Notes under the pieces: generated by a model
What the model saw: only the letters and a program-made list of their open reading frames with translations
The model's database searches: none
Told to the model about the DNA's origin: nothing
Assembly (NCBI RefSeq): GCF_013122565.1
Contig: NZ_CP053258.1
From: Escherichia coli
GTDB taxonomy: Bacteria > Pseudomonadota > Gammaproteobacteria > Enterobacterales > Enterobacteriaceae
Length of the DNA stretch: 64,000 nucleotides
Strand: one strand, 5' to 3'
Position numbers and translations under genes: made by a program
In this document: one piece after another, positions 1 through 64,000 of the stretch
Position numbering within the stretch: the stretch's first letter is position 1
Layout: every line of letters starts with the position of its first letter

Positions 1-963
1 TGGCAACCTGATTCATCAGGCTTTGTGTAAGCGGAACGATTAATCCGGATTTTTCAGCAAGTGGAATAAATGCCGCGGGTGAAATATATCCACCGTGAGG
101 TTGTTTCCAGCGGGCTAACACCTCAACTCCCCGCAATGTCCCTTCCCGACCATTTACCACAGGTTGGTAAAAAGGGACGATCTCCCCATTATTTATAGCC
201 CGTCGCAGGATCTCTTCAGGCGTTGCGCTTTTATTGAAATACCTATCAAGCAGGAAAGCAGCGGCGCAGGCGATTAACAGAATAAATATCAAAATCCCAA
301 AGCCTTTATCGATAAGTCTGTAGAAGCTAAAGAGTGGTGGCGGGTTGAAGATAATAGTGAAATGATATTTTGTGGAGTGAACCTTCTCGGTATAGGGATA
401 ATGTCCATTAAGCGTCATCACATCACCCGTAGGTCCAATAATGTCATCCGCCACGCGTAATACATACCTTACCCCTTTCAAGGGTACATTAAGCGCCCCG
501 CGAATATGCTGATCACTTATCGTAACCAAAATGCGCGTATCTGCAAATTGGCTCTGATAGAGCAGGATAGGTAATCTATTAACGGTGTCGATTGCCGGAG
601 CCAACAGCAAATTACTGTCCGGGACAACAGGAATACGAGACAGCAGGACCCGATTCCCAGGCAGGGATGTACACCAGACTATTCCCTGTTTGAGAATGAT
701 GATTGTGCGCAGGTGAGGTTTCAGAGCTGCTTCAGTGCCAAGCTGATATTGCTCCTCGAGGTCGCATTCCTTCCCGGCAATGTTAACCGCTGTTTGAGTC
801 GCCTGTGACGCTTCTTCAAGTATATGATTGATATTGTTGGCGGCATATCTCGCTCCCGCCAGGTACTCTGCTTTTGCGGAATACCAGAGCTGGATGTTCA
901 AAATAGCGACACCGGTTATAAACAAGCATATCGCAACGAGGATGGGTATGAATGTATTGCGCA
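1..963 (-). CDS. pdeG: c-di-GMP phosphodiesterase PdeG (YcgG; CSS-domain + EAL), N-terminal part only; 3' end lies beyond the window edge
   Basis: Minus-strand frame from ATG at 961-963 translates MRNTLIPILVAICLFITGVAILNIQLWYSAKAEYLAGARYAANNINH... and stays open to position 1; absent from ORF track because its stop is outside the window. Confidence 0.85.
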
Positions 964-1151
964 TTTGCTTGTCCCGGCCAAAGGGGTTAATACATGAAAA
1001 TGCCATTCATTCGCTCGCTCGCGCTGGCATCTACAGAGAGCATGGTAGAGAGCATAAGAAATATCCACGCCGAAGATAAAATTTTCTCCATCTTGATCTC
1101 ATCCATTAATCATTGAGCATAATGTAGACAGGATAAAGTAAATTAGGCGGG

Positions 1152-1205
1152 ATATCAGGTGTCAAGAATGGAGAGCGAGAACTCTCCATTCTTGACACCT
1201 GATAT
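1152..1205. repeat. Perfect 24-bp inverted repeat (arms 1152-1175 and 1182-1205) with 6-nt loop
   Basis: Left arm atatcaggtgtcaagaatggagag is the exact reverse complement of the right arm; lies between the pdeG start and the ymgC stop. Confidence 0.7.
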
Positions 1206-1299
1206 TGTGGACATATTAAGAAAGCATAACGCCTGAAATGCTCACTTTGCACCAGCATGGTGATACAGCTGATGTTTATTCTATAACCTTACTCAAGTT

Positions 1300-1548
1300 C
1301 TAAGAAATCACGGATTCCCTGTCATTAATAATGATATCCGTTAGTGTAGTCTTATGCATTTCAATGTACTGCAATATTTGCAGATAGAGATCAGAAAGAA
1401 TCACACTGGTTTCATCTTTTAAACGCAAGCGTAAAGCCTGATCAATAATATGACTATCAACATACCCATGCGTCATGAACACCTCCCTCTCGAGATTTTT
1501 AAACAAAGCACATTGAAAAATAAATCTCTCTGGGATTGAATTATTCAT
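1300..1548 (-). CDS. ymgC: Uncharacterized protein YmgC (last gene of the ycgZ-ymgA-ariR-ymgC operon)
   Basis: 82-aa ORF MNNSIPERFIFQCALFKNLEREVF...; position and size match ymgC. Confidence 0.85.
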   Translation of the reverse strand: MNNSIPERFIFQCALFKNLEREVFMTHGYVDSHIIDQALRLRLKDETSVILSDLYLQILQYIEMHKTTLTDIIINDRESVIS

Positions 1549-1660
1549 GTCAGCCTCGTAGAAATATTAACCCAATAAAATTATGCTGTGTATAGTCTAA
1601 AGCGACAGACAAAAATAAGATGAATGAGTTTTCTATAAACTTATACTTAATAATTAAAAG

Positions 1661-1927
1661 TTACATATCATCCGCTGTGTATCGCAACACGATTTCCAGT
1701 GTTTTTCTGATCACATCAGCTTTGAGAATATCACTTGTTGTTTCCAGGGAGTGTATCAGACTTAAGATAATATTTTTATTATTAACATTATCGCCTGAAA
1801 GCATTAAATTAGTCACAGCCTGCCCTAACACAGCTGACTCTTCTTCTAACAAATTACCCGAACTGCGAAAGTAACTTGATAACGCTTTATCAGCTATTGC
1901 ATTATGAATAGTAGTATCTTCAAGCAT
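1661..1927 (-). CDS. ariR: AriR (YmgB), regulator of acid resistance and biofilm
   Basis: 88-aa [91 protein letters not shown]. Confidence 0.9.
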
Positions 1928-1955
1928 AGTAACCTCTCATCTTACTTATGAAATT

Positions 1956-2228
1956 TTAATGTATTCTGTTTATTTTCTTACCATTGAAAATACTTTTATT
2001 GTCAGTTATCGCTGTTCTTCTGTTTGGCCCTCCTGTATCACTGTTGCTAAAATCACGAATTATACTGTCAATTAAATCTCGTCGGAAAGCATTTTCCTCA
2101 GCCGATTTCATTACGAGTAATTGCTTAATAAGAGTCTGCAACGAAAAATTTATCTTCATGCGCAGTATCTGGAGCACCGCCTGGCCAGTAATTTCATATT
2201 TTGTACTTTCATTATCAGATGTCTTCAT
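1956..2228 (-). CDS. ymgA: YmgA, Rcs-connector small protein
   Basis: 90-aa ORF MKTSDNESTKYEITGQAVLQILRMKINFSLQTLIKQLL...; in operon with ycgZ and ariR. Confidence 0.9.
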   Translation of the reverse strand: MKTSDNESTKYEITGQAVLQILRMKINFSLQTLIKQLLVMKSAEENAFRRDLIDSIIRDFSNSDTGGPNRRTAITDNKSIFNGKKINRIH

Positions 2229-2270
2229 AACGACTTCATAGCTAACCTGTTAAATAATCAGGCTGTTGCA

Positions 2271-2507
2271 TTATTCAAAAAGCAACCCAATTAGTGCATT
2301 ATAATGTTTCTGTTCCTCTTCCCCTGTCGCTTGTTCCAGTCGGCATAGAAGTTTGGCACAAAGCGACTTTCGACTCAGATTACGTCCATCTTTCAAAATC
2401 TCAGTCACAATTTCCCCGAGAGTTTCCTGCTGAGTAGGCAAGTTAGCTTTTGCAAAGTAACGAGTGATTGCTCCCGCAGAATCTAAAGTCACTGAATTTT
2501 GATGCAT
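2271..2507 (-). CDS. ycgZ: YcgZ, small regulatory protein
   Basis: 78-aa ORF MHQNSVTLDSAGAITRYFAKANLPTQQETLGEIVTEILKDGRNLSRKSL...; first gene of the operon, divergent from bluF. Confidence 0.9.
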   Translation of the reverse strand: MHQNSVTLDSAGAITRYFAKANLPTQQETLGEIVTEILKDGRNLSRKSLCAKLLCRLEQATGEEEQKHYNALIGLLFE

Positions 2508-2820
2508 GCTACGCCTCTGTTAAAAATGTTAATCAATGTTAAGTGAGGTAACAATAGCAAACTTGTACGAAATATGTGTACAGAATGATAAATTAATTTT
2601 TTGCATTTAGTGCTAATGCATATAAAACAACAAGTTATGATAAAAAGTATTGCATCATTTAAATGACAACCTATACAAGAATTTTCGCCAACTCATCTTT
2701 AACTTTTTCCATTTTTTATCAATGTAAAGAAACAGTTATGTTTTGGTATTAAAAGAAAGACACCGGAAGAGATGTCTGTTACCGTCTTACTCTCGCCTCT
2801 CCCATTACACTGGACAGTTA
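2508..2820. promoter_or_regulatory. Divergent AT-rich promoter region for ycgZ operon and bluF; TGTAC-containing imperfect inverted repeat at about 2563-2583
   Basis: 312-bp AT-rich spacer between divergent starts; motif cTTGTACgaaatatgtGTACAg seen 56-76 nt upstream of the ycgZ start. Confidence 0.4.
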
Positions 2821-4032
2821 ATGCTTACCACCCTTATTTATCGTAGCCATATACGTGACGACGAACCTGTCAAAAAAATCGAAGAAATGGTTTCGATAGC
2901 AAATCGCAGGAACATGCAGTCTGACGTAACAGGGATCTTACTGTTTAATGGTTCTCATTTTTTCCAGCTTCTGGAAGGTCCGGAAGAACAGGTTAAAATG
3001 ATATATCGGGCTATATGCCAGGATCCACGGCACTATAATATTGTTGAGCTGCTGTGCGATTACGCGCCTGCTCGCCGTTTTGGCAAAGCGGGAATGGAAT
3101 TATTTGATTTGCGCCTGCACGAGCGAGATGATGTTTTACAGGCCGTATTCGACAAAGGCACATCAAAATTTCAGCTAACTTATGATGACAGAGCGCTACA
3201 ATTTTTTCGTACTTTTGTCCTTGCAACCGAACAATCAACCTATTTCGAGATCCCTGCCGAAGACTCCTGGCTTTTTATCGCTGACGGATCTGATAAAGCA
3301 CTTGATTCCTGTACCCTTTCACCAAATATAAACGACCACTTTGCTTTTCATCCTATTGTCGATCCCTTATCGCGGCGGATAATCGCTTTTGAAGCCATTG
3401 TGCAAAAAAATGAAGATAGCCCATCAGCTATAGAGGTTGGGCAGCGTAAAGACGGGGAAATCTACAAAGCGGATCTCAAAAGTAAGGCGCTTGCATTCGC
3501 GATGGCACACGCACTTGAGCTCGGTGATAAAATGATTTCAATCAATCTATTACCTATGACCCTGGTTAACGAACCTGACGCAGTCTCTTTTTTACTTGAT
3601 GAAATAAAGGCCAATGCTCTGGTGCCTGAACAAATCATCGTTGAATTTGCTGAAAGTGAAGTCATATCTCGGTTTGATGAGTTTGCAGAAGCGATTAAAT
3701 CGCTAAAGGCTGCTGGTATCAGTGTAGCAATTGATCATTTTGGCGCAGGTTTTGCCGGTTTGTTACTCCTGTCACGCTTCCAGCCTGACAGAATTAAAAT
3801 CAGTCAGGAATTGATTACCAATGTTCATAAAAGCGGGCCACGGCAGGCAATTATTCAGGCGATCATAAAATGCTGTACATCACTTGAAATTCAAGTCAGT
3901 GCTATGGGCGTGGCAACACCAGAAGAGTGGATGTGGCTTGAATCCGCAGGAATTGAGATGTTTCAGGGAGATCTGTTTGCTAAAGCTAAATTGAATGGTA
4001 TCCCTTCCATAGCGTGGCCAGAGAAAAAATAA
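2821..4032 (+). CDS. bluF: Blue-light sensing BLUF-EAL protein BluF (YcgF), anti-repressor of BluR
   Basis: ORF track 2743-4032; conserved start taken at internal ATG 2821 (MLTTLIYRSHIRDDEPVKKIEEMVSIANRR...), giving 403 aa. Confidence 0.9.
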   Translation: MLTTLIYRSHIRDDEPVKKIEEMVSIANRRNMQSDVTGILLFNGSHFFQLLEGPEEQVKMIYRAICQDPRHYNIVELLCDYAPARRFGKAGMELFDLRLHERDDVLQAVFDKGTSKFQLTYDDRALQFFRTFVLATEQSTYFEIPAEDSWLFIADGSDKALDSCTLSPNINDHFAFHPIVDPLSRRIIAFEAIVQKNEDSPSAIEVGQRKDGEIYKADLKSKALAFAMAHALELGDKMISINLLPMTLVNEPDAVSFLLDEIKANALVPEQIIVEFAESEVISRFDEFAEAIKSLKAAGISVAIDHFGAGFAGLLLLSRFQPDRIKISQELITNVHKSGPRQAIIQAIIKCCTSLEIQVSAMGVATPEEWMWLESAGIEMFQGDLFAKAKLNGIPSIAWPEKK

Positions 4033-4152
4033 TTTCCAGCATATTCTTTCACATGATTTCAGTAAATCATCGTGAAAATGAATACGTTATGTTTAAATTT
4101 AATCCACATTAAAAATAATGTTTCATCCAATTTAGCTGAAATCTTATTTATA

Positions 4153-4184
4153 CTTTGTACAATTTTAGCGTATATTGTACAAAG
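4153..4184. promoter_or_regulatory. Inverted repeat cTTTGTACAAt-N10-aTTGTACAAAg upstream of bluR; candidate MerR-family operator
   Basis: Two copies of the self-complementary octamer TTGTACAA 20 bp apart with 11-bp reverse-complementary arms, centred about 69 nt upstream of the bluR GTG start. Confidence 0.4.
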
Positions 4185-4236
4185 TATTATTGGGTCGTGT
4201 ACAGGCGACGGAGATTTGTGACCGCAAGGAGGAATT

Positions 4237-4968
4237 GTGGCTTATTACAGCATTGGTGATGTTGCTGAACGTTGCGGGATTAATCCTGTCACTCTCCGGG
4301 CCTGGCAACGCCGCTACGGTTTGTTAAAACCACAGCGCAGTGAAGGCGGACACCGACTCTTTGATGAAGAAGACATACAACGCATCGAAGAGATCAAGCG
4401 TTGGATAAGTAATGGCGTCCCTGTAGGCAAAGTTAAAGCATTACTGGAAACCACCAGCCAGGATACGGAAGATGACTGGAGCCGCCTGCAAGAAGAGATG
4501 ATGTCAATTCTTCGTATGGCTAATCCTGCCAAACTACGCGCGAGAATTATTTCACTGGGTCGAGAGTACCCAGTAGATCAATTGATTAATCATGTTTACC
4601 TTCCTGTTCGCCAGCGTCTCGTGCTTGATCACAACACCTCCCGCATTATGAGCAGTATGTTTGACGGCGCATTAATTGAATACGCAGCAGCCTCGCTTTT
4701 CGAAATGCGCCGTAAGCCCGGTAAAGAAGCCATTCTGATGGCGTGGAATGTTGAAGAGAGAGCCCGATTGTGGCTGGAAGCATGGCGTTTATCATTATCA
4801 GGATGGCACATTTCTGTTCTTGCTGATCCCATTGAATCGCCGCGCCCGGAACTGTTCCCAACGCAAACGTTGATTGTCTGGACAGGCATGGCACCAACGA
4901 GAAGGCAAAACGAACTTTTACAACACTGGGTTGAGCAAGGTTATAAAGTCATCTTTCATGCCCCCTAA
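4237..4968 (+). CDS. bluR: MerR-family transcriptional repressor BluR (YcgE)
   Basis: 243-aa [59 protein letters not shown]... with MerR-type N-terminal HTH; GTG start preceded by AAGGAGG. Confidence 0.9.
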
Positions 4969-5188
4969 TTTCACCTTTATCCCCGCCCCTTAGACAGAAT
5001 GTTATAATCTGAACCCACAACAGCGTTTGCACCGGAGCTGTTCCATTGCAAAATGCTCACCGCACAATTCAGGCAATCCCCCTTTCACACTTTGTATATA
5101 TCACAGCCAAAGGACAGACCAGATTGAAGTGGTAAAACCGATCGTGCACACTATGCAGTCTCACAACTAACAAGAGGTTATTATCCTG

Positions 5189-5593
5189 ATGGATCAGGTC
5201 GTTGTTTTTCAAAAGATGTTTGAGCAAGTGAGAAAAGACCAAAACTTTTCCTGGTTTTATTCAGAATTAAAACATCACCGTATTGCACATTACATTTATT
5301 ATCTGGCTACGGATAACATCAGAATTATTACTCACGATGACACGGTTTTGTTATTAAGAGGAACCAGGAACCTGTTAAAAGTTAGTACGACCAAGAATCC
5401 TGCCAAAATAAAAGAGGCCGCATTGCTTCATATTTGCGGAAAATCTACATTTCGGGAATACTGTTCAACACTGGCAGGCGCGGGCGTTTTCCGGTGGGTT
5501 ACTGATGTTAATCATAACAAACGCAGTTACTACGCCATTGATAATACGCTTTTATATATTGAAGATGTAGAAAATAATAAACCATTAATCTAG
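5189..5593 (+). CDS. ycgX: Uncharacterized protein YcgX (DUF1398 family)
   Basis: 134-aa ORF MDQVVVFQKMFEQVRKDQNFSWFYSELKHHRIAHYIYYLATDNIRIITHDD... Confidence 0.85.
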   Translation: MDQVVVFQKMFEQVRKDQNFSWFYSELKHHRIAHYIYYLATDNIRIITHDDTVLLLRGTRNLLKVSTTKNPAKIKEAALLHICGKSTFREYCSTLAGAGVFRWVTDVNHNKRSYYAIDNTLLYIEDVENNKPLI

Positions 5594-5804
5594 CTAAAGT
5601 TGGAAGCTTAAGAAATGCTTCATAATTCAGTAAGGCATTAGCATAATGGAACTAAAAGTGCAGAGACTATTCCTATAGATCTTATACTGCCTTTTTATTG
5701 CCATCCATAGATGTTCAGTAGACCAATACTATAAAATTGATATTGAAATGTGCTCCCTTGCTTATTGATACATTATTTTATACGGTTAGTTTTCCTCTAA
5801 AAAC

Positions 5805-5829
5805 AACGGGCGTGCTATACGCCTGTTTC
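5805..5829 (-). terminator. Hairpin aacgggcgtgctatacgcctgtttc, a 23/25-identical copy of the icd terminator hairpin, with no obvious upstream gene on its strand
   Basis: Compare 7097-7121; on the minus strand the hairpin is followed by a U-rich tract. Confidence 0.35.
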
Positions 5830-5972
5830 AAGGCTTAACTCATATGAATTTTTCTTTATTTTTCATCACGTTATAATTTTTAACCAGCAACGAATTATCC
5901 TTCACTATAAAGTTCAATAGTTGAGACCTTATCCTCATGTCATGCGTATATTCATCATAATGATCCTTAGAC

Positions 5973-5998
5973 AAAAAAAGCCAACCATGATGGTTGGC
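5973..5998 (-). terminator. Orphan intrinsic terminator-like hairpin (8-bp stem gccaacca/tggttggc) followed by a U7 run on the minus strand
   Basis: Plus strand reads aaaaaaa-gccaaccatgatggttggc; no annotated minus-strand gene upstream of it. Confidence 0.45.
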
Positions 5999-6220
5999 AA
6001 AGTGGCACAAAGTAGCATAAAGGCTATGCTTTAATTACAGGAGGTTCAGACATTTGAATGTATATCGTTTTATCTAAACAGAACTAAAACGAAGTGAATG
6101 ATTTCATTTTTTCACTAAATCTCATTTTGTTTAATCTCTGTTGAGATTCCTTGTTTTAAATTTTGCTTTATATAAACAATAGCTTTATTTTTTAAATTGA
6201 TTTTTAGGTAATATAGAAAA

Positions 6221-6475
6221 ATGCAAAATCAAGGAATGAATATCCAAAGCAAACTATACGCATATTTAAATAAATATGACACTCGTCTTACAGAAGAAAA
6301 AATTGCGATTGAGAAAGCCATTAGAGAGTTACATTTTAGCAGCGAGCATGTTGATAACAAGAAAATAATACTGAAGTTACTATCATTTTTATCATATACA
6401 GATGATGTTGTCGAAAAAGACATTATCAGAAATGCATTGGAAGTGGTTCTTCTTTTTACTTCCGATGATATTTAA
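6221..6475 (+). CDS. AriR/YmgB-family small protein, paralog of ariR
   Basis: 84-aa ORF; C-terminal half VDNKKIILKLLSFLSYTDDVVEKDIIRNALEVVLLFTSDDI aligns with Ari[42 protein letters not shown]; weak Shine-Dalgarno. Confidence 0.55.
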   Translation: MQNQGMNIQSKLYAYLNKYDTRLTEEKIAIEKAIRELHFSSEHVDNKKIILKLLSFLSYTDDVVEKDIIRNALEVVLLFTSDDI

Positions 6476-6717
6476 TTGAATTCATTAATTTTATTATCAT
6501 AATTATTTTCCGGACACTACATTTTTTACTTATGTTTAATAATAACCACTGCGAATGAGGGACGCACAGGTATATTTTTCTCACACCTGTGATGTAAAAA
6601 CACGATAAAATCCAAATAAAGAATAAAATTTGCGACCCCACCAGATGGATTGCATCACACATTATTATTCAAAATATTTATCAACATCATTAATAGCCGA
6701 AGGATAAGACATAACAA

Positions 6718-7041
6718 ATGAAGTGGATAGTAATTGACACGGTAATTCAACCTACATGCGGTATATCTTTTTCAGCCATATGGGGTGATATGAAAATGAT
6801 CGTCTGGTATCAATCTACTATATTTCTCCCTCCTGGCAGTATATTTAAACCGGTTAAATCTGGTATTATCTTTAAGGATAAAGAATACCCTATTACTATT
6901 TATAACATCGCACCATTCAACAAGGATTTATGGAGTTTACTCAAAAGCAGTCAAGAGTGTCCTCCAGGAGAAAGCAAAATAACAAATAAATGTTTTCATA
7001 ATAGTTGCATTATAAAAATATGCCCATATGGGCTCAAGTAA
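6718..7041 (+). CDS. iraM: Anti-adaptor protein IraM (stabilizes RpoS by inhibiting RssB)
   Basis: 107-aa [36 protein letters not shown]...ICPYGLK; size and sequence match IraM (YcgW). Confidence 0.85.
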
Positions 7042-7092
7042 AGGGTTTCATATAAATATGCTCGATATGCTATTAATAATACCTACATAAAT

Positions 7093-7121
7093 AAAAAAAC
7101 GGGCGTGTTATACGCCCGTTT
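7093..7121 (-). terminator. icd rho-independent terminator (9-bp perfect stem aaacgggcg/cgcccgttt followed by U-run on the minus strand)
   Basis: Located 23 nt downstream of the icd stop codon at 7144-7146. Confidence 0.7.
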
Positions 7122-7143
7122 CAATATTTAAAACATGGAGAGA

Positions 7144-8394
7144 TTACATGTTTTCGATGATCGCGTCACCAAACTCTGAACATTTGAGCAGCTTAGCGCC
7201 TTCCATCAGACGTTCGAAGTCATAAGTTACGGTCTTCGCGTTGATTGCGCCTTCCATACCTTTAACAATCAGGTCTGCGGCTTCAGTCCAGCCCATATGG
7301 CGTAACATCATCTCTGCGGAGAGAATAATAGAGCCTGGGTTAACTTTGTCCTGACCGGCATATTTCGGCGCAGTACCGTGGGTGGCTTCAAACAGGGCGC
7401 ATTCGTCACCGATGTTTGCGCCAGGGGCGATACCAATACCACCAACCTGCGCTGCCAGGGCGTCAGAAATGTAGTCACCGTTCAGGTTCATACAGGCGAT
7501 AACGTCGTATTCAGCCGGACGTAGCAGGATCTGTTGCAGGAACGCATCAGCGATCACGTCTTTAATGACGATCTCTTTGCCGGTGTTCGGGTTTTTAACT
7601 TTCAGCCACGGGCCGCCGTCGATCAGTTCACCGCCAAACTCTTCACGCGCCAGCTGGTAGCCCCAGTCTTTAAACGCGCCTTCGGTGAACTTCATGATGT
7701 TACCTTTGTGCACCAGGGTCACAGAGTCACGATCGTTAGCAATTGCGTATTCGATCGCTGCACGAACCAGACGTTTGGTGCCTTCTTCCGAACACGGCTT
7801 AATACCGATACCGCAATGTTCCGGGAAACGAATTTTCTTCACGCCCATCTCTTCACGCAGGAATTTAATCACTTTCTCGGCGTCGGCAGAGTCAGCTTTC
7901 CATTCGATACCCGCATAAATGTCTTCCGAGTTTTCACGGAAGATAACCATATCGGTCAGTTCAGGGTGTTTAACCGGGCTTGGAGTGCCCTGATAGTAAC
8001 GTACCGGACGCAGGCAGATGTAGAGATCCAGTTCCTGACGCAGGGCAACGTTCAGAGAGCGAATACCGCCACCTACTGGAGTGGTCAGCGGGCCTTTAAT
8101 GGCAACGCGATATTCACGAATCAGATCAAGGGTTTCAGCAGGCAGCCAGACATCCTGACCATAAACCTGTGTGGATTTTTCACCGGTGTAAATTTCCATC
8201 CAGGAGATTTTACGCTCGCCTTTATAGGCTTTCTCGACTGCAGCGTCGACCACTTTCAGCATGGCTGGGGTTACATCTACACCGATTCCATCACCTTCAA
8301 TGTAAGGGATAATCGGATTTTCAGGAACGTTGAGTTTGCCGTTTTGCAGGGTGATCTTCTTGCCTTGTGCCGGAACAACTACTTTACTTTCCAT
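7144..8394 (-). CDS. icd: Isocitrate dehydrogenase (NADP), intact
   Basis: 416-aa [49 protein letters not shown]...[13 protein letters not shown]; full length with the native C-terminus. Confidence 0.97.
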
Positions 8395-8565
8395 TCACCT
8401 CTCCTTCGAGCGCTACTGGTTTGCTCGTCTGCCACCACGTTGCATATGCGTTTGCGTCCTGCGATACGGATGCTTTAGAGCAATTTTTTGTTAATGATTT
8501 GTAATTGGCTTGTCAATACTACCCTATTGTTTGCCGTCATGAAAGATGCGCGTTATTAGGCTATA

Positions 8566-8712
8566 ATGCGGCAATTCATAATCTCTGAAAATACCATGCA
8601 AAAAACTTCTTTTAGACCAAAGACAGTATTTTCCCGACCTTCAAATAAAGTATTAAATATCAATTATTTACACCAGACTTTAAGCAATAAAAAAACCACC
8701 AGAGATAACTAA
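8566..8712 (+). pseudogene. Detached canonical rluE start: first 17 codons of RluE (MRQFIISENTMQKTSFR) fused to unrelated sequence, ending after 48 codons
   Basis: Translation of 8566-8712 gives MRQFIISENTMQKTSFRPKTVFSRPSNKVLNINYLHQTLSNKKTTRDN; the first 17 residues match the RluE N-terminus as I recall it for K-12; a TATAAT hexamer overlaps the ATG. Confidence 0.5.
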
Positions 8713-8854
8713 CAGGGTGCTATTTGGTCAAAATTTGACATTACTCGATTCAGCGACTAACTCACTTTGAGCACTATTGGGAAAATTATCAAAAGTCATG
8801 GTTGAAGCGACAAGCAACGAGTAAATTATGGCATCCACCCTTTTTGAGGTTCAC

Positions 8855-8947
8855 ATGAAACGCTTTGCACTGATAGCTGTGACACTCATTGCCTTTACTG
8901 GTTCTAGTTCTGCATCTGCTGCAACCGAAGAAATCAACTTCAAGTAA
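8855..8947 (+). CDS. Mini-ORF (30 aa) with a signal-peptide-like sequence: MKRFALIAVTLIAFTGSSSASAATEEINFK
   Basis: GAGG Shine-Dalgarno 5 nt upstream of ATG; hydrophobic core plus ASA-A cleavage-like motif; in the same frame as the next ORF but separated by TAA and TGA stops. Confidence 0.35.
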   Translation: MKRFALIAVTLIAFTGSSSASAATEEINFK

Positions 8948-8980
8948 CAGAAACACTATATAACAATGGAGTGTTGAAAA

Positions 8981-9430
8981 ATGGATACTACCGAAGAACG
9001 CAATGGAACATATTTCTACAGAGGACACCCGAACCTGTCCAAAATAGAACTACTCAACGTCATATTCCTTGAAGAATTCTGTAAGGAATTGGGGATTGAT
9101 TCGGTATCAGGTGCAGCAATCTTATCTGGTCAACCTTGGCTGGGTACAAGAGCGAAGCCGGAAGGGGCAACCCTGGGAACAAGTGTTGTCTCAAAGTATG
9201 CGCGTATACTGATGAGAGATGCACGCATGCCTTTTGGTATTTCTGTTCATACAACAGTGGGTGTAAGGATGCAGAAATCTAATAAGCTTGCTGCAATTAT
9301 CGCTCGTTGGGTCCCGTGGATTGGTTGGGCTTCACTGTCGATGAGTCTTTACAGGATTTCGACTCGTACCCAGGAAAAATACAATCTGATTGCCAAACCT
9401 CAAGACCGTATTAAGTGGACTTCCTTCTAA
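8981..9430 (+). CDS. Hypothetical protein (149 aa), unknown function, with a hydrophobic C-proximal segment; first gene of a two-gene overlapping module
   Basis: ORF MDTTEERNGTYFYRGHPNLSKIELLNVIFLEEFCKELG...LAAIIARWVPWIGWASLSMSLY...; its stop overlaps the start of the next ORF (TAATG); no family recognised. Confidence 0.6.
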   Translation: MDTTEERNGTYFYRGHPNLSKIELLNVIFLEEFCKELGIDSVSGAAILSGQPWLGTRAKPEGATLGTSVVSKYARILMRDARMPFGISVHTTVGVRMQKSNKLAAIIARWVPWIGWASLSMSLYRISTRTQEKYNLIAKPQDRIKWTSF

Positions 9431-9765
9431 TGGCGACAACAATCACAGACGAAGTTTTAGCACTGTTCCGTGATGAGATTCCAGGTTATCAGGATGATCA
9501 CGGGAAGGAAATTCCGTTAGAACTGGACTCTGATTTGTTCGACTATCCACGAGATGATTTAGAGGACGCTATACGGAAATACAAAGAGAGGTTTGGGATT
9601 AACCTGGATAATCTGGAATGGTCTTTGTACCTTCCGTGGGAGTCTGCACCATTGCTTCAACGATGGTTCAAGCTCAAGCGGGAAGAGGTAGAAACAACAC
9701 GTTTACCGTTAACTGTACGGATGTTTGCAGAATCAGCAGAAGCGGGAAAATGGCTGTATCAGTAG
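9430..9765 (+). CDS. Hypothetical small acidic protein (about 111 aa); possible immunity or antitoxin-like partner of the upstream ORF
   Basis: ORF track 9415-9765; likely start at ATG 9430 overlapping the upstream stop; sequence MATTITDEVLALFRDEIPGYQDDHGKEIPLELDSDLFDYPRDDLEDAIRKYKERFGINL... is rich in Asp/Glu. Confidence 0.6.
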   Translation: MATTITDEVLALFRDEIPGYQDDHGKEIPLELDSDLFDYPRDDLEDAIRKYKERFGINLDNLEWSLYLPWESAPLLQRWFKLKREEVETTRLPLTVRMFAESAEAGKWLYQ

Positions 9766-9772
9766 AATAAAA

Positions 9773-9795
9773 AAGAAGGCTGCGATGCCCTTCTT
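9773..9795 (+). terminator. Candidate stem-loop terminator after the two-gene module
   Basis: aagaagg-ctgcgatgc-ccttctt hairpin 8 nt after the stop codon; the U-tract is weak. Confidence 0.35.
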
Positions 9796-10096
9796 ATTAC
9801 TGCTGATGATGGTAGTGGTAAAGCATCATCCTGAACTTAAACAGTGAAGTGCTGTCACCCATCAGTAATACAGAAACACTATTTTCATACCAGTATTTAT
9901 TCAATTCATCAATGTAAAATGTGTTCATTGGGCCATATTTATCACCATGCAGCCACACAACCGCTGCTCACTAACCCAGGTATTGATGAAACCGCGCTGA
10001 AGAGCCTGAACCCTGAACCTCTAACGAGTACCTTCAAAGTCCAATGCAATCCGACACTGTGCTAACCTCTGCGTATAGCTCTATTTGGAATTTACC

Positions 10097-10735
10097 ATGA
10101 AATACTTTAGCGATTCTAAATCTTCTTTTAGAAAAAAACAGGTTAGTCGACTAAACTCGCAACACACCACTAAGCGTAAACCTGAAAACCAGCCCACGCG
10201 TGTGATCCTGTTCAATAAACCCTACGATGTTCTTCCGCAGTTTACCGATGAAGCCGGGCGCAAAACATTAAAAGAATTCATCCCGGTTCAGGGCGTTTAT
10301 GCAGCAGGTCGTCTTGACCGCGATAGCGAAGGGTTACTGGTGCTGACCAATAACGGCGCGTTGCAGGCGCGTTTAACCCAGCCGGGCAAACGCACCGGAA
10401 AAATCTATTATGTGCAGGTGGAAGGTATTCCCACACAAGACGCACTTGAAGCCTTGCGCAATGGCGTAACCTTAAATGATGGCCCTACCCTGCCCGCAGG
10501 CGCGGAGCTGGTTGAAGAACCCGCGTGGTTATGGCCGCGGAATCCACCAATTCGTGAACGCAAAAGTATTCCCACCAGCTGGCTGAAGATCACCTTATAT
10601 GAAGGACGTAATCGCCAGGTGCGCCGCATGACCGCCCATGTTGGTTTCCCCACGCTGCGACTAATTCGCTATGCGATGGGTGATTACTCTTTGGATAATC
10701 TTGCCAATGGCGAATGGCGAGAAGTGACAGATTAA
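10097..10735 (+). CDS. rluE: 23S rRNA pseudouridine synthase RluE with a variant N-terminus
   Basis: ORF track 10085-10735 (TTG); likely ATG at 10097; from [23 protein letters not shown] onward matches RluE, but the first ~30 residues ([26 protein letters not shown]) differ from the canonical N-terminus encoded at 8566. Confidence 0.88.
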
Positions 10736-10744
10736 GGATACAAA

Positions 10745-12366
<1,622 letters not shown>

Positions 12367-12401
12367 TTATTATCTTTACTTAAAACAAGGAAGCAGTGAA
12401 C

Positions 12402-13043
12402 GTGGCAAAGAATTACTATGACATCACCCTCGCCCTGGCCGGTATTTGTCAGTCGGCACGCCTGGTGCAACAACTCGCTCACCAGGGGCATTGTGATGCC
12501 GATGCGCTACACGTCTCACTCAACAGTATTATTGATATGAACCCCAGCTCGACGCTGGCGGTTTTTGGCGGTAGCGAAGCCAACCTGCGCGTCGGGTTGG
12601 AAACCTTGCTCGGCGTGCTCAATGCCAGCAGTCGCCAGGGCTTAAACGCCGAATTTACCCGCTACACACTCAGCCTGATGGTGCTTGAGCGCAAACTCTC
12701 CTCAGCGAAAGGTGCGCTCGACACTCTGGGCAACCGGATCAACGGCCTGCAACGCCAGCTCGAACACTTCGATTTACAGTCCGAAACGCTGATGAGCGCG
12801 ATGGCTGCTATCTATGTTGATGTGATCAGCCCGCTTGGCCCGCGCATTCAGGTCACCGGTTCCCCTGCTGTACTGCAAAGCCCACAAGTGCAGGCGAAAG
12901 TTCGCGCAACCCTGCTGGCAGGCATTCGCGCCGCCGTGCTCTGGCACCAGGTCGGCGGCGGTCGTCTGCAACTGATGTTTTCTCGTAATCGCCTGACCAC
13001 TCAGGCAAAACAAATTCTTGCTCATTTAACCCCGGAGTTGTGA
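12402..13043 (+). CDS. hflD: High-frequency lysogenization protein HflD
   Basis: ORF track 12396-13043; GTG start at 12402 gives 213 aa (M)[29 protein letters not shown]... Confidence 0.9.
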
Positions 13044-14417
<1,374 letters not shown>

Positions 14418-14508
14418 GCCTCGTATCAGTGCCGGATGGGGATGCTGTCCGGCCTGCTTATTAAGATTATCCGCTTTTTATTTTTTCACTTTACCTCCCC
14501 TTCCCGCT

Positions 14509-14525
14509 AGTTTATTTAATGTTTA
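14509..14525 (+). promoter_or_regulatory. PhoP box (direct repeat aGTTTA-N5-TGTTTA) in the phoPQ promoter
   Basis: agtttatttaatgttta about 60 nt upstream of the phoP ATG; matches the (T/G)GTTTA-N5-(T/G)GTTTA consensus. Confidence 0.7.
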
Positions 14526-14584
14526 CCCCATAACCACATAATCGCGTTACACTATTTTAATAATTAAGACATGGAGAAATAAAA

Positions 14585-15256
14585 ATGCGCGTACTGGTTG
14601 TTGAAGACAATGCGTTGTTACGTCACCATCTTAAAGTTCAGATTCAGGATGCTGGTCATCAGGTCGATGACGCAGAAGATGCCAAAGAAGCCGATTATTA
14701 TCTCAATGAACATTTACCGGATATTGCGATTGTCGATCTCGGATTGCCTGACGAAGACGGTCTGTCACTGATTCGCCGCTGGCGTAGCAATGATGTTTCA
14801 CTGCCGATTCTGGTATTAACCGCCCGTGAAAGCTGGCAGGACAAAGTCGAAGTATTAAGTGCCGGTGCTGATGATTACGTGACTAAACCGTTTCATATTG
14901 AAGAGGTGATGGCGCGAATGCAGGCATTAATGCGGCGTAATAGCGGTCTGGCTTCACAGGTCATTTCGCTACCCCCATTTCAGGTTGATCTCTCTCGCCG
15001 TGAATTATCTATTAATGACGAAGTGATCAAACTGACCGCGTTCGAATACACCATTATGGAAACGTTGATACGCAATAATGGCAAAGTGGTCAGCAAAGAT
15101 TCGTTAATGCTACAACTCTATCCGGATGCGGAGCTGCGGGAAAGCCATACCATTGATGTACTGATGGGACGTCTGCGCAAAAAAATTCAGGCACAATATC
15201 CGCAAGAAGTGATTACCACCGTTCGCGGCCAGGGCTACCTGTTCGAATTGCGCTGA
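14585..15256 (+). CDS. phoP: Response regulator PhoP
   Basis: 223-aa [62 protein letters not shown]... Confidence 0.97.
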
Positions 15257-16716
15257 TGAAAAAATTACTGCGTCTTTTTTTCCCGCTCTCGCTGCGGGTA
15301 CGTTTTCTGTTGGCAACTGCAGCGGTAGTACTGGTGCTTTCGCTTGCCTACGGAATGGTCGCGCTGATCGGTTATAGCGTCAGTTTCGATAAAACTACGT
15401 TTCGGCTGTTACGTGGCGAGAGCAATCTGTTCTATACCCTTGCGAAGTGGGAAAACAATAAGTTGCATGTCGAGTTACCCGAAAATATCGACAAGCAAAG
15501 CCCCACCATGACGCTAATTTATGATGCGAACGGGCAGCTTTTATGGGCGCAACGTGACGTGCCCTGGCTGATGAAGATGATCCAGCCTGACTGGCTGAAA
15601 TCGAATGGTTTTCATGAAATTGAAGCGGATGTTAACGATACCAGCCTCTTGCTGAGTGGAGATCATTCGATACAGCAACAGTTGCAGGAGGTGCGGGAAG
15701 ATGATGACGACGCGGAGATGACCCACTCGGTGGCGGTAAACGTCTACCCGGCAACATCGCGGATGCCAAAGTTAACCATTGTGGTGGTGGATACCATTCC
15801 GGTGGAGCTAAAAAGTTCCTATATGGTCTGGAGCTGGTTTATCTACGTGCTCTCAGCCAATCTGCTGTTAGTGATCCCGCTGCTGTGGCTCGCCGCGTGG
15901 TGGAGTTTACGTCCCATCGAAGCCCTGGCAAAAGAAGTCCGCGAACTGGAAGAACATAACCGCGAATTGCTCAATCCAGCCACAACGCGAGAACTGACCA
16001 GTCTGGTACGAAACCTGAACCGATTGTTAAAAAGTGAACGCGAACGTTACGACAAATATCGTACGACGCTCACCGACCTGACCCATAGTCTGAAAACGCC
16101 ACTGGCGGTGCTGCAAAGTACGCTGCGTTCTCTGCGTAGTGAAAAGATGAGCGTCAGTGATGCTGAACCGGTAATGCTGGAGCAAATCAGCCGCATTTCA
16201 CAGCAAATTGGCTACTACCTGCATCGTGCCAGTATGCGCGGCGGGACATTGCTCAGCCGCGAGCTGCATCCGGTCGCCCCACTGCTGGACAATCTCACCT
16301 CGGCGCTGAACAAAGTGTATCAACGCAAAGGGGTCAATATCTCTCTCGATATTTCGCCAGAGATCAGCTTTGTCGGTGAGCAGAACGATTTTGTCGAGGT
16401 GATGGGCAACGTGCTGGATAATGCCTGTAAATATTGTCTCGAGTTTGTCGAAATTTCTGCAAGGCAAACCGACGAGCATCTCTATATTGTGGTCGAGGAT
16501 GATGGCCCCGGTATTCCATTAAGCAAGCGAGAGGTCATTTTCGACCGTGGTCAACGGATTGATACTTTACGCCCTGGGCAAGGTGTAGGGCTGGCGGTAG
16601 CCCGCGAAATCACCGAGCAATATGAGGGTAAAATCGTCGCCGGAGAGAGCATGCTGGGCGGTGCGCGGATGGAGGTGATTTTTGGTCGCCAGCATTCTGC
16701 GCCGAAAGATGAATAA
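15256..16716 (+). CDS. phoQ: Sensor histidine kinase PhoQ
   Basis: 486-aa [58 protein letters not shown]...; start overlaps the phoP stop (ATGA). Confidence 0.97.
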
Positions 16717-16791
16717 ATATGTCCATACTTCACGCATTACGTTACGCATCCGTTATAATCGGTTGCAGATACCAGCCTGTGGATGCTTAAC

Positions 16792-17913
16792 ATGGAATAC
16801 CAACTCACTCTTAACTGGCCCGATTTTCTTGAACGTCACTGGCAGAAACGCCCGGTGGTGTTAAAACGCGGCTTTAATAATTTTATTGACCCGATCTCTC
16901 CAGACGAGTTGGCGGGTCTGGCGATGGAAAGCGAAGTCGACAGTCGACTGGTCAGTCACCAGGATGGCAAATGGCAGGTCAGCCACGGCCCGTTCGAAAG
17001 CTACGATCATCTCGCTGAAACCAACTGGTCATTACTGGTACAGGCAGTGAACCACTGGCATGAGCCGACCGCCGCGCTGATGCGACCGTTCCGTGAACTA
17101 CCGGACTGGCGTATTGATGATCTGATGATCTCTTTTTCTGTACCGGGCGGCGGCGTCGGCCCGCATCTCGATCAGTACGACGTGTTTATCATTCAGGGTA
17201 CCGGTCGTCGTCGCTGGCGAGTGGGCGAAAAGCTGCAAATGAAACAGCACTGCCCACATCCGGATCTGTTACAGGTCGATCCGTTCGAAGCCATCATCGA
17301 TGAAGAGCTGGAGCCTGGCGATATTCTTTATATTCCGCCAGGATTCCCGCATGAAGGCTACGCGCTGGAAAATGCGATGAACTATTCCGTGGGTTTTCGC
17401 GCACCAAATACGCGGGAACTGATTAGTGGATTTGCCGATTATGTGCTGCAACGTGAACTGGGCGGCAACTACTACAGCGATCCTGATGTTCCACCTCGCG
17501 CTCATCCTGCGGATGTTCTGCCGCAAGAGATGGATAAACTGCGTGAGATGATGCTCGAATTGATCAACCAGCCGGAACACTTTAAGCAATGGTTTGGCGA
17601 GTTTATATCCCAGTCACGTCATGAACTGGATATCGCGCCGCCAGAGCCGCCTTATCAGCCGGATGAAATCTACGATGCGCTGAAACAAGGTGATGTGCTG
17701 GTGCGCCTGGGTGGTCTGCGCGTATTACGCATTGGCGACGAAGTGTATGCCAATGGTGAGAAGATCGATTCCCCGCACCGTCCGGCACTGGATGCACTCG
17801 CCAGCAACATTGCGCTGACCGCGGAGAATTTTGGCGATGCGCTGGAAGATCCGTCATTCCTCGCCATGCTCGCGGCGCTGGTCAATAGCGGATACTGGTT
17901 CTTCGAAGGGTAA
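16792..17913 (+). CDS. roxA: Ribosomal protein uL16 arginine hydroxylase RoxA (YcfD), JmjC/cupin
   Basis: ORF track 16783-17913; conserved start MEYQLTLNWPDFLERHWQKRPVVLKRGF at 16792. Confidence 0.9.
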   Translation: MEYQLTLNWPDFLERHWQKRPVVLKRGFNNFIDPISPDELAGLAMESEVDSRLVSHQDGKWQVSHGPFESYDHLAETNWSLLVQAVNHWHEPTAALMRPFRELPDWRIDDLMISFSVPGGGVGPHLDQYDVFIIQGTGRRRWRVGEKLQMKQHCPHPDLLQVDPFEAIIDEELEPGDILYIPPGFPHEGYALENAMNYSVGFRAPNTRELISGFADYVLQRELGGNYYSDPDVPPRAHPADVLPQEMDKLREMMLELINQPEHFKQWFGEFISQSRHELDIAPPEPPYQPDEIYDALKQGDVLVRLGGLRVLRIGDEVYANGEKIDSPHRPALDALASNIALTAENFGDALEDPSFLAMLAALVNSGYWFFEG

Positions 17914-17925
17914 GTTTGGATTTAA

Positions 17926-17992
17926 GCCGGATGCGGCGCTGATTGCGCCTTATCGTGCCTACATGCACTGAACGCCTGTAGGCACGATAAGT
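17926..17992. repeat. REP (repetitive extragenic palindromic) elements between convergent roxA and pepT
   Basis: gccggatgcggcg...ccttatcgtgcctac and inverted copy gcctgtaggcacgataag. Confidence 0.6.
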
Positions 17993-18058
17993 ATGTGGAG
18001 CAGTATCAATATAACGGTTTCATCCCGGTAATTGGCAGTCCACATACGCATCGGGCAA

Positions 18059-19288
18059 TCACGACTTCCGTTGCGCCGTTAACTCGGCAATACGGACAAT
18101 CACCTGCACCGCTTTTTCCATACCTTCCAGAGTCACAAACTCATGCTTACCATGATAGTTGTAACCGCCAGTGAACAGGTTCGGGCACGGTAATCCCATA
18201 AACGACAACTGCGCGCCGTCGGTACCGCCGCGGATCGGTTTCAGTTCCGGTTCAATATCGCAGTCACGCATCGCCTGCTGGGCGATATCGATAATATGCG
18301 GATGCTCAACCACTTTCTCGCGCATATTGTAGTAACTGTCTTCAATCACCAGTTCAATATAGCAATCAGGATGTAACCCTTTGCCCACTTTTTTGGCGAT
18401 CTCCATCATTTTACGTTTACGCGCTTCAAACTGTTTACGGTCGAAATCACGGATGATGTAGTGCATATCGGCCCGTTCAACGGTGCCTTTCATGCTCGCC
18501 AGGTGATAGAAACCTTCATAACCTTCTGTCATTTCCGGGCTTTCATCCGCCGGGACTTCCGCATGAATACGAGCAGCCAGCGAAAGCGCATTTACCAACA
18601 CACCTTTCGCTGTGCCCGGGTGAACATTATTACCGACAATTTTGATATTGACCGACGCGGCGTTGAAGTTTTCAAACTCCAGTTCACCTACGCCCCCCCC
18701 ATCAACGGTGTAAGCCCAGCGGGCATCGAAGGCGTCAACATCAAAATGTTTCGCCCCTTTGCCCACTTCTTCATCCGGGGTAAAGGCGACGCGAATATCA
18801 CCATGCGGAATGTTTTTCTGTTGCAATACCGCCAGCGCGGTCATGATTTCTGCAATACCTGCTTTGTCATCGGCACCTAACAAGGTTTTACCATCGGTGG
18901 TAATCAGCGTCTGACCCAGTAGCTGATGCAGCACCGGGAACATAACCGGTGATAAAACTTCATCGCCGATACCCAGCGCAATATCGCCACCGCGATAGTT
19001 TTCAACAATTTGCGGATTAACATTTTTGCCGCTGCAATCCGGTGAGGTATCCACATGAGAAATAAAGCCAATCGCCGGGATATCGCCAGGGACGTTAGCC
19101 GGTAACGTCGCCATCAAAGTGCCCTTCTCACTTAAGGTCACATTGATAAGCCCCATCTCTTCTAGCTGCTCTTTCAGCAGATGCAATAACTTCCATTGGC
19201 CTTCCGTGCTGGGAACTTGTCTCACCCCTGATTTTGATTGGGTATCCAGAGACACGTAGTTCAAAAATCGCTCAAGTAGTTTATCCAT
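18059..19288 (-). CDS. pepT: Peptidase T (tripeptide aminopeptidase)
   Basis: ORF track 18059-19330; conserved start [35 protein letters not shown] at 19288. Confidence 0.95.
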
Positions 19289-19537
19289 GTAGTCACCCTC
19301 ACTTTTTGTGACAACATTATTAAGAAGCAAGAAAAGACAAATATTGCGTCAGGTCACTTTTACCCCTGCAAGCGGGAATATTTATCTGCATTACCTTAAT
19401 GAATATAAAGCTAAGCCAGTAATTCACAACAAAGATTGGCGATTCAAGCGGTTTGCCGTAGAATTACCGCCCTCATTAAGAGTCACCAAGGTGGTTAACC
19501 ACAAACCCCGCATCGGTAAGCCATCCGTTGCGTTTAC

Positions 19538-20674
19538 ATGGGACAGAGTAAAAAATTGAATAAACAACCGAGTTCGCTTTCACCGCTGGTGCAATTGGCG
19601 GGAATTCGCAAATGCTTTGATGGTAAAGAGGTCATTCCCCAGCTGGATCTGACTATCAACAATGGCGAGTTCCTCACGCTGCTTGGCCCTTCTGGCTGCG
19701 GTAAAACAACCGTTCTTCGCCTGATTGCAGGTCTGGAAACTGTTGATTCCGGACGCATCATGCTGGATAACGAGGACATCACCCACGTTCCGGCGGAAAA
19801 CCGCTATGTGAACACTGTTTTCCAAAGCTACGCACTTTTCCCCCACATGACCGTGTTCGAAAATGTGGCCTTTGGGTTGCGCATGCAAAAAACCCCCGCT
19901 GCTGAAATTACGCCCCGCGTGATGGAAGCCCTGCGGATGGTGCAGCTGGAAACCTTCGCTCAACGCAAACCGCATCAGCTCTCTGGTGGTCAACAGCAAC
20001 GCGTCGCCATTGCCCGCGCGGTGGTTAACAAGCCTCGTCTGTTGTTGCTGGATGAGTCGCTCTCAGCGCTGGATTACAAACTGCGTAAGCAAATGCAGAA
20101 CGAGCTGAAAGCGTTACAGCGTAAGCTTGGCATTACATTCGTCTTCGTGACTCACGACCAGGAAGAAGCACTCACCATGTCGGACAGGATTGTGGTGATG
20201 CGCGATGGTCGCATTGAGCAAGACGGCACGCCGCGTGAAATCTATGAAGAGCCGAAAAACCTGTTTGTTGCTGGGTTTATTGGCGAAATCAATATGTTTA
20301 ACGCCACTGTCATCGAACGTCTCGACGAGCAGCGCGTACGCGCCAACGTTGAAGGCCGCGAATGTAATATCTACGTTAACTTCGCCGTTGAACCGGGGCA
20401 AAAACTGCATGTTCTGCTGCGCCCGGAAGACTTACGTGTTGAAGAGATTAACGACGACAACCACGCTGAAGGGCTGATTGGTTACGTTCGCGAGCGTAAC
20501 TACAAAGGCATGACGCTGGAGTCGGTTGTTGAACTGGAAAATGGCAAGATGGTGATGGTCAGCGAATTCTTCAATGAAGACGATCCTGACTTTGACCACT
20601 CTCTCGACCAAAAAATGGCCATTAATTGGGTAGAAAGCTGGGAGGTCGTACTGGCTGATGAAGAACACAAGTAA
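19538..20674 (+). CDS. potA: Spermidine/putrescine ABC transporter ATPase PotA
   Basis: 378-aa ORF with Walker [10 protein letters not shown] and signature LSGGQQQR. Confidence 0.96.
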
Positions 20675-21515
20675 GTTCCAGAATGTAGTGATTGTCACTA
20701 TTGTCGGTTGGCTTGTGTTGTTTGTCTTTCTGCCCAACCTGATGATCATTGGCACCAGCTTTTTGACCCGCGACGACGCCAGTTTCGTCAAAATGGTCTT
20801 TACGCTGGATAACTACACACGTCTGCTCGATCCGCTCTATTTTGAAGTGCTATTGCACTCGCTGAATATGGCGCTGATCGCCACCCTCGCCTGCCTGGTG
20901 CTGGGCTACCCGTTTGCCTGGTTTCTGGCGAAGCTGCCACATAAGGTGCGTCCGCTGCTGCTGTTTCTGCTGATTGTTCCCTTCTGGACCAACTCACTGA
21001 TTCGCATCTACGGGCTGAAAATTTTCCTCAGCACCAAAGGCTACCTCAACGAGTTTTTGCTCTGGCTGGGCGTTATCGACACACCAATTCGTATCATGTT
21101 CACGCCCAGTGCGGTGATTATCGGTCTGGTTTACATTCTGCTACCGTTTATGGTGATGCCGCTGTACTCCAGTATCGAAAAACTGGATAAGCCGTTGCTT
21201 GAGGCGGCGCGCGATCTCGGTGCCAGCAAGTTACAGACTTTTATCCGCATCATTATTCCACTGACGATGCCGGGGATTATTGCCGGATGTCTGCTGGTGA
21301 TGCTGCCAGCGATGGGCCTGTTCTATGTGTCCGACCTGATGGGCGGTGCGAAAAACCTGCTGATCGGTAACGTCATCAAGGTACAGTTCCTCAATATTCG
21401 TGACTGGCCGTTTGGTGCAGCCACCAGCATTACGCTGACTATCGTAATGGGCCTGATGTTGCTGGTTTACTGGCGCGCTTCTCGTCTGCTGAATAAGAAG
21501 GTGGAACTCGAATGA
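20658..21515 (+). CDS. potB: Spermidine/putrescine ABC transporter permease PotB
   Basis: 285-aa ORF overlapping the potA end; multi-TM permease; true start may lie a few codons inside. Confidence 0.9.
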
Positions 21516-22306
21516 TCGGTCGACTGCTTCGCGGCGGTTTTATGACCGCTATCTACGCGTACCTGTATATCCCAATCATTATTTTGATTGTGAACTCCTT
21601 TAACAGCTCGCGCTTTGGCATCAACTGGCAGGGTTTTACCACCAAATGGTATAGCCTGCTGATGAACAACGACAGCCTGTTACAGGCAGCGCAGCATTCA
21701 CTAACAATGGCGGTGTTTTCGGCGACGTTTGCTACGCTTATCGGTTCACTGACGGCAGTTGCACTGTACCGTTATCGCTTTCGTGGTAAGCCGTTCGTTA
21801 GCGGAATGCTGTTTGTGGTAATGATGTCACCAGATATCGTGATGGCAATTTCGCTGCTGGTGCTGTTTATGCTGCTGGGTATTCAGCTTGGCTTCTGGTC
21901 GCTGCTGTTCTCGCATATCACCTTCTGCCTGCCATTTGTTGTGGTGACGGTGTATTCGCGCCTGAAAGGTTTTGACGTGCGGATGCTGGAAGCGGCGAAA
22001 GATCTCGGTGCCAGCGAATTTACCATTCTGCGAAAAATCATTCTGCCACTGGCAATGCCAGCGGTGGCGGCGGGCTGGGTGTTAAGCTTTACCCTGTCGA
22101 TGGACGATGTGGTGGTTTCTTCGTTCGTCACCGGGCCGAGTTATGAAATTCTGCCGTTAAAAATTTACTCGATGGTCAAAGTCGGCGTATCGCCGGAAGT
22201 TAACGCGCTGGCAACCATATTACTGGTGCTGTCGCTGGTGATGGTTATTGCCAGCCAGCTTATTGCTCGAGATAAAACGAAAGGTAACACAGGGGACGTT
22301 AAATGA
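21512..22306 (+). CDS. potC: Spermidine/putrescine ABC transporter permease PotC
   Basis: 264-aa ORF; 4-nt overlap with potB. Confidence 0.95.
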   Translation: MIGRLLRGGFMTAIYAYLYIPIIILIVNSFNSSRFGINWQGFTTKWYSLLMNNDSLLQAAQHSLTMAVFSATFATLIGSLTAVALYRYRFRGKPFVSGMLFVVMMSPDIVMAISLLVLFMLLGIQLGFWSLLFSHITFCLPFVVVTVYSRLKGFDVRMLEAAKDLGASEFTILRKIILPLAMPAVAAGWVLSFTLSMDDVVVSSFVTGPSYEILPLKIYSMVKVGVSPEVNALATILLVLSLVMVIASQLIARDKTKGNTGDVK

Positions 22307-23349
22307 AAAAATGGTCACGCCACCTGCTCGCGGCGGGTGCTCTGGCACTGGGCATGAGCGCCGCTCACGCTGATGACAACAACACGCTGTATTTCTACAA
22401 CTGGACCGAGTACGTGCCGCCAGGACTGCTCGAGCAGTTCACCAAAGAAACTGGTATTAAGGTTATCTATTCGACTTACGAGTCGAACGAAACCATGTAT
22501 GCCAAGCTGAAAACGTACAAAGACGGTGCCTATGACCTGGTGGTTCCTTCAACCTATTACGTCGATAAAATGCGTAAAGAAGGGATGATCCAGAAGATCG
22601 ACAAGTCGAAGTTAACGAACTTCAGCAATCTCGATCCAGACATGCTCAATAAGCCGTTTGACCCGAATAACGATTACTCCATTCCGTATATCTGGGGTGC
22701 GACGGCGATTGGCGTTAACGGTGATGCGGTGGATCCGAAATCTGTCACCAGCTGGGCCGATTTGTGGAAGCCTGAGTACAAAGGCAGCCTGCTGCTGACC
22801 GACGATGCCCGTGAAGTGTTCCAGATGGCACTACGTAAGCTGGGCTACTCCGGTAACACCACCGATCCGAAAGAGATTGAAGCTGCATATAACGAGCTGA
22901 AAAAACTGATGCCAAACGTCGCAGCGTTTAACTCCGATAACCCGGCTAACCCGTACATGGAAGGTGAAGTTAACCTCGGCATGATCTGGAACGGTTCTGC
23001 TTTCGTTGCACGCCAGGCGGGTACGCCTATTGACGTGGTGTGGCCGAAAGAAGGCGGCATTTTCTGGATGGACAGCCTGGCGATCCCGGCAAATGCCAAA
23101 AACAAAGAAGGTGCACTGAAATTGATCAACTTCCTGCTGCGCCCGGATGTGGCAAAACAGGTTGCTGAAACTATCGGTTATCCAACGCCAAACCTTGCGG
23201 CGCGTAAGCTGTTAAGTCCGGAAGTGGCGAACGATAAAACGCTCTACCCGGATGCTGATACCATTAAAAATGGCGAATGGCAGAATGACGTTGGCGCAGC
23301 CAGCAGCATTTATGAAGAGTATTATCAGAAGCTGAAAGCAGGACGTTAA
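22303..23349 (+). CDS. potD: Spermidine/putrescine periplasmic binding protein PotD
   Basis: 348-aa ORF MKKWSRHLLAAGALALGMSAAHADDNNTLYFYNWTEYVPPGLLEQF... with signal peptide. Confidence 0.96.
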   Translation: MKKWSRHLLAAGALALGMSAAHADDNNTLYFYNWTEYVPPGLLEQFTKETGIKVIYSTYESNETMYAKLKTYKDGAYDLVVPSTYYVDKMRKEGMIQKIDKSKLTNFSNLDPDMLNKPFDPNNDYSIPYIWGATAIGVNGDAVDPKSVTSWADLWKPEYKGSLLLTDDAREVFQMALRKLGYSGNTTDPKEIEAAYNELKKLMPNVAAFNSDNPANPYMEGEVNLGMIWNGSAFVARQAGTPIDVVWPKEGGIFWMDSLAIPANAKNKEGALKLINFLLRPDVAKQVAETIGYPTPNLAARKLLSPEVANDKTLYPDADTIKNGEWQNDVGAASSIYEEYYQKLKAGR

Positions 23350-23357
23350 TTCAGCAA

Positions 23358-23390
23358 GCGGGCGGTGGTATTACCGCCCGTTTTTTATTT
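23358..23390 (+). terminator. potABCD rho-independent terminator
   Basis: gcgggcggtggtattaccgcccg hairpin followed by TTTTTTATTT, 9 nt after the potD stop. Confidence 0.75.
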
Positions 23391-23463
23391 AGCAAGAATG
23401 AGGCTAATGAGCCAGGACAGTAGAGTTTTATCCCGCTCTTTCGTCGTTATTGTGGTCCGCTCG

Positions 23464-23493
23464 TAGGCCTGATAAGCGTAGCGCATCAGGCAA
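23464..23493. repeat. REP-like element between potD and cobB
   Basis: gtaggcctgataagcgtagcgcatcaggca. Confidence 0.5.
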
Positions 23494-23504
23494 TGTTTCC
23501 CGCT

Positions 23505-24326
23505 TTATAAGCCCTTCAGCAACTTTTCAACAAATTCTGGCACCACCTGGCTTGCCGGGCCGTAATATTTCTCGGCAAATTCATTACCAACCTGACTCGG
23601 TTCAAGATTGAGTTCCACGGTGTGTGCGCCATGCAGTTTCGCTTCGTGAACAAACCCAGCCGCCGGATAAACATGCCCCGAAGTACCAATGGCAATAAAA
23701 ATATCGGCCATCGACAACGCCATATAAATTTCATCCATACCGAGTGGCATTTCGCCAAACCAGACTACGTGCGGGCGCAAGGGTGCCGGGAACTGGCAGC
23801 AATGGCATTTATCTTCTGGGGTAACGTCTCCGGTCCAGTCGAGAACCTGACCACTTTGTGAACAACGAACTTTCAGCAGTTCTCCATGCATATGAATCAC
23901 ATTGGTATTACCTGCGCGTTCATGCAGGTTGTCTATATTCTGCGTTACCAGCAAAAAGCGATCGCCGAGGGCGTCTTGCAGTTTAGCCAGCGCAAGATGC
24001 GCGGCGTTAGGCTGAATTTCTGGCTGCTGCAGCTGTCGGCGACGGGCGTTATAAAACGCTTGCACCAGTTCAGGATCGCGATCGAAACCTTCCGGCGTTG
24101 CCACATCTTCAACCCGATGTTCTTCCCACAGGCCATCTGCGGCGCGAAAGGTACGAATACCTGATTCCGCAGAAATACCTGCCCCTGTCAGTACGAGTAC
24201 TCTTGGTTTTTCCATTGCTTCCGGCACCACTTTATCTCTGAAAAAAATACGCTGACGCAAACGCTCGCGCAGGCGGCGTTTATTTTTACGAAAACGACTT
24301 AACCGATGACCCCGACGCGACAGCAT
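23505..24326 (-). CDS. cobB: NAD-dependent protein deacylase CobB (sirtuin), long isoform
   Basis: 273-aa [64 protein letters not shown]... Confidence 0.93.
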
Positions 24327-24341
24327 AGCAACCTCTGTTGT

Positions 24342-25253
24342 TTAATCGGTTAGATGTAGGAAGGCCGCACCACGCATTCCTCCCGCATCACCGTGGCGCG
24401 CGCGTTCAATGCGCGGAACACGAGCTACAGGTAAGAGATGACGAGGCAGCCTGTCCGCCAGTTGCGTTGTGATTGCCGGGAAATTCGATAAGCCACCACC
24501 AATGACGACCAGGTCAGGGTCAACAATGGTCAGGATATTTCCCAGACAAACCGCTAATAAATCCAGATAACGCTCAACGTGCGCCCTTGCCTGCTCATCG
24601 CCTTGATCATAAAGCGCAATAATTTCGGGAGCCTGCAACGGTTGATGATAATAGTGTTGATACAGCCACGCAAAACCGCGACCAGACAGATAATTTTCAA
24701 TGCAGCCATGCTGACCACAGCCGCAGCGGCGTAACGGGAAATCCAACCCCATCATGGTTAACGCATCAACCGGCAGACGCATATGGCCAAACTCGCCGGT
24801 AATGTAGCTTTTACCGGTAATCGGTTTGCCGTTGAAAATCAGCCCGCCGCCAACGCCGGTACCGAGAATCAACCCCATCACCAACGGATATTGAGTAAAT
24901 TCATCATCCCAGGCTTCTGAAAGGGCAAAACAGTTGGCATCGTTATCAAGACGAACATCGCGATCAAGACGTGCGCTCAGGTCGGCACGCAGCGGTTTGC
25001 CGCTGGCAGCGGGGACATTAGCGGCATACAGCGTGCCATCTTCTGTTTCCGGCATTCCAGGAATACCGATACCGACAGAACCTTTACAGCCAAAACGTTG
25101 GTCAGCTTCGGCTACCAGTTCACACACTGCATCTAAAAATGCGTCATAGCTGTCACGCGGTGTCGGCACCCGCTTTTCCCACTGCAACTGCCGACCGCTA
25201 TCAAACACGCCAAGCGCAATTTTTGTTCCACCAATATCAAACCCGTAATACAT
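24342..25253 (-). CDS. nagK: N-acetyl-D-glucosamine kinase NagK
   Basis: ORF track 24342-25313; conserved start [29 protein letters not shown] at 25253 (303 aa). Confidence 0.93.
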
Positions 25254-25281
25254 TGCCGCTCCTTGTTTTAATGTACTGCCT

Positions 25282-28530
<3,249 letters not shown>

Positions 28531-28680
28531 TCAATCGGCTAAATTGCCATGGTTTATCATCAATCTTGCCGCCTGATCTTAATCTGAAAAATCATCCAAT
28601 ACAGACAGATACCCATTACACATAGGGTCATAACCAGCAGGATCAACCGCATGTAAATTAAAAAAGAGCGTGTTGTCCTG

Positions 28681-29754
28681 ATGAAACAAAAAGAGCTATG
28701 GATTAACCAGATCAAAGGGTTATGTATTTGTCTGGTGGTAATTTATCACTCGGTCATTACCTTTTATCCGCATATGACCACTTTTCAGCATCCGTTATCG
28801 GAAGTCCTGAGCAAATGCTGGATCTATTTCAATCTTTACCTTGCACCCTTTCGTATGCCGGTTTTTTTCTTTATATCCGGCTATTTGATTCGCCGCTATA
28901 TCGACAGCGTACCGTGGGGAAATTGTCTCGATAAACGGATCTGGAACATCTTCTGGGTGCTGGCGCTTTGGGGCGTGGTGCAGTGGCTGGCGTTAAGTGC
29001 GCTGAACCAGTGGCTGGCACCTGAGCGCGATTTAAGCAATGCCTCCAATGCCGCGTATGCCGATTCCACCGGTGAGTTCCTGCACGGGATGCTCACCGCC
29101 AGCACCAGCTTGTGGTATCTGTATGCTTTAATCGTTTATTTCGTGGTATGTAAAATTTTTAGCCATCTGGCGCTGCCACTATTCGCCTTGTTTGTACTGC
29201 TGAGTGTGGCGGTTAATTTCGTTCCCACGCCGTGGTGGGGAATGAACAGTGTGATCCGCAATTTGCCTTATTACAGCCTTGGCGCATGGTTTGGCGCAAC
29301 ATTAATGACCTGTGTTAAAGAGGTGCCGCTGCGCCGCCATCTGCTGATGGCTTTTTTGTTGGCTGTTCTGGCGGTCGGTGCCTGGTTGTTTACTATCTCG
29401 CTGCTGTTGTCGCTGGTATCGATTGTGGTGATCATGAAGCTGTTTTATCAGTACGAGCAACGTTTCGGTATGCACTCCACCAGCCTGCTGAATGTGATTG
29501 GCTCCAACACCATTGCTATCTACACCACCCATCGCATTCTGGTTGAAATATTCAGCTTAACTCTGCTTGCGCAAATGAACGCAGCACGCTGGTCGCCGCA
29601 AGTCGAACTGACACTCCTGCTGGTTTACCCCTTTGTCAGTTTGTTCATCTGTACTGTTGCGGGCTTGCTGGTAAGAAAACTTTCACAGCGCGCATTCAGC
29701 GATCTGTTGTTCTCCCCGCCTTCTCTGCCCGCGGCCGTCAGTTACTCCCGCTAA
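28681..29754 (+). CDS. ycfT: Inner-membrane acyltransferase-family protein YcfT
   Basis: 357-aa multi-TM ORF MKQKELWINQIKGLCICLVVIYHSVITFYPHMTTFQHPLSEV... Confidence 0.85.
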   Translation: MKQKELWINQIKGLCICLVVIYHSVITFYPHMTTFQHPLSEVLSKCWIYFNLYLAPFRMPVFFFISGYLIRRYIDSVPWGNCLDKRIWNIFWVLALWGVVQWLALSALNQWLAPERDLSNASNAAYADSTGEFLHGMLTASTSLWYLYALIVYFVVCKIFSHLALPLFALFVLLSVAVNFVPTPWWGMNSVIRNLPYYSLGAWFGATLMTCVKEVPLRRHLLMAFLLAVLAVGAWLFTISLLLSLVSIVVIMKLFYQYEQRFGMHSTSLLNVIGSNTIAIYTTHRILVEIFSLTLLAQMNAARWSPQVELTLLLVYPFVSLFICTVAGLLVRKLSQRAFSDLLFSPPSLPAAVSYSR

Positions 29755-29881
29755 GCCATCGCCCCAGCTGGGGCGAATCAATTTGCTAAACCATGTCGAT
29801 TACGGATAATGAACAGCATTGCTTATCAGAGATATGCCCCCATATGTTGAGGCATATCCTAACGAGAATCTGACAACCGTT

Positions 29882-32800
29882 ATGCCTGAACAATATCGTT
29901 ATACGCTGCCCGTCACAGCGGGTGAGCAGCGTCTGCTGGGCGAGTTAACCGGCGCTGCCTGTGCGACGCTGGTAGCGGAAATTGCCGAACGTCACGCCGG
30001 ACCAGTGGTGCTTATTGCGCCAGATATGCAAAATGCTCTGCGTTTGCATGATGAAATCAGCCAGTTTACCGATCAGATGGTGATGAATCTGGCGGACTGG
30101 GAAACTCTTCCCTACGACAGTTTTTCGCCTCATCAGGACATTATCTCCTCGCGCCTTTCCACCCTTTACCAGCTACCGACAATGCAGCGTGGCGTACTGA
30201 TTGTTCCGGTGAATACGCTTATGCAGCGCGTTTGCCCGCACAGTTTCCTCCACGGTCATGCGCTGGTGATGAAAAAAGGTCAGCGCCTGTCACGAGATGC
30301 ATTACGAACCCAACTGGACAGCGCCGGTTATCGCCATGTTGACCAGGTGATGGAGCACGGCGAATACGCCACGCGTGGCGCGTTGCTGGATCTCTTCCCG
30401 ATGGGAAGTGAGCTGCCTTATCGTCTTGATTTCTTTGATGATGAAATCGACAGTCTGCGGGTGTTTGACGTCGATAGCCAGCGCACGCTGGAGGAAGTAG
30501 AAGCGATCAATCTGCTGCCCGCGCACGAATTTCCGACCGATAAAGCGGCAATTGAACTGTTCCGCAGCCAGTGGCGCGATACCTTCGAAGTGAAGCGCGA
30601 TCCGGAACATATTTACCAGCAAGTGAGTAAAGGCACATTACCTGCCGGGATCGAGTACTGGCAGCCATTGTTCTTCAGCGAACCGCTGCCGCCACTGTTC
30701 AGTTATTTCCCTGCCAATACCTTGCTGGTGAATACTGGCGATCTGGAAACCAGTGCCGAACGTTTCCAGGCTGACACGCTGGCGCGTTTTGAGAATCGCG
30801 GCGTCGATCCGATGCGCCCACTGTTGCCACCACAATCGCTCTGGCTGCGGGTGGACGAGCTCTTCTCAGAGCTGAAAAACTGGCCCCGGGTGCAGCTAAA
30901 AACTGAACATTTACCGACAAAAGCCGCGAATGCCAATTTAGGTTTCCAGAAACTGCCAGACCTGGCCGTTCAGGCACAACAAAAAGCACCGCTGGATGCG
31001 CTGCGTAAGTTCCTCGAGTCTTTCGACGGTCCGGTGGTGTTCTCGGTAGAAAGTGAAGGCCGCCGTGAAGCGCTTGGTGAGCTGCTCGCGCGAATTAAAA
31101 TTGCTCCGCAACGCATTATGCGTCTTGATGAAGCCAGCGACCGTGGGCGTTATCTGATGATTGGCGCTGCCGAACATGGTTTTGTCGATAAGGTGCGTAA
31201 CCTGGCGCTGATTTGCGAAAGCGATCTGCTCGGTGAACGTGTTGCCCGCCGTCGTCAGGATTCTCGCCGCACCATCAACCCCGATACACTGATCCGCAAC
31301 CTCGCGGAGCTGCATATTGGCCAGCCGGTGGTCCATCTGGAGCACGGCGTCGGTCGCTATGCCGGAATGACCACGCTGGAAGCTGGCGGCATTACCGGCG
31401 AGTACCTGATGCTCACCTATGCCAACGACGCCAAACTGTATGTTCCGGTGTCGTCACTGCATCTGATTAGCCGTTACGCGGGTGGCGCGGAAGAAAACGC
31501 CCCGCTGCATAAACTTGGCGGCGATGCGTGGTCACGCGCGCGGCAGAAAGCGGCGGAAAAAGTGCGTGATGTGGCGGCAGAATTGCTGGATATCTACGCG
31601 CAACGCGCCGCCAAAGAGGGCTTCGCGTTTAAACACGATCGTGAGCAGTATCAGTTGTTCTGCGACAGCTTCCCGTTTGAAACCACGCCGGATCAGGCAC
31701 AGGCCATTAATGCGGTACTTAGCGACATGTGTCAGCCGCTGGCAATGGATCGTCTGGTGTGCGGCGATGTTGGCTTTGGTAAAACAGAAGTGGCGATGCG
31801 CGCTGCTTTCCTGGCAGTAGATAACCACAAGCAGGTGGCGGTGCTGGTGCCTACCACCCTTCTCGCGCAGCAGCATTACGACAACTTCCGCGACCGTTTC
31901 GCCAACTGGCCGGTACGTATCGAAATGATCTCCCGTTTCCGCAGCGCCAAAGAGCAGACGCAAATCCTTGCGGAAGTGGCGGAAGGGAAAATCGATATTC
32001 TGATCGGTACGCACAAACTGCTGCAAAATGACGTCAAGTTTAAAGATTTAGGCCTGCTGATTGTCGATGAAGAACACCGCTTCGGGGTGCGTCATAAAGA
32101 GCGCATTAAAGCGATGCGCGCGAACGTGGATATTCTGACGCTTACTGCAACGCCGATCCCACGTACGCTGAATATGGCAATGAGCGGAATGCGTGACCTG
32201 TCGATTATCGCCACGCCGCCCGCCCGTCGTCTGGCAGTTAAAACCTTTGTCCGTGAGTATGACAGCCTGGTGGTCCGGGAGGCGATCCTGCGTGAAATTT
32301 TGCGCGGGGGGCAGGTTTATTATCTCTACAATGATGTGGAAAACATCCAGAAAGCCGCCGAACGGCTGGCAGAACTGGTGCCAGAAGCGCGGATCGCCAT
32401 CGGTCACGGGCAGATGCGCGAGCGAGAACTGGAACGGGTGATGAATGATTTCCATCATCAACGTTTCAACGTGCTGGTTTGTACCACCATTATCGAAACC
32501 GGGATCGACATCCCGACAGCCAACACCATTATCATTGAACGGGCGGATCACTTCGGTCTGGCGCAGCTGCACCAGTTGCGCGGTCGCGTCGGACGTTCAC
32601 ATCATCAGGCATATGCATGGCTGCTGACGCCGCATCCAAAAGCGATGACTACCGATGCGCAAAAACGTCTTGAAGCGATTGCCTCGCTGGAAGATCTCGG
32701 TGCAGGCTTTGCGCTGGCAACGCACGATCTGGAGATTCGCGGCGCGGGTGAACTGCTTGGCGAAGAACAAAGCGGATCAATGGAAACCATCGGTTTCTCG

Positions 32801-33328
32801 CTGTATATGGAGTTGCTGGAAAACGCCGTCGATGCACTGAAAGCCGGACGCGAGCCGTCGCTGGAAGATCTCACCAGCCAGCAAACAGAAGTCGAGCTGC
32901 GGATGCCGTCGCTATTGCCAGATGATTTCATTCCTGACGTGAATACGCGTTTGTCGTTCTATAAACGTATTGCCAGCGCCAAAACGGAAAACGAACTGGA
33001 AGAGATCAAAGTTGAGCTTATCGATCGCTTCGGCCTGCTGCCGGATCCGGCGCGTACCCTGCTGGATGTTGCCCGTCTGCGCCAGCAAGCGCAGAAACTG
33101 GGGATTAGGAAGCTGGAAGGTAATGAGAAAGGCGGCGTGATCGAATTTGCCGAGAAGAATCACGTTAATCCGGCCTGGTTGATTGGTTTGCTGCAAAAAC
33201 AGCCGCAGCATTACCGCCTTGATGGTCCGACGCGCCTGAAATTTATTCAGGATTTGAGTGAGCGGAAAACGCGTATCGAATGGGTACGCCAGTTTATGCG
33301 TGAACTGGAAGAGAACGCGATCGCTTAA
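29882..33328 (+). CDS. mfd: Transcription-repair coupling factor Mfd
   Basis: ORF track 29819-33328; conserved start MPEQYRYTLPVTAGEQRLLGELTGAA at 29882 (1148 aa); helicase motifs GDVGFGKTEVA, DEEHRFG. Confidence 0.97.
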   Translation: MPEQYRYTLPVTAGEQRLLGELTGAACATLVAEIAERHAGPVVLIAPDMQNALRLHDEISQFTDQMVMNLADWETLPYDSFSPHQDIISSRLSTLYQLPTMQRGVLIVPVNTLMQRVCPHSFLHGHALVMKKGQRLSRDALRTQLDSAGYRHVDQVMEHGEYATRGALLDLFPMGSELPYRLDFFDDEIDSLRVFDVDSQRTLEEVEAINLLPAHEFPTDKAAIELFRSQWRDTFEVKRDPEHIYQQVSKGTLPAGIEYWQPLFFSEPLPPLFSYFPANTLLVNTGDLETSAERFQADTLARFENRGVDPMRPLLPPQSLWLRVDELFSELKNWPRVQLKTEHLPTKAANANLGFQKLPDLAVQAQQKAPLDALRKFLESFDGPVVFSVESEGRREALGELLARIKIAPQRIMRLDEASDRGRYLMIGAAEHGFVDKVRNLALICESDLLGERVARRRQDSRRTINPDTLIRNLAELHIGQPVVHLEHGVGRYAGMTTLEAGGITGEYLMLTYANDAKLYVPVSSLHLISRYAGGAEENAPLHKLGGDAWSRARQKAAEKVRDVAAELLDIYAQRAAKEGFAFKHDREQYQLFCDSFPFETTPDQAQAINAVLSDMCQPLAMDRLVCGDVGFGKTEVAMRAAFLAVDNHKQVAVLVPTTLLAQQHYDNFRDRFANWPVRIEMISRFRSAKEQTQILAEVAEGKIDILIGTHKLLQNDVKFKDLGLLIVDEEHRFGVRHKERIKAMRANVDILTLTATPIPRTLNMAMSGMRDLSIIATPPARRLAVKTFVREYDSLVVREAILREILRGGQVYYLYNDVENIQKAAERLAELVPEARIAIGHGQMRERELERVMNDFHHQRFNVLVCTTIIETGIDIPTANTIIIERADHFGLAQLHQLRGRVGRSHHQAYAWLLTPHPKAMTTDAQKRLEAIASLEDLGAGFALATHDLEIRGAGELLGEEQSGSMETIGFSLYMELLENAVDALKAGREPSLEDLTSQQTEVELRMPSLLPDDFIPDVNTRLSFYKRIASAKTENELEEIKVELIDRFGLLPDPARTLLDVARLRQQAQKLGIRKLEGNEKGGVIEFAEKNHVNPAWLIGLLQKQPQHYRLDGPTRLKFIQDLSERKTRIEWVRQFMRELEENAIA

Positions 33329-33471
33329 TGGTAAATCTGGGGCGTTTCTGCGCCCCCATCTGCAACATTTACAAATTCTTTGCACTTCCCTTCACTATCC
33401 GACACTGTCACCATCCATAATTCAGGCTTATCTGTTTATTACAATAACCTTATATTTATTATGGATTTTTG

Positions 33472-34434
33472 GTGATGATCAAAACGCGTTTTTCTCGCTG
33501 GCTAACGTTTTTTACGTTCGCCGCTGCCGTGGCGCTGGCGCTACCGGCAAAAGCCAACACCTGGCCGCTGCCGCCAGCGGGCAGTCGTCTGGTTGGCGAA
33601 AACAAATTTCATGTGGTGGAAAATGACGGTGGTTCTCTGGAAGCCATCGCCAAAAAATATAACGTCGGCTTTCTCGCTCTGTTACAGGCTAACCCCGGCG
33701 TTGATCCTTACGTACCGCGCGCGGGTAGCGTGTTAACGATCCCGTTGCAAACCCTACTTCCAGATGCGCCGCGCGAAGGCATTGTGATCAACATTGCGGA
33801 GCTGCGTCTCTATTATTATCCGCCGGGAAAAAATTCGGTAACCGTGTATCCAATAGGTATTGGTCAGTTAGGTGGTGACACGCTGACACCGACAATGGTG
33901 ACCACCGTTTCTGACAAGCGTGCAAACCCAACCTGGACGCCAACGGCAAACATCCGAGCCCGTTATAAAGCACAGGGAATTGATTTGCCTGCGGTGGTTC
34001 CGGCTGGACCGGATAACCCAATGGGTCATCATGCGATTCGTCTGGCGGCCTATGGCGGCGTTTATTTGCTTCACGGTACGAACGCCGATTTCGGCATTGG
34101 CATGCGGGTAAGTTCTGGCTGTATTCGTCTGCGGGATGACGATATCAAAACACTCTTTAGCCAGGTCACTCCAGGTACCAAAGTAAATATCATCAACACC
34201 CCGATTAAAGTCTCTGCCGAACCAAACGGTGCGCGTCTGGTTGAAGTACATCAGCCGCTGTCAGAGAAGATTGATGACGATCCGCAGCTGCTGCCAATTA
34301 CGCTGAATAGCGCAATGCAATCGTTTAAAGATGCAGCACAAACTGACGCTGAAGTGATGCAACATGTGATGGATGTCCGTTCCGGGATGCCGGTGGATGT
34401 CCGCCGTCATCAAGTGAGCCCACAAACTCTGTAA
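33472..34434 (+). CDS. ldtC: L,D-transpeptidase LdtC (YcfS), LysM + YkuD domains
   Basis: ORF track 33469-34434; three clustered starts (TTG/GTG/ATG); signal peptide; catalytic SSGCIRL motif. Confidence 0.9.
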   Translation: MMIKTRFSRWLTFFTFAAAVALALPAKANTWPLPPAGSRLVGENKFHVVENDGGSLEAIAKKYNVGFLALLQANPGVDPYVPRAGSVLTIPLQTLLPDAPREGIVINIAELRLYYYPPGKNSVTVYPIGIGQLGGDTLTPTMVTTVSDKRANPTWTPTANIRARYKAQGIDLPAVVPAGPDNPMGHHAIRLAAYGGVYLLHGTNADFGIGMRVSSGCIRLRDDDIKTLFSQVTPGTKVNIINTPIKVSAEPNGARLVEVHQPLSEKIDDDPQLLPITLNSAMQSFKDAAQTDAEVMQHVMDVRSGMPVDVRRHQVSPQTL

Positions 34435-34513
34435 ATCCTGGATAAAAAAAATCCCCGCGACACGGCATGTCGCGGGGAAAATCAGAGTAGCAGGCATTAA
34501 TGAGGGTTAATGC

Positions 34514-34771
34514 TTATTTATAAATTACTGCTGTTCCATGGAGGGTATTCGGACCGGTTACAGAAGTAATACGGAAAGATTTTGCGCCCATCTCATCCGC
34601 TTTTTGCGCCAGCTGCTCTTCCAGCGATCCCAGATTTGTCCCCGCGTTAGCACTGATAGTACCGACTTTTTGTTGGCCTTCTGGCGTTGACTGAACTTCG
34701 ACAGCCGCAAAGCTGGCAAATGACATGGAGCTTAAAATCGCCGCAGCGATGAGGGTTTTTACGTTTTTCAT
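34514..34771 (-). CDS. bhsA: Multiple stress resistance protein BhsA (YcfR), DUF1471
   Basis: 85-aa ORF MKNVKTLIAAAILSSMSFASFAAVEVQSTPEGQQKVGTISANAGTNLGSLEEQLAQKADEMGAKSFRITSVTGPNTLHGTAVIYK. Confidence 0.92.
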   Translation of the reverse strand: MKNVKTLIAAAILSSMSFASFAAVEVQSTPEGQQKVGTISANAGTNLGSLEEQLAQKADEMGAKSFRITSVTGPNTLHGTAVIYK

Positions 34772-35011
34772 AATAGTGGCCTTATGCAGATGAATGACGT
34801 CGCAAGCAATTACTTAACGATCGATAACTAAATGATAGATGTGATCTGGATCACATACAAGATATTTTTTATAACAATCATTAATTAATTTAAAAATCTT
34901 TAAATTTCAGTTAAATAGAAAGCAATTATTTTTATGGGGTCTGGACTGGTGAACGGAGGTGATTATTTTTATAATAACCTTTCATTCACAGTCACCAGGT
35001 ACAACGGCATC

Positions 35012-35644
35012 ATGGCAACTGACTCAACACAATGTGTAAAAAAAAGCCGTGGCCGCCCAAAAGTGTTCGACAGGGATGCCGCGCTTGATAAGGCCATGAA
35101 ATTGTTCTGGCAGCACGGTTATGAAGCGACTTCTCTTGCGGACCTCGTCGAAGCGACCGGAGCCAAAGCGCCCACGCTATACGCGGAATTTACCAACAAA
35201 GAGGGGTTATTTCGTGCCGTTCTCGACCGCTATATCGATCGTTTTGCCGCTAAGCATGAAGCACAGCTGTTTTGTGAAGAGAAAAGCGTGGAGTCTGCGC
35301 TGGCTGACTATTTTGCTGCCATCGCCAACTGCTTTACCAGCAAAGACACCCCGGCAGGCTGCTTCATGATCAACAACTGCACCACCCTCTCCCCAGATTC
35401 AGGAGATATCGCCAATACGCTGAAATCACGCCATGCGATGCAAGAGCGCACTTTGCAGCAGTTTTTATGTCAACGACAAGCGCGCGGGGAAATCCCGACC
35501 CACTGTGACGTGACGCATCTGGCAGAATTCCTTAATTGTATTATTCAGGGGATGTCGATCAGCGCACGCGAAGGTGCATCGCTGGAAAAACTGATGCAGA
35601 TTGCCCGAACGACTTTGCGTTTATGGCCGGAACTGCTGAAATAA
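35012..35644 (+). CDS. comR: TetR-family repressor ComR (YcfQ)
   Basis: ORF track 34934-35644; conserved start MATDSTQCVKKSRGRPKVFDRDAALDKAMKLFWQHGYEATSLADLVEATG at 35012 (210 aa). Confidence 0.9.
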   Translation: MATDSTQCVKKSRGRPKVFDRDAALDKAMKLFWQHGYEATSLADLVEATGAKAPTLYAEFTNKEGLFRAVLDRYIDRFAAKHEAQLFCEEKSVESALADYFAAIANCFTSKDTPAGCFMINNCTTLSPDSGDIANTLKSRHAMQERTLQQFLCQRQARGEIPTHCDVTHLAEFLNCIIQGMSISAREGASLEKLMQIARTTLRLWPELLK

Positions 35645-35656
35645 GTCGCAAAAAAA

Positions 35657-35682
35657 GCCCCTCAGCCTGAGCGAATGAGGGG
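35657..35682. terminator. Bidirectional hairpin between convergent comR and ycfJ
   Basis: gcccctca-gcctgagcgaa-tgaggggc, flanked by an A-run on the left. Confidence 0.6.
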
Positions 35683-35705
35683 CCAAATTGCAGAGTACAG
35701 CCTTG

Positions 35706-36245
35706 TTATACTTTGTTATTCAAAATCAGTTGCCCGTTGCTATCTAGCGGGATCTGCGTACCCGGATCGCGGTCCATGCGGATTTTGCCCTGCTGATCGC
35801 CAATCTTATAGGTCACATCATAACCGAGCATTTTTTCTGACTTGTCATACACCGTTTTACAACGCTGTTGCGTAGTCGTGTAAGTATCGCTTTCCTGGAG
35901 AGAGCCCTGGATCTGGTTACCGGCATATCCACCACCCAGCGCCCCCACAACAGTGGCGACATCTTTACCACGACCACCACCAAACTGATGCCCTATCACG
36001 CCGCCAGCAACAGCGCCGAGCACCGACCCGGTAATGCGATTTTCATCCTGCACCGGTCGACGATGGGTCACTGTGACGTTGCGACACTCCTGACGCGGTG
36101 TTTTAACCGTTTCCTTGATTGGAGTTGCAGAAACAACCTGAGCGTATTGCGGGCCCCGTTCAAACACGTTCAGACTGGCCACTGCCGCTACGCCCAGCGC
36201 AGCTGCGACACCAATCCCGATACCCGCCAACATTGATTTATTCAC
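35706..36245 (-). CDS. ycfJ: Uncharacterized membrane/periplasmic protein YcfJ (glycine-zipper containing)
   Basis: ORF track 35706-36284; conserved GTG start at 36245 with GGAGG Shine-Dalgarno (179 aa); LAGIGIGVAAALGVAAVA glycine zipper. Confidence 0.85.
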   Translation of the reverse strand: MNKSMLAGIGIGVAAALGVAAVASLNVFERGPQYAQVVSATPIKETVKTPRQECRNVTVTHRRPVQDENRITGSVLGAVAGGVIGHQFGGGRGKDVATVVGALGGGYAGNQIQGSLQESDTYTTTQQRCKTVYDKSEKMLGYDVTYKIGDQQGKIRMDRDPGTQIPLDSNGQLILNNKV

Positions 36246-36372
36246 GGGAACACCTCCTTCTTTGCAGTTATGCCAATCATGCAAGCGAAGGAGAAAAGCA
36301 GCTATCAGACAGAAGATGAAAAGCGCGGGAATGGCTGGAAATACTTAAGGATTCGGAGGAGTCTGAAGGAAT

Positions 36373-36459
36373 GCCTGATGCGACGCTTAACGCGTCTTAT
36401 CAGGCCTACCGCTCGTACCATTTGTCCAGGGCGGATGAGGCGTTTATGCCACATCCGCC
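36373..36459. repeat. REP/BIME cluster between ycfJ and ndh
   Basis: gcctgatgcgacgcttaacgcgtcttatcaggcctac and ggcggatgaggcgtttatgccacatccgcc. Confidence 0.6.
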
Positions 36460-36471
36460 AGTGTACGTCGA

Positions 36472-37776
36472 TTAATGCAACTTCAAACGCGGACGGATAA
36501 CGCGGTTAATACTCCCCACCAGCATCATTAATCCGGTTTTAAAGTAACCATGCAGCGCAATCTGATGCATTCGGTATAGCGAGATATATACAAAGCGCGC
36601 AATTCGTCCTTCAATCATCATTGAGCCGCGCGTCAGGTTACCCATCAGGCTACCGACGGTGGAGAAGTTCGACAGCGATACCAGCGAACCATGATCTTTA
36701 TACTGATAATTTTTCAGCGGCTTACCGTTCATCTGCGCCAGAATGTTGTTCATTGCGCAGGTCGCCATCTGGTGTGCAGCCTGAGCTCGCGGCGGAACAA
36801 AGCCCCCTTCCGGACGCGGGCATGACGCGCAGTCGCCAATAGCATAAATGTCTGGATCGCGAGTGGTTTGCAGCGTCGGTTCCACCACCAGTTGGTTGAT
36901 ACGGTTGGTTTCAAGACCACCGATATCTTTCAGGAAGTCTGGCGCTTTGATCCCAGCTGCCCATACCATCAGATCAGCCTCAATATATTCGCCATCTTTA
37001 GTGTGCAGGCCGCCTTCATCAGCACTGGTGACCATGGTTTGCGTCAGCACGCGAACGCCAAGTTTCGTTAGCTCGTTGTGGGCCGCAGCAGAGATACGTG
37101 GCGGTAATGCAGGCAAAATACGTTCTCCCGCTTCTACCAGCGTTACGTTCAGTGCTTCGTTGGTCAGGCCTTTGTAACCGTAGCTGTGCAGTTGCTTGAC
37201 CGCGTTGTGCAATTCAGCGGAGAGTTCTACACCCGTCGCGCCGCCGCCGACAATCGCAATGTTCACTTTGCCATTTGCGCCCAGGTTGGCGGAGTATTTC
37301 AGGAAGAGATTCAGCATCTCCTGGTGAAAGCGACGCGCCTGGTGCGGGTTATCGAGGAAAATGCAGTTCTCTTTGACACCTGGCGTATTGAAATCGTTAG
37401 AGGTGCTACCCAGCGCCATTACCAGGGTGTCATAGGCGATTTTACGTTCCGGAACCAGCAGTTCACCTTTCTCGTCGCGCAGTTCTGCAATAGTGATTGT
37501 TTTCGCTTCACGATCAATATCAATGACGGAACCCAGCTGGAACTGGAAACCATGATTACGCGCATGGGCCAGATAGCTCAACGCATCGACGCCTTCATCA
37601 AGCGAGCCAGTCGCCACTTCGTGCAGCAGCGGTTTCCACAGGTGGCTGTGGTTACGATCGACCAGCGTAATTTTGGCTTTTTTCTTGCGTCCCAGCTTAT
37701 GCCCCAGCTGTGTTGCCATTTCCAGCCCACCAGCACCGCCGCCGACAATCACAATTTTTTTCAATGGCGTAGTCAA
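36472..37776 (-). CDS. ndh: NADH:quinone oxidoreductase II (NDH-2)
   Basis: ORF track 36472-37803; conserved TTG start at 37776 with AAGGGGG Shine-Dalgarno giving (M)[28 protein letters not shown]... (434 aa). Confidence 0.95.
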
Positions 37777-37912
37777 CGTGACCCCCTTAAATTTATTAAC
37801 CAATTGTTAATTAATGGTTATTAACATAGCTCTTAATTAACAACAGGTTACAGCAATGAAAATGTTCTTCGCTATTGAGAATAACATGAATGGTGCATTG
37901 GTCATACCAAAA

Positions 37913-37926
37913 TTGATGTTAATCAA
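37913..37926. promoter_or_regulatory. Perfect FNR-type site TTGAT-N4-ATCAA in the ndh promoter
   Basis: ttgatgttaatcaa about 140 nt upstream of the ndh start; ndh is known to be FNR-repressed. Confidence 0.6.
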
Positions 37927-38047
37927 GTTTTGTTGCTGAAAAGATAGGCGACTTTACCGGGTGAGATCAAAAAACAGAGTTTATTGTTTATTATTTGAGC
38001 GAATTTGTGAGAGTGATATAGAGTGAGAGGTGTATGTAGGGCGTTTG

Positions 38048-38100
38048 GTAGGCCTGATAAGAGGCGCATCAGGTACCGGCAAGGTTACCTGATGCGACGA
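38048..38100. repeat. REP elements between ndh promoter region and ycfP
   Basis: gtaggcctgataagaggcgcatcaggtaccggcaaggttacctgatgcgacga. Confidence 0.5.
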
Positions 38101-38106
38101 GGGCAT

Positions 38107-38649
38107 TTACCCGAGGGTTTTGAACGCTTTAATGCGCTGTAAATGCGGGGAGATATTCTTGAATTTGTGCGTCTGCTCTTCGTCCCAGACAATCTCGTAA
38201 TAATGATGCAACTCTTCAGATGTCCGCTGGCTGTTAAGCGCTTCATCATTACGCGACAAAATCACCAGGCAACGATCGCGATTCTTCTCACGGAAGTTGG
38301 TCACACACTTAGTGGCAATATCGGCATACTCTTCCGGGCGATCAATCTTGCCTTCCATGTTCTCATAAGGGAACAAATTAGGGTTGAAGATCACCTGGCG
38401 GATGTCGCAAAGAAAACCAATCCGTTCCGCCCAGTATCCGCCCAGGCCAACGCCGCAAATTAGCGGACGCTCGTCAACGTTCAGTTGCAACATTTTGTCC
38501 ACTTCTTTAAGCAGATGCTGCATATCATGTTTCGGATGTCGCGTACTGTAGCTTATCAAGCGTACATCCGGGTCAATAAACTGCAATTGTAAGACTTTCT
38601 CGTGGTTACCCGGACTGTTAGAGTCAAAACCGTGTAAATAGATAATCAT
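38107..38649 (-). CDS. ycfP: UPF0227 esterase-like protein YcfP
   Basis: ORF track 38107-38706; conserved start [32 protein letters not shown] at 38649 (180 aa). Confidence 0.87.
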
Positions 38650-38671
38650 CGCTTCCTCACATAAGCCAGGG

Positions 38672-40512
<1,841 letters not shown>

Positions 40513-40532
<20 letters not shown>

Positions 40533-41154
40533 CTTTACCTGACCAGATAATTTCGCCCGTCTGCACCAGCATCAGCTGCATTTGTAGGGTCGGAGCGTTA
40601 ACGTTGCCAGAGGCGCTGGAGTACAGCACGTAATGAGCGCCGACATTGCGGGCAATGCCTATGGCTTTACTACGGGTGCCTAAACTATCCTGCGGCGACA
40701 AACCTAACTGTTGCTTAGCCATCGACAGTTGCTGGGCGGAAACCAGGGTAAATTTCCCGTTATTAGCCAGCGCATTTCGCAGCGTTTCGGTCGCTTCTGC
40801 GGCATTCAGCGAACCGTTAGTACGGTTGTTAACGCTATCAACCAGCAGGACGCTACCCGCAGTCACCCCGTCAGCCCCAAGCATCTTACTGACCATCGGC
40901 TGCATTGCGCCATTCCAGTCATAATGGCGAATATGCGGCGCAGGCGGTGCCGTTTGATCTTCGTGCTCAATTGGGCCTGGCTGCTGCGGGATCGTCGGCA
41001 CCGAGGGCACTGTGGGGACAGGCTGTTGTGGCTCGGCTGGTTGTTCCGGCGCTGGTTTCACTTCTTCTACCGGTGCAGGTTCACGTTGCCCCACACACCC
41101 GGCGAGAAACATCCCCAGCGCAGTAATCAAGGCGTAGCGACTCATTTTTGTCAT
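40513..41154 (-). CDS. lpoB: PBP1b activator lipoprotein LpoB (YcfM)
   Basis: ORF track 40513-41157 ([24 protein letters not shown]...); lipobox LAGC; start taken at the second Met. Confidence 0.9.
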
Positions 41155-41167
41155 CAAGATTCACCCC

Positions 41168-41545
41168 TTACAAATATAGATAAAGTCTGACTTTGTGCGC
41201 CCCCAGAAAATTGGCGCTGCCGTACAGCGTTACTGCCGAATGTGCGGGAATGGTAACGCTGCGTGGCCTTTCCAGAGGATGCATCTCCAGCCCTCTGGCG
41301 TCATACCAGTAAAAACGATAATGAACGGTAACGGGTTCTTGCCTTTCGTTATAAAGCGTTGAGGATGCTGAAGGTTGAATATCAGACGTCGAAAGGACGG
41401 GCTTTTCTGCACTGATGCCCGCAGCCAATAAAGATGACTCCATCACCAGCGATTGCTCATCATTCACCGGAATTTCCGGATGTGAACGACAGCCCACCAG
41501 CAGTAACAACGCCAGAGACACCAGCCCAAAGCATCCTTTTCTCAT
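41168..41545 (-). CDS. ycfL: Lipoprotein YcfL
   Basis: 125-aa ORF MRKGCFGLVSLALLLLVGCRSHPEIPVNDEQ... with lipobox. Confidence 0.85.
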   Translation of the reverse strand: MRKGCFGLVSLALLLLVGCRSHPEIPVNDEQSLVMESSLLAAGISAEKPVLSTSDIQPSASSTLYNERQEPVTVHYRFYWYDARGLEMHPLERPRSVTIPAHSAVTLYGSANFLGAHKVRLYLYL

Positions 41546-41547
41546 CG

Positions 41548-41907
41548 TTACAGACCTTTATGCGCCAGCATTGGTCCCAGCGGACGGCCACCCAACAAGT
41601 GCATATGGATGTGGTAAACCTCTTGTCCGCCATGGCGGTTGGTGTTCATGATCAGACGATAGCCATCTTCGGCAATACCTTCTTGCTCAGCAATTTTTGC
41701 CGCTACGGTGATCATGCGTCCCAGCGCCTGCTCATGCTCAGCTGACACGTCGTTCACAGTCGGAATGAGGATATTCGGAATGATCAGAATATGCGTTGGC
41801 GCTTGCGGCGAAATATCGCGAAACGCCGTTACCAGATCATCCTGGTAGACGATATCGGAGGGGATCTCACGACGAATAATTTTGCTGAATATAGTTTCTT
41901 CTGCCAC
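41548..41907 (-). CDS. hinT: Purine nucleoside phosphoramidase HinT (HIT family)
   Basis: ORF track 41548-41925; conserved GTG start at 41907 (119 aa); histidine-triad HIHMHLL. Confidence 0.9.
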
Positions 41908-42240
41908 GACATTTTCCTTTTTCAAATAGCCATGCGTTGCGCCATGCTACGCCGCGCCACACTGCGAGTATAGAGTATGGTCGAGTTAAACCTGCTCTTT
42001 CAACCTTAACTCACGATTTCTTAAGCAAAAAATCGTTTTGCTGCCGTATATATCGCCATTATTCCCATTTCTGCCTGCGAATGCGCTGAAAAGACATTCT
42101 CTGTTTGGTTTACACACCAAATATGAATGCGTATATTTCTCATTTGCATTTACATGCAAAACTATTCGCACACTAAATATAACCGCTCATCACCCTGCTC
42201 CAGCATGAGCCTGACGACAACATAAACCAAGAGATTTCAA

Positions 42241-44430
42241 ATGTTTTCGACACAATTTAACAGGGATAATCAATATCAAGCCATCACCAAACCGTCACTA
42301 CTTGCCGGTTGCATAGCACTGGCACTATTACCTTCTGCCGCTTTTGCCGCTCCAGCCACTGAAGAAACGGTGATTGTTGAGGGTTCAGCCACTACTCCAG
42401 ATGATGGCGAAAATGATTACAGCGTAACGTCTACCTCTGCGGGTACCAAAATGCAGATGACTCAACGTGATATTCCTCAGTCGGTCACTATTGTTAGCCA
42501 GCAGCGGATGGAAGATCAGCAGTTACAAACGCTGGGCGAAGTGATGGAAAACACGCTGGGGATCAGCAAAAGTCAGGCGGATTCCGATCGTGCTCTTTAT
42601 TATTCCCGCGGATTCCAGATCGATAACTATATGGTTGATGGTATCCCCACCTATTTTGAATCGCGCTGGAATCTGGGCGACGCACTTTCTGATATGGCAC
42701 TTTTTGAACGCGTAGAAGTAGTGCGTGGCGCGACAGGACTCATGACCGGGACGGGTAATCCATCTGCGGCAATTAATATGGTTCGAAAACACGCGACCAG
42801 TCGTGAATTTAAAGGCGATGTCTCGGCGGAATACGGTAGCTGGAACAAAGAACGGTATGTGGCGGATTTACAAAGCCCACTCACCGAAGATGGTAAAATC
42901 CGCGCGCGAATTGTCGGCGGCTACCAGAATAACGACTCATGGCTGGACCGCTACAACAGTGAAAAGACCTTCTTCTCCGGCATTGTCGATGCTGATTTAG
43001 GCGATCTTACGACGCTTTCAGCCGGTTACGAATATCAGCGCATTGATGTTAATAGCCCTACCTGGGGCGGTTTACCGCGCTGGAATACTGATGGCAGCGG
43101 CAACAGTTACGATCGCGCGCGCAGTACCGCACCTGACTGGGCGTATAACGATAAAGAGATCAACAAGGTCTTTATGACCCTCAAGCAGCGGTTTGCTGAT
43201 ACCTGGCAAGCGACACTGAATGCCACCCACTCCGAAGTCGAATTTGACAGCAAAATGATGTATGTCGATGCCTATGTAAATAAAGCGGATGGTATGCTGG
43301 TTGGGCCATACAGTAATTATGGACCTGGTTTTGATTATGTCGGCGGCACCGGTTGGAACAGCGGCAAACGTAAAGTTGATGCGCTGGATTTGTTCGCTGA
43401 CGGTAGTTATGAATTGTTTGGTCGTCAGCACAATCTAATGTTTGGTGGCAGTTACAGCAAACAAAACAATCGTTACTTCAGTTCATGGGCCAATATTTTC
43501 CCGGATGAAATTGGCAGTTTCTACAACTTTAATGGCAATTTCCCACAAACCGACTGGTCACCACAGAGCCTGGCGCAGGACGATACCACACATATGAAAT
43601 CGTTATATGCTGCGACTCGTGTCACCCTTGCCGATCCGCTGCATCTGATCCTCGGCGCACGTTATACCAACTGGCGGGTTGATACGCTGACTTACAGCAT
43701 GGAGAAAAACCACACCACGCCTTACGCTGGTCTGGTGTTTGACATCAATGACAACTGGTCGACCTACGCCAGCTATACCTCTATTTTCCAGCCGCAAAAT
43801 GATCGTGACAGTTCAGGCAAATATCTGGCTCCAATCACCGGTAACAACTACGAGCTGGGTCTGAAATCGGACTGGATGAATAGCCGTCTGACCACCACGT
43901 TAGCCATCTTCCGTATTGAGCAGGATAATGTTGCTCAGTCCACCGGTACACCTATCCCCGGCAGCAACGGCGAAACCGCCTATAAAGCGGTGGATGGGAC
44001 AGTCAGTAAAGGTGTGGAATTTGAACTCAACGGCGCAATTACCGACAACTGGCAGCTGACGTTTGGCGCAACGCGCTATATTGCAGAGGATAACGAAGGA
44101 AACGCCGTTAATCCTAATCTGCCACGCACCACGGTTAAAATGTTCACCAGCTACCGGTTGCCTGTCATGCCAGAGTTGACGGTCGGCGGTGGTGTTAACT
44201 GGCAAAATCGCGTGTATACCGACACCGTGACACCGTATGGCACCTTCCGCGCCGAGCAAGGTAGCTACGCGCTGGTGGATCTCTTCACCCGCTACCAGGT
44301 GACGAAAAACTTCTCGTTACAGGGGAACGTCAATAACCTGTTCGACAAAACCTACGATACCAACGTGGAAGGTTCTATCGTCTACGGCGCACCGCGTAAT
44401 TTCAGCATTACCGGCACGTATCAATTCTGA
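42241..44430 (+). CDS. fhuE: TonB-dependent outer-membrane receptor FhuE (ferric coprogen / rhodotorulic acid)
   Basis: 729-aa ORF with signal peptide and C-terminal ...FSITGTYQF. Confidence 0.95.
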   Translation: MFSTQFNRDNQYQAITKPSLLAGCIALALLPSAAFAAPATEETVIVEGSATTPDDGENDYSVTSTSAGTKMQMTQRDIPQSVTIVSQQRMEDQQLQTLGEVMENTLGISKSQADSDRALYYSRGFQIDNYMVDGIPTYFESRWNLGDALSDMALFERVEVVRGATGLMTGTGNPSAAINMVRKHATSREFKGDVSAEYGSWNKERYVADLQSPLTEDGKIRARIVGGYQNNDSWLDRYNSEKTFFSGIVDADLGDLTTLSAGYEYQRIDVNSPTWGGLPRWNTDGSGNSYDRARSTAPDWAYNDKEINKVFMTLKQRFADTWQATLNATHSEVEFDSKMMYVDAYVNKADGMLVGPYSNYGPGFDYVGGTGWNSGKRKVDALDLFADGSYELFGRQHNLMFGGSYSKQNNRYFSSWANIFPDEIGSFYNFNGNFPQTDWSPQSLAQDDTTHMKSLYAATRVTLADPLHLILGARYTNWRVDTLTYSMEKNHTTPYAGLVFDINDNWSTYASYTSIFQPQNDRDSSGKYLAPITGNNYELGLKSDWMNSRLTTTLAIFRIEQDNVAQSTGTPIPGSNGETAYKAVDGTVSKGVEFELNGAITDNWQLTFGATRYIAEDNEGNAVNPNLPRTTVKMFTSYRLPVMPELTVGGGVNWQNRVYTDTVTPYGTFRAEQGSYALVDLFTRYQVTKNFSLQGNVNNLFDKTYDTNVEGSIVYGAPRNFSITGTYQF

Positions 44431-44440
44431 ATAACACCTG

Positions 44441-44470
44441 TAAAAAAGGCAGCCATCCGGCTGCCTTAGT
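44441..44470. terminator. Bidirectional terminator between convergent fhuE and ptsG
   Basis: taaaaa-aggcagcc-atcc-ggctgcct hairpin; U-run on the minus strand serves ptsG. Confidence 0.65.
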
Positions 44471-44489
44471 CTCCCCAACGTCTTACGGA

Positions 44490-45923
44490 TTAGTGGTTAC
44501 GGATGTACTCATCCATCTCGGTTTTCAGGTTATCGGATTTAGTACCGAAAATCGCCTGAACACCAGAACCAGCAACCACTACGCCCGCTGCGCCCAGTTT
44601 CTTCAGGCCAGCCTGATCCACTTTTGACACATCAGCAACGCTGACGCGCAGACGGGTAATACATGCGTCGAGGTTAGTAATGTTTTCTTTACCACCAAAT
44701 GCAGCAACCAGAGCCGGTGCCATTTCGCTGGTACCTGTCGCTTTTGCATCATCAGTCGCGTCTTCACGACCCGGCGTTTTCAGATCCAGTGCTTTAATCA
44801 GTACACGGAAGATGGTGTAGTAAACAATCGCATAACCGATACCGACGATCGGGAACAGCCACAGTTTGCTGCTGTTACCAGACAGAACGATGAAGTCGAT
44901 CAGACCGTGCGAGAACGACGTACCGTCACGCATCCCCAGAAGAATACAGATTGGGAATGCCAGGCCTGCCAGAATCGCGTGGATGATGTACAGGATCGGC
45001 GCAACGAACATGAAGGAGAACTCGATCGGCTCGGTGATACCGGTCAGGAACGAGGTCAGCGCCGCGGAGATCATAATACCGCCCACTTTCGCGCGGTTTT
45101 CTGGTTTAGCAGAGTGCCAGATAGCAATTGCGGCAGCTGGCAGACCGTACATTTTGAACAGGAAGCCACCAGACAGTTTACCCGCAGTTGGGTCACCCGC
45201 CATATAACGCGGAATGTCGCCGTGGAAAACCTGACCTGCTGCGTTGGTGTATTCACCAATCTGCATCTGGAAAGGTACGTTCCAGATGTGGTGCAGACCA
45301 AACGGTACCAGGCAACGTTCGATGAAACCGTAAATGCCAAACGCAACTACCGGGTTCTGGTAAGCAGCCCACTGAGAGAAGGTCTGGATTGCAGAACCAA
45401 TCGGCGGCCAAATGAAGGACAGCACAACGCCAGTAAAGATGGCAGCCAGGCCAGAAATGATCGGCACAAAGCGTTTACCGGCAAAGAAGCCAAGATACTC
45501 AGGCAGCTTAATACGGTAGAAACGGTTAAACATGTACGCTGCGATCGCACCGGAGATAATCCCTCCGAGTACGCCAGTATCCGCCAGGTGTTTAGAGGCG
45601 ATTTCTTCAGCAGGTAAATGCAGTACCAGTGGCGCAACCACGGCCATGGTTTTAACCATGATGCCATAGGCAACAACTGCGGCCAGCGCGGATACGCCAT
45701 CGTTATTGGTAAAGCCGAGGGCGACACCGATCGCAAAAATCAGTGGCATGTTTGCAAAGACGGAACCGCCTGCTTCTGCCATAACATGCGATACAACGGC
45801 GGGCAGCCAGCTGAAATTCGCGGAACCGACGCCCAGCAGAATACCTGCGATAGGCAGTACGGATACCGGCAGCATCAGCGATTTACCGACCTTTTGCAGG
45901 TTAGCAAATGCATTCTTAAACAT
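44490..45923 (-). CDS. ptsG: Glucose-specific PTS enzyme IICB
   Basis: 477-aa [56 protein letters not shown]...[11 protein letters not shown]. Confidence 0.97.
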
Positions 45924-46060
45924 AATTGAGAGTGCTCCTGAGTATGGGTGCTTTTTTTACGTTCTCACGCGTGGCAAGGGGGGAGAGCCTCGCCGTGTAC
46001 AGGGCATCTAAGCGCCCTTTATTTATTACACAGAGTAAAATAATTCAGTGCCAATTTGTT
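45924..46060 (-). promoter_or_regulatory. ptsG 5' UTR and promoter region (known Mlc-regulated, SgrS target); AT-rich palindrome tttatttattacacagagtaaaataa
   Basis: Position upstream of ptsG plus the NagC/Mlc-like TT-N-AA palindromic motif; boundaries approximate. Confidence 0.4.
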
Positions 46061-46217
46061 TGACGGCTATCACGTTTCAACTTCAGATCATTGGAGAAGT
46101 TGCACATTTTGACAAAACATATGTCACAATATTTCAAACGTGGTTATTCACCGCCCAATTTTCGGCGGTGAACTTTACTCGTTTTAGCCATTAATTACGA
46201 GCTTTAAAAAAACTCAT

Positions 46218-47015
46218 TCAACGGATGGATTGAAGGCGGGAAGCGTCGATGTGAAACAGACGGGCGAAGTTATCGGTGGTTACCTGCGCCAGTTCTTCAA
46301 CGGCAACACCTTTCAACACAGCCATGTATTCTGCAACGTCACGAACCATCGCAGGTTGATTCTCTTTTCCTCGATGCGGTACCGGCGCAAGGTAAGGTGA
46401 GTCAGTTTCCACCAGTAACCGATCCAGGGGGACATAACGCGCAGCATCGCGCAGTTGCTCCGCATTACGGAAGGTCACAATGCCGGAAAAGGAGATGTAA
46501 AATCCGAGATCCAGTAATTTACCCGCCGTTTCTCTGTCCTCTGTAAAACAGTGTAGTACGCCACCGCAATCCGTCACTTTTTCTTCGCGCAGAATTGCCA
46601 GCGTATCGGCGCGGGCGTCACGGGTATGGACGATAACCGGCTTGTTCAGTTCACGACCAATCTGGATATGATGAATGAAGGACTCTTGCTGACGTACTTT
46701 AGTTTCCGGTGTGTAATAATAATCCAGCCCGGTTTCACCCAGCGCTACAACACCCTCTTCTGCCGCCAGACGGCGTAAATCTTCTACATCGTAGGGATCA
46801 TTCTGGTTGAGTGGATGCACGCCACAAGAAAATACGACGTTGTCACGTTCGCCTACCAGATCCCGCATGTGTAAATAACCCGGTAACGTTGTGGCGACTG
46901 CCAGACAAAATTTCACATCGCGTGCGGCGGCTTTCGCCAGAACGTCATCCACGTCCTTATGCAAAGATTCATAATCCAGACCATCGAGATGGCAGTGTGA
47001 GTCGACTAAAAACAT
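46218..47015 (-). CDS. ycfH: TatD-family metal-dependent deoxyribonuclease YcfH
   Basis: ORF track 46218-47075; conserved start [34 protein letters not shown] at 47015 (265 aa). Confidence 0.9.
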
Positions 47016-47025
47016 GATGTCTCTC

Positions 47026-48030
47026 TTAAAGATGAGGAACCGGTAGCACAACGCCCGGTTGCAGGTAATGCTCAATACGCAGTAAAAGATCGGTGATGAG
47101 AAGCTCGCGGTTGATGCCTGTGACAGACATTAACTGTTCACGAATGTGGCAAACATCCCCCAGTATAGCCTGCAGGCGCGAGGGAGAAAGATGGTTTGCC
47201 AGTTCGGCGACAAGGCCCGGCACATCAACATTGGTCACCTGCGCAGCACCATGATGGCGTTTTAGCGCATCCATCAGCAACGTTGCCAGCCAGTGTAAAC
47301 GCGCCGGAGCTTGTTCATGATTAAGGGCCGCCAGCAGCGAATACCAGTCGCCCGATTGCACGCTATATGCCAAAGCCTGACACAATGTTTCACGAGCCTG
47401 CCAGTTATCTCCCTGAAACAACGCCAGTGCCGCGCCAGGCGAACCGGCGCTTAAGCGCAATGCGGCAAGTAATGCATCTTGTGACATTGTCACTTCGCGT
47501 GAAAGCCAGGTCACGGCGTACTGTTCCGGCGGCGGCGCAAGGTAATGTAACCGACAACGACTACGTAATGTTGCCAGTAAACGTTCTGGCTCGCGGGTAG
47601 CAAGGAAAAACCAGGTTTCTGCTGGTGGCTCTTCAAGCGTTTTCAGCAATGCGTTAGCCGCGGCGTCGGTTAGTAAGGCAGCATCGGTTACCCAGACAAC
47701 TTTCGCACCACCTAAGCGTGCGTGCTCATTCAGCTTTTCGGTGACCTCACGTACCGCATCAATGCCCAGTGTATTTTTCCCTTTTTCGGGAGCCAGGGTG
47801 TAGTAATCGGGATGCGTGCCAGCCTGCATCAACTGACATCCACGACAGTGACCGCAACTTTTGTGGCCCTGCGGTTGTTGGCAGAGTAAATAACGGCTCA
47901 GGGCGTAGATTAAAGCATCATCGCCCATGCCCGGTAACGCCTGAATGAGTAGCGCATGGTGACCTCTTCCGGCCTGATAGCTGTCTACCAGTTTTTCGAA
48001 ATCAGGTCGTAACCATGGATACCATCTCAT
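47026..48030 (-). CDS. holB: DNA polymerase III delta-prime subunit HolB
   Basis: 334-aa [55 protein letters not shown]... Confidence 0.95.
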
Positions 48031-48668
48031 GCGTCCAACTCCTTCACCCAGTTGGTCACGGTAGTGCGGATTGCATCCATCACGGCCTCCAGCGGCTGGG
48101 TGGCATCAATGGTATGAATGCTTTTATCTTGTGCTGCCAGTTCCAGATAGCGGGCGCGGGTGCGATTAAAAAAATCGAAAGACTCTTGCTCAATACGATC
48201 CAGCTCGCCGCGCGCACGCGCGCGTTTTAAACCAACTTCCGGGGTAACATCGAGATAGAGCGTTAAGTCGGGGCGAAAATCCCCGAGAACAGCATCACGC
48301 AGTGTTGCCAGCATATGTTGGTCAATACCACGTCCGCCGCCCTGATATGCCTGAGTGGAGAGATCGTGGCGATCGCCAATCACCCAGGTGCCGTTAGCCA
48401 GCGCAGGTTTGATGACCGTTTCTACCAGCTGAACGCGCGCGGCATAAAACATCAGAACTTCGGCTTTATCGGTAATGACTTCATCGCCTACCGATTTGAT
48501 ATCCAGCACCAGGCTTCTTAACTTTTCGGCAAGTTGCGTACCGCCAGGTTCCCGAGTGAAAACCATGTCGCGGATACCCAGTTGCTCGAGCGTCTCAACC
48601 ACCACATTACGCGCGGTAGTTTTGCCTGCGCCTTCCAGCCCCTCAATGACGATATACTTACTGCGCAT
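48027..48668 (-). CDS. tmk: Thymidylate kinase
   Basis: 213-aa [54 protein letters not shown]... Confidence 0.96.
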
Positions 48669-49680
48669 TTTTTTCCTTAAGCACTTTCAGATAATCCTGC
48701 ACAGACTTGTTATGACTGGCAAGATTGGTATTAAACGTGTGACCACCTTTACCATCGGCCACAAAATAGAGATACGGCGTTTTTGCCGGATGCGCAGCAG
48801 CCTTCAGCGAATCCGCCCCCGGCGTAGCTATTGCACCTGGCGGCAAACCGGTAATGGTATAGGTGTTATACGCTGTCGGCGTTTCCAGGTCTGCACGAGA
48901 AAGTTTGCCATTATAACGCTCTCCCATCCCGTAAATCACGGTCGGGTCGGTCTGCAGGCGCATACCAATGCGTAAACGGTTGATAAATACTGAGGCAACC
49001 TGATCGCGTTCACTGGCAACGGCGGTTTCTTTTTCGATAATTGATGCCATCGTCACCAGCTGATTTTTATCTTTATAAGGCAGACCGTCCGCACGCCCTT
49101 CCCAGGCGCTATCGACCGCTTTCACCATTTTCTTGTGCGCTCGCTTGAGTAACGCGACATCGGTAGTATTGGCGGTATACATCCAGGTGTCTGGCCAGAA
49201 CCAACCTTCAATCCACTCCGGGTTTTCCAGTTCAAGTGCCTGCGCTACGGTGGCGTACTTATCGTCGCTCAGGGTGTGCTTGATATACGGAGCCTCACGC
49301 AATTGCTTGAGGTAGTCGCTCAGACGCATCCCTTCTACCAGTCGCAGCGGGAACTGTGCTTCTTTACCGCTTTCCAGCAACTTCAGCATCTCGCGCACGG
49401 TCATCTGCGGTGTAAAGCGGTAAGTCCCGGCTTTAAAGTGAGAAAGATCCGGTTCGATACGCAGCAGCCATTGAAAAACCCGTGGGCGATTGATGATCTT
49501 ATCGGCATGAAGCTGTTCACCGAGCGCCAGACGTCCGGTCCCTGGCTTCAGGGTAAATATCGTCTCTTCTTTGATAAGCAATTTGCTGTCGGCAAGATGG
49601 CGAACCTTCCAGACGCCCACACCAGCGGCGATACCCAGTACCACCAGTAATAACAAGATAATCAATAACACTTTTTTCAT
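48658..49680 (-). CDS. mltG: Endolytic murein transglycosylase MltG (YceG)
   Basis: 340-aa [54 protein letters not shown]... Confidence 0.93.
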
Positions 49681-49682
49681 GA

Positions 49683-50492
49683 CTAATTCGGGCGCTCACA
49701 AAGTGGGGCTAAATATTCATATAACGATGCTGACGAAAAGGAGACATCGCCACAGGCACGTACGGGCATCACTGGCATTAACGCATTACAAATAACCATC
49801 TCATCTGCCTGCAACGCCTCCTCCAGCGAGGCTTGCACTTCGACAAGCTGATAAGAGGATTGTGCCAGTAAACGGATACAGAATTGTCGCATAATGCCGT
49901 TAACACCTGCCTGATCCAGTCGCGGCGTATAAACTACGTTGCCCTTCCGCCAGAACAAATTAGCCGCACAGCATTCCGTAACCCACCCTTCGCTGTCAAG
50001 GACCAGCGCCTCATCAGCGTTTGTCTGCTCAAGATGAGAGCGGATCAATACTTGCTCAAGCCGATTAAGATGTTTAATACCTGCAAGATGAGGATTGCGC
50101 CCCAGCCGCACCGGGCTTAGCGCCAACGTCATCCCCTCGTTACGCAAACGGTCGTAATGTGCAGGATAAGCCGTAACGGAGAGAATCCGCGTTGCCGGTC
50201 CGCTGTTCAATGTGCTGTACCCTCGCCCGCCACTACCGCGACTGATCACGACTTTCAGCACACCATTTTGCTGTTCTGCTGTCAGCGTTTTCATCTCTTG
50301 TTCAAGCTGAGGCCAGAAGTCACAGGAAATCATCAACCGCTGACAAGCATCCTGTAGTCGCTGGATATGCGCCGATAACAAACTGACTTTACCGTCGATA
50401 ACTCTGGCGGTGGTAAAACAACCATCACCAAACTGCGTTGCCCGATCGCTTACTGCCAGCGATTCCTGCTTATGACCGTTAATTAAGAACAT
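49683..50492 (-). CDS. pabC: Aminodeoxychorismate lyase PabC
   Basis: 269-aa [54 protein letters not shown]... Confidence 0.93.
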
Positions 50493-50564
50493 ACCGGCTC
50501 CTTATCAGAGAATTGTTAGTGTGGCAGCATGTTCACTACGGAACAAGTCGGAATAAAAGCTAAG

Positions 50565-50590
50565 AAAAAAGGCCCGCAAGCGGACCTTTT
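50565..50590 (-). terminator. fabF rho-independent terminator
   Basis: Minus strand reads aaaaggtccgcttgcgggccttttttc about 25 nt after the fabF stop. Confidence 0.6.
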
Positions 50591-50611
50591 ATAAGGGTGG
50601 GAAATGACAAC

Positions 50612-51883
<1,272 letters not shown>

Positions 51884-51940
51884 CTAGTGGGACAAAAAGA
51901 TAAAACTCAGGCGGTCGAACGACCGCCTGGAGATGTTCAC

Positions 51941-52177
51941 TTACGCCTGGTGGCCGTTGATGTAATCAATGGCAGCCTGAACGGTGGTGATTTTCTCAGC
52001 TTCTTCGTCCGGAATCTCAGTATCAAACTCTTCTTCCAGAGCCATTACCAGCTCAACGGTGTCAAGAGAATCCGCGCCCAGGTCTTCAACGAAAGAAGCA
52101 TTGTTGGTAACTTCTTCCTGCTTAACGCCCAGCTGTTCGCCGATAATTTTCTTAACGCGTTCTTCGATAGTGCTCAT
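51941..52177 (-). CDS. acpP: Acyl carrier protein
   Basis: 78-aa [81 protein letters not shown]. Confidence 0.98.
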
Positions 52178-52387
52178 ACTCTTAAATTTCCTATCAAAAC
52201 TCGCTTTCGCGATGGTTTTCGTAGTGTATAAAATGTTGAAAAATTTGCAACTAAATCCCGGCAGGTCTTACCACGATTTTACGTTATTTTGAGGCCTTAC
52301 CCCCCAATAACGCAAATCATTTTGCACTAATTATTACTCATAACCACGCAGACTGCGCGCAACATGAGCATTTTGTGCAAATCGCGG

Positions 52388-53122
52388 TCAGACCATGTAC
52401 ATCCCGCCGTTCACATGCAAAGTTTCACCCGTGATGTAAGCTGCTTCGTCGGATGCCAGGAATGCAACCGCGTTGGCGATTTCCTGTGCGCCGCCGAGGC
52501 GACCCGCAGGAACCTGCGCCAGGATACCCGCACGCTGGTCATCGCTCAGCGCACGTGTCATGTCCGTTTCAATAAAGCCCGGAGCAACAACGTTTACAGT
52601 AATACCGCGTGACGCAACTTCGCGCGCCAGTGATTTACTGAAGCCGATCAAGCCCGCTTTCGCCGCAGCGTAGTTGGCCTGACCGCCATTTCCCATGGTA
52701 CCAACCACAGAACCGATAGTGATAATACGACCATGACGCTTTTTCATCATAGCGCGCATTACCGCTTTTGACAGACGGAAAACAGATGAAAGGTTGGTTT
52801 CGATAATATCGTTCCACTCTTCATCTTTCATTCGCATTAACAGGTTATCACGAGTGATACCGGCATTATTGACCAGGATATCCACTTCACCAAATTCTGC
52901 GCGAATTTTTTCCAGAACAGATTCGATAGATGCCGGGTCGGTCACATTCAACATCAGACCTTTGCCGTTGGCACCTAAATAATCGCTGATCGCCTGAGCG
53001 CCATTTTCACTGGTCGCAGTGCCAATAACTTTCGCGCCACGGGCTGCGAGCGTTTCAGCAATTGCGCGGCCAATTCCGCGGCTTGCACCGGTTACCAGTG
53101 CGATTTTTCCTTCAAAATTCAT
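52388..53122 (-). CDS. fabG: 3-oxoacyl-ACP reductase
   Basis: 244-aa ORF MNFEGKIALVTGASRGIGRAIAETLAARGAKVIGTATSENGAQAISDYLG... Confidence 0.97.
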   Translation of the reverse strand: MNFEGKIALVTGASRGIGRAIAETLAARGAKVIGTATSENGAQAISDYLGANGKGLMLNVTDPASIESVLEKIRAEFGEVDILVNNAGITRDNLLMRMKDEEWNDIIETNLSSVFRLSKAVMRAMMKKRHGRIITIGSVVGTMGNGGQANYAAAKAGLIGFSKSLAREVASRGITVNVVAPGFIETDMTRALSDDQRAGILAQVPAGRLGGAQEIANAVAFLASDEAAYITGETLHVNGGMYMV

Positions 53123-53134
53123 GATTTTCCTCTT

Positions 53135-54064
53135 TTAAAGCTCGAGCGCCGCTGCCATCGCTGAAGGTTCGTTCAGCGCCGAGGCGGTCAGGGTGTCGAC
53201 AATGCGTTTCGTCAGGCCAGTAAGCACTTTGCCCGGGCCGACTTCATAGAGATGTTCTACGCCTTGCGCTGCCATGTACTCAACAGACTTCGTCCACTGA
53301 ACCGGGTTATACAACTGACGTACCAGTGCGTCACGGATGGCATCACCATTGGTTTCGCATTTCACATCAACGTTATTCACAACAGGAACTGTTGGTGCGT
53401 TAAAGGTGATTTTCGCTAATTCTACTGCCAGTTTGTCGGCTGCTGGTTTCATCAGCGCACAGTGAGACGGTACGCTCACTGGTAACGGCAGAGCGCGTTT
53501 TGCGCCCGCAGCTTTACAGGCAGCGCCAGCACGCTCAACCGCTTCTTTATGACCGGCAATAACAACCTGTCCCGGAGAGTTAAAGTTTACCGGAGAAACG
53601 ACCTGACCTTCTGCAGCTTCTTCACACGCTTTCGCAATAGACGCATCATCCAGACCGATGATTGCCGCCATAGCGCCCGTGCCTTCCGGTACGGCTTCTT
53701 GCATGAACTTGCCGCGCATCTCAACCAGACGCACCGCATCAGCGAAATCAATCACGCCAGCGCATACCAGCGCGGAGTATTCCCCCAGGCTGTGACCGGC
53801 CATGATTGCCGGTGCTTTACCACCCTGCTGCTGCCATACGCGATACAGCGCAACAGATGCAGTCAACAGCGCTGGCTGGGTTTGCCAGGTTTTATTCAGT
53901 TCTTCAGCTGGCCCCTGCTGGGTCAGCGCCCACAGGTCGTAGCCCAGCGCCGCAGAAGCTTCAGCAAACGTTTCTTCGACAATTGGATAGCTCGCCGCCA
54001 TATCAGCCAGCATTCCAACGGTTTGAGAACCCTGTCCAGGGAACACAAATGCAAATTGCGTCAT
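53135..54064 (-). CDS. fabD: Malonyl-CoA:ACP transacylase
   Basis: 309-aa ORF MTQFAFVFPGQGSQTVGMLADMAASYPIVEETFAEASAALGYDLWALTQQ... Confidence 0.97.
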   Translation of the reverse strand: MTQFAFVFPGQGSQTVGMLADMAASYPIVEETFAEASAALGYDLWALTQQGPAEELNKTWQTQPALLTASVALYRVWQQQGGKAPAIMAGHSLGEYSALVCAGVIDFADAVRLVEMRGKFMQEAVPEGTGAMAAIIGLDDASIAKACEEAAEGQVVSPVNFNSPGQVVIAGHKEAVERAGAACKAAGAKRALPLPVSVPSHCALMKPAADKLAVELAKITFNAPTVPVVNNVDVKCETNGDAIRDALVRQLYNPVQWTKSVEYMAAQGVEHLYEVGPGKVLTGLTKRIVDTLTASALNEPSAMAAALEL

Positions 54065-54079
54065 GTTTTAATCCTTATC

Positions 54080-55033
54080 CTAGAAACGAACCAGCGCGGA
54101 GCCCCAGGTGAATCCACCGCCAAAGGCTTCAAGCAGAACCAACTGCCCTGGCTTAATGCGCCCGTCGCGTACAGCTTCATCCAGCGCGCACGGGACAGAG
54201 GCCGCAGAGGTATTACCGTGGCGATCCAGCGTCACCACGACATTGTCCATCGACATGCCGAGTTTTTTCGCCGTTGCACTGATAATACGCAGGTTAGCCT
54301 GATGCGGAACCAGCCAGTCCAGTTGAGAACGGTCAAGATTATTCGCCGCCAGCGTCTCATCAACGATGTGCGCCAGTTCTGTTACCGCAACCTTGAAGAC
54401 TTCGTTGCCCGCCATCGTCAGATGAATTGAATTCTCTGGATTCACACGGTCAGCATTAGGCAGCGTCAGCAACTCACCATAGCTACCGTCGGCATGCAGA
54501 TGGGTGGAGATGATTCCCGGCTCTTCAGAGGCAGCCAGCACCGCAGCGCCCGCGCCATCGCCAAAAATAATAATAGTCCCACGATCGGTTGGATCGCAGG
54601 TGCGCGCCAGTACATCGGAACCGACGACCAGAGCATACTTCACCGCCCCAGATTTCACGTATTGATCGGCTACGCTTAATGCATAGGTGAAACCTGCGCA
54701 GGCTGCTGCAACGTCAAATGCCGGGCAACCTTTAATGCCCAGCATGCTTTGAATCTGACAAGCTGCGCTCGGGAAAGCGTGCGTAGCAGAAGTCGTTGCC
54801 ACAACGATCAGGCCAATCTGGTCTTTCTCAATGCCCGCCATCTCAATTGCACGTGTCGCCGCTTCAAAGCCCATGGTTGAAACGGTTTCGTTTGGCGCGG
54901 CAATGTGGCGTTCGCGGATACCGGTACGAGTGACAATCCACTCGTCAGAGGTGTCCACCATTTTTTCCAAATCGGCGTTTGTCCGCACTTGTTCGGGCAG
55001 ATAGCTGCCAGTACCAATAATCTTCGTATACAT
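54080..55033 (-). CDS. fabH: 3-oxoacyl-ACP synthase III (KAS III)
   Basis: 317-aa [53 protein letters not shown]... Confidence 0.97.
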
Positions 55034-55100
55034 GTACGCTCAGTCACTTTTCGGTTATATACCGTCACTTGCAAACTGCGGGTTCGCTGGCAGCGTCCTG

Positions 55101-56171
55101 CTACCGCAGAGTTCCGCTTTTGCCACCGTCCAGCAGCTCAAAACCAGCTGGGTATACAGATTCCAGGCGAGCGGCAATTCGCTGAGGAACTTGTCGCTGC
55201 ACCGCCTGCACTGCCTGTTCAATCGCGACCGCAAAAGCTCGCTGATTGGCTGCACCATGACTTTTTATCACCGTGCCGCGCAATCCTAACAGACAGGCGC
55301 CGTTATACTGGTCGGGGTTGAGGTGACTGAATCGCCTCGTCAGACTCTTTTGTAGCCAACGCTTTAATAACAGTAGCCACCACGACCGTTTTTTCCCTTC
55401 ACCCTGAGATTTCAGCAGAGAAAGGAACATCCTGACAACACCTTCCATCGTCTTTAATGTGACATTTCCTGTAAAGCCGTCACAAACCAGCACATCTGTC
55501 TTGCCAGTTAACAACTCATTGGCTTCAAGGTAGCCGATATAATTGATAGAAGGGATTGTTTTAAGCACCGCTGAGGCATCCCGAATACTGTCGAGACCCT
55601 TTACTTCTTCTTCACCAATATTGAGCAACGCCACGCGAGGATTGGGAATTTCCACCACCTCTTCAGCCAGGACTGAGCCCATAATGGCAAATTGCACCAA
55701 CATTGTACTGTCACAATCGACGTTGGCCCCTAAGTCAAGGACCACCGTTTTGCCCTTTTGCTGATGTGGTAATACCGTCACCAGCGCCGGACGCTCAATC
55801 CCCTCCAGGGGCTTGAGTAATAATTTTGCCAGCCCCATCAGTGCCCCGGTATTACCGGCACTGACACAGGCTTGCGCTCGACCTTCTTTCACCAGCTCCA
55901 GGGCCACGCGCATTGAACTCCCACGACTGGCGCGGATAGCTTGCGAAGGCCGGGCATCACTGGCGATAACTGACTGCGCAGGAATAATCTGCAGACGCGA
56001 ACGTTGTTCAAAGTCAGCTTTAGCAAGTAATGGCGTGATGGCGTCGGGATTGCCGACTAAAAGAAGAGTGAGTTGCGAATTAGAATTCAGTGCCTGCAAT
56101 GCTGCAGGCACTGTCACGGAAGGGCCAAAATCCCCTCCCATGACATCTAACGCCAGGGTTAGACGTGTCAA
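55101..56171 (-). CDS. plsX: Phosphate acyltransferase PlsX
   Basis: 356-aa [53 protein letters not shown]... Confidence 0.95.
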
Positions 56172-56251
56172 GGTATCGTCGCCGCCCGGTTTGGTCTTTC
56201 CCCAGTTGCCTGGGGAAAATCCTCACTAAGCTTCATCACGCAGACGCGTGA

Positions 56252-56437
<186 letters not shown>

Positions 56438-56476
56438 TCAATTACGGTTTATCCCCGATCCAACGGGGAGCACCAA

Positions 56477-57010
<534 letters not shown>

Positions 57011-57035
57011 TTAACTTTGTAACGTCATAGAGTCA

Positions 57036-57204
57036 AAGAAAAAGGCAGCCTGTGGTTGCCTTTTGCCAATAATTCGCACACATTGCGGGTTACTGCTTTA
57101 TTTTCGTTCAGTGCTGATAACGAACATCAACCTGCAAAACGAAGCGCATAGTTTAAAATGGCTATCATCAATACGCTATATCTGATGGAAAAAAATATGC
57201 CTAA
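57036..57204 (-). ncRNA. sraB: Candidate small RNA SraB in the yceF-yceD intergenic region; coordinates approximate
   Basis: From memory, K-12 encodes SraB between yceF and yceD on the yceD strand; terminator-like hairpin aaggcagcc-tgt-ggttgcctt at about 57042-57062 with flanking U-run fits its 3' end; 5' end not resolved. Confidence 0.3.
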
Positions 57205-57781
57205 ACTTATTTTAGCCTCCACTTCGCCCTGGCGTCGCGCTCTTCTGGAAAAACTGCAAATCTCTTTTGAATGTGCAGCACCAGAGGTCGACGAAACCCC
57301 ACGCAGCGACGAATCACCGCGACAGTTGGTGCTTCGACTGGCACAAGAAAAAGCGCAATCTCTGGCGTCACGTTATCCGGATCATTTAATTATTGGTTCA
57401 GACCAGGTATGTGTTCTTGATGGCGAAATCACCGGTAAACCGTTAACGGAAGAAAATGCCCGTCTGCAATTACGCAAAGCCAGCGGCAATATCGTCACCT
57501 TCTATACTGGACTGGCGTTGTTTAATTCGGCGAATGGGCATCTGCAAACAGAAGTGGAGCCTTTTGACGTCCATTTCCGTCACCTGAGCGAGGCGGAGAT
57601 TGATAATTACGTGCGTAAGGAGCATCCCCTGCACTGCGCGGGTAGCTTTAAGAGTGAAGGATTTGGCATTACGCTGTTTGAGCGTTTAGAGGGGCGTGAC
57701 CCTAACACGCTGGTTGGTTTACCGCTAATCGCGCTGTGTCAGATGTTACGTCGGGAAGGGAAAAACCCGCTGATGGGATAG
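57197..57781 (+). CDS. yceF: Maf-like nucleotide pyrophosphatase YceF
   Basis: ORF track 57158-57781; conserved start [33 protein letters not shown] at 57197 (194 aa). Confidence 0.9.
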
Positions 57782-57787
57782 TTTTTT

Positions 57788-57866
57788 GCGCCGGATGCGG
57801 TTACTTCACATCCGGCAATCGGTGCTGGCGGCCTGATGCGGCGTAAACGCCTTATCAGGCCAACCG
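57788..57866. repeat. REP/BIME elements between convergent yceF and rluC
   Basis: gcgccggatgcggttacttcacatccggc and ggcggcctgatgcggcgtaaacgccttatcaggcc. Confidence 0.55.
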
Positions 57867-57892
57867 CCCATTATCAGGTTTATATGCTTGTA

Positions 57893-58852
57893 TTAGCGCG
57901 CGTTACGCAGCTTTTGCAAACAACGCTTCAAACCTTCATCCATCGGCGCTTCGATACGCATCACCTCACCGGTCCCCGGATGAGTAAACTTCAACGCTGC
58001 AGCGTGCAGGAACAGGCGATTTAATCCCGTGCCTGCTTCAGTGAGCTGTCTGTCAAATTCACGGTCACCGTAGCGATCGTCAAAGGCAATCGGATGACCC
58101 GCATATTGTGTATGCACACGGATCTGATGAGTACGCCCTGTTACCGGGCTACAACGCACCAGGGTGGCAAATGCATAGCGTTCTTCCACTTTAAAGCGTG
58201 TTTCCGACGGTTTGCCTTCCTGACTGACACGCACGATACGTTCGCCGCTTTGCAGAATATTTTTCAATAACGGCGCTTGAACGCTCTTCACATGCGACTG
58301 CCACTGACCGCGCACCAGCGCCAGGTAATCTTTTTGCATCCCTTTTTCACGTAATTGCTCATGCAGAGAACGCAACGCCGAGCGTTTTTTCGCTACCAGC
58401 AACACACCTGAAGTGTCCCGGTCGAGACGATGAACCAGTTCAAGGAACCGCGCTTCCGGGCGCAACGCCCGCAAACCTTCGATAACGCCGAAGCTTAAAC
58501 CACTGCCGCCATGTACCGCCGTACCGGAAGGTTTATTCAGCACCAGGATATGGTCATCTTCATATAAGATGACGTCCGCCAGCGCCGCCACCTTTTGCAG
58601 ATGTGGCGAAACCGCCTCTTCTTCCCGCTCAGCAACGCGAACCGGTGGGATACGCACCTCATCACCCGCTTCGAGTTTATATTCAGGCTTAATACGTTTT
58701 TTGTTCACCCGCACTTCGCCTTTACGCAAAATACGGTAAATCATACTTTTTGGTACGCCTTTCAATTGGGTACGCAAAAAGTTATCGATACGTTGCCCCG
58801 CTTCGTCAGCGGTGATAGCAACAATTTTTACGGATGGAGTCTCTGTTTTCAT
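57893..58852 (-). CDS. rluC: 23S rRNA pseudouridine(955/2504/2580) synthase RluC
   Basis: 319-aa ORF MKTETPSVKIVAITADEAGQRIDNFLRTQLKGVPKSMIYRILRKGEVRVN... Confidence 0.95.
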   Translation of the reverse strand: MKTETPSVKIVAITADEAGQRIDNFLRTQLKGVPKSMIYRILRKGEVRVNKKRIKPEYKLEAGDEVRIPPVRVAEREEEAVSPHLQKVAALADVILYEDDHILVLNKPSGTAVHGGSGLSFGVIEGLRALRPEARFLELVHRLDRDTSGVLLVAKKRSALRSLHEQLREKGMQKDYLALVRGQWQSHVKSVQAPLLKNILQSGERIVRVSQEGKPSETRFKVEERYAFATLVRCSPVTGRTHQIRVHTQYAGHPIAFDDRYGDREFDRQLTEAGTGLNRLFLHAAALKFTHPGTGEVMRIEAPMDEGLKRCLQKLRNAR

Positions 58853-59063
58853 GGTGGGCGATTCTAATTAGCCAACAGGATTCGCGCCACTCATTTTTCT
58901 ATGCTTATATTTAGTTTTGCACCTTATTACTTCACTACGTGATCACTTTATTGATGGTTATTAAACCAATCACCAGCAAGAAGTGAAAAAACTGTGAGTA
59001 AGCGGGTGATAAATGGTAAAAGTCATCTTGCTATAACAAGGCTTGCAGTGGAATAATGAGGCC

Positions 59064-59424
59064 GTTTCCGTGTCCATCCTTGTTAAAACAAGAAATTTTA
59101 CGGAATAACCCATTTTGCCCGACCGATCATCCACGCAGCAATGGCGTAAGACGTATTGATCTTTCAGGCAGTTAGCGGGCTGCGGGTTGCAGTCCTTACC
59201 GGTAGATGGAAATATTTCTGGAGAGTAATACCCAGTCTGTTTCTTTGATAATTGCGCTGTTTTTCCGCATGAAAAACGGGCAACCGACACTCTGCGCCTC
59301 TTTGAGCTGACGATAACCGTGAGGTTGGCGACGCGACTAGACACGAGGCCATCGGTTCACACCCGGAAAGGCGTTACTTTGCCCGCAGCTTAGTCGTCAA
59401 TGTAAGAATAATGAGTAAGTTACG
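59064..59424 (+). promoter_or_regulatory. rne long 5' UTR (autoregulatory leader); boundaries approximate
   Basis: rne in E. coli is known to have a ~360-nt structured leader; 570-bp non-coding region between the divergent rluC and rne starts. Confidence 0.45.
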
Positions 59425-62400
59425 ATGAAAAGAATGTTAATCAACGCAACTCAGCAGGAAGAGTTGCGCGTTGCCCTTGTAGATGGGCAGCGTCTGTATG
59501 ACCTGGATATCGAAAGTCCAGGGCACGAGCAGAAAAAGGCAAACATCTACAAAGGTAAAATCACCCGCATTGAACCGAGTCTGGAAGCTGCTTTTGTTGA
59601 TTACGGCGCTGAACGTCACGGTTTCCTCCCACTAAAAGAAATTGCCCGCGAATATTTCCCTGCTAACTACAGTGCTCATGGTCGTCCCAACATTAAAGAT
59701 GTGTTGCGTGAAGGTCAGGAAGTCATTGTTCAGATCGATAAAGAAGAGCGCGGCAACAAAGGCGCGGCATTAACCACCTTTATCAGTCTGGCGGGTAGCT
59801 ATCTGGTTCTGATGCCGAACAACCCGCGCGCGGGTGGCATTTCTCGCCGTATCGAAGGCGACGACCGTACCGAATTAAAAGAAGCACTGGCAAGCCTTGA
59901 ACTGCCGGAAGGCATGGGGCTTATCGTGCGCACCGCTGGCGTCGGCAAATCTGCTGAGGCGCTGCAATGGGATTTAAGCTTCCGTCTGAAACACTGGGAA
60001 GCCATCAAAAAAGCCGCTGAAAGCCGCCCGGCTCCGTTCCTGATTCATCAGGAGAGCAACGTAATCGTTCGCGCATTCCGCGATTACTTACGTCAGGACA
60101 TCGGCGAAATCCTTATCGATAACCCGAAAGTGCTCGAACTGGCACGTCAGCATATCGCTGCATTAGGTCGCCCGGATTTCAGCAGCAAAATCAAACTGTA
60201 CACCGGTGAGATCCCGCTGTTCAGCCACTACCAGATCGAATCGCAGATCGAGTCCGCCTTCCAGCGTGAAGTCCGTCTGCCATCCGGTGGTTCCATTGTT
60301 ATCGACAGCACCGAAGCGTTAACCGCCATCGACATCAACTCCGCACGCGCGACCCGCGGCGGCGATATCGAAGAAACTGCGTTTAACACCAACCTCGAAG
60401 CCGCCGATGAGATTGCTCGTCAGCTGCGCCTGCGTGACCTCGGCGGCCTGATTGTTATCGACTTCATCGACATGACGCCTGTACGCCACCAGCGTGCGGT
60501 AGAAAACCGTCTGCGTGAAGCGGTGCGTCAGGACCGTGCGCGTATTCAAATCAGCCATATTTCTCGCTTTGGCCTGCTGGAAATGTCCCGTCAGCGCCTG
60601 AGCCCATCACTGGGTGAATCCAGCCATCACGTCTGCCCGCGCTGCTCCGGTACCGGTACCGTGCGTGACAACGAATCGCTGTCGCTCTCTATTCTGCGTC
60701 TGATCGAAGAAGAAGCGCTGAAAGAGAACACTCAGGAAGTTCACGCCATTGTTCCTGTGCCAATCGCTTCTTACCTGCTTAATGAAAAACGTTCTGCGGT
60801 GAATGCGATTGAAACTCGTCAGGACGGCGTGCGCTGCGTGATTGTGCCAAACGATCAGATGGAAACCCCGCACTATCATGTGCTGCGCGTGCGTAAAGGG
60901 GAAGAAACGCCGACCTTAAGCTACATGCTGCCGAAACTGCATGAAGAAGCGATGGCGCTGCCGTCTGAAGAAGAGTTCGCTGAACGTAAGCGTCCTGAAC
61001 AACCTGCACTGGCAACCTTTGCCATGCCGGATGTGCCGCCAGCGCCAACCCCAGCTGAACCTGCCGCGCCTGTCGTAGCCCCAACACCTAAAGCTGCACC
61101 GGCAACACCAGCCGCTCCTGCACAACCTGGGCTGTTGAGCCGCTTCTTCAGCGCACTGAAAGCGATGTTCAGCGGTGGTGAAGAAACCAAACCGACCGAG
61201 CAAACAGCACCGAAAGCAGAAGCGAAACCGGAACGTCAACAGGATCGTCGCAAGCCTCGTCAGAACAACCGCCGTGACCGTAATGAGCGCCGCGACACCC
61301 GTAGTGAACGTACTGAAGGCAGCGATAATCGCGAAGAAAACCGTCGTAATCGTCGCCAGGCACAGCAGCAGACTGCCGAGACGCGTGAGAGCCGTCAGCA
61401 GGCTGAGGTAACGGAAAAAGCACGTACCACCGACGAGCAGCAAGCGCCGCGTCGTGAACGTAGCCGCCGCCGTAACGATGATAAACGTCAGGCGCAACAA
61501 GAAGCGAAGGCGCTGAATGTCGAAGAGCAATCTGTTCAGGAAACCGAACAGGAAGAACGTGTACGTCCGGTTCAGCCGCGTCGTAAGCAGCGTCAGCTCA
61601 ATCAGAAAGTGCGTTACGAGCAAAGCGTAGCCGAAGAAGCGGTAGTCGCACCGGTAGTTGAAGAAACTGTCGCTGCCGAACCAATTGTTCAGGAAGCGCC
61701 AGCTCCACGCACAGAACTGGTGAAAGTCCCGCTGCCAGTCGTAGCGCAAACTGCACCAGAACAGCAAGAAGAGAACAATGCTGATAACCGTGACAACGGT
61801 GGCATGCCGCGTCGTTCTCGCCGCTCGCCTCGTCACCTGCGCGTGAGTGGTCAGCGTCGTCGTCGCTATCGTGACGAGCGTTATCCAACCCAATCACCAA
61901 TGCCGTTGACCGTAGCGTGCGCGTCTCCGGAACTGGCCTCTGGCAAAGTCTGGATCCGCTATCCGATTGTACGTCCACAAGATGTACAGGTTGAAGAGCA
62001 GCGCGAACAGGAAGAAGTGCAAGTGCAGCCGATGGTGACTGAGGTCCCTGTCGCCGCCGCTGTCGAACCGGTTGTTAGCGCGCCAGTTGTTGAAGAAGTG
62101 GCTGAAGTCGTAGAAGCCCCCGTTCAGATTGCCGAACCGCAACCGGAAGTGGTTGAAACGACGCATCCTGAAGTAATTGCCGCCGCGGTAACTGAACAGC
62201 CGCAGGTAATTACCGAGTCTGATGTTGCCGTAGCCCAGGAAGTTGCAGAACACGCAGAACCGGTGGTTGAACCGCAGGAAGAGACGGCAGATATTGAAGA
62301 AGTTGCCGAAACTGCTGAGGTTGTGGTTGCTGAACCTGAAGTTGTTGCTCAACCTGCCGCGCCAGTCGTCGCTGAAGTCGCAGCAGAAGTTAAAACGGTA

Positions 62401-62610
62401 GCCGCGGTTGAACCTGAGATCACCGTTGAGCATAACCACGCTACCGCGCCAATGACGCGCGCTCCGGCACCGGAATATGTTCCGGAGGCACCGCGTCACA
62501 GTGACTGGCAGCGCCCTACTTTTGCCTTCGAAGGTAAAGGTGCCGCAGGTGGTCATACGGCAACGCATCATGCCTCTGCCGCTCCTGCGCGTCCGCAACC
62601 TGTTGAGTAA
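59425..62610 (+). CDS. rne: Ribonuclease E
   Basis: 1061-aa [81 protein letters not shown]...; Arg-rich and Pro/Glu/Val-rich C-terminal scaffold. Confidence 0.98.
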
Positions 62611-62630
62611 TAATTAGCTCAAGTAATCAA

Positions 62631-62658
62631 GCCCTGGTAACTGCCAGGGCTTTTTTAT
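62631..62658 (+). terminator. rne rho-independent terminator
   Basis: gccctggtaactgccagggc hairpin followed by TTTTTTATTT, 20 nt after the rne stop. Confidence 0.8.
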
Positions 62659-62743
62659 TTCAGGGGTAGCATCTTTGCTGTAATGACATTAGCGTTACAT
62701 GTACTGTATAATTATCATCCATGCAAAGCCGAAGGATATATTT

Positions 62744-63528
<785 letters not shown>

Positions 63529-63622
63529 TTCGTTATGTCTCATGCAAAAAAATGCCCGCCCCGGCGATCCCAGAGCAGGCAGACAAAACATACCCAGTTT
63601 CATGATATGTTTTAAAGCGAGC

Positions 63623-64000
63623 TTATTTGTTGAGCTGGAAGAGCGACAATCCCTGCATATCGGTAAATGCTTTATACGATGCCTGCAATGCCGTTTGCTG
63701 CATGATGTAAGATGAAATAGTTGCATTCCAGTCCACATCAACCAGATCGCTCATCTGCTGCGTTTGCCCTAAAGCGCGATCGCTACCTAATGAATCCAGC
63801 GACTCCAGTTCGTTCAGCTGCGTGCCTAATTCCGCGCGAACGGTCAGCACATTGTTCAGCGAGTTTTTCAGTCCGCGGTTGGTTTTATCTAACGCCGCAG
63901 AGGCGGTTTCTTTATCCGCTTCGCTATCCGCGACCGGCGTTTTCAGGACTGCGATGGCGCTATCCAGCATGGCAAAAAGATTGGTTTCAGAAGCGCTACC
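63623..64000 (-). CDS. flgL: Flagellar hook-associated protein 3 FlgL, C-terminal part only; 5' end beyond the window
   Basis: Minus-strand ORF ending ...NATISSYIMQQTALQASYKAFTDMQGLSLFQLNK, continuing past 64000. Confidence 0.85.
   Translation of the reverse strand, partial: GSASETNLFAMLDSAIAVLKTPVADSEADKETASAALDKTNRGLKNSLNNVLTVRAELGTQLNELESLDSLGSDRALGQTQQMSDLVDVDWNATISSYIMQQTALQASYKAFTDMQGLSLFQLNK

Follow-up and report, generated by a model that had tools for sequence, protein, structure and literature searches.

In phage lambda, an RNase III hairpin downstream of int, sib, controls decay of the upstream mRNA. The 3′ stem-loops that Dar and Sorek (2018, NAR) described in Rho-dependent transcripts give protection from PNPase and RNase II, with rut sites located just downstream of the stem-loops. 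Stem-loops are also found after the last operon gene in intrinsic terminators, and intergenic palindromes of the REP/BIME type are able to stabilize upstream mRNA. At quasi-palindrome hotspots (the Ripley model; the thyA and lacZ reporters of the Lovett laboratory; Lavi 2018), imperfect repeats are accompanied by variants that restore complementarity.

In this study, we report an analysis of a long inverted repeat located between ymgC and pdeG (ycgG) in a 64,000-nucleotide stretch of Escherichia coli DNA, hereafter the window. Similar to the stem-loops of Dar and Sorek, the hairpin encoded by this repeat is very stable, resides in a 3′-UTR, lacks a U-rich tract and is directly followed by a short C-rich, G-poor stretch; it differs from them in that its 3′-end role is putative, that its stem of 24-25 bp may invite RNase III, and that its C-over-G bias is short. 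It shares with intrinsic terminators the position of a stem-loop after the last operon gene; however, neither strand has a U-tract, the stem is two to three times the usual length and not GC-rich, and ymgC mRNA was reported to be non-polyadenylated. It is an intergenic palindrome like REP/BIME elements, but it is single-copy, unrelated to them in sequence and confined to one locus. The long duplex 3′ of a coding region, potentially cleavable by RNase III, is reminiscent of lambda sib, although its formation does not depend on antitermination and RNase III cleavage is putative. Compared to quasi-palindrome hotspots, it has in common an imperfect repeat and variants that restore complementarity, with both corrections present; here, however, the evidence is population polymorphism rather than mutation rates, the uncorrected allele is still in the majority and one class-defining base is not templated. 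The hairpin is most likely a 3′-UTR structure at the RNA level, of a functional kind already known; it may overlap a promoter, and its arms show clear signs of evolution that keeps them matched.

The ycgZ-ymgABC operon and PdeG both act on Rcs and c-di-GMP control of E. coli biofilm formation, and no published description exists of whether the operon and pdeG are separated or coupled. The hairpin itself is undescribed in the searchable literature that mentions ymgC.

The hairpin and its setting

A perfect 24-bp inverted repeat with a 6-nt loop had been reported here in the first-pass annotation, and our analysis confirmed it: the two arms are 100% complementary, and the palindrome reads ATATCAGGTGTCAAGAATGGAGAG-CGAGAA-CTCTCCATTCTTGACACCTGATAT on the plus strand of the window (Table 1). 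Its reported location, 3′ to the operon ycgZ-ymgA-ariR-ymgC and 5′ of the pdeG start, was borne out by homologous annotated E. coli loci, and megablast against 5,426 complete E. coli genomes identified the flanks as pdeG and ymgC. Upstream of ymgC, the genes ariR, ymgA and ycgZ were found, with bluF and bluR beyond them. The four genes ycgZ-ymgA-ariR-ymgC are reported to be transcribed as one polycistronic mRNA (Tschowri 2012). On the sense (minus) strand, the hairpin starts 95 nt past the ymgC stop codon and ends 187 nt ahead of the pdeG ATG. Its counterpart in K-12 MG1655 occupies approximately 1,217,091-1,217,144.

Table 1. Features of the ymgC-pdeG region (coordinates of the window)
Feature	Position	Strand	Remarks
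pdeG (ycgG) CDS, 5′ part	1..964	-	start codon 964-962
Candidate -10	1135..1142	-	TTTACT at 17 nt or TACTTT at 19 nt; weak match, varies among strains
pdeG-proximal arm (3′ arm of the sense hairpin)	1152..1175	-	nearly invariant in sampled E. coli
Consensus -35 facing pdeG	1160..1165	-	TTGACA (TTGACG in K-12); within the conserved arm
Spacer/loop	1176..1181	-	CGAGAA on plus strand, UUCUCG in sense RNA; predicted UCUC tetraloop closed by U·G
ymgC-proximal arm (5′ arm of the sense hairpin)	1182..1205	-	variable arm across E. coli; contains the 4-nt insertion and most substitutions of the ~1,650 genomes with 28-nt arms
Rest of ymgC 3′-UTR, upstream of the hairpin	1206..1299	-	two small predicted stem-loops
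ymgC	1300..1548	-	annotation transferred from K-12 and other E. coli strains

An inverted repeat of 24 nt is far above chance. By a hand calculation, the expected number of such repeats is approximately 64,000 x 11 x 4^-24 (roughly 2.5e-9), and matches to the arm sequence, which occurs at only two sites in the 64-kb window, were obtained in 0 of 100 shuffles. It is also the sole long perfect inverted repeat of the 64 kb, the runner-up having 14-nt arms. For the sense RNA, a stem of 25 pairs with a 4-nt loop was predicted (compared to 24 pairs and 6 nt in the DNA repeat). The folding energy of the 54-mer was -42.7 kcal/mol as sense RNA (z = -13.6) and -41.4 kcal/mol as antisense RNA (z = -12.3), values that no shuffle equaled; as single-stranded DNA it was -26.8 kcal/mol (z = -10.2). 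The spacer between the hairpin and pdeG showed no significant RNA structure (z = +1.0).

Several minor features were observed in the surrounding spacers. Within the ymgC 3′-UTR, a 34-nt plus-strand block at 1218-1251 (AAGAAAGCATAACGCCTGAAATGCTCACTTTGCA), for which a small stem-loop is predicted, was identical in the six complete-genome alleles aligned, and the sequence next to it varies. Contacts between the RNAs RprA and ymgC are on record in published work. On the other side of the hairpin, upstream of pdeG, a 9-nt direct repeat with a period of 12 (AGAGAGCAT-GGT-AGAGAGCAT, approximately 1037-1057) was invariant in six divergent strains and could be a regulator site. A 39-residue ORF with a hydrophobic core was also detected between the hairpin and pdeG (987-1106, minus strand); at approximately 1008-1022 within it, the window has (TCGC)3 and every other sampled E. 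coli has (TCGC)2, a 4-nt difference that shifts the frame, so this ORF is probably not coding. Two ORFs across the palindrome (50 residues on the minus strand and 25 on the plus strand) were rejected, as a 4-nt indel breaks their frame in a third of genomes.

The ymgC 3′-UTR and the end of the operon transcript

A stable RNA stem-loop at the operon 3′ end was among the roles proposed in the first-pass annotation, and it gives the best fit to the data: the hairpin is located in the ymgC 3′-UTR, it has no U-tract, and pairing is favored on the sense strand. The structural part of that proposal stood. The functional part, comprising the position of the hairpin at the RNA 3′ end, a block to exonucleases and an involvement of Rho, is in all three respects something that we infer, because the available 3′-end tables do not cover this poorly expressed operon.

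We tentatively favor the explanation that the hairpin is an RNA stem-loop in the ymgC 3′-UTR that defines or protects the 3′ end of the operon and separates it from pdeG. The stem-loop would form on the sense transcript, in the 3′-UTR of the last gene of a blue-light- and cold-induced operon. Transcription would pass the hairpin and stop in the untranslated spacer, and 3′-to-5′ exonucleases would trim the RNA as far as the stem base. In this way, the hairpin would fix and stabilize the operon 3′ end and set the operon apart from pdeG, and the matching of its arms could be kept either by quasi-palindrome template switching or by compensatory selection on the RNA stem. If true, a 3′ end defined by the hairpin would account for how stable the operon mRNA is and for whether pdeG is shielded from the operon.

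We searched both strands of window positions 800-1700 for terminator-like sites with a U-rich tract (at least 5 U in 8 nt) and detected none. The sequence past the stem is CCCGCCUAAUUU on the sense strand and UGUGGACAUAUU on the antisense strand, with no U-run on either. The missing U-tract implies that the hairpin is not an intrinsic terminator. In a study that tied polyadenylation to Rho-independent terminators, ymgC mRNA served as the non-polyadenylated negative control, which provides indirect evidence consistent with the lack of an intrinsic terminator. With a stable stem-loop in a sense 3′-UTR and no U-tract, the hairpin has the structure that characterizes the class of Dar and Sorek (2018). 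The first 30 nt after the stem contain 10 C and 2 G; over 78 nt the numbers are 14 C and 12 G, and because the C-rich stretch is so short, a Rho loading (rut) site is not evident. The Term-seq tables of Adams (2021) and the TERMITe tables contain no entry at ymgC, probably since the operon is silent at 37 °C.

Natural alleles and pairing of the arms

Variation of the hairpin was assessed in 75 metagenomic loci, found by an invariant flank pattern, together with loci from complete genomes. This set yielded 19 versions of the hairpin region, from which 14 distinct hairpin sequences were used for folding and pair analyses; allele counts given below are exact-allele records in complete E. coli genomes. 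The majority allele is of the K-12 type (2,890 records), in which a C in the pdeG-proximal arm is opposite an A. These bases correspond to window positions 1160, where the window has T, and 1197 (A), and in the sense transcript the single mismatch of this common allele pairs as a G·U wobble. The perfect T-A allele of the window was represented by 152 records. A second perfect allele, in which A at 1197 is replaced by G to give a C-G pair, accounted for 71 records, and other variants with 1-2 substitutions relative to the K-12 type for about 52. In addition, a degenerate class (about 1,650 records, including B2 strains, O157:H7 and others) has a 4-nt insertion and several substitutions in the ymgC-proximal arm, and an intermediate type (L045, 3 records) is B2-like in its left arm and loop and K-12-like in its right arm. 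Depending on the allele class, the loop is CGAGAA, CGAGCG, CGAGTG or CGAAAA.

The perfection of the repeat is a derived feature. The two perfect alleles reside on different flanking haplotypes, and all classes other than the T-A allele invariably have the C in the pdeG-proximal arm; each perfect allele therefore arose from the mismatched one through its own single transition. The 24/24 match of the window is thus a derived minority allele, generated by one C-to-T change in the pdeG-proximal arm that converted G·U to A-U. On the sense RNA, pair 9 is U-A in 152 records, U·G in 2,890 and C-G in 71, a classical compensatory series. All perfect inverted repeats of MG1655 in Lavi (2018) have arms shorter than 20 bp, which fits our observation because the K-12 copy of the hairpin is interrupted by the mismatch. 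In a neighbor-joining tree of ymgC-linked sequence, neither the 24-nt nor the 28-nt class was monophyletic. Rooting of the allele classes with an outgroup was unsuccessful: YmgC is confined to E. coli, two divergent loci (L082 and L083) are without the hairpin, and another (L085) comes from a noisy assembly.

In all 14 natural variants, the sense RNA folded better than the antisense RNA, with differences of 0.6 to 13.3 kcal/mol; the baseline difference, that of the perfect alleles, is 1.3 kcal/mol. The sense and antisense energies were -42.3 and -37.5 kcal/mol for the K-12 variant, -39.6 and -29.0 kcal/mol for the L045 variant, and -28.6 and -16.8 kcal/mol for the B2b variant. The mismatch of the common allele is U·G on the sense RNA and C·A on the antisense RNA, and the A-for-G differences of the B2 type at the top of the stem give G·U on the sense strand. 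In the bulged class with 28-nt arms, two stems survive on the sense strand, the lower one with 6-8 bp and the upper one with approximately 14 bp. We also counted non-Watson-Crick positions, using a fixed pairing register (a MAFFT alignment of the variants put the 4-nt gap wrongly). Pooled over variants, these positions comprised 27 G·U pairs and 13 mismatches on the sense strand versus 3 G·U pairs and 37 mismatches on the antisense strand, a pooling that is inflated by shared ancestry. When the sites are taken as independent, the asymmetry in G·U pairs is 6 versus 2 (one-sided binomial p of approximately 0.15) and is suggestive only.

These allele data bear directly on the possibility that the hairpin has no function, being a quasi-palindrome in otherwise neutral spacer DNA whose arms are kept matched by template switching during replication. 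Such a process alone could keep the arms matched, and the results of Lavi (2018) support the view that imperfect inverted repeats are preferentially corrected in E. coli. Both single-base corrections that it predicts, C to T in the left arm and A to G in the right arm, segregate on different haplotypes. They are the only two single changes that perfect the stem, and one or the other is present in 223 of the 275 records that differ from the majority allele by 1-2 substitutions. Moreover, the differences between the 24-nt and 28-nt classes are clustered within the hairpin. The two independent perfecting alleles are of the kind that marks template-switch hotspots, i.e., variants that raise arm complementarity and are templated by the opposite arm, and template switching would account well for both. 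However, retention of the mismatch in the majority records implies that correction is not fast, and approximately 1,650 genomes keep the degenerate form uncorrected. At pair 9, the right-arm A of the 24-nt class is not the templated base (G), yet it gives G·U on the sense strand, and a strand asymmetry of wobbles is not predicted by a process that acts on DNA only. We consider a purely neutral origin unlikely; if it were correct, the locus would be ordinary. The series U-A, U·G and C-G, together with the bulged forms, in approximately 5,000 genomes provides material for distinguishing selection at the RNA level from quasi-palindrome correction.

RNase III, a possible pdeG promoter and the distribution of the element

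The same stem that would protect a 3′ end may instead be a substrate for RNase III. In this scenario of processing or retroregulation, the 24-25 bp duplex in read-through RNA would be cut, exposing ycgZ-ymgABC mRNA to 3′ decay or splitting off pdeG mRNA. The 24-25 uninterrupted pairs exceed the approximately 22 bp accommodated by RNase III, and in vivo cleavage sites of this enzyme are enriched in intergenic regions within transcripts. Since the duplex is long enough, cleavage would remove protection, which counts against the 3′-end stem-loop that we favor. Table S1 of Gordon (2017) includes, at 1,217,246 in the ymgC-ycgG spacer, a signal that depends on rnc, with 41 reads in the rnc mutant versus 0 and 1 in wild type; however, this signal is approximately 100 nt downstream of the hairpin, and hundreds of entries in the table have counts that are similarly low. 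In addition, the locus is unmentioned in the main text of the higher-resolution study of Altuvia (2018). Overall, processing by RNase III appears rather improbable.

A further possibility is that the repeat acts at the DNA level as part of a pdeG promoter, in which one arm would supply the -35 element and the palindrome would modulate initiation through a supercoil-driven cruciform or protein binding. A perfect TTGACA is present in the pdeG-proximal arm and oriented towards pdeG. Genomic SELEX (Shimada 2014) placed binding of the RpoD holoenzyme in the ymgC>ycgG spacer, where the predicted promoter TTGACG-19-TATTTT uses this hexamer, and also flagged H-NS there; a sigma-S ChIP-seq peak (1215900-1216399, U00096.2) spans ymgC and the hairpin. 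These peaks are hundreds of bp wide, however, and a predicted promoter in this case is the best nearby consensus match. The genomic SELEX paper on SrsR deals with bluR rather than with the ymgC-pdeG spacer. The best -10 candidate, TTTACT at 17 nt, falls within the 16-18 bp spacing expected of a sigma-70 promoter and matches the consensus in 4 of 6 positions, the -10 region differs between strains, and a consensus scan called no promoter on the minus strand. We regard a promoter role as fairly unlikely to be what the palindrome is for.

The two arms are very unequally conserved. The pdeG-proximal arm and the CCCG that follows it are almost invariant, whereas the ymgC-proximal arm is variable, and TTGACG is retained even in the 28-nt-arm alleles, where it is unpaired. 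Such a pattern supports a promoter element and, counting against the stem-loop that we favor, points to an additional constraint at the DNA or sequence level. It speaks against a symmetric site for a dimer, which would need equally conserved arms. The first-pass annotation had offered a binding site for a dimeric protein controlling pdeG as the other role of the repeat; this proposal was not upheld, as the arms differ so much in conservation, their 24 bp far exceed operator half-sites and no cognate factor was identified. A link between the hairpin and pdeG control is nevertheless possible, in that the conserved arm holds TTGAC(A/G), the -35 element of the ycgG promoter predicted by Shimada (2014).

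Two other candidates were rejected. An antisense promoter based on the TTGACA of the other arm was discarded, as this hexamer is destroyed in 28-nt-arm alleles. For an RcsAB box, only a single half-site resembling the consensus, AAGAAT, was present.

The RNA and DNA roles might also be combined in a dual-use switch that couples ycgZ-ymgABC to pdeG, which encodes a c-di-GMP phosphodiesterase. The RNA would serve as a gate for RNase III and exonucleases in read-through transcripts, the DNA arm would serve as the pdeG -35 element, and the hairpin or cruciform and promoter use would be mutually exclusive. Alleles of differing stem strength (perfect, G·U and 28-nt bulged) would then tune the coupling, and the locus would offer a rare example from nature of one quasi-palindrome whose two template-switch corrections segregate in a single species. 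We find such a switch quite doubtful.

The hairpin is an E. coli-specific, single-locus element. It occurs at a single locus per genome in 4,951 of the 5,426 complete E. coli genomes; two places were counted per genome because the palindrome matches itself on both strands. Membership in a known dispersed repeat family had been considered as an explanation that would leave the element without a local function, and a check for copies was carried out in the window, E. coli genomes, phages and plasmids. It revealed one locus per genome and thus no family of that kind, which also disagrees with the many copies expected of REP, BIME, ERIC, BoxC or MITE elements. No copy was found in 50,697 phage records. 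Fourteen plasmid matches were obtained, all in E. coli records labeled as plasmid, predicted to be non-mobilizable and up to 4.9 Mb in size, which implies that they are pieces of chromosome and that no true plasmid copies exist. At a permissive threshold, the Rfam matches were limited to miRNA models of eukaryotes, which scored far under the gathering thresholds and are generic long-hairpin matches. The MG1655 annotation has no repeat feature at the hairpin, and no direct repeats resembling a target-site duplication, as would be expected of a MITE or IS remnant, are visible next to the arms. YmgC homologs were detected in E. coli only. In scans of species representatives, the exact DNA pattern of the left arm had 0 matches among 100,044 and the YmgC protein had 71 pattern matches with no confirmed relative; both scans missed E. 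coli itself and so carry little weight.

An origin from a mobile or dispersed repeat, as its remnant or one of its members (REP/BIME, ERIC, MITE or joined IS ends), which would fit the palindromic and intergenic nature of the element, an IS3 end inside one arm in strain A29 and a divergent Escherichia lineage with neither the hairpin nor pdeG downstream of ymgC, is largely refuted by its single copy and by the lack of phage or true plasmid copies, of an Rfam family or MG1655 repeat annotation and of flanking direct repeats, and we consider it extremely improbable.

Several rearranged loci were observed. In E. coli A29 (locus 2508-3800), the IS3 end lies 3 nt into the ymgC-proximal arm, and the segment from ymgC through the 5′ part of bluF is deleted. 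In the divergent Escherichia (L082 and L083, from GCA_017278115.1 and an SRA assembly), YmgC is 82% identical and the neighboring DNA approximately 88% identical to E. coli; homology ends approximately 30 nt before the hairpin, and cybB/gapC are found downstream of ymgC in place of the hairpin and pdeG. In strains A4 and FCI29, the 5′ part of pdeG is deleted, and ymgA of A4 has an internal stop. The hairpin alleles of these two strains are the weakest on the sense strand or descend from the weakest form, a hint that the locus as a whole is in decay in this lineage.

The closest complete E. coli genome was 97.6% identical to the window over 1-9000 and 98.9% identical over 30-50 kb, suggesting that the lineage of the window is not represented among the complete E. 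coli genomes compared. The presence of icd within 9 kb of pdeG implies that this genome has no e14 prophage at icd. Other inverted repeats were also detected in the window. A perfect 14-nt repeat, ATACTTTGTACAAT-N10-ATTGTACAAAGTAT, is located at 4150-4187, approximately 50 nt upstream of the bluR start (4237). Its core, TTGTACAA, occurs at only two sites in the window, and it resembles the TGTACA-type operators of MerR-family regulators (MlrA, BluR), which by analogy suggests a possible autoregulation of bluR. A looser pair, TTGTAC...GTGTACA, is present in the promoter region of ycgZ (2561-2586). In addition, an 18-nt inverted repeat (94%; CTTATCGTGCCTACATGC / GCCTGTAGGCACGATAAG) at 17949-17991 has the appearance of a REP-type element.

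Follow-up and report, generated by a model that had tools for sequence, protein, structure and literature searches.

To our knowledge, BluR and BluF constitute the only characterised blue-light pathway of Escherichia coli, and it feeds into the control of Rcs, curli and OmpF. The BluR operator at the ycgZ promoter was described by DNase footprinting, EMSA and lacZ mutants (Tschowri, Lindenberg & Hengge 2012, PMC3509220). It comprises a GTACA...GTACA direct repeat that overlaps a TGTAC...GTACA palindrome and lies over the -35 element and the spacer of the promoter; point mutations in this site abolish binding and derepress ycgZ to the level of a bluR knockout (PMC3509220). The initial annotation of the DNA analysed here had listed a "weaker" TGTAC-N9-GTACA motif upstream of ycgZ. 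The motif is present, but instead of a side motif it is this footprinted and mutationally validated operator. The ycgZ promoter is sigma-S dependent, the bluR promoter sigma-70 dependent, and elevated levels of BluR are toxic (PMC3509220).

The second closely related system is the MlrA box of csgD. BluR had been annotated as a paralog of MlrA, which is borne out by an identity of 49% in the literature (PMC3509220) and of 48% as computed here. The MlrA box was reported as AAAGTTGTACA-N12-TGCACAATTTT (Ogasawara et al. 2010, as quoted in PMC3509220) and in idealised form as AAAATTGTACA-N12-TGTACAATTTT (PMC9662190). We confirmed the csgD box in the K-12 sequence, with GTAC cores 18 bp apart, in agreement with the TGTACA-type cores on AT-rich flanks that the initial annotation had described. 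The csgD promoter is also bound by BluR, more weakly than ycgZ (PMC3509220). As BluR binds both the csgD box and the ycgZ operator, with cores 18 bp and 13 bp apart, respectively, it tolerates differing spacings.

The window, i.e. the whole 64-kb stretch of E. coli DNA that was analysed, carries ymgC, ariR, ymgA and ycgZ on the minus strand and bluF and bluR on the plus strand, according to the ORF list, megablast and the K-12 annotation. By megablast, the region is present in 5,042 of 5,426 complete E. coli genomes. bluF and bluR do not form a common operon (PMC3509220) and are separated by a spacer of 204 bp, which is 99% identical to that of K-12 MG1655. Between position 4091 and the start codon of bluR, a segment with the whole repeat described below, the identity is 100%; hence, the published K-12 experiments are directly applicable to this sequence. 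bluF is flanked by two TGTACA-type sites, the ycgZ operator on one side and the repeat next to bluR on the other.

This repeat contains two TTGTACAA octamers with a start-to-start distance of 20 bp, and the sequence at 4153-4184 is as it had been described. The inverted repeat noticed there is, however, longer than the 11-bp arms assigned to it: it is perfect over 14 nt in each arm, which together with a 10-nt spacer gives a dyad of 38 bp (Table 1).

Table 1. Features of the bluF-bluR locus in window coordinates; positions with a sign are relative to the bluR transcription start site (TSS).
Feature	Position	Strand	Remarks
BluR operator, ycgZ promoter	2564-2582	-	ycgZ strand TGTACAcatatttcGTACA; GTAC cores 13 bp apart; TGTAC 2564-2568, N9, GTACA 2578-2582
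bluF (ycgF)	2821-4032	+	BLUF-EAL anti-repressor of BluR; function from PMC3509220
Probable -35, TTTATA	4147-4152	+	sigma-70 consensus scan; 18-bp spacer; inferred assignment
Left arm ATACTTTGTACAAT	4150-4163		octamer 4155-4162, hexamer TGTACA 4156-4161 (-27 to -22); in promoter spacer, just 3' of -35
Central spacer TTTAGCGTAT	4164-4173		10 bp; length and sequence vary among genera (hexamer gap N11 to N14)
Probable -10, TATATT	4171-4176	+	consensus scan; ends 7 nt before mapped TSS; last base is first base of second TGTACA
Right arm ATTGTACAAAGTAT	4174-4187		octamer 4175-4182, hexamer TGTACA 4176-4181 (-7 to -2); spans -10 end, TSS and up to +5
bluR TSS	4183	+	54 nt upstream of GTG at 4237; MG1655 1,214,113; inside right arm (PMC3509220 and coordinate transfer)
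Third TGTACA	4198-4203		+16 to +21
bluR (ycgE) CDS	4237-4968	+	GTG start, 243 aa; MerR-type HTH, MlrA_helical, MlrA_C; predicted fold CarH-like

The position of the dyad can be compared with the mapped bluR promoter. By primer extension, the 5' ends of bluR, bluF and ycgZ were located 54, 30 and 36 nt upstream of the respective start codons (PMC3509220). The transfer of these distances to the window is supported by the fact that the same arithmetic yields sensible -10 elements for bluF and ycgZ. Relative to the sigma-70 promoter of bluR, the octamers occupy -28 to -21 and -8 to -1, and the complete arms -33 to -20 and -9 to +5. The dyad is centred between 4168 and 4169 (-14.5). Its centre lies 7 bp further downstream than that of the -35/-10 spacer if the latter is taken as 18 bp, as found by the scan. 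The arms overlap the core promoter, and any protein bound to both of them would occlude RNA polymerase. In Citrobacter, Klebsiella, Cedecea and Superficieibacter, consensus scans gave no sigma-70 match upstream of bluR, so that the overlap with the core promoter is established in E. coli only.

The number of octamers alone would not single out this site. TTGTACAA occurs twice in the window, both times in the repeat, and with a mean of 0.89 in shuffled sequences this count is not significant. Likewise, TGTACA is found at chance level, 12 times with 11.7 expected. It is the arrangement that is exceptional: three of the 12 hexamers fall within 48 bp at the bluR repeat, and a fourth belongs to the ycgZ operator. 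Pairs of the form TGTACA-N7-16-TGTACA are expected 0.01 times in 64 kb and were found twice, both at the repeat. With a minimum arm length of 14 nt and a maximum loop of 20 nt, three perfect inverted repeats occur in the window and none in 30 Markov simulations of it.

A three-site operator that would include the third hexamer of the cluster, downstream of the bluR TSS, was also considered. This hexamer reads TGTAGA in the E. coli strains 4/1-1 and 8178 and is missing in Citrobacter, Cedecea, Klebsiella and Silvania, while only Superficieibacter has another TGTACA downstream, at a different distance. Being polymorphic within E. coli and unconserved among genera, it probably lies outside the conserved site, and the three-site arrangement was dropped.

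Within E. coli, 4593 of 4969 records (92%) have an identical copy of the 46-mer that carries the dyad, compared to 3515 of 4963 (71%) and 3501 of 4973 (70%) for the flanking 46-mers, these counts being phylogenetically non-independent. Four variant genomes were sampled and contained three distinct SNPs, T4166C, C4169A and G4170A, all of which affect the 10-bp spacer and spare the arms. Such a pattern, with substitutions in the loop and a spared stem, would also be expected of an RNA hairpin. Transcripts reading through from bluF could fold at the palindrome, which would then act as a terminator or stabiliser and separate bluF from bluR, two genes that are reported not to share an operon. The E. 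coli RNA indeed folds as a 14-bp stem with -16.9 kcal/mol (z = -5.0). The stem is AU-rich, however, with G-C in only 3 of the 14 pairs, the loop has 10 nt, and the tail, UAUUGGGU, lacks a U-tract; the terminator scan makes no call here. Moreover, the bluR mRNA is unable to form the hairpin, as its 5' end lies inside the right arm. Folding is also not what the other genera have retained. There, only 8-9 bp around the hexamers pair, with z between -0.9 and -3.3, and the best fold in Silvania leaves the hexamers unpaired. Superficieibacter possesses a separate canonical terminator, GC-rich and followed by a T-run, between bluF and the TGTACA pair (L008, 3842-3865). It is the hexamer TGTACA itself that has been conserved, not pairing in general. 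We consider it very unlikely that the palindrome acts mainly in RNA rather than as a protein-binding site.

Conservation beyond E. coli was evaluated with one genome scanned per species, which gave 12 bluR loci with the synteny of ariR-ymgA-ycgZ divergent from bluF-bluR. A TGTACA pair, whose GTAC cores lie some 80 and 61 nt upstream of the bluR start, is found in 11 of the 12 orthologous loci: five of Citrobacter, one of a metagenome-assembled genome (MAG) labelled 'Raoultella', two of Klebsiella and one each of Cedecea, Superficieibacter and Silvania. The 'Raoultella' MAG is nearly identical to C. braakii upstream of bluR and was counted with Citrobacter, so that, with Escherichia, six genera bear the pair. 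The sole locus that lacks it is that of Kluyvera, where bluR is present. In an alignment of 13 sequences, the columns conserved to at least 90% are limited to the two TTGTACA blocks, the start codon, a Shine-Dalgarno G and four scattered single columns, while flanks and spacer are unrelated between clades. Escherichia has a hexamer gap of N14 and Citrobacter one of N13; Cedecea and Klebsiella share N12, and Superficieibacter and Silvania share N11. Accordingly, the core spacing across the bluR loci ranges from 17 to 20 bp, with 20 bp in Escherichia. An arm of 14 nt is perfect in Escherichia only, most others have 8-9 nt, and Silvania has 6 nt.

These results also bear on the explanation that the hexamers are plain promoter elements or the repeat a product of chance. 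TGTACA matches the -35 consensus TTGACA in 4 of 6 positions, TACAAT (4158-4163, and on the minus strand 4179-4174) matches the -10 consensus in 5 of 6, and the scan returns promoter-like matches that use the hexamers on both strands. Yet the mapped TSS at 4183 suits TATATT and neither TACAAT nor TACAAA. If the first hexamer served as -35 and the second as -10 element, the spacers would be 17, 16, 15 and 14 bp depending on the genus, of which the shorter ones are non-functional, and the TACAGG of Klebsiella and Silvania is devoid of the essential T at -7. A chance origin is excluded by the shuffled sequences together with the conservation across genera. An explanation along these lines is hardly credible. 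We conclude that the repeat is genuine, that it did not arise at random and that selection maintains it.

Very probably, the dyad is a protein operator for a regulator of the MlrA family. Two other types of proteins that may recognise sequences of this kind were evaluated as well. The TetR-family regulator RcdA, with the box TTGTnnACA, binds the adjacent ycgF-ycgZ spacer and has TGTACA within its best sites, e.g. TTGTGTACAttTGTACACAA at appY. H-NS could bind the AT-rich bluF-bluR spacer, in which Shimada 2014 marks both H-NS binding and a holoenzyme-alone promoter. However, TTGTACAA with its T/A flank fits TTGTnnACA on neither strand, and the SELEX-clos and SELEX-chip lists of RcdA contain ycgF/ycgZ and no bluR promoter. 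H-NS does not need a conserved TGTACA pair and would leave the footprint across genera unexplained. A role of either protein as the cognate reader of the dyad is highly improbable. The SrsR (YgfI) box GCAGGTTTTGC was rejected as a candidate, since it is located at 3745-3755 inside bluF and outside the palindrome.

Among the regulators of the MlrA family, two candidates are at hand. Residues 13-34 of BluR, comprising the recognition helix and the first part of the wing, do not vary in any of the BluR orthologs and are the same in E. coli MlrA. Both paralogs should therefore read the same core, and the sequence cannot tell BluR from MlrA. The core (T)GTACA is the element that is protected by BluR at ycgZ and needed for its binding there, and two copies of it are present in the bluR dyad. 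As at ycgZ, they overlap the core promoter and are conserved together with bluR. The comparison with published operators that had been proposed initially gives a mixed picture: the cores are shared with ycgZ and csgD, but the GTAC spacing of 20 bp corresponds neither to the 13 bp of ycgZ (13-14 bp in the bluR-ortholog genomes examined, in which this operator is kept) nor to the 18 bp of csgD.

The dyad could instead be mainly an MlrA site. In this case, the curli activator would act on the bluR promoter, with a repressing effect given the position, and would join the MlrA/CsgD branch to the BluR/Ymg/Rcs branch. In addition to the common recognition helix, the left element at bluR, TGTACAATTTT, is identical to the idealised MlrA half-site of PMC9662190, and the gap N12 of Klebsiella and Cedecea is exactly that of the MlrA box. 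Residual cross-reactivity of the MlrA and BluR systems is also on record (PMC3509220 among the sources). On the other hand, Escherichia has N14, and across the genera the gap varies between N11 and N14 instead of being fixed at N12. The upstream region of mlrA in K-12 was checked for a parallel TGTACA pair and has none; thus it is bluR that the site accompanies. At csgD, MlrA is known to activate from upstream and not to bind a core promoter. The bluR promoter is absent from the significant PPTP-seq edges upon knock-down of mlrA, which counts for little, as MlrA is barely expressed under those conditions. We regard a site that serves mainly MlrA as unlikely; cross-talk by MlrA at bluR, be it as an alternative or in addition to BluR, is possible as far as the sequence goes.

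Our preferred reading is that the dyad is a BluR operator over the bluR core promoter and mediates negative autoregulation, to which we assign a probability of roughly 60%, judged from sequence and position. The overlap with the promoter and the conservation with bluR across genera fit an autoregulatory operator. BluR is favoured over MlrA because the site travels with bluR whereas mlrA is devoid of the pair, because its position permits repression only, and BluR is a pure repressor while MlrA activates from far upstream, and because core spacings of 13 bp and 18 bp are both demonstrably tolerated by BluR.

BluR contains the Pfam domains MerR_1, MlrA_helical and MlrA_C. The best solved relatives of its DNA-binding domain are LitR (3whp), CarH (5c8d) and CarA (2jml), with 3whp and 5c8d as the best phmmer hits. 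The AlphaFold2 model, calculated from an alignment of orthologs, has a pLDDT of 85.6. In this model, a winged HTH is followed by a long helix with a low-confidence break at residues 73-76, and then by a helical bundle and a beta-alpha-beta domain. In a Foldseek search of the PDB, the top twelve matches of this model are full-length Thermus CarH (E-values of 3e-10 to 8e-7 over 224-276 columns), including 5c8f, 5c8e, which is the DNA-bound tetramer, and 5c8d, followed by the B12-binding domains of other MerR photoreceptors. Classical coiled-coil MerR proteins align over about 110 columns, that is with the DNA-binding domain only. The CarH oligomer, with its tethered DNA-binding domains, reportedly binds repeated short elements. 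If BluR shared this architecture, core spacings of 13-20 bp would be accommodated, and a CarH-like BluR with tethered DNA-binding domains may explain the loose spacing.

A BluR oligomer would place one DNA-binding domain on each hexamer. The bound protein would cover the spacer, the end of the -10 element and the TSS, and RNA polymerase would be excluded. The difference between 17-20 bp at bluR and 13-14 bp at ycgZ would be tolerated by winged-helix domains that are joined through flexible linkers to a core of helical bundle and Rossmann-like domain, without the rigid coiled coil of MerR. In blue light or in the cold, active BluF would remove BluR from the DNA, and bluR would be derepressed together with ycgZ-ymgABC. 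The repressor pool would thereby be refilled and the response reset. Self-repression would also cap the BluR level, which is plausible as over-expression of BluR is toxic.

A BluR or MlrA site at the bluR promoter was not reported in the full-text literature that we searched, although an earlier mention in the 2009 Genes & Development paper or in the 2010 MlrA paper may exist. Tschowri 2012 (PMC3509220) makes no mention of bluR autoregulation, and the RegulonDB-derived tables in the supplements of the gold-standard paper list one classical BluR site only. As even this single known site is missed by the BluR DAP-seq set (0 of 1), the latter is uninformative. In PPTP-seq, the bluR guide RNA was lost, so that no read-out of autoregulation is available. 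A site of BluR self-repression is thus apparently unreported in the literature and databases searched.

The bluR dyad adds one more case to a common type of regulatory motif and represents ordinary regulation rather than a new type of system. Its value lies in a specific and cheaply checked prediction in a well-studied system. Current databases list BluR with a single binding site and no feedback; self-repression of bluR, if true, would supply a feedback loop. The repressor pool would then also be refilled upon derepression by light or cold, and the safe level of a toxic repressor would be explained. The dyad is at the same time a concrete place for the proposed MlrA-BluR cross-talk. Of greater interest are two by-products, the variable spacing and the CarH-like build of BluR: the architecture of MlrA-family proteins seems to resemble that of the B12 photoreceptor CarH, and the sites constitute a natural operator series with identical cores 13, 17, 18, 19 and 20 bp apart, which can be used to study how these proteins engage DNA. 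More speculatively, and with little confidence in the combination as a whole, BluR and by extension MlrA might be, instead of MerR-type dimers, CarH-fold oligomers in which each tethered domain reads one TGTACA. The bluR dyad might be an ancestral MlrA-type operator that was kept after the duplication of mlrA, with the original N12 retained in Klebsiella and Cedecea, whereas in Escherichia the gap would have drifted to N14. A BluR tetramer could even bridge to the ycgZ operator 1.6 kb away and loop out bluF, so that repressor, anti-repressor and target operon would form one light-gated unit.

Among the known systems, the closest is the BluR operator of ycgZ. Both sites are composed of two (T)GTACA elements that overlap a core promoter, belong to the same locus and occur in the same genera, and in both cases repression relieved by BluF is expected. 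They differ in the distance of the cores, which is 13-14 bp at ycgZ and 20 bp at bluR (17-20 bp across the loci), and in the part of the promoter that is covered: the -35 element and spacer of a sigma-S promoter at ycgZ, but the spacer, the -10 end and +1 of a sigma-70 promoter for the candidate site at bluR. The ycgZ operator is validated by footprint and mutants, whereas the bluR site, with two perfect TTGTACAA octamers in a dyad with 14-nt arms, is predicted. With the MlrA box, the site shares inverted TTGTACA-type cores on A/T-rich flanks, an identical half-site and, at the bluR promoters of Klebsiella and Cedecea, also the gap. The MlrA box, however, is a 33-bp palindrome with a 12-bp gap, compared with N14 in the window and in K-12 and a gap that varies among genera. 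It activates csgD from a position far upstream of the promoter, while the bluR site extends from -33 to +5 and can only repress.

CarH, LitR and CarA, which are B12-dependent light-responsive MerR-like repressors, resemble the BluR model in the combination of a winged HTH, a helical bundle and a Rossmann-like domain. Like the candidate site at bluR, their operators consist of repeated short elements containing ACA, overlap the promoter, act by occlusion and serve in light signalling. CarH and LitR repressors control their own genes. The CarH operator contains three tandem 11-bp repeats with the consensus nAnnTnnACAn. Tandem repeats of 11 bp contrast with the spacing of 13-20 bp in BluR-type sites; the orientation of TGTACA with respect to the CarH repeat is ambiguous, because ACA is present on both strands. 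Furthermore, CarH depends on adenosylcobalamin, while it is the BLUF protein BluF that releases BluR (PMC3509220).

The initial annotation had likened the repeat to MlrA-type MerR operators. The classical MerR dyad, TCCGTAC-N4-GTACGGA at the divergent merR/merT promoters, also represses the gene of its own regulator, and self-repression by a MerR-family protein from a dyad with GTAC cores is indeed the common element, predicted in the case of bluR. The classical MerR arrangement itself is not found here. It is a compact dyad, centred in a spacer of 19-20 bp, and works by distortion of the DNA through a dimer held together by a rigid coiled coil. In the bluR dyad, the half-sites are 20 bp apart, the centre is at -14.5, the promoter spacer measures 18 bp, and the protein model is CarH-like.

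Upstream of bluR, the Cedecea, Klebsiella, Superficieibacter and Silvania loci (L007, L009, L010, L008 and L013) share a second conserved block, which lies downstream of the TGTACA pair, the candidate BluR operator that in E. coli forms an inverted repeat over the bluR promoter. The block reads GTTAGTTTAGG, GTTAGCCTAAA or GTTACTTTGGA (for example at 3956-3966 of L010) and is separated from the second hexamer of the pair by exactly N16, a position at which E. coli has a non-conserved third TGTACA. This block might represent the -10 element of the bluR promoter in these four genera. In Kluyvera ascorbata (L012) bluR is kept and its recognition helix is unchanged, the TGTACA pair is lost from the region upstream of bluR (3871-4000), and the ycgZ operator (upstream of ycgZ, ~2312-2452) carries GTATA, not GTACA, as its second half-site.

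Within E. coli, the bluR promoter has no match at all in 455 of the 5426 complete genomes (~8%). In strain ECCHD184 (NZ_CP033250.1, 1968906-1969740) an IS1 element takes the place of everything upstream of window position 4206, removing both the palindrome and the promoter of bluR, and an IS3 element cuts short the gene itself.

Two further regulator boxes are found in or near bluF. One, ATGTGTACA, matches the RcdA box TTGTGTACA at 8 of 9 positions and shares bases with the half-site of BluR at the -35 element of ycgZ, and the ycgF (bluF)-ycgZ spacer is reported to be footprinted by RcdA. RcdA may therefore compete with BluR at the ycgZ -35. The other, GCAGGTTTTGC, is the SrsR (YgfI) box that has been reported for the bluR peak in gSELEX. 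It falls within the bluF coding sequence, with the bluR start site ~430 bp further downstream.

The remaining features of the window are listed in the table. The longer of the two perfect inverted repeats, the longest of the window, lies ~100 bp past the ymgC end (1300), and could be the terminator of the operon or a repeat element. Upstream of iraM there is an intact AriR/YmgB-like ORF of 84 aa with 39% identity to AriR over 72 aa, and nothing in the K-12 stretch compared corresponds to the segment ~6250-7090. As icd directly follows iraM, the e14 prophage, located at icd in K-12, is absent from this strain.

Coordinates of features in the window
Feature	Position	Arms	Loop
Perfect inverted repeat	1152-1205	24 nt, ATATCAGGTGTCAAGAATGGAGAG / CTCTCCATTCTTGACACCTGATAT	6 nt
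RcdA-like box	2574-2582		
SrsR (YgfI) box	3745-3755		
AriR/YmgB-like ORF	6221-6475		
iraM	6718-7041		
icd	7144-8394		
Perfect inverted repeat	17949-17991	15 nt, CTTATCGTGCCTACA / TGTAGGCACGATAAG	13 nt

In PPTP-seq, the bluR CRISPRi guide was among seven with strongly depleted reads, alongside guides for essential genes, a depletion left unexplained by the authors (PMC10505187). Over-expression of BluR is reported to be toxic (PMC3509220). Together, these observations suggest tight limits on the amount of BluR, from above as well as from below.

The structural model of BluR (m52bd166d8f8d, window 4237-4968) has a three-domain fold of the CarH type, in which a wHTH is combined with a helical bundle and a Rossmann-like domain, and every one of its top 12 PDB matches is CarH. 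At the level of the predicted fold, this repressor from the BLUF blue-light pathway models like the B12-dependent photoreceptor CarH.

Follow-up and report, generated by a model that had tools for sequence, protein, structure and literature searches.

A decayed copy of the icd terminator at the outer edge of the iraM block in Escherichia coli, a probable scar of past phage integration

We analysed a 64,000-nucleotide stretch of Escherichia coli DNA (contig NZ_CP053258.1), referred to here as the window, in which iraM lies between two similar hairpins downstream of icd. The outer hairpin unit is designated H1 and the one adjoining icd is designated H2. The features of the region, in window coordinates, are as follows.

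5189-5593, + strand: ycgX (DUF1398), the left neighbour (Pfam DUF1398, E 8e-48; called ycgX in related genomes)
5641-5881, unstranded: 241-nt segment absent from strain EC42405, comprising the ymgL remnant, the arm relic, H1 and 38 nt to the right of H1 (alignment)
5646-5678, + strand: remnant of the small ORF ymgL, with a stop at codon 11 (aligned to K-12 ymgL; YmgL of K-12 has 36 aa; VanOrsdel 2018, PMC6001520)
5757-5804, unstranded: putative relic of an e14-type attP arm, decayed and abutting H1 on its left (alignment and shuffles)
5800-5843 (hairpin 5805-5829), minus strand: H1, in which the icd terminator unit is repeated in degraded form, with its T-run on the minus strand (repeat alignment, fold)
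5980-5998, minus strand: second terminator-like hairpin in the block, GCCAACCATCATGGTTGGC with a T-run after it (-12.6 kcal/mol, z -3.8)
5990-6034, + strand: homologue of the small ORF ymgK, aligning to K-12 ymgK MFSKLAQSSIKAMF (PMC6001520)
6221-6475, + strand: YmgB/AriR-family paralogue of 84 aa, intact here (ORF, Pfam, alignment)
6718-7041, + strand: iraM, encoding an RssB anti-adaptor (annotation of related genomes)
7093-7136 (hairpin 7096-7122), minus strand: H2, the working icd terminator unit, on which the iraM transcript also converges (terminator scan, fold)
7144-8394, minus strand: icd, intact ORF of 416 aa (ORF list and alignment)
7302-7308, unstranded: attB crossover region in icd, where phage 21 and e14 homology starts; phage matches to the window end there, and the region is uninterrupted

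The full-length icd described in an earlier note on this DNA was found as a complete ORF, and the gene runs unbroken through the start of phage 21 and e14 homology at ~7302-7308. The attachment site of these phages is therefore unoccupied, in keeping with the absence of an e14-type prophage that had also been claimed. Neither a second icd 3' fragment, likewise reported as missing, nor an intact e14- or phage-21-type arm motif was found in the 64-kb window. There is nothing unusual about an empty icd attachment site, which is a common state.

The two-hairpin observation is real. H1 (AACGGGCGTGCTATACGCCTGTTTC, 5805-5829) and H2 (AACGGGCGTGTTATACGCCCGTTTC, 7098-7122), both read on the + strand, are identical at 23 of 25 positions, as first noticed; they are in direct orientation and 1293 bp apart. 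The repeat exceeds this first estimate, with 82% identity over 44 nt (5800-5843 and 7093-7136) and a blastn match of 32 nt (90.6%, E 7e-7), and it reaches ~50 nt in K-12 with one-base indels, ending ~8 nt short of the icd stop codon. A match of this kind arose in none of 100 shuffled windows, so that it is not expected by chance. The icd terminator, placed by the earlier note at 7093-7121, is a minus-strand stem-loop at 7096-7122 with 11 pairs followed by a T-run, and it has the stable GC-rich stem-loop and subsequent U-run (U7) of an intrinsic terminator. H1 qualifies weakly as such a terminator, with 5 contiguous pairs and the tail CGUUGUUUUU; its minus-strand fold has an internal loop and a free energy of -11.3 kcal/mol (z -2.4), and its orthologues in K-12 and AR_0019 fold at -10.2 and -9.9 kcal/mol, compared with -18.1 kcal/mol (z -6.2) for H2. 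The stem mismatch on the icd-sense strand differs in each of three H1 alleles, as read from the alignment. Divergence of H1 between haplotypes, counted on the alignment, was ~17%, similar to that of adjoining non-coding DNA, and H1 appears to drift at roughly the neutral rate. The position of H1 is conserved in K-12, AR_0019 and UTME-7. A scan of 4900-8700 against Rfam returned no family above its threshold.

Between H1 and H2 we found no integrase or prophage gene, just the ymgK homologue, the AriR-like gene and iraM. The GC content of this block is 27-33%, compared with ~50% for icd, a comparison that the earlier note had proposed. The AriR-like gene noticed there encodes a protein of 84 aa that matches Pfam PF10798 with 57.8 bits (cut-off 22.3, E 1e-15) and is 38% identical over 73 aa to the window's own AriR. 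Its description as an extra, acquired gene does not stand, however, given that most E. coli retain its upstream region, its ATG and its first 8-9 codons after a ~430-bp deletion; this remnant start suggests that the long form is the older state. The gene is intact in 10 of 5426 genomes, and an allele with 75% identity is present in a fourth haplotype described below. The K-12 remnant is unannotated; ymgK of K-12 was considered as this remnant and rejected, since it maps to 5990-6034. IraM-family homologues with 64.5% identity are present in Stx2 phages, where the iraM homologue is accompanied by a different terminator rather than by the same hairpin. Homologues of the AriR-like protein were not found in phage collections.

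The arrangement H1-iraM-H2 is not a peculiarity of this genome but the majority state of E. coli, K-12 included. In the survey set of 5426 genomes, iraM is carried by 3936, and in a further 1037 (~19%), including the B2 type strain, a single hairpin links the left flank of H1 directly to icd or icdC without iraM (for example, in ChlosBP-23-1, strain 2/0 and CT265). The iraM block is thus polymorphic for presence and absence, with H1 and H2 as its exact edges, and strains without the block have one repeat joining the same flanks, as in a direct-repeat islet. We distinguished haplotypes A (long), A' (EC42405-like), B (AriR-like gene deleted) and C (single hairpin). Flank distances, out of 215, were 35-40 for A versus B or C, 15 for B versus B and 12-17 for B versus C. 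The iraM-less flanks therefore group with those of the iraM-bearing type B, and both hairpins are also found in type A, which is more distant. This pattern suggests that the iraM-less state arose by deletion between the repeats, and it favours loss in iraM-less strains over a recent gain of the block here; the earlier note had suggested that the block was acquired or rearranged. The direction of the indel, which we infer to be loss, is based on seven sequences and parsimony in a recombining species.

A single canonical hairpin sits immediately after icd in E. albertii, E. whittamii, Escherichia sp. E1V33 and three Citrobacter genomes; the 23-mer of H2 recurs unchanged in the first two of these species, in Citrobacter spp. 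and in phage 21. The scan of genome contigs for the hairpin gave at least 7 loci; it missed the E. coli representative and was not exhaustive. The canonical hairpin is also the distal end of an icd 3' cassette in the attP of phage 21 and ~28 other lambdoid phages. In phage 21 attP, the order is int, three arm sites, a hairpin identical to H2, a spacer and 165 nt of the icd 3' end, and in 28 Escherichia phage records homology to the window extends from inside icd to position 7091, the left edge of H2. The e14 prophage has a variant hairpin, and its arm consists of TGATAAC repeats. The K-12 orthologue of the left flank of H1 matched the arm of an e14-like prophage of Citrobacter at 41 of 55 positions, a score reached by 0 of 2000 shuffles; for the window's own flank the match to the e14-type arm was weaker and marginal, being reached by 43 of 2000 shuffles. 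The same comparison detected no e14-type arm homology on the left flank of H2. H1 has a terminator hairpin and spacer homologous to those of icd, as expected of an e14/phage-21-type cassette, and lacks the duplicated icd 3' coding fragment (~165 nt); the Smith-Waterman score for an icd 3' remnant beside H1 (5830-6060) was 16, compared with a shuffle mean of 17.3.

The connection to the icd integration hotspot made in the earlier note is upheld by the phage 21 attP hairpin, the e14-type arm homology and the exact indel boundaries. H1 is probably the stranded, decaying outer end of an icd 3' cassette left by a past phage integration, with the repeats subsequently serving as a recombination substrate. 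Direct observations relevant to this proposal are the repeat, the phage attP homology, the arm relic, the weak fold and the boundaries and frequencies of the indel; the order of events is our inference. Such a cassette, present in the attP of icd-targeting phages such as e14 and phage 21, comprises the icd 3' end, the spacer, the terminator hairpin and arm sites, and it rebuilds icd when the phage integrates. With each integration, the older 3' end of icd is moved away from the gene together with its terminator and arm. Displacement of this kind is visible today in K-12, where H2-icdC was moved by e14, and in B2, where H-icdC was moved by the phage-21-like sit prophage. An earlier terminator, still joined to its e14-type arm relic, may have been displaced likewise; the intruder would then have decayed to the 1.25-kb AT-rich block containing the ymgK region, the AriR-like gene and iraM, and the displaced icd fragment would have been deleted to ~8 nt from its stop codon. 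Freed from terminating icd, H1 could have drifted more or less neutrally, and a crossover at the left edge of the direct repeats would remove the iraM block and leave one canonical hairpin. The phage-borne IraM members and the low GC content of the block support a displaced-cassette origin. Given that an icd 3' remnant was not found beside H1, this origin requires an extra deletion, and the lack of an arm relic to the left of H2 requires a second one.

Strain EC42405 represents the fourth haplotype, in which the order is icd, hairpin, a well-preserved e14-like arm, a gene for a hypothetical protein of 455 aa, IS elements, trkG, iraM, the AriR-like gene and ycgX. A Pfam scan of the 455-aa gene beside the e14-like arm was uninformative. 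The block adjoins ycgX directly in this strain and the H1-bearing 241-nt segment is missing, and this segment could thus instead be a later insertion.

A rather unlikely alternative is that a small element or phage with its own diverged hairpin integrated site-specifically where the icd terminator begins on its left (core approximately AAAACAACGG), which would have generated the duplication as attL and attR. On this view, the empty site would have come first and would survive as the single-hairpin B2 arrangement, and the iraM block would be what is left of the element after decay. The coincidence of the direct repeats with the indel edges is compatible with such an event, as are the resemblance of single-hairpin genomes to a clean empty site, the one hairpin of all outgroup species and the carriage of the IraM family by phages elsewhere. 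By our own count, moreover, type B and the single-hairpin type differ at 1 of 66 positions in the flank and at 7 of 42 in the hairpin and spacer, which places the junction at the left edge of the hairpin. However, the block contains neither an integrase nor arm sites, arm sites are also absent from the left flank of H2, and known icd-targeting integrases cross over ~165 nt within icd rather than at the hairpin. The H1-type hairpin was found in no phage or viral contig beyond E. coli chromosomal predictions, although the matches in the viral contigs were mostly E. coli prophage predictions overshooting into H1-iraM-H2 and are uninformative on phage carriage of H1. The position of iraM-less flanks inside type-B diversity, together with both hairpins in the distant type A, also favours loss.

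We regard as clearly unlikely that H1 is a functional terminator or insulator under selection, which would end + strand transcripts of ycgX-ymgL or stop minus-strand antisense or read-through transcription from the iraM block. All two-hairpin haplotypes have H1 at the same position despite the local divergence, G-U pairs preserve the + strand stem in two of three alleles (read from the alignment), and the + strand fold has a free energy of -13.1 kcal/mol. In addition, ~130 nt separate H1 from the ymgL remnant upstream of it, and a minus-strand terminator-like site is predicted at H1 by the scan. Selection on H1 is nevertheless difficult to reconcile with a stem that is weakened in every allele (z -1.1 to -2.4, versus -6.2 for H2), a substitution rate that is approximately neutral, a poor + strand U-tract (UUUCAAGG) and the dispensability of H1 in the 1037 single-hairpin genomes and EC42405. 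The supplements of the Term-seq study of Adams et al. 2021, which covered only K-12 in LB and M63, conditions under which this region is poorly expressed, list no RNA 3' end at H1 (MG1655 12124xx-12125xx) and likewise none at H2/icdC (MG1655 12115xx-12116xx). The earlier statement that H1 has no gene to terminate is largely correct: the neighbouring minus-strand ORF at 5840-6010, considered as a gene ended by H1, lacks conservation across strains and carries frameshifts in K-12 and AR_0019. On the + strand, H1 comes after ycgX and the ymgL remnant, but with the poor U-tract noted above. That H1 and H2 are unrelated terminators, alike by chance or by convergence on the common design of intrinsic terminators (a GC-rich stem with an A-run before it and a T-run after it), has next to no probability and is effectively refuted by the shuffles and by identity that extends to the loop and spacer, and elsewhere the hairpin pattern was found only at icd-linked sites in other genomes.

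A close parallel to a displaced cassette is the e14 attL/attR and icdC pseudogene of K-12 (Hill et al. 1989, as summarised in PMC6379469). It shares with the proposed origin of H1 the integration of a phage at the icd 3' end, with the displaced terminator kept as a relic beside iraM; in K-12 the phage brings the replacement icd end and terminator, and the displaced icd end is kept as well. H1 differs in having no icd coding fragment, adjacent prophage or integrase, and it is degraded and placed one step beyond icdC/H2, on the side away from icd. The attP of phage 21 shares the H2 hairpin and a near-identical spacer, and phage/host homology stops at the left edge of the hairpin; its arm sites (YYTTCCCCAAAA) were, however, not found beside H1 or H2 in the window, the flank of H1 resembling the e14 arm type instead. 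Islands of the tRNA/tmRNA type are bounded by direct repeats of the target gene 3' end and are lost via recombination between these repeats. The iraM locus resembles them in that its AT-rich accessory genes lie between direct repeats derived from sequence at the downstream end of a gene, with a single repeat in strains that lack the block, whereas the block is just ~1.25 kb, lacks an integrase and is flanked by a terminator rather than by part of a gene. Mechanistically, the locus is nothing new but a tidy case of known prophage-scar dynamics; overall, we regard it as an ordinary scar of prophage integration whose population-genetic consequence is modest.

The arrangement provides a structural reason for the absence of iraM from about one-quarter of E. 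coli genomes (1490 of 5426), of which the exact single-hairpin junction explains 1037. It also corrects the notion that iraM is on e14: iraM is outside e14, in a block between two copies of the icd terminator. Common E. coli, including K-12, retain a fourth YmgB/AriR-family gene as a truncated remnant; few strains have this gene intact. It is very unlikely that the terminator copies act as a recurrent, population-level on/off switch for iraM, in which recombination, possibly via the integrases of icd phages, would repeatedly delete and could reinsert the block. If they did, lineages such as B2 would have lost iraM, and with it an RpoS-stabilising block, through a repeatable, programmed-looking event tied to icd phage traffic rather than through a one-off deletion. 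The region downstream of icd can be read as a stack of successive phage-integration scars.

The earlier note had described two 25-mers, one beside icd and one at 5805-5829, that are identical at 23 of 25 positions, and both were found where it had placed them. The 25-mer repeat had 0 matches in 100 dinucleotide-preserving shuffles. The copy at 5805-5829 is referred to here as H1, the real icd terminator as H2, and the iraM-bearing DNA between them as the block. The repeat proved longer, extending over 44 nt at 82% identity in direct orientation (5800-5843 versus 7093-7136, spacing 1293) or, by blastn, over 32 nt at 90.6%. In K-12 it spans approximately 50 nt with two single-base indels allowed and stops approximately 8 nt before the icd stop codon.

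Features of the region (plus-strand coordinates)
2743-4032, bluF
4237-4968, bluR
5189-5593, ycgX (DUF1398)
from 5646 (5646-5678), ymgL remnant, stop at codon 11
5805-5829, H1, hairpin copy
5980-5998, minus strand, terminator-like hairpin
5990-6034, ymgK homologue
6221-6475, YmgB/AriR-family ORF, 84 amino acids
6718-7041, iraM
7096-7122, H2, icd terminator hairpin
7144-8394, minus strand, icd

It is textbook knowledge that e14 and phage 21 integrate into icd and duplicate its 3' end (PMC6379469). As the note had also stated, icd is full length (intact, 416 amino acids), and its sequence runs unbroken across the point at which e14 and phage 21 homology starts (approximately 7302-7308); the attachment site is therefore unoccupied. 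The 64-kb window contains neither a second icd 3' fragment nor, in intact form, an arm motif (the integrase arm-type sequence of attP) of e14 or phage 21. In one paper iraM is assigned to e14 ("on the e14 prophage", PMC4045071). In K-12 the annotated e14 stops at 1211412 and H2 lies at 1211599-1211623, and the e14-free window carries the gene; iraM is therefore outside e14. Literature searches, in a limited library, turned up no account of H1 or of H1 as the edge of an indel. The IraM product is assigned to Pfam PF11183 (PmrD) in precomputed annotation, and direct hmmscan of the window and EC42405 proteins gave no Pfam hit at E values up to 1.

The window is E. coli proper, since a neighboring core segment shares 95-99.6% identity with each of the 5426 complete genomes, and the two-hairpin arrangement is common rather than special to this strain. 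In alignments, H1 occupies the same place between ymgL and ymgK in UTME-7, AR_0019, and a K-12 strain, in each of which H2 adjoins icd or its displaced 3' pseudogene icdC; iraM is present in 3936 of the 5426 genomes. The GC content of the block is 27-33%, versus approximately 50% for icd. Non-coding DNA at 5640-6260 is 17-20% diverged from common E. coli (flanking ycgX, 1-2%; iraM, approximately 3%), and its best matches in the 5426 genomes are only approximately 94-95% identical, suggestive of an old, rare haplotype or an import. The hairpin at 5980-5998 is well formed, has a T-run after it, and extends into the beginning of the ymgK ORF. The window, UTME-7, and EC42405 have it intact, but in K-12 and AR_0019 it is degraded. 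The small ymgL ORF encodes a detected 36-amino acid protein in K-12; stops at codon 11 in the window and codon 13 in UTME-7 show that across E. coli it is unconserved as a coding sequence. Beyond icd, the icd-rluE gap (8395-10084) contains an STM2901-family gene (8981-9430) paired with a DUF1493 gene (9415-9765), an insert common to the window and UTME-7; the gap is only approximately 170 bp in K-12 and AR_0019.

The AriR-like gene (6221-6475) is intact in only 10 of the 5426 complete genomes, and a 75%-identical, 86-amino acid allele occurs in another haplotype. Typical E. coli show a gap of approximately 430 bp that spares the upstream region of the gene, its ATG, and the initial eight or nine codons, which makes the long form the ancestral state and the K-12 form a deletion. 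Acquisition of this gene in the window strain, as previously proposed, is thus ruled out, most E. coli holding its deletion remnant. In K-12 and most strains this remnant is unannotated and is joined to the iraM leader by the deletion.

H1 is degraded. Its folding energy on the icd-sense strand was -11.3 kcal/mol in the window, -10.2 in K-12, and -9.9 in AR_0019, with -18.1 for H2, and the three H1 alleles, read by eye from the alignment, each carry a different stem mismatch. By manual alignment count H1 differs by approximately 17% between haplotypes, as does the surrounding non-coding DNA, a roughly neutral rate of drift. The minus-strand ORF next to H1 is unconserved, an Rfam scan found nothing, and Term-seq lists no 3' end at H1 in MG1655; H1 is therefore without a clear job. 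Its left flank is homologous to the e14-type arm that adjoins icd in Citrobacter prophages and in E. coli EC42405. In K-12 the flank and this arm agree at 41 of 55 positions, and none of 2000 shuffles did as well; the window flank is weaker (equaled by 43 of 2000), and the H2 left flank showed no such similarity. On this alignment evidence, the H1 left flank appears to be a phage arm relic. To the right of H1 no icd remnant is present, alignment scores there being within those of shuffles.

The canonical 23-mer AACGGGCGTGTTATACGCCCGTT directly follows icd, as a single copy each time, in seven loci, among them E. albertii, E. whittamii, Escherichia sp. E1V33, and three Citrobacter genomes. In phage 21 attP the order is int, three arm sites, the canonical hairpin, a spacer, and the last 165 nt of icd; the best matches among the 30 phage records that match the window (28 of them Escherichia phages) run from within icd to 7091, the H2 left edge; and in e14 a variant hairpin precedes an arm made up of TGATAAC repeats. 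This identifies the hairpin as the distal end of the replacement icd 3' cassette of icd-targeting phages. A prophage remnant also lies at icd in E. albertii NBRC 107761 (3866-4560), in which the truncated gene of a phage-21-like integrase stops 43 nt away from the icd terminator and one arm repeat is left.

A single-hairpin junction was found in 1037 of the 5426 genomes, including type strain ATCC 11775. ChlosBP-23-1 and the UTI isolate 2/0 have ycgX, ymgL, the H1 left flank, one canonical hairpin, and icdC, without iraM; CT265 has the same order, but its hairpin adjoins intact icd. CT265, which likewise has no iraM, carries IS200C exactly at the left edge of its single icd terminator hairpin. 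Phage 21 carries sitABCD beside attP; in ChlosBP-23-1 and 2/0 the insertion at icd is a sit island, and the junction sequence at icdC is of the phage 21 type. A manual alignment count between K-12 and ChlosBP-23-1 gave 1 difference in 66 flank positions versus 7 in 42 for the hairpin and spacer, which places the indel junction at the hairpin left edge. Flanks were compared among haplotypes A (long form), B (K-12-like, AriR-like gene deleted), and C (single hairpin, no iraM).

Differences across the 215-nt flank
A (window, UTME-7) versus B or C: 35-40
B versus B: 15
B versus C: 12-17
CT265 versus other C flanks: 16-19

Both A and B have two hairpins and iraM, and C flanks group with B; for these seven sequences from a recombining species, parsimony favors loss of the block through H1 x H2 recombination, possibly more than once. 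Under the main alternative, which we regard as unlikely, the terminator itself was the target of an integrating element, and single-hairpin genomes retain the empty site as it originally was. This agrees with the clean boundaries; the flank grouping disfavors it, and it has no integrase, arm site, or phage counterpart to point to.

A fourth haplotype, in EC42405 (NZ_CP043414.1, 2949178-2962000), has the order ycgX, ymgK region, AriR-like gene, iraM with its own, different terminator, trkG, IS elements (IS100/IS5 fragments), a hypothetical 455-amino acid gene, a well-preserved e14-like arm, one canonical hairpin, and icd. It lacks window segment 5641-5881 (241 nt: ymgL remnant, arm relic, and H1). 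EC42405 seems to preserve, in less decayed form, an element between icd and ycgX, and the block is compatible with being the remainder of such an element. EC42405 also shows that several deletions, in whose order we are not confident, took part in the history.

We consider it reasonably probable that H1 represents the end, terminator and arm, of an earlier icd 3' cassette. It would have been displaced when another element later integrated at icd; that intruder would have decayed to the AT-rich iraM block, and the displaced icd fragment would then have been deleted. IraM homologues are present in Stx2 phages. The first step of this process is visible today in K-12, where e14 displaced H2-icdC, and in B2 strains, where a phage-21-like sit prophage displaced hairpin-icdC. 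The earlier attribution of the block to recombination at the icd 3' hotspot is broadly right; the part that does not stand is strain-specific acquisition, the feature being better read as a common, decaying integration scar.

Follow-up and report, generated by a model that had tools for sequence, protein, structure and literature searches.

Organization of the ycgX-iraM region

The window analysed here is a 64,000-nucleotide stretch of Escherichia coli DNA (contig NZ_CP053258.1, assembly GCF_013122565.1). Coordinates of the features discussed below are collected in Table 1, and all positions refer to the window unless K-12 coordinates are given. The gene order is that of the icd-iraM-ycgX-bluR region of E. 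coli K-12, reversed and without prophage e14. An islet of 30% GC holds ymgK, an extra gene of the ariR/ymgB family and iraM, and has a copy of the icd terminator at each end. These copies form a direct repeat with 82% identity, 1,293 bp apart. In the B2 strains (L004 and L005), the left terminator copy is followed by a pseudogene fragment of the icd 3' end and by the sitABCD island. Because the icd terminator is duplicated and the B2 strains carry an icd fragment, the islet looks like the remnant of an element that integrated at the 3' end of icd. The iraM gene appears to sit within this remnant, in a layer older than e14.

The extra gene of the islet, referred to here as the ariR-like gene, lies directly upstream of iraM and is annotated as a YmgB/AriR-family gene in the closest genomes. 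Versions of it are kept in only 29 of 5,426 complete E. coli genomes, in an 84-residue and an 86-residue form that are approximately 75% identical as proteins. K-12-type genomes have lost some 430 bp here (approximately 6254-6687 in window coordinates), so that the gene is gone and only its first 34 or so nucleotides are left, fused upstream of iraM.

The spacer between ycgX and iraM has been rearranged repeatedly. Independent IS insertions, of IS5 in one case and of IS3 with a group II intron in the other, have replaced the part of the spacer with the hairpin homolog in strains W444 and 100416 (L006 and L017), and the spacer is thus a rearrangement hotspot. In the window, codon 11 of a ymgL homolog (5646-5678) has changed from TGG to TAG, which truncates it. 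The ymgL of LHM10-1 is cut short by another early stop, and the L008-type allele lacks the whole segment containing ymgL and the terminator copy; YmgL is therefore not conserved outside K-12-type alleles. Farther to the left, a long near-perfect inverted repeat (GATATCAGGTGTCAAGAATGGAGAG ... CTCTCCATTCTTGACACCTGATAT; 1151-1205) with arms of about 24 bp and a short loop lies to the left of the ycgZ-ymgA-ariR-ymgC cluster.

Table 1. Positions of genes and sequence features in the window.
Feature	Position	Strand	Remarks
bluF	2743-4032
bluR	4237-4968
ycgX	5189-5593		Followed by a 627-bp spacer
Left copy of icd terminator	5800-5843	minus	Left islet boundary; second minus-strand terminator-like site
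Promoter-like ATGTCA-16-AATGAT	5937-5964	+	Just left of the hairpin; predicted transcription start ~5971
U7 tract	5973-5979	minus	Adjoins the stem; reads AAAAAAA on the + strand
Putative terminator hairpin	5980-5998	minus	8-bp perfect stem GCCAACCA/TGGTTGGC, 3-nt loop TGA
ymgK homolog	5990-6034	+	14 codons, MVGKVAQSSIKAML; aligns to K-12 ymgK; stop 6032-6034
Invariant block AAAGTGGCACAAA	5999-6011		Predicted single-stranded RNA just 5' of the putative terminator on the minus strand
Promoter-like GTGGCA-17-TATGCT	6002-6030	+	-35-like 6002-6007, -10-like 6025-6030
Second dyad AGCATA-AAGGC-TATGCT	6014-6030		Possible minus-strand RNA stem-loop, or + strand -10-like TATGCT
Candidate leftward promoter	6057-6091	minus	Box CGTTTT-agttc-TGTTTA (6091-6075), 2 mismatches; 12-nt spacer; TACATT (6062-6057)
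PhoP box TGTTTA-atctc-TGTTGA	6128-6144	+	1 mismatch; 12-nt spacer, then invariant TAAATT (6157-6162)
ariR-like gene (YmgB/AriR family, PF10798)	6221-6475	+	84 aa; intact in the window, deleted in K-12-type alleles
Candidate antisense start GTGTCA-18-TATAGT	6282-6253	minus	Within the ariR-like gene
Candidate antisense start TCGACA-18-AAAAAT	6414-6385	minus	Within the ariR-like gene
iraM	6718-7041
icd terminator proper	7093-7136	minus	Right islet boundary; found by terminator scan and as direct repeat
icd	7144-8394	minus

A hairpin followed by a U-run on the minus strand

The initial annotation had described a clean hairpin with seven U residues on the minus strand at 5973-5998, and the sequence, a consensus scan and folding all bear this out. 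The consensus scan returned a minus-strand terminator-like site with 8 pairs (5 of them G-C), a 3-nt loop and the tail TTTTTTTGTC. The stem is G+C-rich and, like the loop, has the dimensions of Rho-independent terminators (stem of about 5-14 bp, loop of 3-8 nt), and the U7 tract lies directly 3' of the stem, at 5979-5973. The fold energy on the minus strand is -11.4 kcal/mol for the hairpin alone and -12.6 kcal/mol in context. The + strand folds equally well (-12.9 kcal/mol); its sequence 3' of the hairpin is AAAGUGG, so that the U-tract is present on the minus side only.

We compared this pattern with chance expectation under strict criteria, requiring a mismatch-free stem of 7 bp or longer with at least 4 G-C pairs, a loop of 3-8 nt and at least 6 T in the next 8 nt. 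Across both strands of the 64-kb window these criteria gave 10 matches at 6 loci, against a mean of 0.28 in 100 first-order Markov simulations. Four of the five other loci lie exactly at the 3' ends of long ORFs and in the right orientation. The hairpin with its U-run is a non-chance pattern. A further strict terminator-like motif on the minus strand, CCGCGAC-ATGCCGT-GTCGCGG followed by GGATTTTT at 34455-34475, adjoins the end of no minus-strand ORF of at least 110 residues and lies just past a + strand ORF (33469-34434).

The hairpin had also been described as an orphan, with no annotated minus-strand gene upstream of it and an AT-rich region on its right. Both descriptions hold: among the listed minus-strand ORFs of at least 25 residues, none terminates directly upstream of the hairpin, the RefSeq records of the closest genomes show no feature under it, and positions 6000-6220 have a GC content of 25.8%, compared with 49.9% for the whole window. 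As the palindrome is present once in the window and at one place per genome, it is not a repeat element of the REP/BIME kind, present in many copies per genome.

Conservation of the hairpin among E. coli alleles

We surveyed the alleles of the spacer in 5,426 complete E. coli genomes. Approximately 3,900 carry a K-12-type spacer, which is only about 80-81% identical to the window. A W-type spacer together with the ariR-like gene is found in 10 genomes and is 95-96% identical to the window, and 19 genomes have the L008/L021 spacer type with the 86-residue version of the ariR-like gene; L021 is the commoner sub-allele, with 15 complete genomes. Strains LHM10-1 and PT62 are W-type, and EC42405 and 2013C-4282 belong to the L008/L021 type. 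L018 represents a fourth type, from a lineage whose bluR is 95% identical. In the remaining genomes the segment is absent. An allele with the hairpin is present in about 0.5% of complete E. coli genomes. Between classes the islet shares only 71-82% identity, whereas bluR is 98-99% identical among the classes other than L018, and the islet classes are therefore old, diverged haplotypes.

The hairpin is found in three lineages (W-type, L008/L021-type and L018-type), all of which carry an intact ariR-like gene. Their spacers are mutually only 71-79% identical, and the stem and an uninterrupted tract of six or seven A residues are invariant among them (Table 2). At the corresponding position, the consensus scan detects a terminator in L008 and in L018 but not in K-12. 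Across the four ariR-like-bearing classes, 60% of spacer columns are invariant, and the two longest invariant runs, 5974-5989 (16 nt) and 5992-6011 (20 nt), comprise the A-tract, both arms of the stem and the next 13 nt, broken only at the loop. Variation within the hairpin is confined to the loop in these alleles (an A to G change and a 1-nt deletion). None of 14 predicted pairs shows compensatory double changes; since the stems are essentially invariant, a covariation test is uninformative. In the K-12 and 042 alleles, from which the ariR-like gene is deleted, the stem is lost (0 to -2.6 kcal/mol) and the tract is shorter. This joint loss of hairpin and gene counts as a single evolutionary event.

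Table 2. The hairpin and adjoining tract in the allele types.
Allele	Tract	Hairpin	Fold energy
W-type	A7	GCCAACCA-TGA-TGGTTGGC	-12.6 kcal/mol
L008 and L018	A6	Stem as in W-type, loop TGG	-12.6 kcal/mol
L021	A6	1-nt loop deletion giving a 7-bp stem and 4-nt loop	-11.6 kcal/mol
K-12	A5	GGCAACCA-TAA-TGTTTAGC	0 alone, -2.6 kcal/mol in context
042-type	A4	Right arm degenerate; no local hairpin	-6.7 kcal/mol in context, pairing other bases

Searches beyond the complete E. coli genomes returned little. A search for an ancestral context gave no match in a phage collection, and nine matches in a plasmid collection, several of them to chromosome-sized records, gave no alternative context. The metagenome scan returned one W-type contig. 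The sole return of a 25-mer scan of genome contigs from other species was an E. coli-like contig of 558 bp from an Oceanospirillum assembly. This low-coverage contig (NZ_MTSD02000045.1, O. linum) carries an exact K-12-type ymgK region and is probably E. coli contamination.

Overlap with ymgK

The ATG of the ymgK homolog, at position 5990, straddles the hairpin's loop and 3' arm. The K-12 gene (MFSKLAQSSIKAMF, MG1655 1212260-1212304) occupies the same homologous position and likewise has 14 codons, at 4 of which the encoded residue differs from that in the window. The start codon of the window's ymgK is enclosed in a stable hairpin, whereas that of K-12 is not. The YmgK protein has been detected in K-12 by epitope tagging (VanOrsdel et al. 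2018, PMC6001520).

An ORF and peptide conserved among homologous loci, as would be expected of a small-protein gene, are not seen for ymgK. The L021-type deletion keeps the hairpin and shifts the reading frame to give MGLAKWHKPA*, and the stop codon is lost in the L008-type allele. By manual count, codon changes across the alleles comprise about 8 non-synonymous and about 3 synonymous differences. This ratio and the broken frames argue that the nucleotide sequence, not the peptide, is conserved. Just past the ymgK stop, at 6041-6046, lies a perfect AGGAGG without a well-spaced start codon; an ATG at 6059 is 12 nt away and opens a 9-codon ORF. The AGGAGG is not conserved, reading CAGAAGG in LHM10-1 and CAGGATG in K-12.

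Promoter-like sites and PhoP boxes

The + strand PhoP box at 6128-6144 conforms to the arrangement (T/G)GTTTA-N5-(T/G)GTTTA approximately 12 bp upstream of a -10 hexamer, and this architecture of box and TAAATT is conserved in every allele including K-12. Its quality is equalled within the window only by a site at 14509-14525 which, from its sequence and the gene order, we take to be the promoter box of phoP itself. The segment 6128-6162 is likely the PhoP-dependent promoter of the ariR-like gene and iraM. Since the PhoP box and TAAATT lie within it, the 220-bp AT-rich region would mainly be the promoter region of these two genes. PhoP dependence of iraM has reportedly been described. The architecture of the box also agrees with the Mg2+-starvation response reported for iraM (PMC10957080).

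A second box, on the minus strand at 6091-6075, is the only site in 6000-6220 that might drive leftward transcription toward the hairpin. A start at about 6050 is predicted from it, which would give an RNA of about 77 nt antisense to ymgK. The hexamers of this box are conserved, its internal spacer varies across alleles, and the -10 element reads TACATT or TATATT; the arrangement of box, 12 nt and -10 is conserved in W, L008 and K-12, with spacing shifted by 2 nt in L018. Boxes of this two-mismatch class are only modestly enriched (24 found against 15 expected). The boxes at 6128-6144 and 6075-6091 lie on opposite strands, each followed after exactly 12 nt by a -10-like hexamer, and could therefore form a divergent pair of PhoP promoters. 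A third direct repeat resembling a PhoP box occurs in the islet at 6522-6538 on the + strand.

A promoter scan of the aligned alleles found no strong conserved minus-strand sigma-70 promoter in 6000-6220, where the initial annotation had suggested promoter prediction near 6150-6220. Two candidate antisense starts lie farther right, inside the ariR-like gene, and both are removed by the K-12 deletion. Decay of the terminator in K-12 would be explained by this removal of the antisense starts, in a single event of joint loss.

Two promoter-like elements on the + strand flank or adjoin the hairpin. The site at 5937-5964 has a (T/A)ATGAT -10 hexamer at the same alignment column in 7 of 9 sequences (the window, L001, L008, L018, L021, L023 and K-12). 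The element at 6002-6030 reads TTGGCA...TATGTT in K-12 and has TATAAT as its -10 in L018. Its right part coincides with the second dyad, which we considered as an RNA hairpin. The dyad is weakened in L018 by the same change that creates a perfect + strand TATAAT, and it is kept in K-12, which lacks the terminator; a + strand promoter is the likelier explanation for it. Because it is intact in K-12 without the hairpin, we prefer to read the whole element at 6002-6030 as a + strand promoter and do not count it toward a small RNA.

Neither a known RNA nor a peptide could be assigned to the minus strand. Rfam cmscan over 4900-7300, with E values up to 10, gave nothing between 5317 and 6895, so that no match to a curated RNA family supports a minus-strand transcript. 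The proposal that the AT-rich region encodes a very small protein found no support: three-frame translation of six alleles gave no minus-strand ORF of at least 10 residues common to all allele classes, and none with a Shine-Dalgarno sequence. Of the small transcript proposed alongside it, the terminator signal stands, and the transcript itself is something we infer from that signal.

Published transcript data from K-12

Term-seq had been named in the initial annotation as a check on the hairpin. In K-12 Term-seq data (Adams et al. 2021, PMC7815308), there is no 3' end at 1212000-1212799. This is weak counter-evidence, because the K-12 hairpin is degenerate and poor expression would be expected in the media used. 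SMRT-Cappable-seq data from K-12 have no entry for the ymgK-iraM locus, and values in a p19 dsRNA study are at the gene level only.

The same Term-seq study reports a BCM-sensitive "orphan" Rho-termination region at K-12 position 1212310 on the + strand (PMC7815308). The Rho score is 2.57 (p = 9.4e-5), a borderline call made with 800-nt windows, and upstream and downstream reads number 45 and 42 without BCM and 122 and 293 with BCM (PMC7815308). Position 1212310 lies inside the K-12 homolog of the hairpin (1212296-1212314) and, as the ymgK coordinates show, its strand corresponds to the minus strand of the window. The check thus gave no transcript end in K-12 and a weak Rho-dependent signal on the strand in question. 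These data show no more than that low-level leftward transcription crosses the hairpin homolog in K-12, where Rho curtails it; alleles in which the stem is kept may do the same by intrinsic termination. H-NS has also been flagged for the iraM-ycgX spacer (Shimada 2014, PMC3946193).

Alternative explanations for the hairpin

The hairpin might act in + strand RNA instead, either as a 5' stabilizing stem-loop of a transcript running from ymgK to the ariR-like gene and iraM, or in control of ymgK initiation. The promoter-like site at 5937-5964 holds its alignment column in most sequences, its -10 hexamer lies 14-15 nt from the stem in all ariR-like-bearing alleles, and the hairpin is as stable on this strand as on the other. 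Transcription of the + strand does occur in K-12, where YmgK is made, and an RNA hairpin on either strand would tolerate the loop indel. This explanation leaves the uninterrupted tract of A6-7 beside the stem in three lineages without a role, however, and the frame and length of ymgK are not conserved. The promoter match is only 8-9 of 12 positions, and matches of this quality are as frequent in such DNA as chance would give. Work on the ompA 5' hairpin indicates that 2-4 unpaired 5' nucleotides still allow stabilization; the predicted start would leave 8-9. We regard action in the + strand RNA as unlikely. A different possibility is that the 19-bp perfect palindrome serves as DNA, as the operator of a dimeric regulator centered at about -48 from the GTGGCA-17-TATGCT promoter. 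The palindrome does adjoin this conserved promoter-like element, and K-12, which lacks the palindrome, has a better -35 (TTGGCA), as if to offset a lost activator site. An operator would keep a fixed spacing of its half-sites among functional alleles, but the central 1-bp deletion in the L021-type allele, present in 15 complete genomes, changes that spacing. The palindrome is not repeated elsewhere in the window, the A-tract would again go unexplained, and to our knowledge no regulator recognizes such a site. The BluR operator was considered and rejected, as the region upstream of ycgZ has a different dyad, TGTAC...GTACA. An operator is very improbable.

It is also conceivable that the hairpin has no present function, being a chance feature or the terminator of a gene since lost from the ancestral integrated element. 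Its position about 130 bp inside the left end of the islet would suit such a relic, as would the icd fragment and sit island at this site in B2 strains, the lack of an upstream minus-strand gene today, and the fact that the common K-12 allele does without it. Set against this, none of the 22 positions of the stem and tract varies among the three lineages, between which 21-29% of spacer sites differ. With 60% of columns invariant, the corresponding probability is 0.6^22, or approximately 1e-5, before correction for about 340 window positions. No homolog was found in another context in the phage and plasmid collections. A relic or chance feature is improbable on these grounds.

Taken together, these comparisons indicate that the hairpin is very probably a maintained RNA element. 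The L021 deletion is informative here because it keeps the fold while shifting the frame of ymgK and changing the half-site spacing, which favors an RNA hairpin over a conserved peptide or a protein-binding palindrome. Between the two strands, the minus strand is favored because the uninterrupted A6-7 tract adjoins the stem in three diverged lineages and is not otherwise explained.

A putative terminator for leftward transcription

We propose, with a probability of about one half, that the hairpin and U-run are a functional Rho-independent terminator for leftward transcription. Chance does not account for the motif, no other part of the spacer is as well conserved across the three diverged lineages, and a loop indel that breaks ymgK is tolerated; all of this agrees with the terminator suggested in the initial annotation. 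The Rho region at 1212310 (+) in K-12 argues that polymerases do run leftward across this point and have to be stopped. RNA polymerase that started to the right of the hairpin would be released at approximately 5974-5976. The start would most likely lie at about 6050, in the region that carries the PhoP-box promoter of the ariR-like/iraM operon, for an RNA of the length predicted above; the antisense promoter-like sites in the ariR-like gene would instead yield RNAs of 270-400 nt. In either case the product would be a short non-coding transcript, antisense to ymgK over its full length. Its termination may shield the + strand site at 5937-5964 and the 3' end of ycgX from leftward transcription.

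The terminator reading is distinct from the claim that the hairpin defines a discrete functional small RNA, which we also hold to be unlikely. A specific form of that claim is a PhoP-activated RNA of about 77 nt, running from about 6050 to 5974 on the minus strand, divergent from the ariR-like/iraM promoter and antisense to ymgK. Such a lineage-specific riboregulator, lost in K-12 together with the ariR-like gene, is quite unlikely. If it exists, it would place a riboregulator in the pathway from Mg2+ and acid to RpoS stabilization in rare E. coli lineages.

The element resembles the icd terminator at 7096-7122, which likewise combines a perfect, G+C-rich stem with a short loop and an immediate U-tract, folds at about -12 kcal/mol and is unidirectional. 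Unlike the icd terminator, it has no recognizable same-strand unit upstream, lies in a promoter region, and overlaps a + strand start codon. MgrR is a PhoP-activated, Hfq-dependent small RNA of E. coli. If the candidate promoter is real, the putative RNA would share with MgrR a PhoP-box promoter, a short length, a U-rich single-stranded stretch just before the terminator, and an end formed by a hairpin and long U-tract. The two have no sequence or Rfam similarity, however, and the putative RNA would be cis-antisense to ymgK, whereas MgrR acts in trans; it would also be confined to that roughly 0.5% of complete genomes.

Rho and H-NS suppress antisense and pervasive transcription in AT-rich acquired DNA. 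The putative terminator would do likewise for an islet of 30% GC, where it would halt non-coding transcription running leftward, but as a hard-wired intrinsic stop rather than a Rho-dependent one. The element is ordinary in kind and limited to rare alleles (approximately 0.5% of sequenced E. coli), and its impact is modest. If the reading is correct, some alleles would rely on an intrinsic terminator to stop antisense transcription in this AT-rich acquired islet, and K-12 on Rho. IraM is an anti-adaptor that stabilizes RpoS under Mg2+ starvation and acid. An active terminator would mark an unannotated leftward transcript in the control region of iraM, which is also that of an uncharacterized paralog of the AriR family.

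Follow-up and report, generated by a model that had tools for sequence, protein, structure and literature searches.

ORF84, a rare AriR/YmgB-family gene upstream of iraM in Escherichia coli and its probable deletion from most strains

In this work, we analyzed an open reading frame of 84 codons, ORF84, in a 64,000-nucleotide stretch of Escherichia coli DNA (contig NZ_CP053258.1) that is referred to below as the window. The frame was taken from the ORF list, runs on the plus strand from an ATG to a TAA (6221..6475, stop included in the span) and lies where the initial annotation had placed it, between ycgX and iraM and 4.3 kb from ariR. It is nearly certain that ORF84 is a real coding gene of the AriR family. 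Taken as a whole, the results are best explained by a maintained AriR-like gene that would be driven by PhoP together with iraM, whose product would act as a connector, and which would have been deleted in most E. coli; we consider this account probable. The initial annotation was confirmed in its observation and partly supported in its interpretation, and the present analysis adds to it the rarity of the gene, its two apparently ancient alleles, the selective constraint acting on it, a deletion scar in K-12-like genomes and its PhoP-box context.

Family membership, relatives and distribution

The locus was recognized from its neighbor genes as the E. coli region ymgC-ariR-ymgA-ycgZ / bluF-bluR-ycgX ... 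iraM-icd. ORF84 is flanked on its 5' side by ycgX (5189-5593, Pfam DUF1398), and its downstream neighbor is iraM (6718..7041, plus strand), encoding the RssB anti-adaptor, which was identified with NCBIfam NF007393 (169.9 bits; cut-off, 121) and bears the same name in homologous annotated loci. The true ariR of the window is found on the minus strand at 1661-1927. The ORF84 protein has a mass of 9.8 kDa and is acidic, with a pI of 5.3. It had been suggested that the gene might be unannotated, which does not hold, as the exact protein is present in RefSeq and GenBank (WP_171459484.1 / QJU24514.1). The RefSeq entry WP_171459484.1 is named "biofilm development regulator YmgB/AriR family protein", and PGAP annotates an ORF84 orthologue in 29/29 complete carrier genomes. 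The alternative wording, that it is little-studied, is fair because a full-text literature search found no paper dealing with ORF84.

The likeness to AriR is far beyond chance. When ORF84 was checked against the profile of the AriR/YmgB family, Pfam PF10798 (YmgB), it scored 57.8 bits, well above the cut-off of 22.3 (E 9.9e-16), with a match that spans residues 26-83 of the protein and positions 2-59 of the 59 in the profile. In addition, phmmer aligned residues 23-84 with the YmgB crystal structure 2OXL (E 8.8e-11). The similarity is therefore not confined to the C-terminal 40 residues, as had been described at first. Over the full length, ORF84 and the AriR of the window are 33% identical. 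Its 84 aa and the predicted fold fit the size of these proteins, about 80-95 aa with a single YmgB-type helical domain. No match to ORF84 was obtained with the NCBIfam models, nor with the YcgZ model (NF040640) among them.

A single-chain AlphaFold2 model of ORF84, built on a family alignment of 47 sequences, had a mean pLDDT of 84.3 and comprised helices at residues 5-18, 24-39, 46-59 and 63-78. Comparison of this model with the PDB by Foldseek gave 2OXL as the only significant match, with a target-normalised TM score of 0.93 and an rmsd of 1.1 Å over 60 columns; in this crystal structure, YmgB is a head-to-head homodimer (PMC10704370). The nearly invariant residues of the family, as seen in the 47-sequence alignment, are all kept by ORF84 (E26, N46, K47, I50, L53, L57, D62, D67, R70, L73, E74, T80, D82 and D83). 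Among them, R70 aligns with R74 of AriR, which is required for SpoT binding, the R74G substitution in YmgB abolishing this binding (PMC10704370).

A survey of 5,426 complete E. coli genomes revealed two alleles of ORF84: allele A (84 aa, ~94% nucleotide identity to the window) in 10 of them, and allele B (86 aa, 75% amino-acid identity) in 19. Carriers, among which are the strains ET201, LHM10-1 and EC42405, make up ~0.5% of the complete E. coli genomes, and the gene always lies between ycgX and iraM. All members of the ORF84 protein clusters for which an organism is given are assigned to E. coli. A HMMER search of 1.84 billion representative proteins returned a single full-length cluster of the ORF84 subfamily, the next relatives being at most 45% identical, and a neighbour-joining tree placed ORF84 alone on a long branch, apart from the AriR orthologues. 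A search of the GTDB species representatives with an ORF84 peptide pattern found none. Besides, a tblastn search with ORF84 through 50,697 phage and 72,556 plasmid records found nothing, so that a phage or plasmid origin is unsupported.

A scan of species representatives anchored on BluR gave loci from Citrobacter, Klebsiella, Cedecea, Superficieibacter and Silvania, with no Escherichia species among them. The ycgZ-ymgA-ariR / bluF / bluR module is conserved in these genera, and none of ycgX, ORF84 and iraM follows bluR in the loci examined. A recent duplication of E. coli ariR was considered and rejected, since ORF84 is equidistant from the AriR of all genera (35-45% identity) and forms its own branch. 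As judged from these sequence comparisons, ORF84 is an old and separate AriR/YmgB paralogue within an AT-rich ycgX-ORF84-iraM block. It is not an AriR orthologue, in agreement with its first description as an additional paralogue of the family adjoining iraM.

Selection, haplotypes and the deletion in K-12-like genomes

Purifying selection on ORF84 is clear, with dN/dS values of 0.05-0.15. Between the window and the other A alleles we counted 8 synonymous and 2 nonsynonymous changes (dS 0.18, dN 0.01, dN/dS 0.05; binomial P 7e-5 under neutrality), so constraint acted on the lineage leading to the window's own allele; the intergenic DNA of the same patch diverges by ~5% in this comparison. Between the A and B alleles, dS was 0.79 and dN 0.12 (dN/dS 0.15, P 4e-7). 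The dN/dS of iraM in the same comparisons was 0.21-0.27, ORF84 being constrained at least as strongly. The initial annotation had reasoned that a frame interrupted by frameshifts or stops in related genomes would speak against the gene. The frame is under purifying selection and is therefore conserved overall, although one frameshift and one early stop occur among its alleles. In wlxctx60, a frameshift from A7 to A8 at nt 146 splits the coding sequence, and in XJ5.2 codon 4 has changed from CAA to TAA, PGAP restarting the coding sequence at Met6, an alternative in-frame start located at 6236 (plus strand).

The comparison of the A and B haplotypes gave dS values of 0.5-0.8 for ycgX, ORF84 and iraM, whereas the adjacent bluR had a dS of 0.06 (window vs EC42405). 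With so deep a divergence next to a near-identical gene, both haplotypes are therefore old and linked, and the iraM locus would hold either a linked polymorphism of ancient date or a block acquired by introgression. In strains with the B haplotype, iraM is followed by trkG and not by icd, and in EC42405 IS elements are found there too.

Regarding the translation signals, the initial annotation rightly noted that ORF84 lacks a strong Shine-Dalgarno sequence: in allele A the best match, AGGU, lies 11 nt 5' of the ATG and is both weak and badly spaced, with a duplex energy of -3.8 kcal/mol, to be compared with -5.5 for iraM and -7.0 kcal/mol for ycgX. Allele B has GGGAG 6 nt 5' of an ATG located two codons further upstream. 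The initiation region of ORF84 is A/U-rich and lightly structured, with a minimum free energy of -7.6 kcal/mol over 80 nt, similar to that of iraM (-6.8).

That ORF84 might be a chance open frame in AT-rich intergenic DNA is scarcely conceivable. The surrounding region is indeed AT-rich (27-33% G+C), and six-frame lists do contain stop-free frames as long as this one, but the Pfam E-value of 1e-15, the match to 2OXL, the confident predicted fold and the excess of synonymous changes all oppose chance, and this reading is already refuted. We also regard as quite improbable that ORF84 is a functionless relic, now neutral in the source strain and intact only as decay has not yet struck. The gene is clearly dispensable, as more than 99% of the complete E. 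coli genomes (~99.5%) are without it; its Shine-Dalgarno is weak, the frameshift of wlxctx60 and the codon-4 stop of XJ5.2 affect one carrier each, protein databases contain truncated versions, and within clades the changes, very few in number, are mostly nonsynonymous (dN/dS 0.5-1.0). Against decay stand the 8 synonymous vs 2 nonsynonymous changes of the window allele, which place constraint on its own lineage (P 7e-5), and the retention of every near-invariant residue of the family. We favor the reading of ORF84 as a selectively maintained gene, carried by a minority of strains.

How the majority came to be without it is indicated by a scar. According to a four-haplotype alignment and the junction sequences, a segment of ~420 bp (6260..6695) is absent from K-12-like E. 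coli, and the missing segment is bounded by an imperfect direct repeat, CATATTTAAATA (6260-6271) and CATCATTAATAG (6684-6695). K-12-like genomes retain the whole upstream region of ORF84, its ATG and its first 11 codons, after which their sequence resumes 28 nt ahead of the iraM ATG, the deletion joining the first 11 ORF84 codons to the iraM ribosome-binding site. The same junction was found in 7/7 sampled genomes (MG1655, TOE3 and five more spanning the identity range), and a K-12 query spanning the junction had a coverage of at least 80% in at least 3,884 of the 5,426 genomes. It is very probable that the order promoter-ORF84-iraM is ancestral and that ORF84 was lost by one deletion in the lineage that led to K-12 and to most other E. 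coli. This polarity is read from the scar, as the bluR loci examined came from outside Escherichia. Deletion is preferred over an insertion in the minority because an inserted fragment would have had to supply all the rest of a full-length family member, in the reading frame of 11 codons already in place.

What remains of ORF84 in MG1655 (NC_000913.3) is an unannotated fossil frame of 22 codons, MQNQEINILMNHIKYRGIRHNK, which starts at 1,212,068 on the minus strand and is homologous to positions 6221-6253 of the window joined to 6690-6720. Because its TGA overlaps the ATG of iraM (ATGA), translational coupling between the fossil frame and iraM is possible in ordinary E. coli. The frame is intact in 7/7 sampled genomes, which over 66 nt constitutes weak evidence for selection.

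The upstream region and its relation to iraM

A PhoP-box-like direct repeat, TGTTTA-atctc-TGTTGA (TGTTTAatctcTGTTGA), is located at 6128..6144 on the plus strand, 77 nt 5' of the ORF84 ATG. It is the single match to KGTTTA-N5-KGTTKA on both strands of the 64-kb window, where 0.05 matches are expected by chance, it scores 11/12 against the PhoP box (T/G)GTTTA-N5-(T/G)GTTTA, and it is correctly oriented for ORF84. The Shigella shf promoter, for which PhoP gave an EMSA shift and a DNase I footprint, is listed with the same pair of half-sites (PMC5775216). The box is kept in the A and B haplotypes, while the K-12-like version is weaker (9/12), its second half-site being CATTGA. A candidate -10 hexamer, TAAATT, can be read 12 nt 3' of the box (6157..6162, plus strand). 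The A and B haplotypes are identical at 35/40 positions over 6120-6159, which form a conserved island, and then at 21/60 in the following 60 nt.

The spacer between ORF84 and iraM (6476..6717, plus strand; 242 nt) has no such island, the identity between A and B being ~60-65% throughout, and a terminator scan of its plus strand predicted no intrinsic terminator. An RNA element is unsupported, as Rfam gave no match at threshold over 5400-7200 and LHM10-1 does not conserve a hairpin present at 6566-6592. Neither the 627 nt 5' of ORF84 nor the 242-nt spacer contains the BluR operator motif GTACA/TGTAC (PMC3509220), which was found three times in the ycgZ promoter used as a control; BluR control of ORF84 was accordingly rejected at the level of sequence motifs.

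In K-12, iraM is induced ~20-fold through PhoQ/PhoP (PMC5740661), a dependence also published elsewhere (PMC10948607), and in a Shigella phoPQ mutant ycgW is down 11-fold (PMC5775216). The distance from the fossil ATG to the iraM ATG in K-12 is only 65 nt; this gap leaves little room for a promoter together with its PhoP site, so that the simplest position for the PhoP-dependent promoter of K-12 is in the stretch homologous to the upstream region of ORF84. In this way, we infer a link between the PhoP-like box and the known K-12 iraM promoter. The conserved box, the induction of iraM by PhoP, the terminator-free spacer and the missing BluR motif suggest a PhoP-activated ORF84-iraM transcript, and we give PhoP control of ORF84 combined with co-transcription with iraM slightly less than an even chance. 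Its locus, the lack of a BluR motif and the PhoP-box-like site also suggest that ORF84 is regulated differently from ariR.

It is tempting to speculate further, although we regard it as doubtful, that the PhoP-dependent "iraM promoter" of K-12 may be that of a lost ORF84-iraM operon, of which the leader would be the scar, and that in carriers PhoQ/PhoP would deploy both products. If ORF84 were indeed the ancestral PhoP-linked partner of iraM, rare strains would reveal the low-Mg2+/acid wiring of E. coli as it was before the deletion, and the K-12 iraM leader would hold a fossil frame with a possible effect on iraM translation. Carriers of such an operon would link Mg2+/acid sensing to Rcs or ppGpp signalling plus RpoS stability.

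Other elements were found in the spacer between ycgX and ORF84. A promoter scan detected a sigma-70 promoter-like sequence just past ycgX, TTCATA-17-CATAAT (5619..5647, plus strand). The same pair of hexamers is listed as an RpoD "constitutive promoter" in the iraM/ycgX spacer of K-12, which is also flagged as an H-NS site (PMC3946193). This promoter-like site may be an additional source of rightward transcription. The gene of the 14-aa small protein YmgK (5990..6034, plus strand; translation MVGKVAQSSIKAML) is intact and forms an island conserved between haplotypes A and B; the product of its K-12 orthologue has been detected by tagging (PMC6001520). At the position of ymgL (5646-5678), a stop interrupts the frame behind codon 10 in the window and behind codon 12 in LHM10-1. 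Two hairpins resembling intrinsic terminators are present on the minus strand of the spacer (5998-5980 and 5823-5809), one of which overlaps the start of ymgK, with no annotated minus-strand gene upstream of them. In total, 5 terminator-like sites were found in 5500-7150, vs 0.5 expected.

Proposed role, known systems and the wider locus

In our reading, ORF84 is an accessory gene, intact and maintained by selection, which encodes a small cytoplasmic protein of the AriR/YmgB family with four predicted helices; we propose that it would be transcribed from a promoter with the PhoP box at 6128-6144, most likely jointly with iraM. The protein would work like AriR, that is, not as an enzyme but as a protein-protein "connector" acting on an RcsC-like or SpoT-like signalling protein. 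Low Mg2+, acid or an osmotic upshift would then, via PhoQ/PhoP, bring about the production of an RpoS stabiliser (IraM) and of an AriR-type modulator together. The reasons for proposing a protein-binding connector made with IraM are the same predicted fold, the acidity (pI 5.3) and the SpoT-contact arginine, which is kept. YmgB/AriR activates the Rcs phosphorelay without the need of RcsF or of the RcsC periplasmic domain, reportedly via the cytoplasmic domain of RcsC, and its binding to SpoT and its effects on acid resistance and biofilm have been published. That ORF84 acts as a connector on Rcs or SpoT is a tentative proposal, its targets being extrapolated from a paralogue of just 33% identity. 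The role in acid resistance or biofilm that the initial annotation had in mind would likewise be an extrapolation from AriR.

The evidence on transcription may also be read in terms of a functional but stand-alone gene, with its own PhoP-independent promoter and with iraM transcribed from a separate promoter in the 242-nt spacer, a reading that we consider rather unlikely. The length of the spacer, considerable for an intercistronic gap in an operon, speaks for it, and so do two elements within the spacer, a weak promoter-like sequence detected by the promoter scan, TTGAAT-16-CATAAT (6476-6503), which could drive iraM separately, and a PhoP-like repeat scoring 10/12 (~6522-6538), as well as the constitutive RpoD promoter reported further upstream in K-12. 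However, the island conserved between A and B lies at 6120-6159 and has no counterpart in the spacer, no terminator is predicted 3' of ORF84, and K-12-like genomes have lost nearly the whole spacer while iraM is still PhoP-inducible. A different mode of action, namely that of a DNA-binding, Hha-like transcriptional regulator, was first suggested for YmgB, and its transfer to ORF84 seems very unlikely to us. Lee et al., in the 2007 paper on 2OXL, are said to have described YmgB as structurally similar to Hha, and the predicted fold of ORF84 is that of YmgB; yet later work ascribes the effects of YmgB to its action on RcsC and to direct SpoT binding, the acidity of ORF84 disfavours DNA binding, and no DNA-binding domain family matched its sequence. 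A connector produced together with IraM is the reading that we prefer on both counts.

Of the known systems, AriR/YmgB is the closest. Both proteins match PF10798, have nearly equal sizes (84 aa for ORF84 and 88 aa for AriR) and contain the motifs NKxIIL and D(I/V)IRxxLE(I/V)V..T.DD together with the SpoT-binding arginine (R74 in AriR, R70 in ORF84), and the predicted fold of ORF84 superimposes on 2OXL within 1.1 Å. Both are acidic, AT-rich and encoded in one 7-kb neighborhood of stress regulators. ORF84 differs from AriR by its low identity (33%) and its separate long branch in the tree. It lies at another locus next to iraM, on the strand opposite to that of ariR, whereas ariR belongs to the BluR-repressed ycgZ-ymgA-ariR-ymgC operon by bluF/bluR. 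The BluR motif, present three times in the ycgZ promoter, is missing upstream of ORF84, which has a PhoP-box-like site instead. Moreover, conservation of ariR extends beyond E. coli to Citrobacter, Klebsiella and Cedecea, whereas ORF84 is restricted to ~0.5% of E. coli and absent from the other genera examined.

YcgZ (NF040640), encoded in the same operon as ariR, is also a small helical protein that regulates by protein contact, with a weak similarity to PF10798 (25.8 bits). ORF84 scores far higher with the YmgB model (57.8 bits) and is not matched by the YcgZ model. A likeness of another kind exists to IraM and to SafA, a connector acting on PhoQ, which are small, AT-rich, look horizontally acquired and connect two-component systems to RpoS. 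The setting of ORF84 is similar, directly upstream of iraM and behind a PhoP-box-like site. In contrast, it has no sequence or fold relationship with either of them, and PhoP control of ORF84 is a prediction drawn from sequence.

AriR/YmgB and IraM are small connectors that feed the Rcs, ppGpp and RpoS stress networks. To our knowledge, all the work on them has been carried out in K-12, a strain without ORF84. ORF84 is no novel type of system but an accessory paralogue of a known family, automatically annotated yet unstudied. Its practical value is modest, as a candidate accessory regulator of stress or biofilm and as a clean natural presence/absence polymorphism for experiments.

With regard to the wider locus, the G+C content of the block 5600-7200 is 27-35%, a range typical of acquired DNA to which H-NS binds. 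The housekeeping genes from rluE to hflD are ~97.7% identical to those of typical E. coli and 99.6% identical to those of strain ET201, and the icd site of the window is without the e14 prophage. The interval between icd and rluE contains a two-gene accessory insert (8981-9765, plus strand) encoding an STM2901-family protein and a DUF1493 protein; it is absent from the K-12-like TOE3, where rluE directly follows icd, and present in LHM10-1.

Follow-up and report, generated by a model that had tools for sequence, protein, structure and literature searches.

A predicted toxin/immunity pair on a probable remnant of a serine-recombinase element in the 5′ end of rluE of Escherichia coli

What is the 1.5-kb islet that lies in the 5′ end of the housekeeping gene rluE in some Escherichia coli strains, how did it get there, and what do its genes do? 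We analysed a stretch of 64,000 nucleotides from E. coli (NZ_CP053258.1; hereafter the window), in which a 48-aa ORF at 8566-8712 starts with MRQFIISENTMQKTSFR and then departs from the RluE sequence, and the RluE body is encoded by an ORF at 10085/10097-10735 behind a different N-terminus. The 11-mer CTTCTTTTAGA is present in exactly two copies in the window, at 8606 and 10122 (expected from shuffles, 0.03 copies; at least two matches in 0 of 100 shuffles). From this pattern, an earlier note on the sequence proposed an islet in the 5′ end of rluE bounded by the 11-mer. Comparison with the K-12 derivative J53 confirms the islet and its repeats: the two sequences agree at every position between the icd start codon and 8616 and diverge beyond, and identity to K-12 is regained at 10175. 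The proposed boundary holds on the left, where homology ends at 8616, but not on the right, where foreign DNA runs 42 nt further and the segment 10133-10174 has only ~64% identity to K-12. The native RluE N-terminus is common to K-12, Salmonella and Citrobacter in a survey made with full-length RluE as the query; the 49-aa N-terminus alone returned three E. coli fragments and was uninformative. A promoter-like site at the native rluE start (Table 1), which would have served as its promoter, appears now to be directed into the islet.

Table 1. Features of the rluE islet and its borders in the window.
Feature	Position	Strand	Basis or remark
Native rluE promoter-like site, ATGAAA-17-TATAAT	8539..8567	+	Consensus scan, 10/12 positions; sequence as in K-12
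Displaced native rluE 5′ end, MRQFIISENTMQKTSFR, putative attL B arm; frame open to stop at 8712	8566..8616	+	
11-bp direct repeat, left copy, putative attL core	8606..8616	+	Homology to the K-12 empty site stops at 8616
Left end of the element (putative P′ arm and leader)	8617..8881	+	Kept in Citrobacter elements at the same site
Signal-peptide-like start (30 codons) of a truncated ORF	8855..8947	+	Intact 120-aa ORF in Citrobacter elements
STM2901-family/DUF8209 gene, 149 aa, predicted toxin (effector)	8981..9430	+	NF045926
DUF1493 gene, 111 aa, predicted cognate immunity protein	9430..9765	+	PF07377
G+C-rich hairpin flanked by T/A runs, immediately downstream of the pair, terminator-like	9776..9791	.	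Reported on the minus strand, and sequence reading
Putative decayed 5′ end of a large serine recombinase gene	9990..10060	-	9994-10194 is 80% identical to L064 9898-10098
rluE with the start supplied by the element	10097..10735	+	Start annotated by NCBI in islet-bearing genomes
11-bp direct repeat, right copy, putative attR core	10122..10132	+	
42-nt rluE patch, 14 residues	10133..10174	+	15 positions differ from the ancestral sequence

A survey of 5,426 complete E. coli genomes found the islet in 373 and an uninterrupted rluE 5′ end in 5,051. This is the presence/absence polymorphism with breakpoints at the 11-mer that the note had predicted; an identical arrangement in K-12 and nearly all E. 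coli, which it had named as the refuting case, was not found. The islet also occurs in one cryptic Escherichia species; Escherichia sp. E1V33 has it at the identical rluE site. In strain HS-02 the missing DNA is exactly that between the repeats, and there is no mismatch to the islet-bearing strain ECONIH1 across 1,472 and 2,400 flanking nt, indicating a precise loss. This identity of the flanks with an islet-bearing strain rules out HS-02 as the original attB.

How was the islet inserted? In Citrobacter-like relatives the junction falls at the same rluE codons, S-F-R. The related locus L066 encodes an intact protein of 555 aa that has both a Resolvase and a Recombinase domain (phrog_95 integrase, 4.5e-64), and its gene starts 40 nt from rluE; the RluE N-terminus there is replaced through S-F-R and is native thereafter. 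The L066 contig covers 4 kb of the element before it ends, and the closest large serine recombinases (LSRs) to its enzyme in a phage collection are YbcK-like recombinases, with only 26% identity. Recombinase residues 1-66 are left as a pseudogene in L060, L061 and L062, and about 20 codons in L064 and the window. The intact L066 enzyme begins with MCVAIGYMRYSSKLQVAGSTIHRQ and the L064 stub reads VSDCIGYLRYSSEVQGSGSLVQR; the window stub, translated as TVSDCIGL*RYSLEVQGSGSS, has an in-frame stop, and the catalytic SS has become SL. Its likeness to a recombinase, 8 of 20 matching residues, would be weak on its own and is backed by position. The note had suggested a site-specific insertion that replaced the rluE 5′ end, left as a remnant devoid of a recombinase. 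All of this is supported: by the LSR gene, intact or decaying, beside rluE in relatives, by the stop-containing 5′ fragment that is all the window keeps, and by the presence/absence breakpoints at the 11-mer. An LSR integrative element has an intact recombinase, and the window keeps some 20 codons of one, interrupted by a stop; therefore, the window element would be a remnant, not a functional member. A literature search on rluE and serine recombinases found no account of function or mechanism.

The ends of the element add to this evidence. Window 8561-8881 has 75-76% identity to L060 6280-6596 and to L064 7222-7542. The attP reconstructed for three elements is dyad-symmetric at 14-16 of 25 positions, with its centre between CT and TC within the repeat, which is longer in the Citrobacter relative L060 (16 nt, AAAACTTCTTTTAGAA). 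The attachment-site features of LSR elements, namely a shared short core, empty sites (in the 5,051 genomes) and attP dyad symmetry, were all found, and the comparisons support the view that the islet is a remnant of an element integrated by an LSR.

Two other histories have to be weighed against LSR integration. Without any site-specific recombinase, foreign DNA could have come in through illegitimate or homology-facilitated recombination, or through a transposition that duplicated 11 bp of its target, the 11-mer being no more than residual rluE/rluE′ homology. Such a route would accommodate the 42-nt patch to the right of the repeat, which is more than a core crossover and is not explained by a simple serine-integrase crossover in the 11-mer, as well as the finding that the L066 recombinase gene has no match in any of the 5,426 complete E. 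coli genomes. However, independent Citrobacter elements use the same junction codons and have native sequence to the right of the core, a recombinase gene or stub always adjoins the junction, the left ends of the window and Citrobacter elements are homologous, and the reconstructed attP is symmetric around the repeat, all of which makes a route of this kind improbable. It is hardly credible that the islet is ancestral in Escherichia and that the K-12 arrangement arose by deletion: the K-12-type SFRNHQVKRFS is common to Salmonella, Citrobacter and Enterobacter, and HS-02, the sole observed deletion, keeps the patch and does not restore the K-12 sequence, against which stand the occurrence of the islet in a second Escherichia species (L011) and a divergence between E. 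coli lineages about equal to that of the flanks (2.2% vs 1.9-2.2%).

What, then, does the putative LSR remnant carry? The product of 8981-9430 belongs to the STM2901 family (NF045926, 156.8 bits against a cut-off of 110, profile positions 1-140), and PF26636 (DUF8209) is recorded on its homologues; the product of 9430-9765 belongs to DUF1493 (PF07377, E = 1.8e-29, model positions 3-107 of 108). The ATG of the DUF1493 gene shares 1 nt with the stop codon of the predicted toxin gene, and both proteins are without signal peptides. The note had seen in the islet, with this two-gene module, a candidate for an undescribed accessory system, which does not hold for the module, as both families are already named by NCBI; here the two families are read as a toxin/immunity pair. 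A literature search on DUF1493, STM2901, DUF8209 and immunity resembling acyl carrier protein (ACP) gave no functional or mechanistic description, Rfam gave no match in 8300-10300, and a PDB search by sequence gave nothing for the toxin and noise only for DUF1493. The signal-peptide mini-ORF, formerly taken as a gene of its own, proves to be a truncated gene start; the Citrobacter elements have the whole gene, of 120 aa (L064 7516-7878, L060 6574-6936). Window 8961-9033 picks up homology again at L064 9051-9123; therefore, the equivalent of L064 7930-9051, including hcp (8571-9053), is missing from the window. Judging from this alignment, one deletion took the remainder of the 120-aa ORF and hcp together. 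An hcp remnant at 8617-8700, suggested by a MAFFT alignment, was rejected, as sensitive tblastn and blastn searches of both strands gave scattered noise only. No complete E. coli genome has a close relative of the cognate hcp, the best match having ~65% nucleotide identity.

Relatives show the company that these genes keep. L064 has hcp, toxin and immunity genes within the same icd-rluE element. In 26 of 49 loci from other species, the toxin gene has a full hcp gene no more than 60 nt upstream, with hcp remnants in three more loci, and in 42 of the 49 its direct downstream neighbour is DUF1493. An RHS-associated core or YD repeats precede the toxin domain in half of the 30 longer homologues (TIGR03696 at E <= 0.001 in 15, 13 of them over its cut-off), and DUF1493 is downstream of Rhs-type toxin genes in the Bacteroidota-like contigs L071-L074. 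These homologues have the layout of Rhs-CT polymorphic toxins, a domain C-terminal to the RHS core or YD repeats with an immunity gene next to it. The window pair has the size and adjacency of an Hcp cargo, a 149-aa effector with an adjacent co-oriented immunity gene; linkage to hcp is seen in relatives including L064, and the window is without hcp. The two genes are best read as encoding a polymorphic toxin, its toxicity being predicted, and its immunity protein, and the pair is assigned to the toxin/immunity pairs delivered by type VI secretion (T6SS) or on Rhs proteins.

The same pair might instead work within the cell and be unconnected with secretion, either as a toxin-antitoxin module of the chromosome or as an anti-phage (abortive-infection) module, and its closeness to hcp would then reflect shared insertion hot spots. 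It is kept without hcp in E. coli, in Lelliottia and in 20 of the 49 loci, neither protein has a signal peptide, and the gene overlap is as in type II toxin-antitoxin operons. Yet 26 of the 49 loci, spread over many genera, have hcp 12-16 nt upstream and in the same orientation, and a toxin domain C-terminal to an RHS core is a mark of an exported polymorphic toxin. PADLOC, a defence-database check called for by the note, matched neither protein. We therefore consider an intracellular module unlikely and retain the reading as an exported toxin with its immunity protein.

The two genes differ in how well they are preserved. An IS3 element interrupts the first gene in IAI39, with DUF1493 intact, and versions of the toxin gene that are truncated or frameshifted occur commonly in E. 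coli. From a handful of substitutions only, pN/pS is 0.6-0.9 for the toxin vs 0-0.4 for the immunity protein.

Structure models were made of both proteins. That of the toxin reached moderate confidence (pLDDT 71) and gave no informative fold match. The DUF1493 model has an ACP-like fold, to which it adds a beta-hairpin and a long helix, and lacks the carrier serine. Helix II, which we placed by manual comparison of the model with the E. coli AcpP sequence and not from a printed structural alignment, starts at P40-[R/G]41-D42-D43-L44, and S34 in LDSDL is variable (S/T/Y/F/D). ACPs have a DSL-motif serine at the start of helix II; DUF1493 has no conserved serine there and therefore no phosphopantetheine site. 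The pairing of toxin and DUF1493 is conserved from Enterobacteriaceae to Bacteroidota. There is a slim chance, suggested by the model, that DUF1493 is an ACP mimic; if it neutralises the toxin by resembling the toxin's normal partner, the target would be ACP or an ACP-dependent step, for example fatty-acid, lipid A or phospholipid synthesis. To our knowledge, no ACP-type target has been described to date for a type VI or Rhs toxin.

How does the islet compare with known systems? Tse2-Tsi2 of Pseudomonas aeruginosa is an Hcp-dependent cargo effector with cytoplasmic immunity. The present pair resembles it in having a small stand-alone toxin (149 aa), the gene for which lies beside hcp in relatives, and, encoded after it, an immunity protein that is small, acidic and helical; it differs in having no sequence or fold relation to it, in the loss of hcp here and in being a predicted cargo. 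Loading of Tse2 on Hcp1 is treated in PMC8262886. As in Rhs/YD-repeat toxins with orphan CT-immunity arrays, the STM2901/DUF8209 domain follows an RHS core with DUF1493 next to it, whereas the window protein is the bare toxin domain and has neither an Rhs shell nor a PAAR domain. Mobile T6SS auxiliary modules, comprising hcp or vgrG, effector and immunity genes, have been catalogued in Vibrio parahaemolyticus (PMC9765294). Like these, the hcp-effector-immunity cassette is compact and found at many unrelated chromosomal positions; unlike them, it is carried or captured by a serine-recombinase element, and E. coli keeps effector and immunity genes. LSR elements that insert within genes are known for phiC31/Bxb1-type integrases, SPbeta in spsM and the skin element in sigK, and e14 in the neighbouring icd, which has a tyrosine integrase, carries a replacement for the 3′ end of the gene. 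With all of these the rluE element shares a short att core in coding sequence, a substitute gene end and a functional host gene, and with the LSR elements a recombinase gene at its edge. In contrast to those LSR elements, the one in the window has lost its recombinase and is fixed, and in contrast to e14 it is the 5′ end that is replaced, presumably by a serine recombinase.

Taken together, the islet is probably a degraded LSR element carrying a polymorphic toxin/immunity pair that now serves mainly as retained immunity. The polymorphism with its breakpoints, the synteny of the recombinase in relatives, the precise loss, the family assignments, the linkage to hcp and Rhs and the pairing of toxin with DUF1493 are observed in the sequences; we infer recombinase catalysis at the rluE site, as well as the toxicity, secretion, neutralisation mechanism and present-day role of the pair. 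An outline of the proposed history is as follows: an LSR would have put a small integrative element into an attachment site at annotated rluE codons 15-17 (S-F-R). The right end of the element would give RluE a new start and N-terminus and so preserve an intact rluE gene. Within the Escherichia lineage the recombinase gene would then have been worn down until only a short piece of its 5′ end was left, and hcp and neighbouring genes would have been lost through an internal deletion, leaving the two-gene cassette. In other genera the STM2901/DUF8209 toxin may be exported by T6SS, carried by its own Hcp tube protein, or at the C-terminal end of an Rhs protein, and DUF1493 would be the cytoplasmic antidote, presumably neutralising the toxin through direct binding. 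In E. coli, which has no cognate hcp, the pair most likely provides mainly retained immunity against competitors firing the same toxin, and the toxin gene would be under relaxed constraint.

This history would account for a recurrent presence/absence polymorphism within a housekeeping gene in ~7% of sequenced E. coli, and would mark the rluE 5′ end as a site at which a family of serine-recombinase elements integrates in Enterobacteriaceae. For DUF8209/STM2901 and DUF1493, two families of unknown function, it proposes a role that can be tested, that of a toxin/immunity pair delivered with Hcp or on Rhs proteins, and the carrier-protein-like fold of the immunity protein may be a lead to the target of the toxin. 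Orphan immunity genes such as this one can decide the survival of a strain against T6SS-armed Citrobacter, Enterobacter and Klebsiella in the gut.

Within the 5′ end of rluE lies a 1.5-kb islet, which the earlier note had described as bounded by an 11-bp direct repeat. This 11-mer, CTTCTTTTAGA, indeed occurs exactly twice in the 64 kb (shuffle expectation 0.03). From the start of icd to position 8616 the window is identical to the K-12 derivative J53, and past 8616 the two sequences are unrelated. Anchored on the second 11-mer, the window and K-12 share about 64% identity over 42 nt and are essentially identical from 10175. The earlier observation is thus confirmed, with the correction that diverged DNA runs 42 nt beyond the right repeat. 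The expected presence/absence polymorphism was also found: the full segment is present in 373 of 5,426 complete E. coli genomes, the flanks being contiguous in the remainder, and Escherichia sp. E1V33 carries it at this site as well. When window 8400-10300 was searched against E. coli genomes, 11 matching places were on plasmid-labelled records; with only the islet interior as query, a single plasmid record was matched.

Features of the icd-rluE region in the window
Feature	Position	Strand	Remark
icd	7144-8394	−	
promoter-like site	8539-8567		now directed into the islet
48-codon ORF	8566-8712	+	right of icd; starts MRQFIISENTMQKTSFR
11-mer, left copy	8606-8616		
signal-peptide mini-ORF	8855-8947		
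predicted toxin gene (STM2901 family/DUF8209)	8981-9430	+	
predicted immunity gene (DUF1493)	9430-9765	+	
hairpin	9776-9791		after the toxin/immunity pair
rluE, 212/216 codons	10097/10085-10735	+	followed by nudJ, mnmA and hflD
11-mer, right copy	10122-10132		
42-nt patch	10133-10174		

The RluE N-terminus MRQ[LF]I.SENTMQKTSFRNH[QR]V[KE]RFS is common to Salmonella, Citrobacter, Enterobacter and K-12 in an RluE N-terminus survey, which indicates that the K-12 form is ancestral. A few Citrobacter-type RluE proteins start with MRYYNDSKSSFR, MSNARKYSSDSKTSFR or MSNARKYYNDSKTSFR and have the native sequence immediately past S-F-R. A TATAAT −10-like site (8562-8567) overlaps the annotated rluE ATG at 8566, and the annotated start of many Citrobacter RluE proteins is the second Met (MQKTSFR), which corresponds to the ATG at 8596 of the window; translation may therefore truly begin at this second ATG, in which case the integration site would be at codons 5-7. 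The promoter-like site upstream may now serve the toxin/immunity pair, and transcription of rluE would have to begin inside 9800-10096, where only a weak match was seen by eye.

How could a housekeeping gene acquire a new 5′ end? The proposal of a site-specific insertion gained support from Citrobacter-like relatives with elements at rluE. One of these (L066) encodes a protein of 555 aa that contains Resolvase and Recombinase domains and matches phrog_95 integrase at E = 4.5e-64; its gene lies on the opposite strand with its start codon 40 nt from rluE. In L060, L061 and L062 the corresponding gene is reduced to a frameshifted 66-codon stub, interrupted by insertion sequences, and the icd-rluE interval of L064 contains a 120-aa signal-peptide ORF, hcp, a DUF8209 gene, a DUF1493 gene and a 20-codon recombinase stub. 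At its left end (8561-8881) the islet is 75-76% identical to the corresponding ends of L060 and L064, and at its right end (9994-10194) 80% identical to L064. A minus-strand recombinase stub reads TVSDCIGL*RYSLEVQGSGSS in the window and VSDCIGYLRYSSEVQGSGSLVQR in L064, as compared with MCVAIGYMRYSSKLQVAGSTIHRQ at the start of the intact enzyme. Dyad symmetry is expected of a serine-integrase site. When attP was rebuilt from the element-side half of attL and that of attR, 14-16 of 25 positions were dyad-symmetric in all three elements, centred on CT|TC within the repeat. From these sequence comparisons we conclude that the islet probably derives by decay from a serine-recombinase element, one of a family that inserts at the S-F-R codons of rluE, presumably by catalysis of the recombinase at this site, and that supplies a substitute rluE start.

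Decay of the islet is apparent in its interior. The mini-ORF mentioned in the earlier note is the truncated start of the relatives' 120-aa ORF and covers 30 codons of it. Homology to L064 picks up again shortly ahead of the toxin gene, so a deletion has removed the counterpart of L064 7930-9051, which includes hcp; a search for an hcp trace in the window found none. No nucleotide-level relative of the recombinase gene was found in any complete E. coli genome, so the islet is immobile by its own means, a remnant, which was one of the two possibilities raised in the earlier note. Two ORFs lie in the intact L066 element (188-2257), one of 358 aa without a family match and one of 311 aa that belongs to phrog_21267, a family of unknown function. 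In L064, remains of the 358-aa ORF persist as a pseudogene immediately upstream of hcp (8150-8285), which suggests that earlier cargo was replaced by the hcp cassette.

E. coli HS-02 has an uninterrupted rluE that retains the 42-nt patch, and its flanks have no mismatches over 3,872 nt to those of islet-bearing ECONIH1; the deletion in this strain therefore comprises precisely the 1,516 bp that separate the repeats. This loss could have occurred by slippage between the 11-mers or by a recombinase acting in trans. In the resulting RluE (L068, 6067-6720) the native N-terminus runs directly into the patch. HS-02 carries e14 beside icd, its flanks being otherwise identical to e14-free ECONIH1. The patch, which replaces NHQVKRFSSQRSTR, is shared by HS-02 and all islet-bearing Escherichia, and is absent from the Citrobacter elements and from every other RluE retrieved. 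It may point to an intermediate host, so far unsampled, with subsequent homologous transfer, or may be a product of gene conversion. The icd 3′ end (7144-7343) also differs from K-12, with identity of 0.87-0.94 in the last 200 nt versus 0.96-1.0 elsewhere, and iraM/ycgX/bluR/bluF lie beyond icd instead of e14 in the window, PT62 and ECONIH1. In K-12 the icd 3′ end is replaced by prophage e14, which fits both observations.

The cargo had been described as a two-gene overlapping module of unknown function; the two-gene unit stands, and its families can now be named. The first gene encodes a full-length STM2901-family protein and the second a DUF1493 protein, which directly follows the toxin gene in 42 of 49 loci of other species. 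Complete hcp (160 aa, TssD) lies at most 60 nt upstream of the toxin gene in 26 of the 49, and three more have hcp remnants; a C-terminal hcp remnant is also retained in Cronobacter. Among 1.84 billion representative proteins, a profile search identified 553 relatives, many of them longer proteins with the toxin domain at the C-terminus. RHS-associated core or YD repeats precede it in 15 of 30 longer relatives examined, and DUF1493 again follows such genes in Bacteroidota-like contigs. This combination of hcp linkage, Rhs fusion and DUF1493 pairing across phyla is the signature of a predicted polymorphic toxin domain that is paired with its own immunity protein. The putative assignment of the first gene as toxin and DUF1493 as immunity is supported by IAI39, in which the first gene is interrupted by an IS3 element and DUF1493 is left intact, and by first-gene copies in E. 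coli, which are often truncated or frameshifted. Within Escherichia, pN/pS is higher for toxin (0.6-0.9) than for immunity (0-0.4), on very small substitution counts. The IAI39 insertion (L070, 6332-8094) is an IS3-family element with a programmed frameshift; rluE is also intact there, and a lambdoid prophage with a truncated integrase lies at the icd 3′ end. In L041 and L042 (Mangrovibacter), L023 and L029, hcp, toxin and DUF1493 genes occur in several tandem or inverted copies together with additional DUF1493 fragments, an arrangement resembling orphan toxin/immunity arrays at polymorphic toxin loci.

The structural model of the toxin, moderate in quality (pLDDT 71), has a long hydrophobic C-terminal helix (103-137), and its structural neighbours included no informative match. 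Conserved motifs include GAT.GTS..SKY and GR..P..GW. The window toxin has two private substitutions, Q61E and P92T, relative to the PT62, ECONIH1 and E1V33 copies, P92T falling in a conserved T-P-V-G motif. As neither protein has a signal peptide, the predicted toxin is expected to act in the cytoplasm and to be neutralised through binding; ACP-dependent metabolism is a speculative target. No publication describing this toxin/immunity family was found in the literature. As read from its genes and ends, the segment in rluE is a remnant integrative islet, which carries an orphan pair, predicted to be a polymorphic toxin and its immunity protein, from an uncharacterised family.

Follow-up and report, generated by a model that had tools for sequence, protein, structure and literature searches.

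How should a short open reading frame (ORF) be interpreted that starts as rluE beside the divergent icd gene and leaves the rluE sequence after a few codons? Such an ORF of 48 codons was noticed in the window, i.e., the whole 64,000-nt stretch of Escherichia coli DNA analysed here. A sequence-only reading, made with the DNA letters and a list of ORFs, had described it as the detached native start of rluE, which would produce a new small protein if the native promoter were still active. Based on comparison with K-12, with other carriers of the same arrangement and with related taxa, the best explanation overall, to which we assign a probability of about 0.85, is that this ORF (hereafter, the stump ORF) is a junction scar, formed when a 1558-nt island replaced rluE codons 18–31 and rebuilt rluE.

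The displaced 5′ end of rluE

Alignment to the MG1655 locus demonstrated that window positions 8395–8616 are the K-12 icd–rluE intergenic region and rluE codons 1–17, matching at every base. Codons 1–17 (MRQFIISENTMQKTSFR, 8566–8616) are also those of the annotated K-12 RluE (WP_001248691.1) and of the PDB 2OLW sequence. Since 17/17 codons and 171/171 upstream nucleotides match K-12, the stump ORF is a 5′ fragment of rluE. The assignment of these codons to the canonical RluE N-terminus by the sequence-only reading is thereby borne out: the annotated K-12 protein does begin with the stump peptide, and the upstream 171 nt are identical. Its placing of a detached native start next to the divergent icd promoter region holds as well, with the icd start at 8394 and a 171-nt gap as in K-12. 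Beyond 8616 the K-12 alignment breaks, and the frame enters non-rluE sequence after codon 17, as had been proposed: the window continues with CCAAAGACAG... and K-12 with AATCACCAGG..., the former being AT-rich and having no relation to rluE. The stop codon is TAA 8710–8712. In total, the stump ORF holds RluE residues 1–17, while the crystallised core comprises residues 29–217. The 48-aa product gave no Pfam or NCBIfam match, and the pseudouridine synthase catalytic domain (PF00849/NF008487) is missing from it. The features of the locus are listed in Table 1.

Table 1. Coordinates of the icd–rluE locus, its island and the related loci used for comparison
Feature	Coordinates	Strand	Basis or remark
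icd (isocitrate dehydrogenase), divergent neighbour	7144..8394	-	416-aa ORF; annotated at the same relative position in PT62 and K-12
Native icd–rluE intergenic region, 171 nt	8395..8565		Alignment; identical to K-12
Sigma-70-like promoter ATGAAA-17-TATAAT, -10 overlapping the annotated ATG	8539..8567	+	10/12 consensus positions (predicted)
Chimeric 48-codon ORF, ATG to TAA: 17 native rluE and 31 island codons	8566..8712	+	
Same frame from ATG 8596 (K-12 Met11): 38 codons, 7 native (MQKTSFR)	8596..8712	+	
Annotated versus conserved K-12 rluE start	window 8566-8598; K-12 locus L002 2672-2704		
Left copy of CTTCTTTTAGA, 11 nt; junction directly after 8616	8606..8616	+	Repeat search
Accessory island, 1558 nt, in place of 42 nt (native rluE codons 18–31)	8617..10174	+	K-12 alignment
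30-codon signal-peptide-like ORF MKRFALIAVTLIAFTGSSSASAATEEINFK, GAGG ribosome-binding site	8855..8947	+	ORF list, carrier alignment
STM2901-family gene, 149 aa	8981..9430	+	NCBIfam NF045926, E 3e-46; PGAP; ~99% among carriers
DUF1493 gene, 111 aa	9430..9765	+	Pfam PF07377, E 2e-29; PGAP
Stable hairpin directly past the DUF1493 stop	9760..9805		-15.3 kcal/mol, z -3.8 on the + strand (predicted)
53-codon ORF	9797..9958	-	Open in the window only
Diverged copy of rluE promoter and 5′ end, island-borne	10040..10174	+	Aligns with the native region of seven taxa
Rebuilt rluE, 212 aa, new N-terminal tail	10097..10735	+	NCBIfam RluE equivalog, E 5e-141
Right copy of CTTCTTTTAGA core	10122-10132	+	Repeat search
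hcp-preceded pair loci, other genera	L008, L009, L011, L012, L014-L018, ~3500-4780 in each		

The promoter given in Table 1 is the only + strand promoter-like site predicted in 8300–10400, and its -10 hexamer is perfect. TATAAT (8562–8567) overlaps the ATG of the stump ORF (8566–8568), and it had already been suspected on this ground that the ATG may not be the true start. Comparative data strengthen the suspicion. TATAAT is invariant in the seven enterobacterial taxa compared. On one metagenome contig (L024), the "Met1" frame reads ATG CGT TAA and stops at codon 3; a second contig (L025), which may carry sequencing errors, has a 1-nt deletion in the same frame. At the same time, CTGAAAAYACYATG followed by MxKTSFR is kept in all taxa compared, both contigs included. 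In K-12, the curated NCBIfam RluE model covers residues 12–217, and the island-borne copy of rluE has no Met1-like extension. Codon-position counts of the variable sites upstream of Met11 were 3/2/6 over 27 sites in five genera, the downstream tail being equally unperiodic.

Because TATAAT is invariant and the upstream ATG frame of one taxon contains a stop, we take ATG 8596 as the conserved start, and seven native codons are therefore left in the stump. The locus comparison is independent evidence on the K-12 RluE start, which is probably Met11 rather than Met1; K-12/RefSeq RluE (217 aa, also the PDB 2OLW construct) would then be annotated 10 codons too early. Judging from the positions of these signals, the transcript likely starts near 8574 and translation at 8596, and the product would comprise 38 aa in the window and 13 aa in the variant with a TGA codon described below. 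No significant RNA structure was predicted in the leader, and no Rfam family was found in 8300–10300 on either strand at E up to 1. A full-text literature search and the supplements of TRAINSPOTTER, the Salmonella riboproteogenomics study and Cappable-seq yielded no transcription start or initiation site for rluE.

The island and the rebuilt rluE

The island was found at the rluE locus in 374 of 5426 complete E. coli genomes (~7%). Exactly the same 374 genomes have the island-type rluE 5′ end, which never occurs without the cargo. The same arrangement is present in the cryptic-clade Escherichia sp. E1V33, and the left junction is identical in the window, five other aligned E. coli carriers and E1V33. 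No literature on an island at rluE was found.

Within the island, the GC content falls to 0.32–0.46, with 31–33% in the first 200 nt, and ~140 nt are untranslated from the stump stop to the next ORF. This ORF of 30 codons is kept among carriers, three of which have an in-frame 6-nt deletion. It consists of a signal peptide-like sequence and only ~8 residues and could encode a tiny secreted peptide or be itself the stump of a longer secreted protein. It is followed by the STM2901-family and DUF1493 genes, whose neighbourhood was also inspected in 11 loci of other genera (Enterobacter, Lelliottia, Erwinia, Pantoea and others). In nine of them, the pair directly follows a gene for a 160-aa Hcp protein (PF05638). 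By analogy, this suggests that the pair is an orphan T6SS effector/immunity cassette. The island proteins had no match in PADLOC or in PDB sequence searches. In E. coli IAI39 (L004, 2332–4094), an IS3-family element sits inside the STM2901-family gene, and the cargo is therefore dispensable in at least this strain.

A terminator-like signal on the - strand (9791–9776) was located in the region of the hairpin past the DUF1493 gene. The 53-codon ORF on the - strand, which gave no Pfam or NCBIfam match, ends directly before this good - strand terminator-like hairpin (9776–9791); all other carriers examined have it broken into two frames. It probably derives from the 3′ end of a lost gene and has since decayed. 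Among the island ORFs, neither a recombinase/integrase nor an excisionase nor a transfer gene was recognised using Pfam, NCBIfam and PGAP.

K-12-like sequence resumes at 10175. The end of the island preceding this point is a diverged copy of the rluE promoter and 5′ end, and its alignment with the seven taxa runs from the -35/-10 area through the start codon. Two promoter-like motifs were predicted in the copy, TGcTAACCT (10060–10068) and CCGACA-17-TATAGC (10051–10079). The start codon, ATG 10097, has the context TACCATG, the same as K-12 Met11, and is annotated by PGAP in all carriers examined; a longer N-terminal extension of the rebuilt RluE is ruled out by an in-frame TAG at 10076–10078. 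Identity to K-12 is 67% over codons 18–31 and then ~98% from 10175, and the new 5′ coding sequence is ~55–60% identical at the protein level over ~30 residues. As a result, native RluE, from RKPENQ... onwards, is preceded in frame by 26 new residues. The exchanged tail lies outside the crystallised core (PDB 2OML, RluE residues 29–217), which fits the tail being replaceable. Based on these sequences, RluE of ~7% of complete E. coli genomes would have a different N-terminal tail and different upstream signals.

It should be noted that TGTGATCCTGTTCAAT (10201–10216, inside rluE) matches ATTGAACAGGATCACA, a CRP ChIP site that a study of ETEC H10407 reported for the stretch between rluE and icd (PMC4287617). 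The distance from icd to the matching site is ~1.5 kb greater in island carriers than in K-12.

Expression and coding status of the stump ORF

We suggest the following scheme for the present state of the locus. The insertion left the intergenic region in place together with the rluE promoter and 17 annotated codons (seven if the start is 8596), and from there the frame runs by chance through 31 AT-rich island codons to TAA. The right end of the island supplies the diverged rluE promoter and 5′ end, giving a complete RluE of 212 aa. With an intact promoter and initiation region and no predicted structure in the leader, the stump probably continues to be transcribed and, briefly, translated. The native promoter probably still fires into the island, the stump serving as a disposable leader. 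The transcript may continue into the 30-codon ORF and the STM2901-family and DUF1493 genes; no + strand terminator was predicted before the hairpin past DUF1493, which may attenuate the transcript. The rluE gene may be expressed by read-through, from the island-borne promoter-like motifs, or both. The role of the stump would at most be that of a promoter and a disposable leader feeding the island genes. If the native promoter does drive these genes, the locus would be a small-scale case of accessory genes capturing a housekeeping promoter.

A further step can be put forward only tentatively: the rluE promoter, start and variable leader ORF may have been co-opted as an expression module of the island, so that a housekeeping promoter would now drive the putative orphan T6SS-type pair (STM2901-family and DUF1493), with translation of the stump shielding the transcript in the AT-rich entry and rluE moved to the weaker island-borne signals. 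Were this true, the insertion would have rewired, in ~7% of E. coli, how the cargo and an rRNA-modification enzyme are expressed. The 222 nt left of the junction (8395–8616) are near-invariant among carriers, with 99–100% identity across all carriers, K-12 and the cryptic clade, and the DNA directly right of the junction varies. This could reflect continued selection on the stump promoter and start. It is equally explained by constraint on icd regulation or by recombination with island-free strains. Upstream blocks of the intergenic region are kept across genera.

It is also conceivable, if rather unlikely, that the stump is inert, i.e., that the promoter is silenced or transcription ends early (for example, by H-NS or Rho acting on the AT-rich untranslated DNA of the island), so that no peptide is made and the island genes depend on internal signals. 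The low GC content of the first 200 nt, the ~140 untranslated nucleotides past the stump stop and the island's own promoter-like sequences for rluE are consistent with such silence. However, neither a + strand promoter-like site that could serve the 30-codon ORF and the STM2901-family gene nor an intrinsic terminator was predicted in 8617–8980, and the native promoter matches the consensus at 10 of 12 positions with a perfect -10.

Whether or not it is transcribed, the stump ORF does not behave as a gene. The length of its frame is 48 codons in the window and PT62, 47 in XJ5.2, 23 in ECONIH1 and IAI39, and 68 in O102:H6; the differences are caused by TGA at codon 24 and by a poly-A tract of 7–9 A. 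According to exact-match counts in all complete E. coli genomes, codon 24 is TGA in 96, AGA in 253 and CGA, the window type, in 12–13; the TGA thus affects 96 of the 374 carriers. The ORF tail falls in the left non-coding part of the island, where the three more distant E. coli carriers are 93.8–95.4% identical to the window. This segment is the most divergent of the locus, and the STM2901-family and DUF1493 genes are ~99% identical. There is no PGAP or RefSeq annotation over the stump in the carriers examined. When the local sequence was shuffled 20000 times, the frame ran on for 31 codons or more past the junction with P ~0.11, and the length of the stump ORF is within chance expectation. 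Because the tail varies between strains, we regard the stump ORF as a by-product of the junction and not as a new protein gene; it is not maintained as a protein-coding sequence.

A newborn functional small protein, in which the native promoter and start would have been exapted for a 38- or 48-aa peptide kept for its own activity, is accordingly very improbable. The fully intact promoter and start region, the unstructured leader and the open frame in the window and the 12–13 genomes of the same variant would suit it, and since the 48-codon version is common to these 12–13 genomes, a lineage-specific peptide is conceivable. Against it stand the codon-24 stop in 96 of 374 carriers and the frameshifts to 47 or 68 codons in others, a tail that diverges by 5–6% versus ~1% for the cargo genes, no homologues, domains or family, and a length compatible with chance. 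The new small protein of the sequence-only reading does not survive this comparison as a gene.

The stump ORF is an ordinary junction remnant. As a displaced 5′ fragment of rluE, it should not be called as a gene, and its relevance is mainly to annotation and to the reading of E. coli genome variation.

Ancestry, origin and comparison with known systems

Salmonella and five other enterobacterial taxa have a K-12-type start of the MxKTSFR type, and icd is adjacent to rluE in all five outgroup contigs extending far enough upstream. The ancestral form is therefore the island-free, K-12-like one. E. coli and the cryptic clade share 97–98% identity in the island genes and 90.6% in the flanking rluE, which indicates spread by recombination after a single insertion. 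The opposite history, in which Escherichia ancestrally carried the island and the K-12 form lost it through a deletion between the CTTCTTTTAGA copies, might draw on these imperfect direct repeats flanking the island and on its presence in several E. coli lineages and the cryptic clade, but it is extremely improbable and was rejected on the junction sequence and the outgroup starts, because a repeat deletion would leave island-type codons 18–31 (67% identical) instead of the K-12 sequence, the outgroups show the K-12 arrangement, and the higher identity of the island than of flanking rluE speaks for later exchange rather than ancient vertical descent.

As for the insertion itself, two routes are considered: a decayed integrative element, once larger, whose left part including attL was lost, or a one-sided homologous import, with its anchor in conserved rluE and an illegitimate joint on the left. 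We give them roughly equal weight, as the searches turned up neither a donor nor an intact element. When the new N-terminus was used as a protein query, the hits were limited to this same Escherichia variant and to K-12-type starts of other genera, and the non-coding island flanks had no match in the 11 pair loci of other genera. No excised or larger form of the island, and none with other cargo or at other sites, was detected in the complete E. coli genomes or in the plasmid and phage collections. These two collections yielded nothing but an over-extended prophage record and what is probably a fragment of chromosomal DNA; of these, the phage record alone was inspected. This record, ON470584.1 ("Escherichia phage vB_EcoM-689R6"; L019), includes icd, the island, rluE, nudJ, mnmA and hflD and is an icd-integrated prophage prediction running into chromosomal genes; it also has a spurious annotation across the stump ORF, a 43-aa "alpha-amylase" on the - strand. 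In the window, iraM, an AriR/YmgB-family gene and ycgX lie beyond the icd 3′ end (5189–7041), with no e14 between these and icd, and the strain is therefore without e14 at the icd attachment site.

Several known systems resemble parts of this arrangement. The cargo recalls the orphan hcp-effector-immunity cassettes of T6SS, in view of the Hcp gene preceding the pair in nine of 11 loci of other genera. Unlike these cassettes, the window's island contains neither hcp nor an hcp remnant, and the effector and immunity roles are putative.

Homology-facilitated illegitimate recombination, known from studies of natural transformation, combines one homologous anchor with one illegitimate joint. The island shows similar traits: its right edge switches abruptly from 67% to ~98% identity inside conserved rluE, and its left joint has no flanking homology, with 42 nt of recipient DNA deleted. 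However, the searches revealed no donor carrying this rluE 5′ end, and such recombination is undocumented at this locus.

When e14 or phage 21 integrates into icd, it brings along a replacement for one end of the gene, and the original end persists as the icdC fragment. Here too, a diverged copy of a gene end was brought in and the displaced native end is a non-functional fragment at the opposite junction. However, in icd it is the 3′ end that is exchanged, by a prophage with an integrase, and the fragment left is promoterless, whereas in rluE the 5′ end is affected and the promoter and start are kept by the fragment.

The closest known mechanism, to which the analogy is strong, is the integration of SXT and of the dusA-specific elements. 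A new promoter and a new N-terminus come with SXT in prfC and with the latter elements in dusA alike; in the dusA elements, the new N-terminus is 61% identical over the first 35 residues (PMC8409611). Like them, the island sits in the 5′ coding end of a housekeeping gene for RNA modification or translation, detaches the native promoter and first codons at one end and brings a diverged 5′ coding sequence that restores the frame, along with a promoter in the form of predicted motifs. The flanks give a mixed picture, with the 11-nt CTTCTTTTAGA at both ends but non-native sequence beside the right-hand copy. The differences concern both the content and the left junction: the 1.56-kb island has no integrase, excisionase or transfer gene, and, unlike the product of simple site-specific recombination, the left junction does not contain native codons 18–31. 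Simple site-specific integration at CTTCTTTTAGA was rejected as insufficient on its own: what follows the right-hand copy on its right is island-type instead of native sequence. The attL side has no codons 18–31, and a secondary deletion must be assumed. At best, the island would be a decayed remnant of an element of the SXT/dusA type. The locus presents an integrase-less island that gives rluE a substitute promoter, as judged from its motifs, and a substitute N-terminus in ~7% of complete E. coli genomes.
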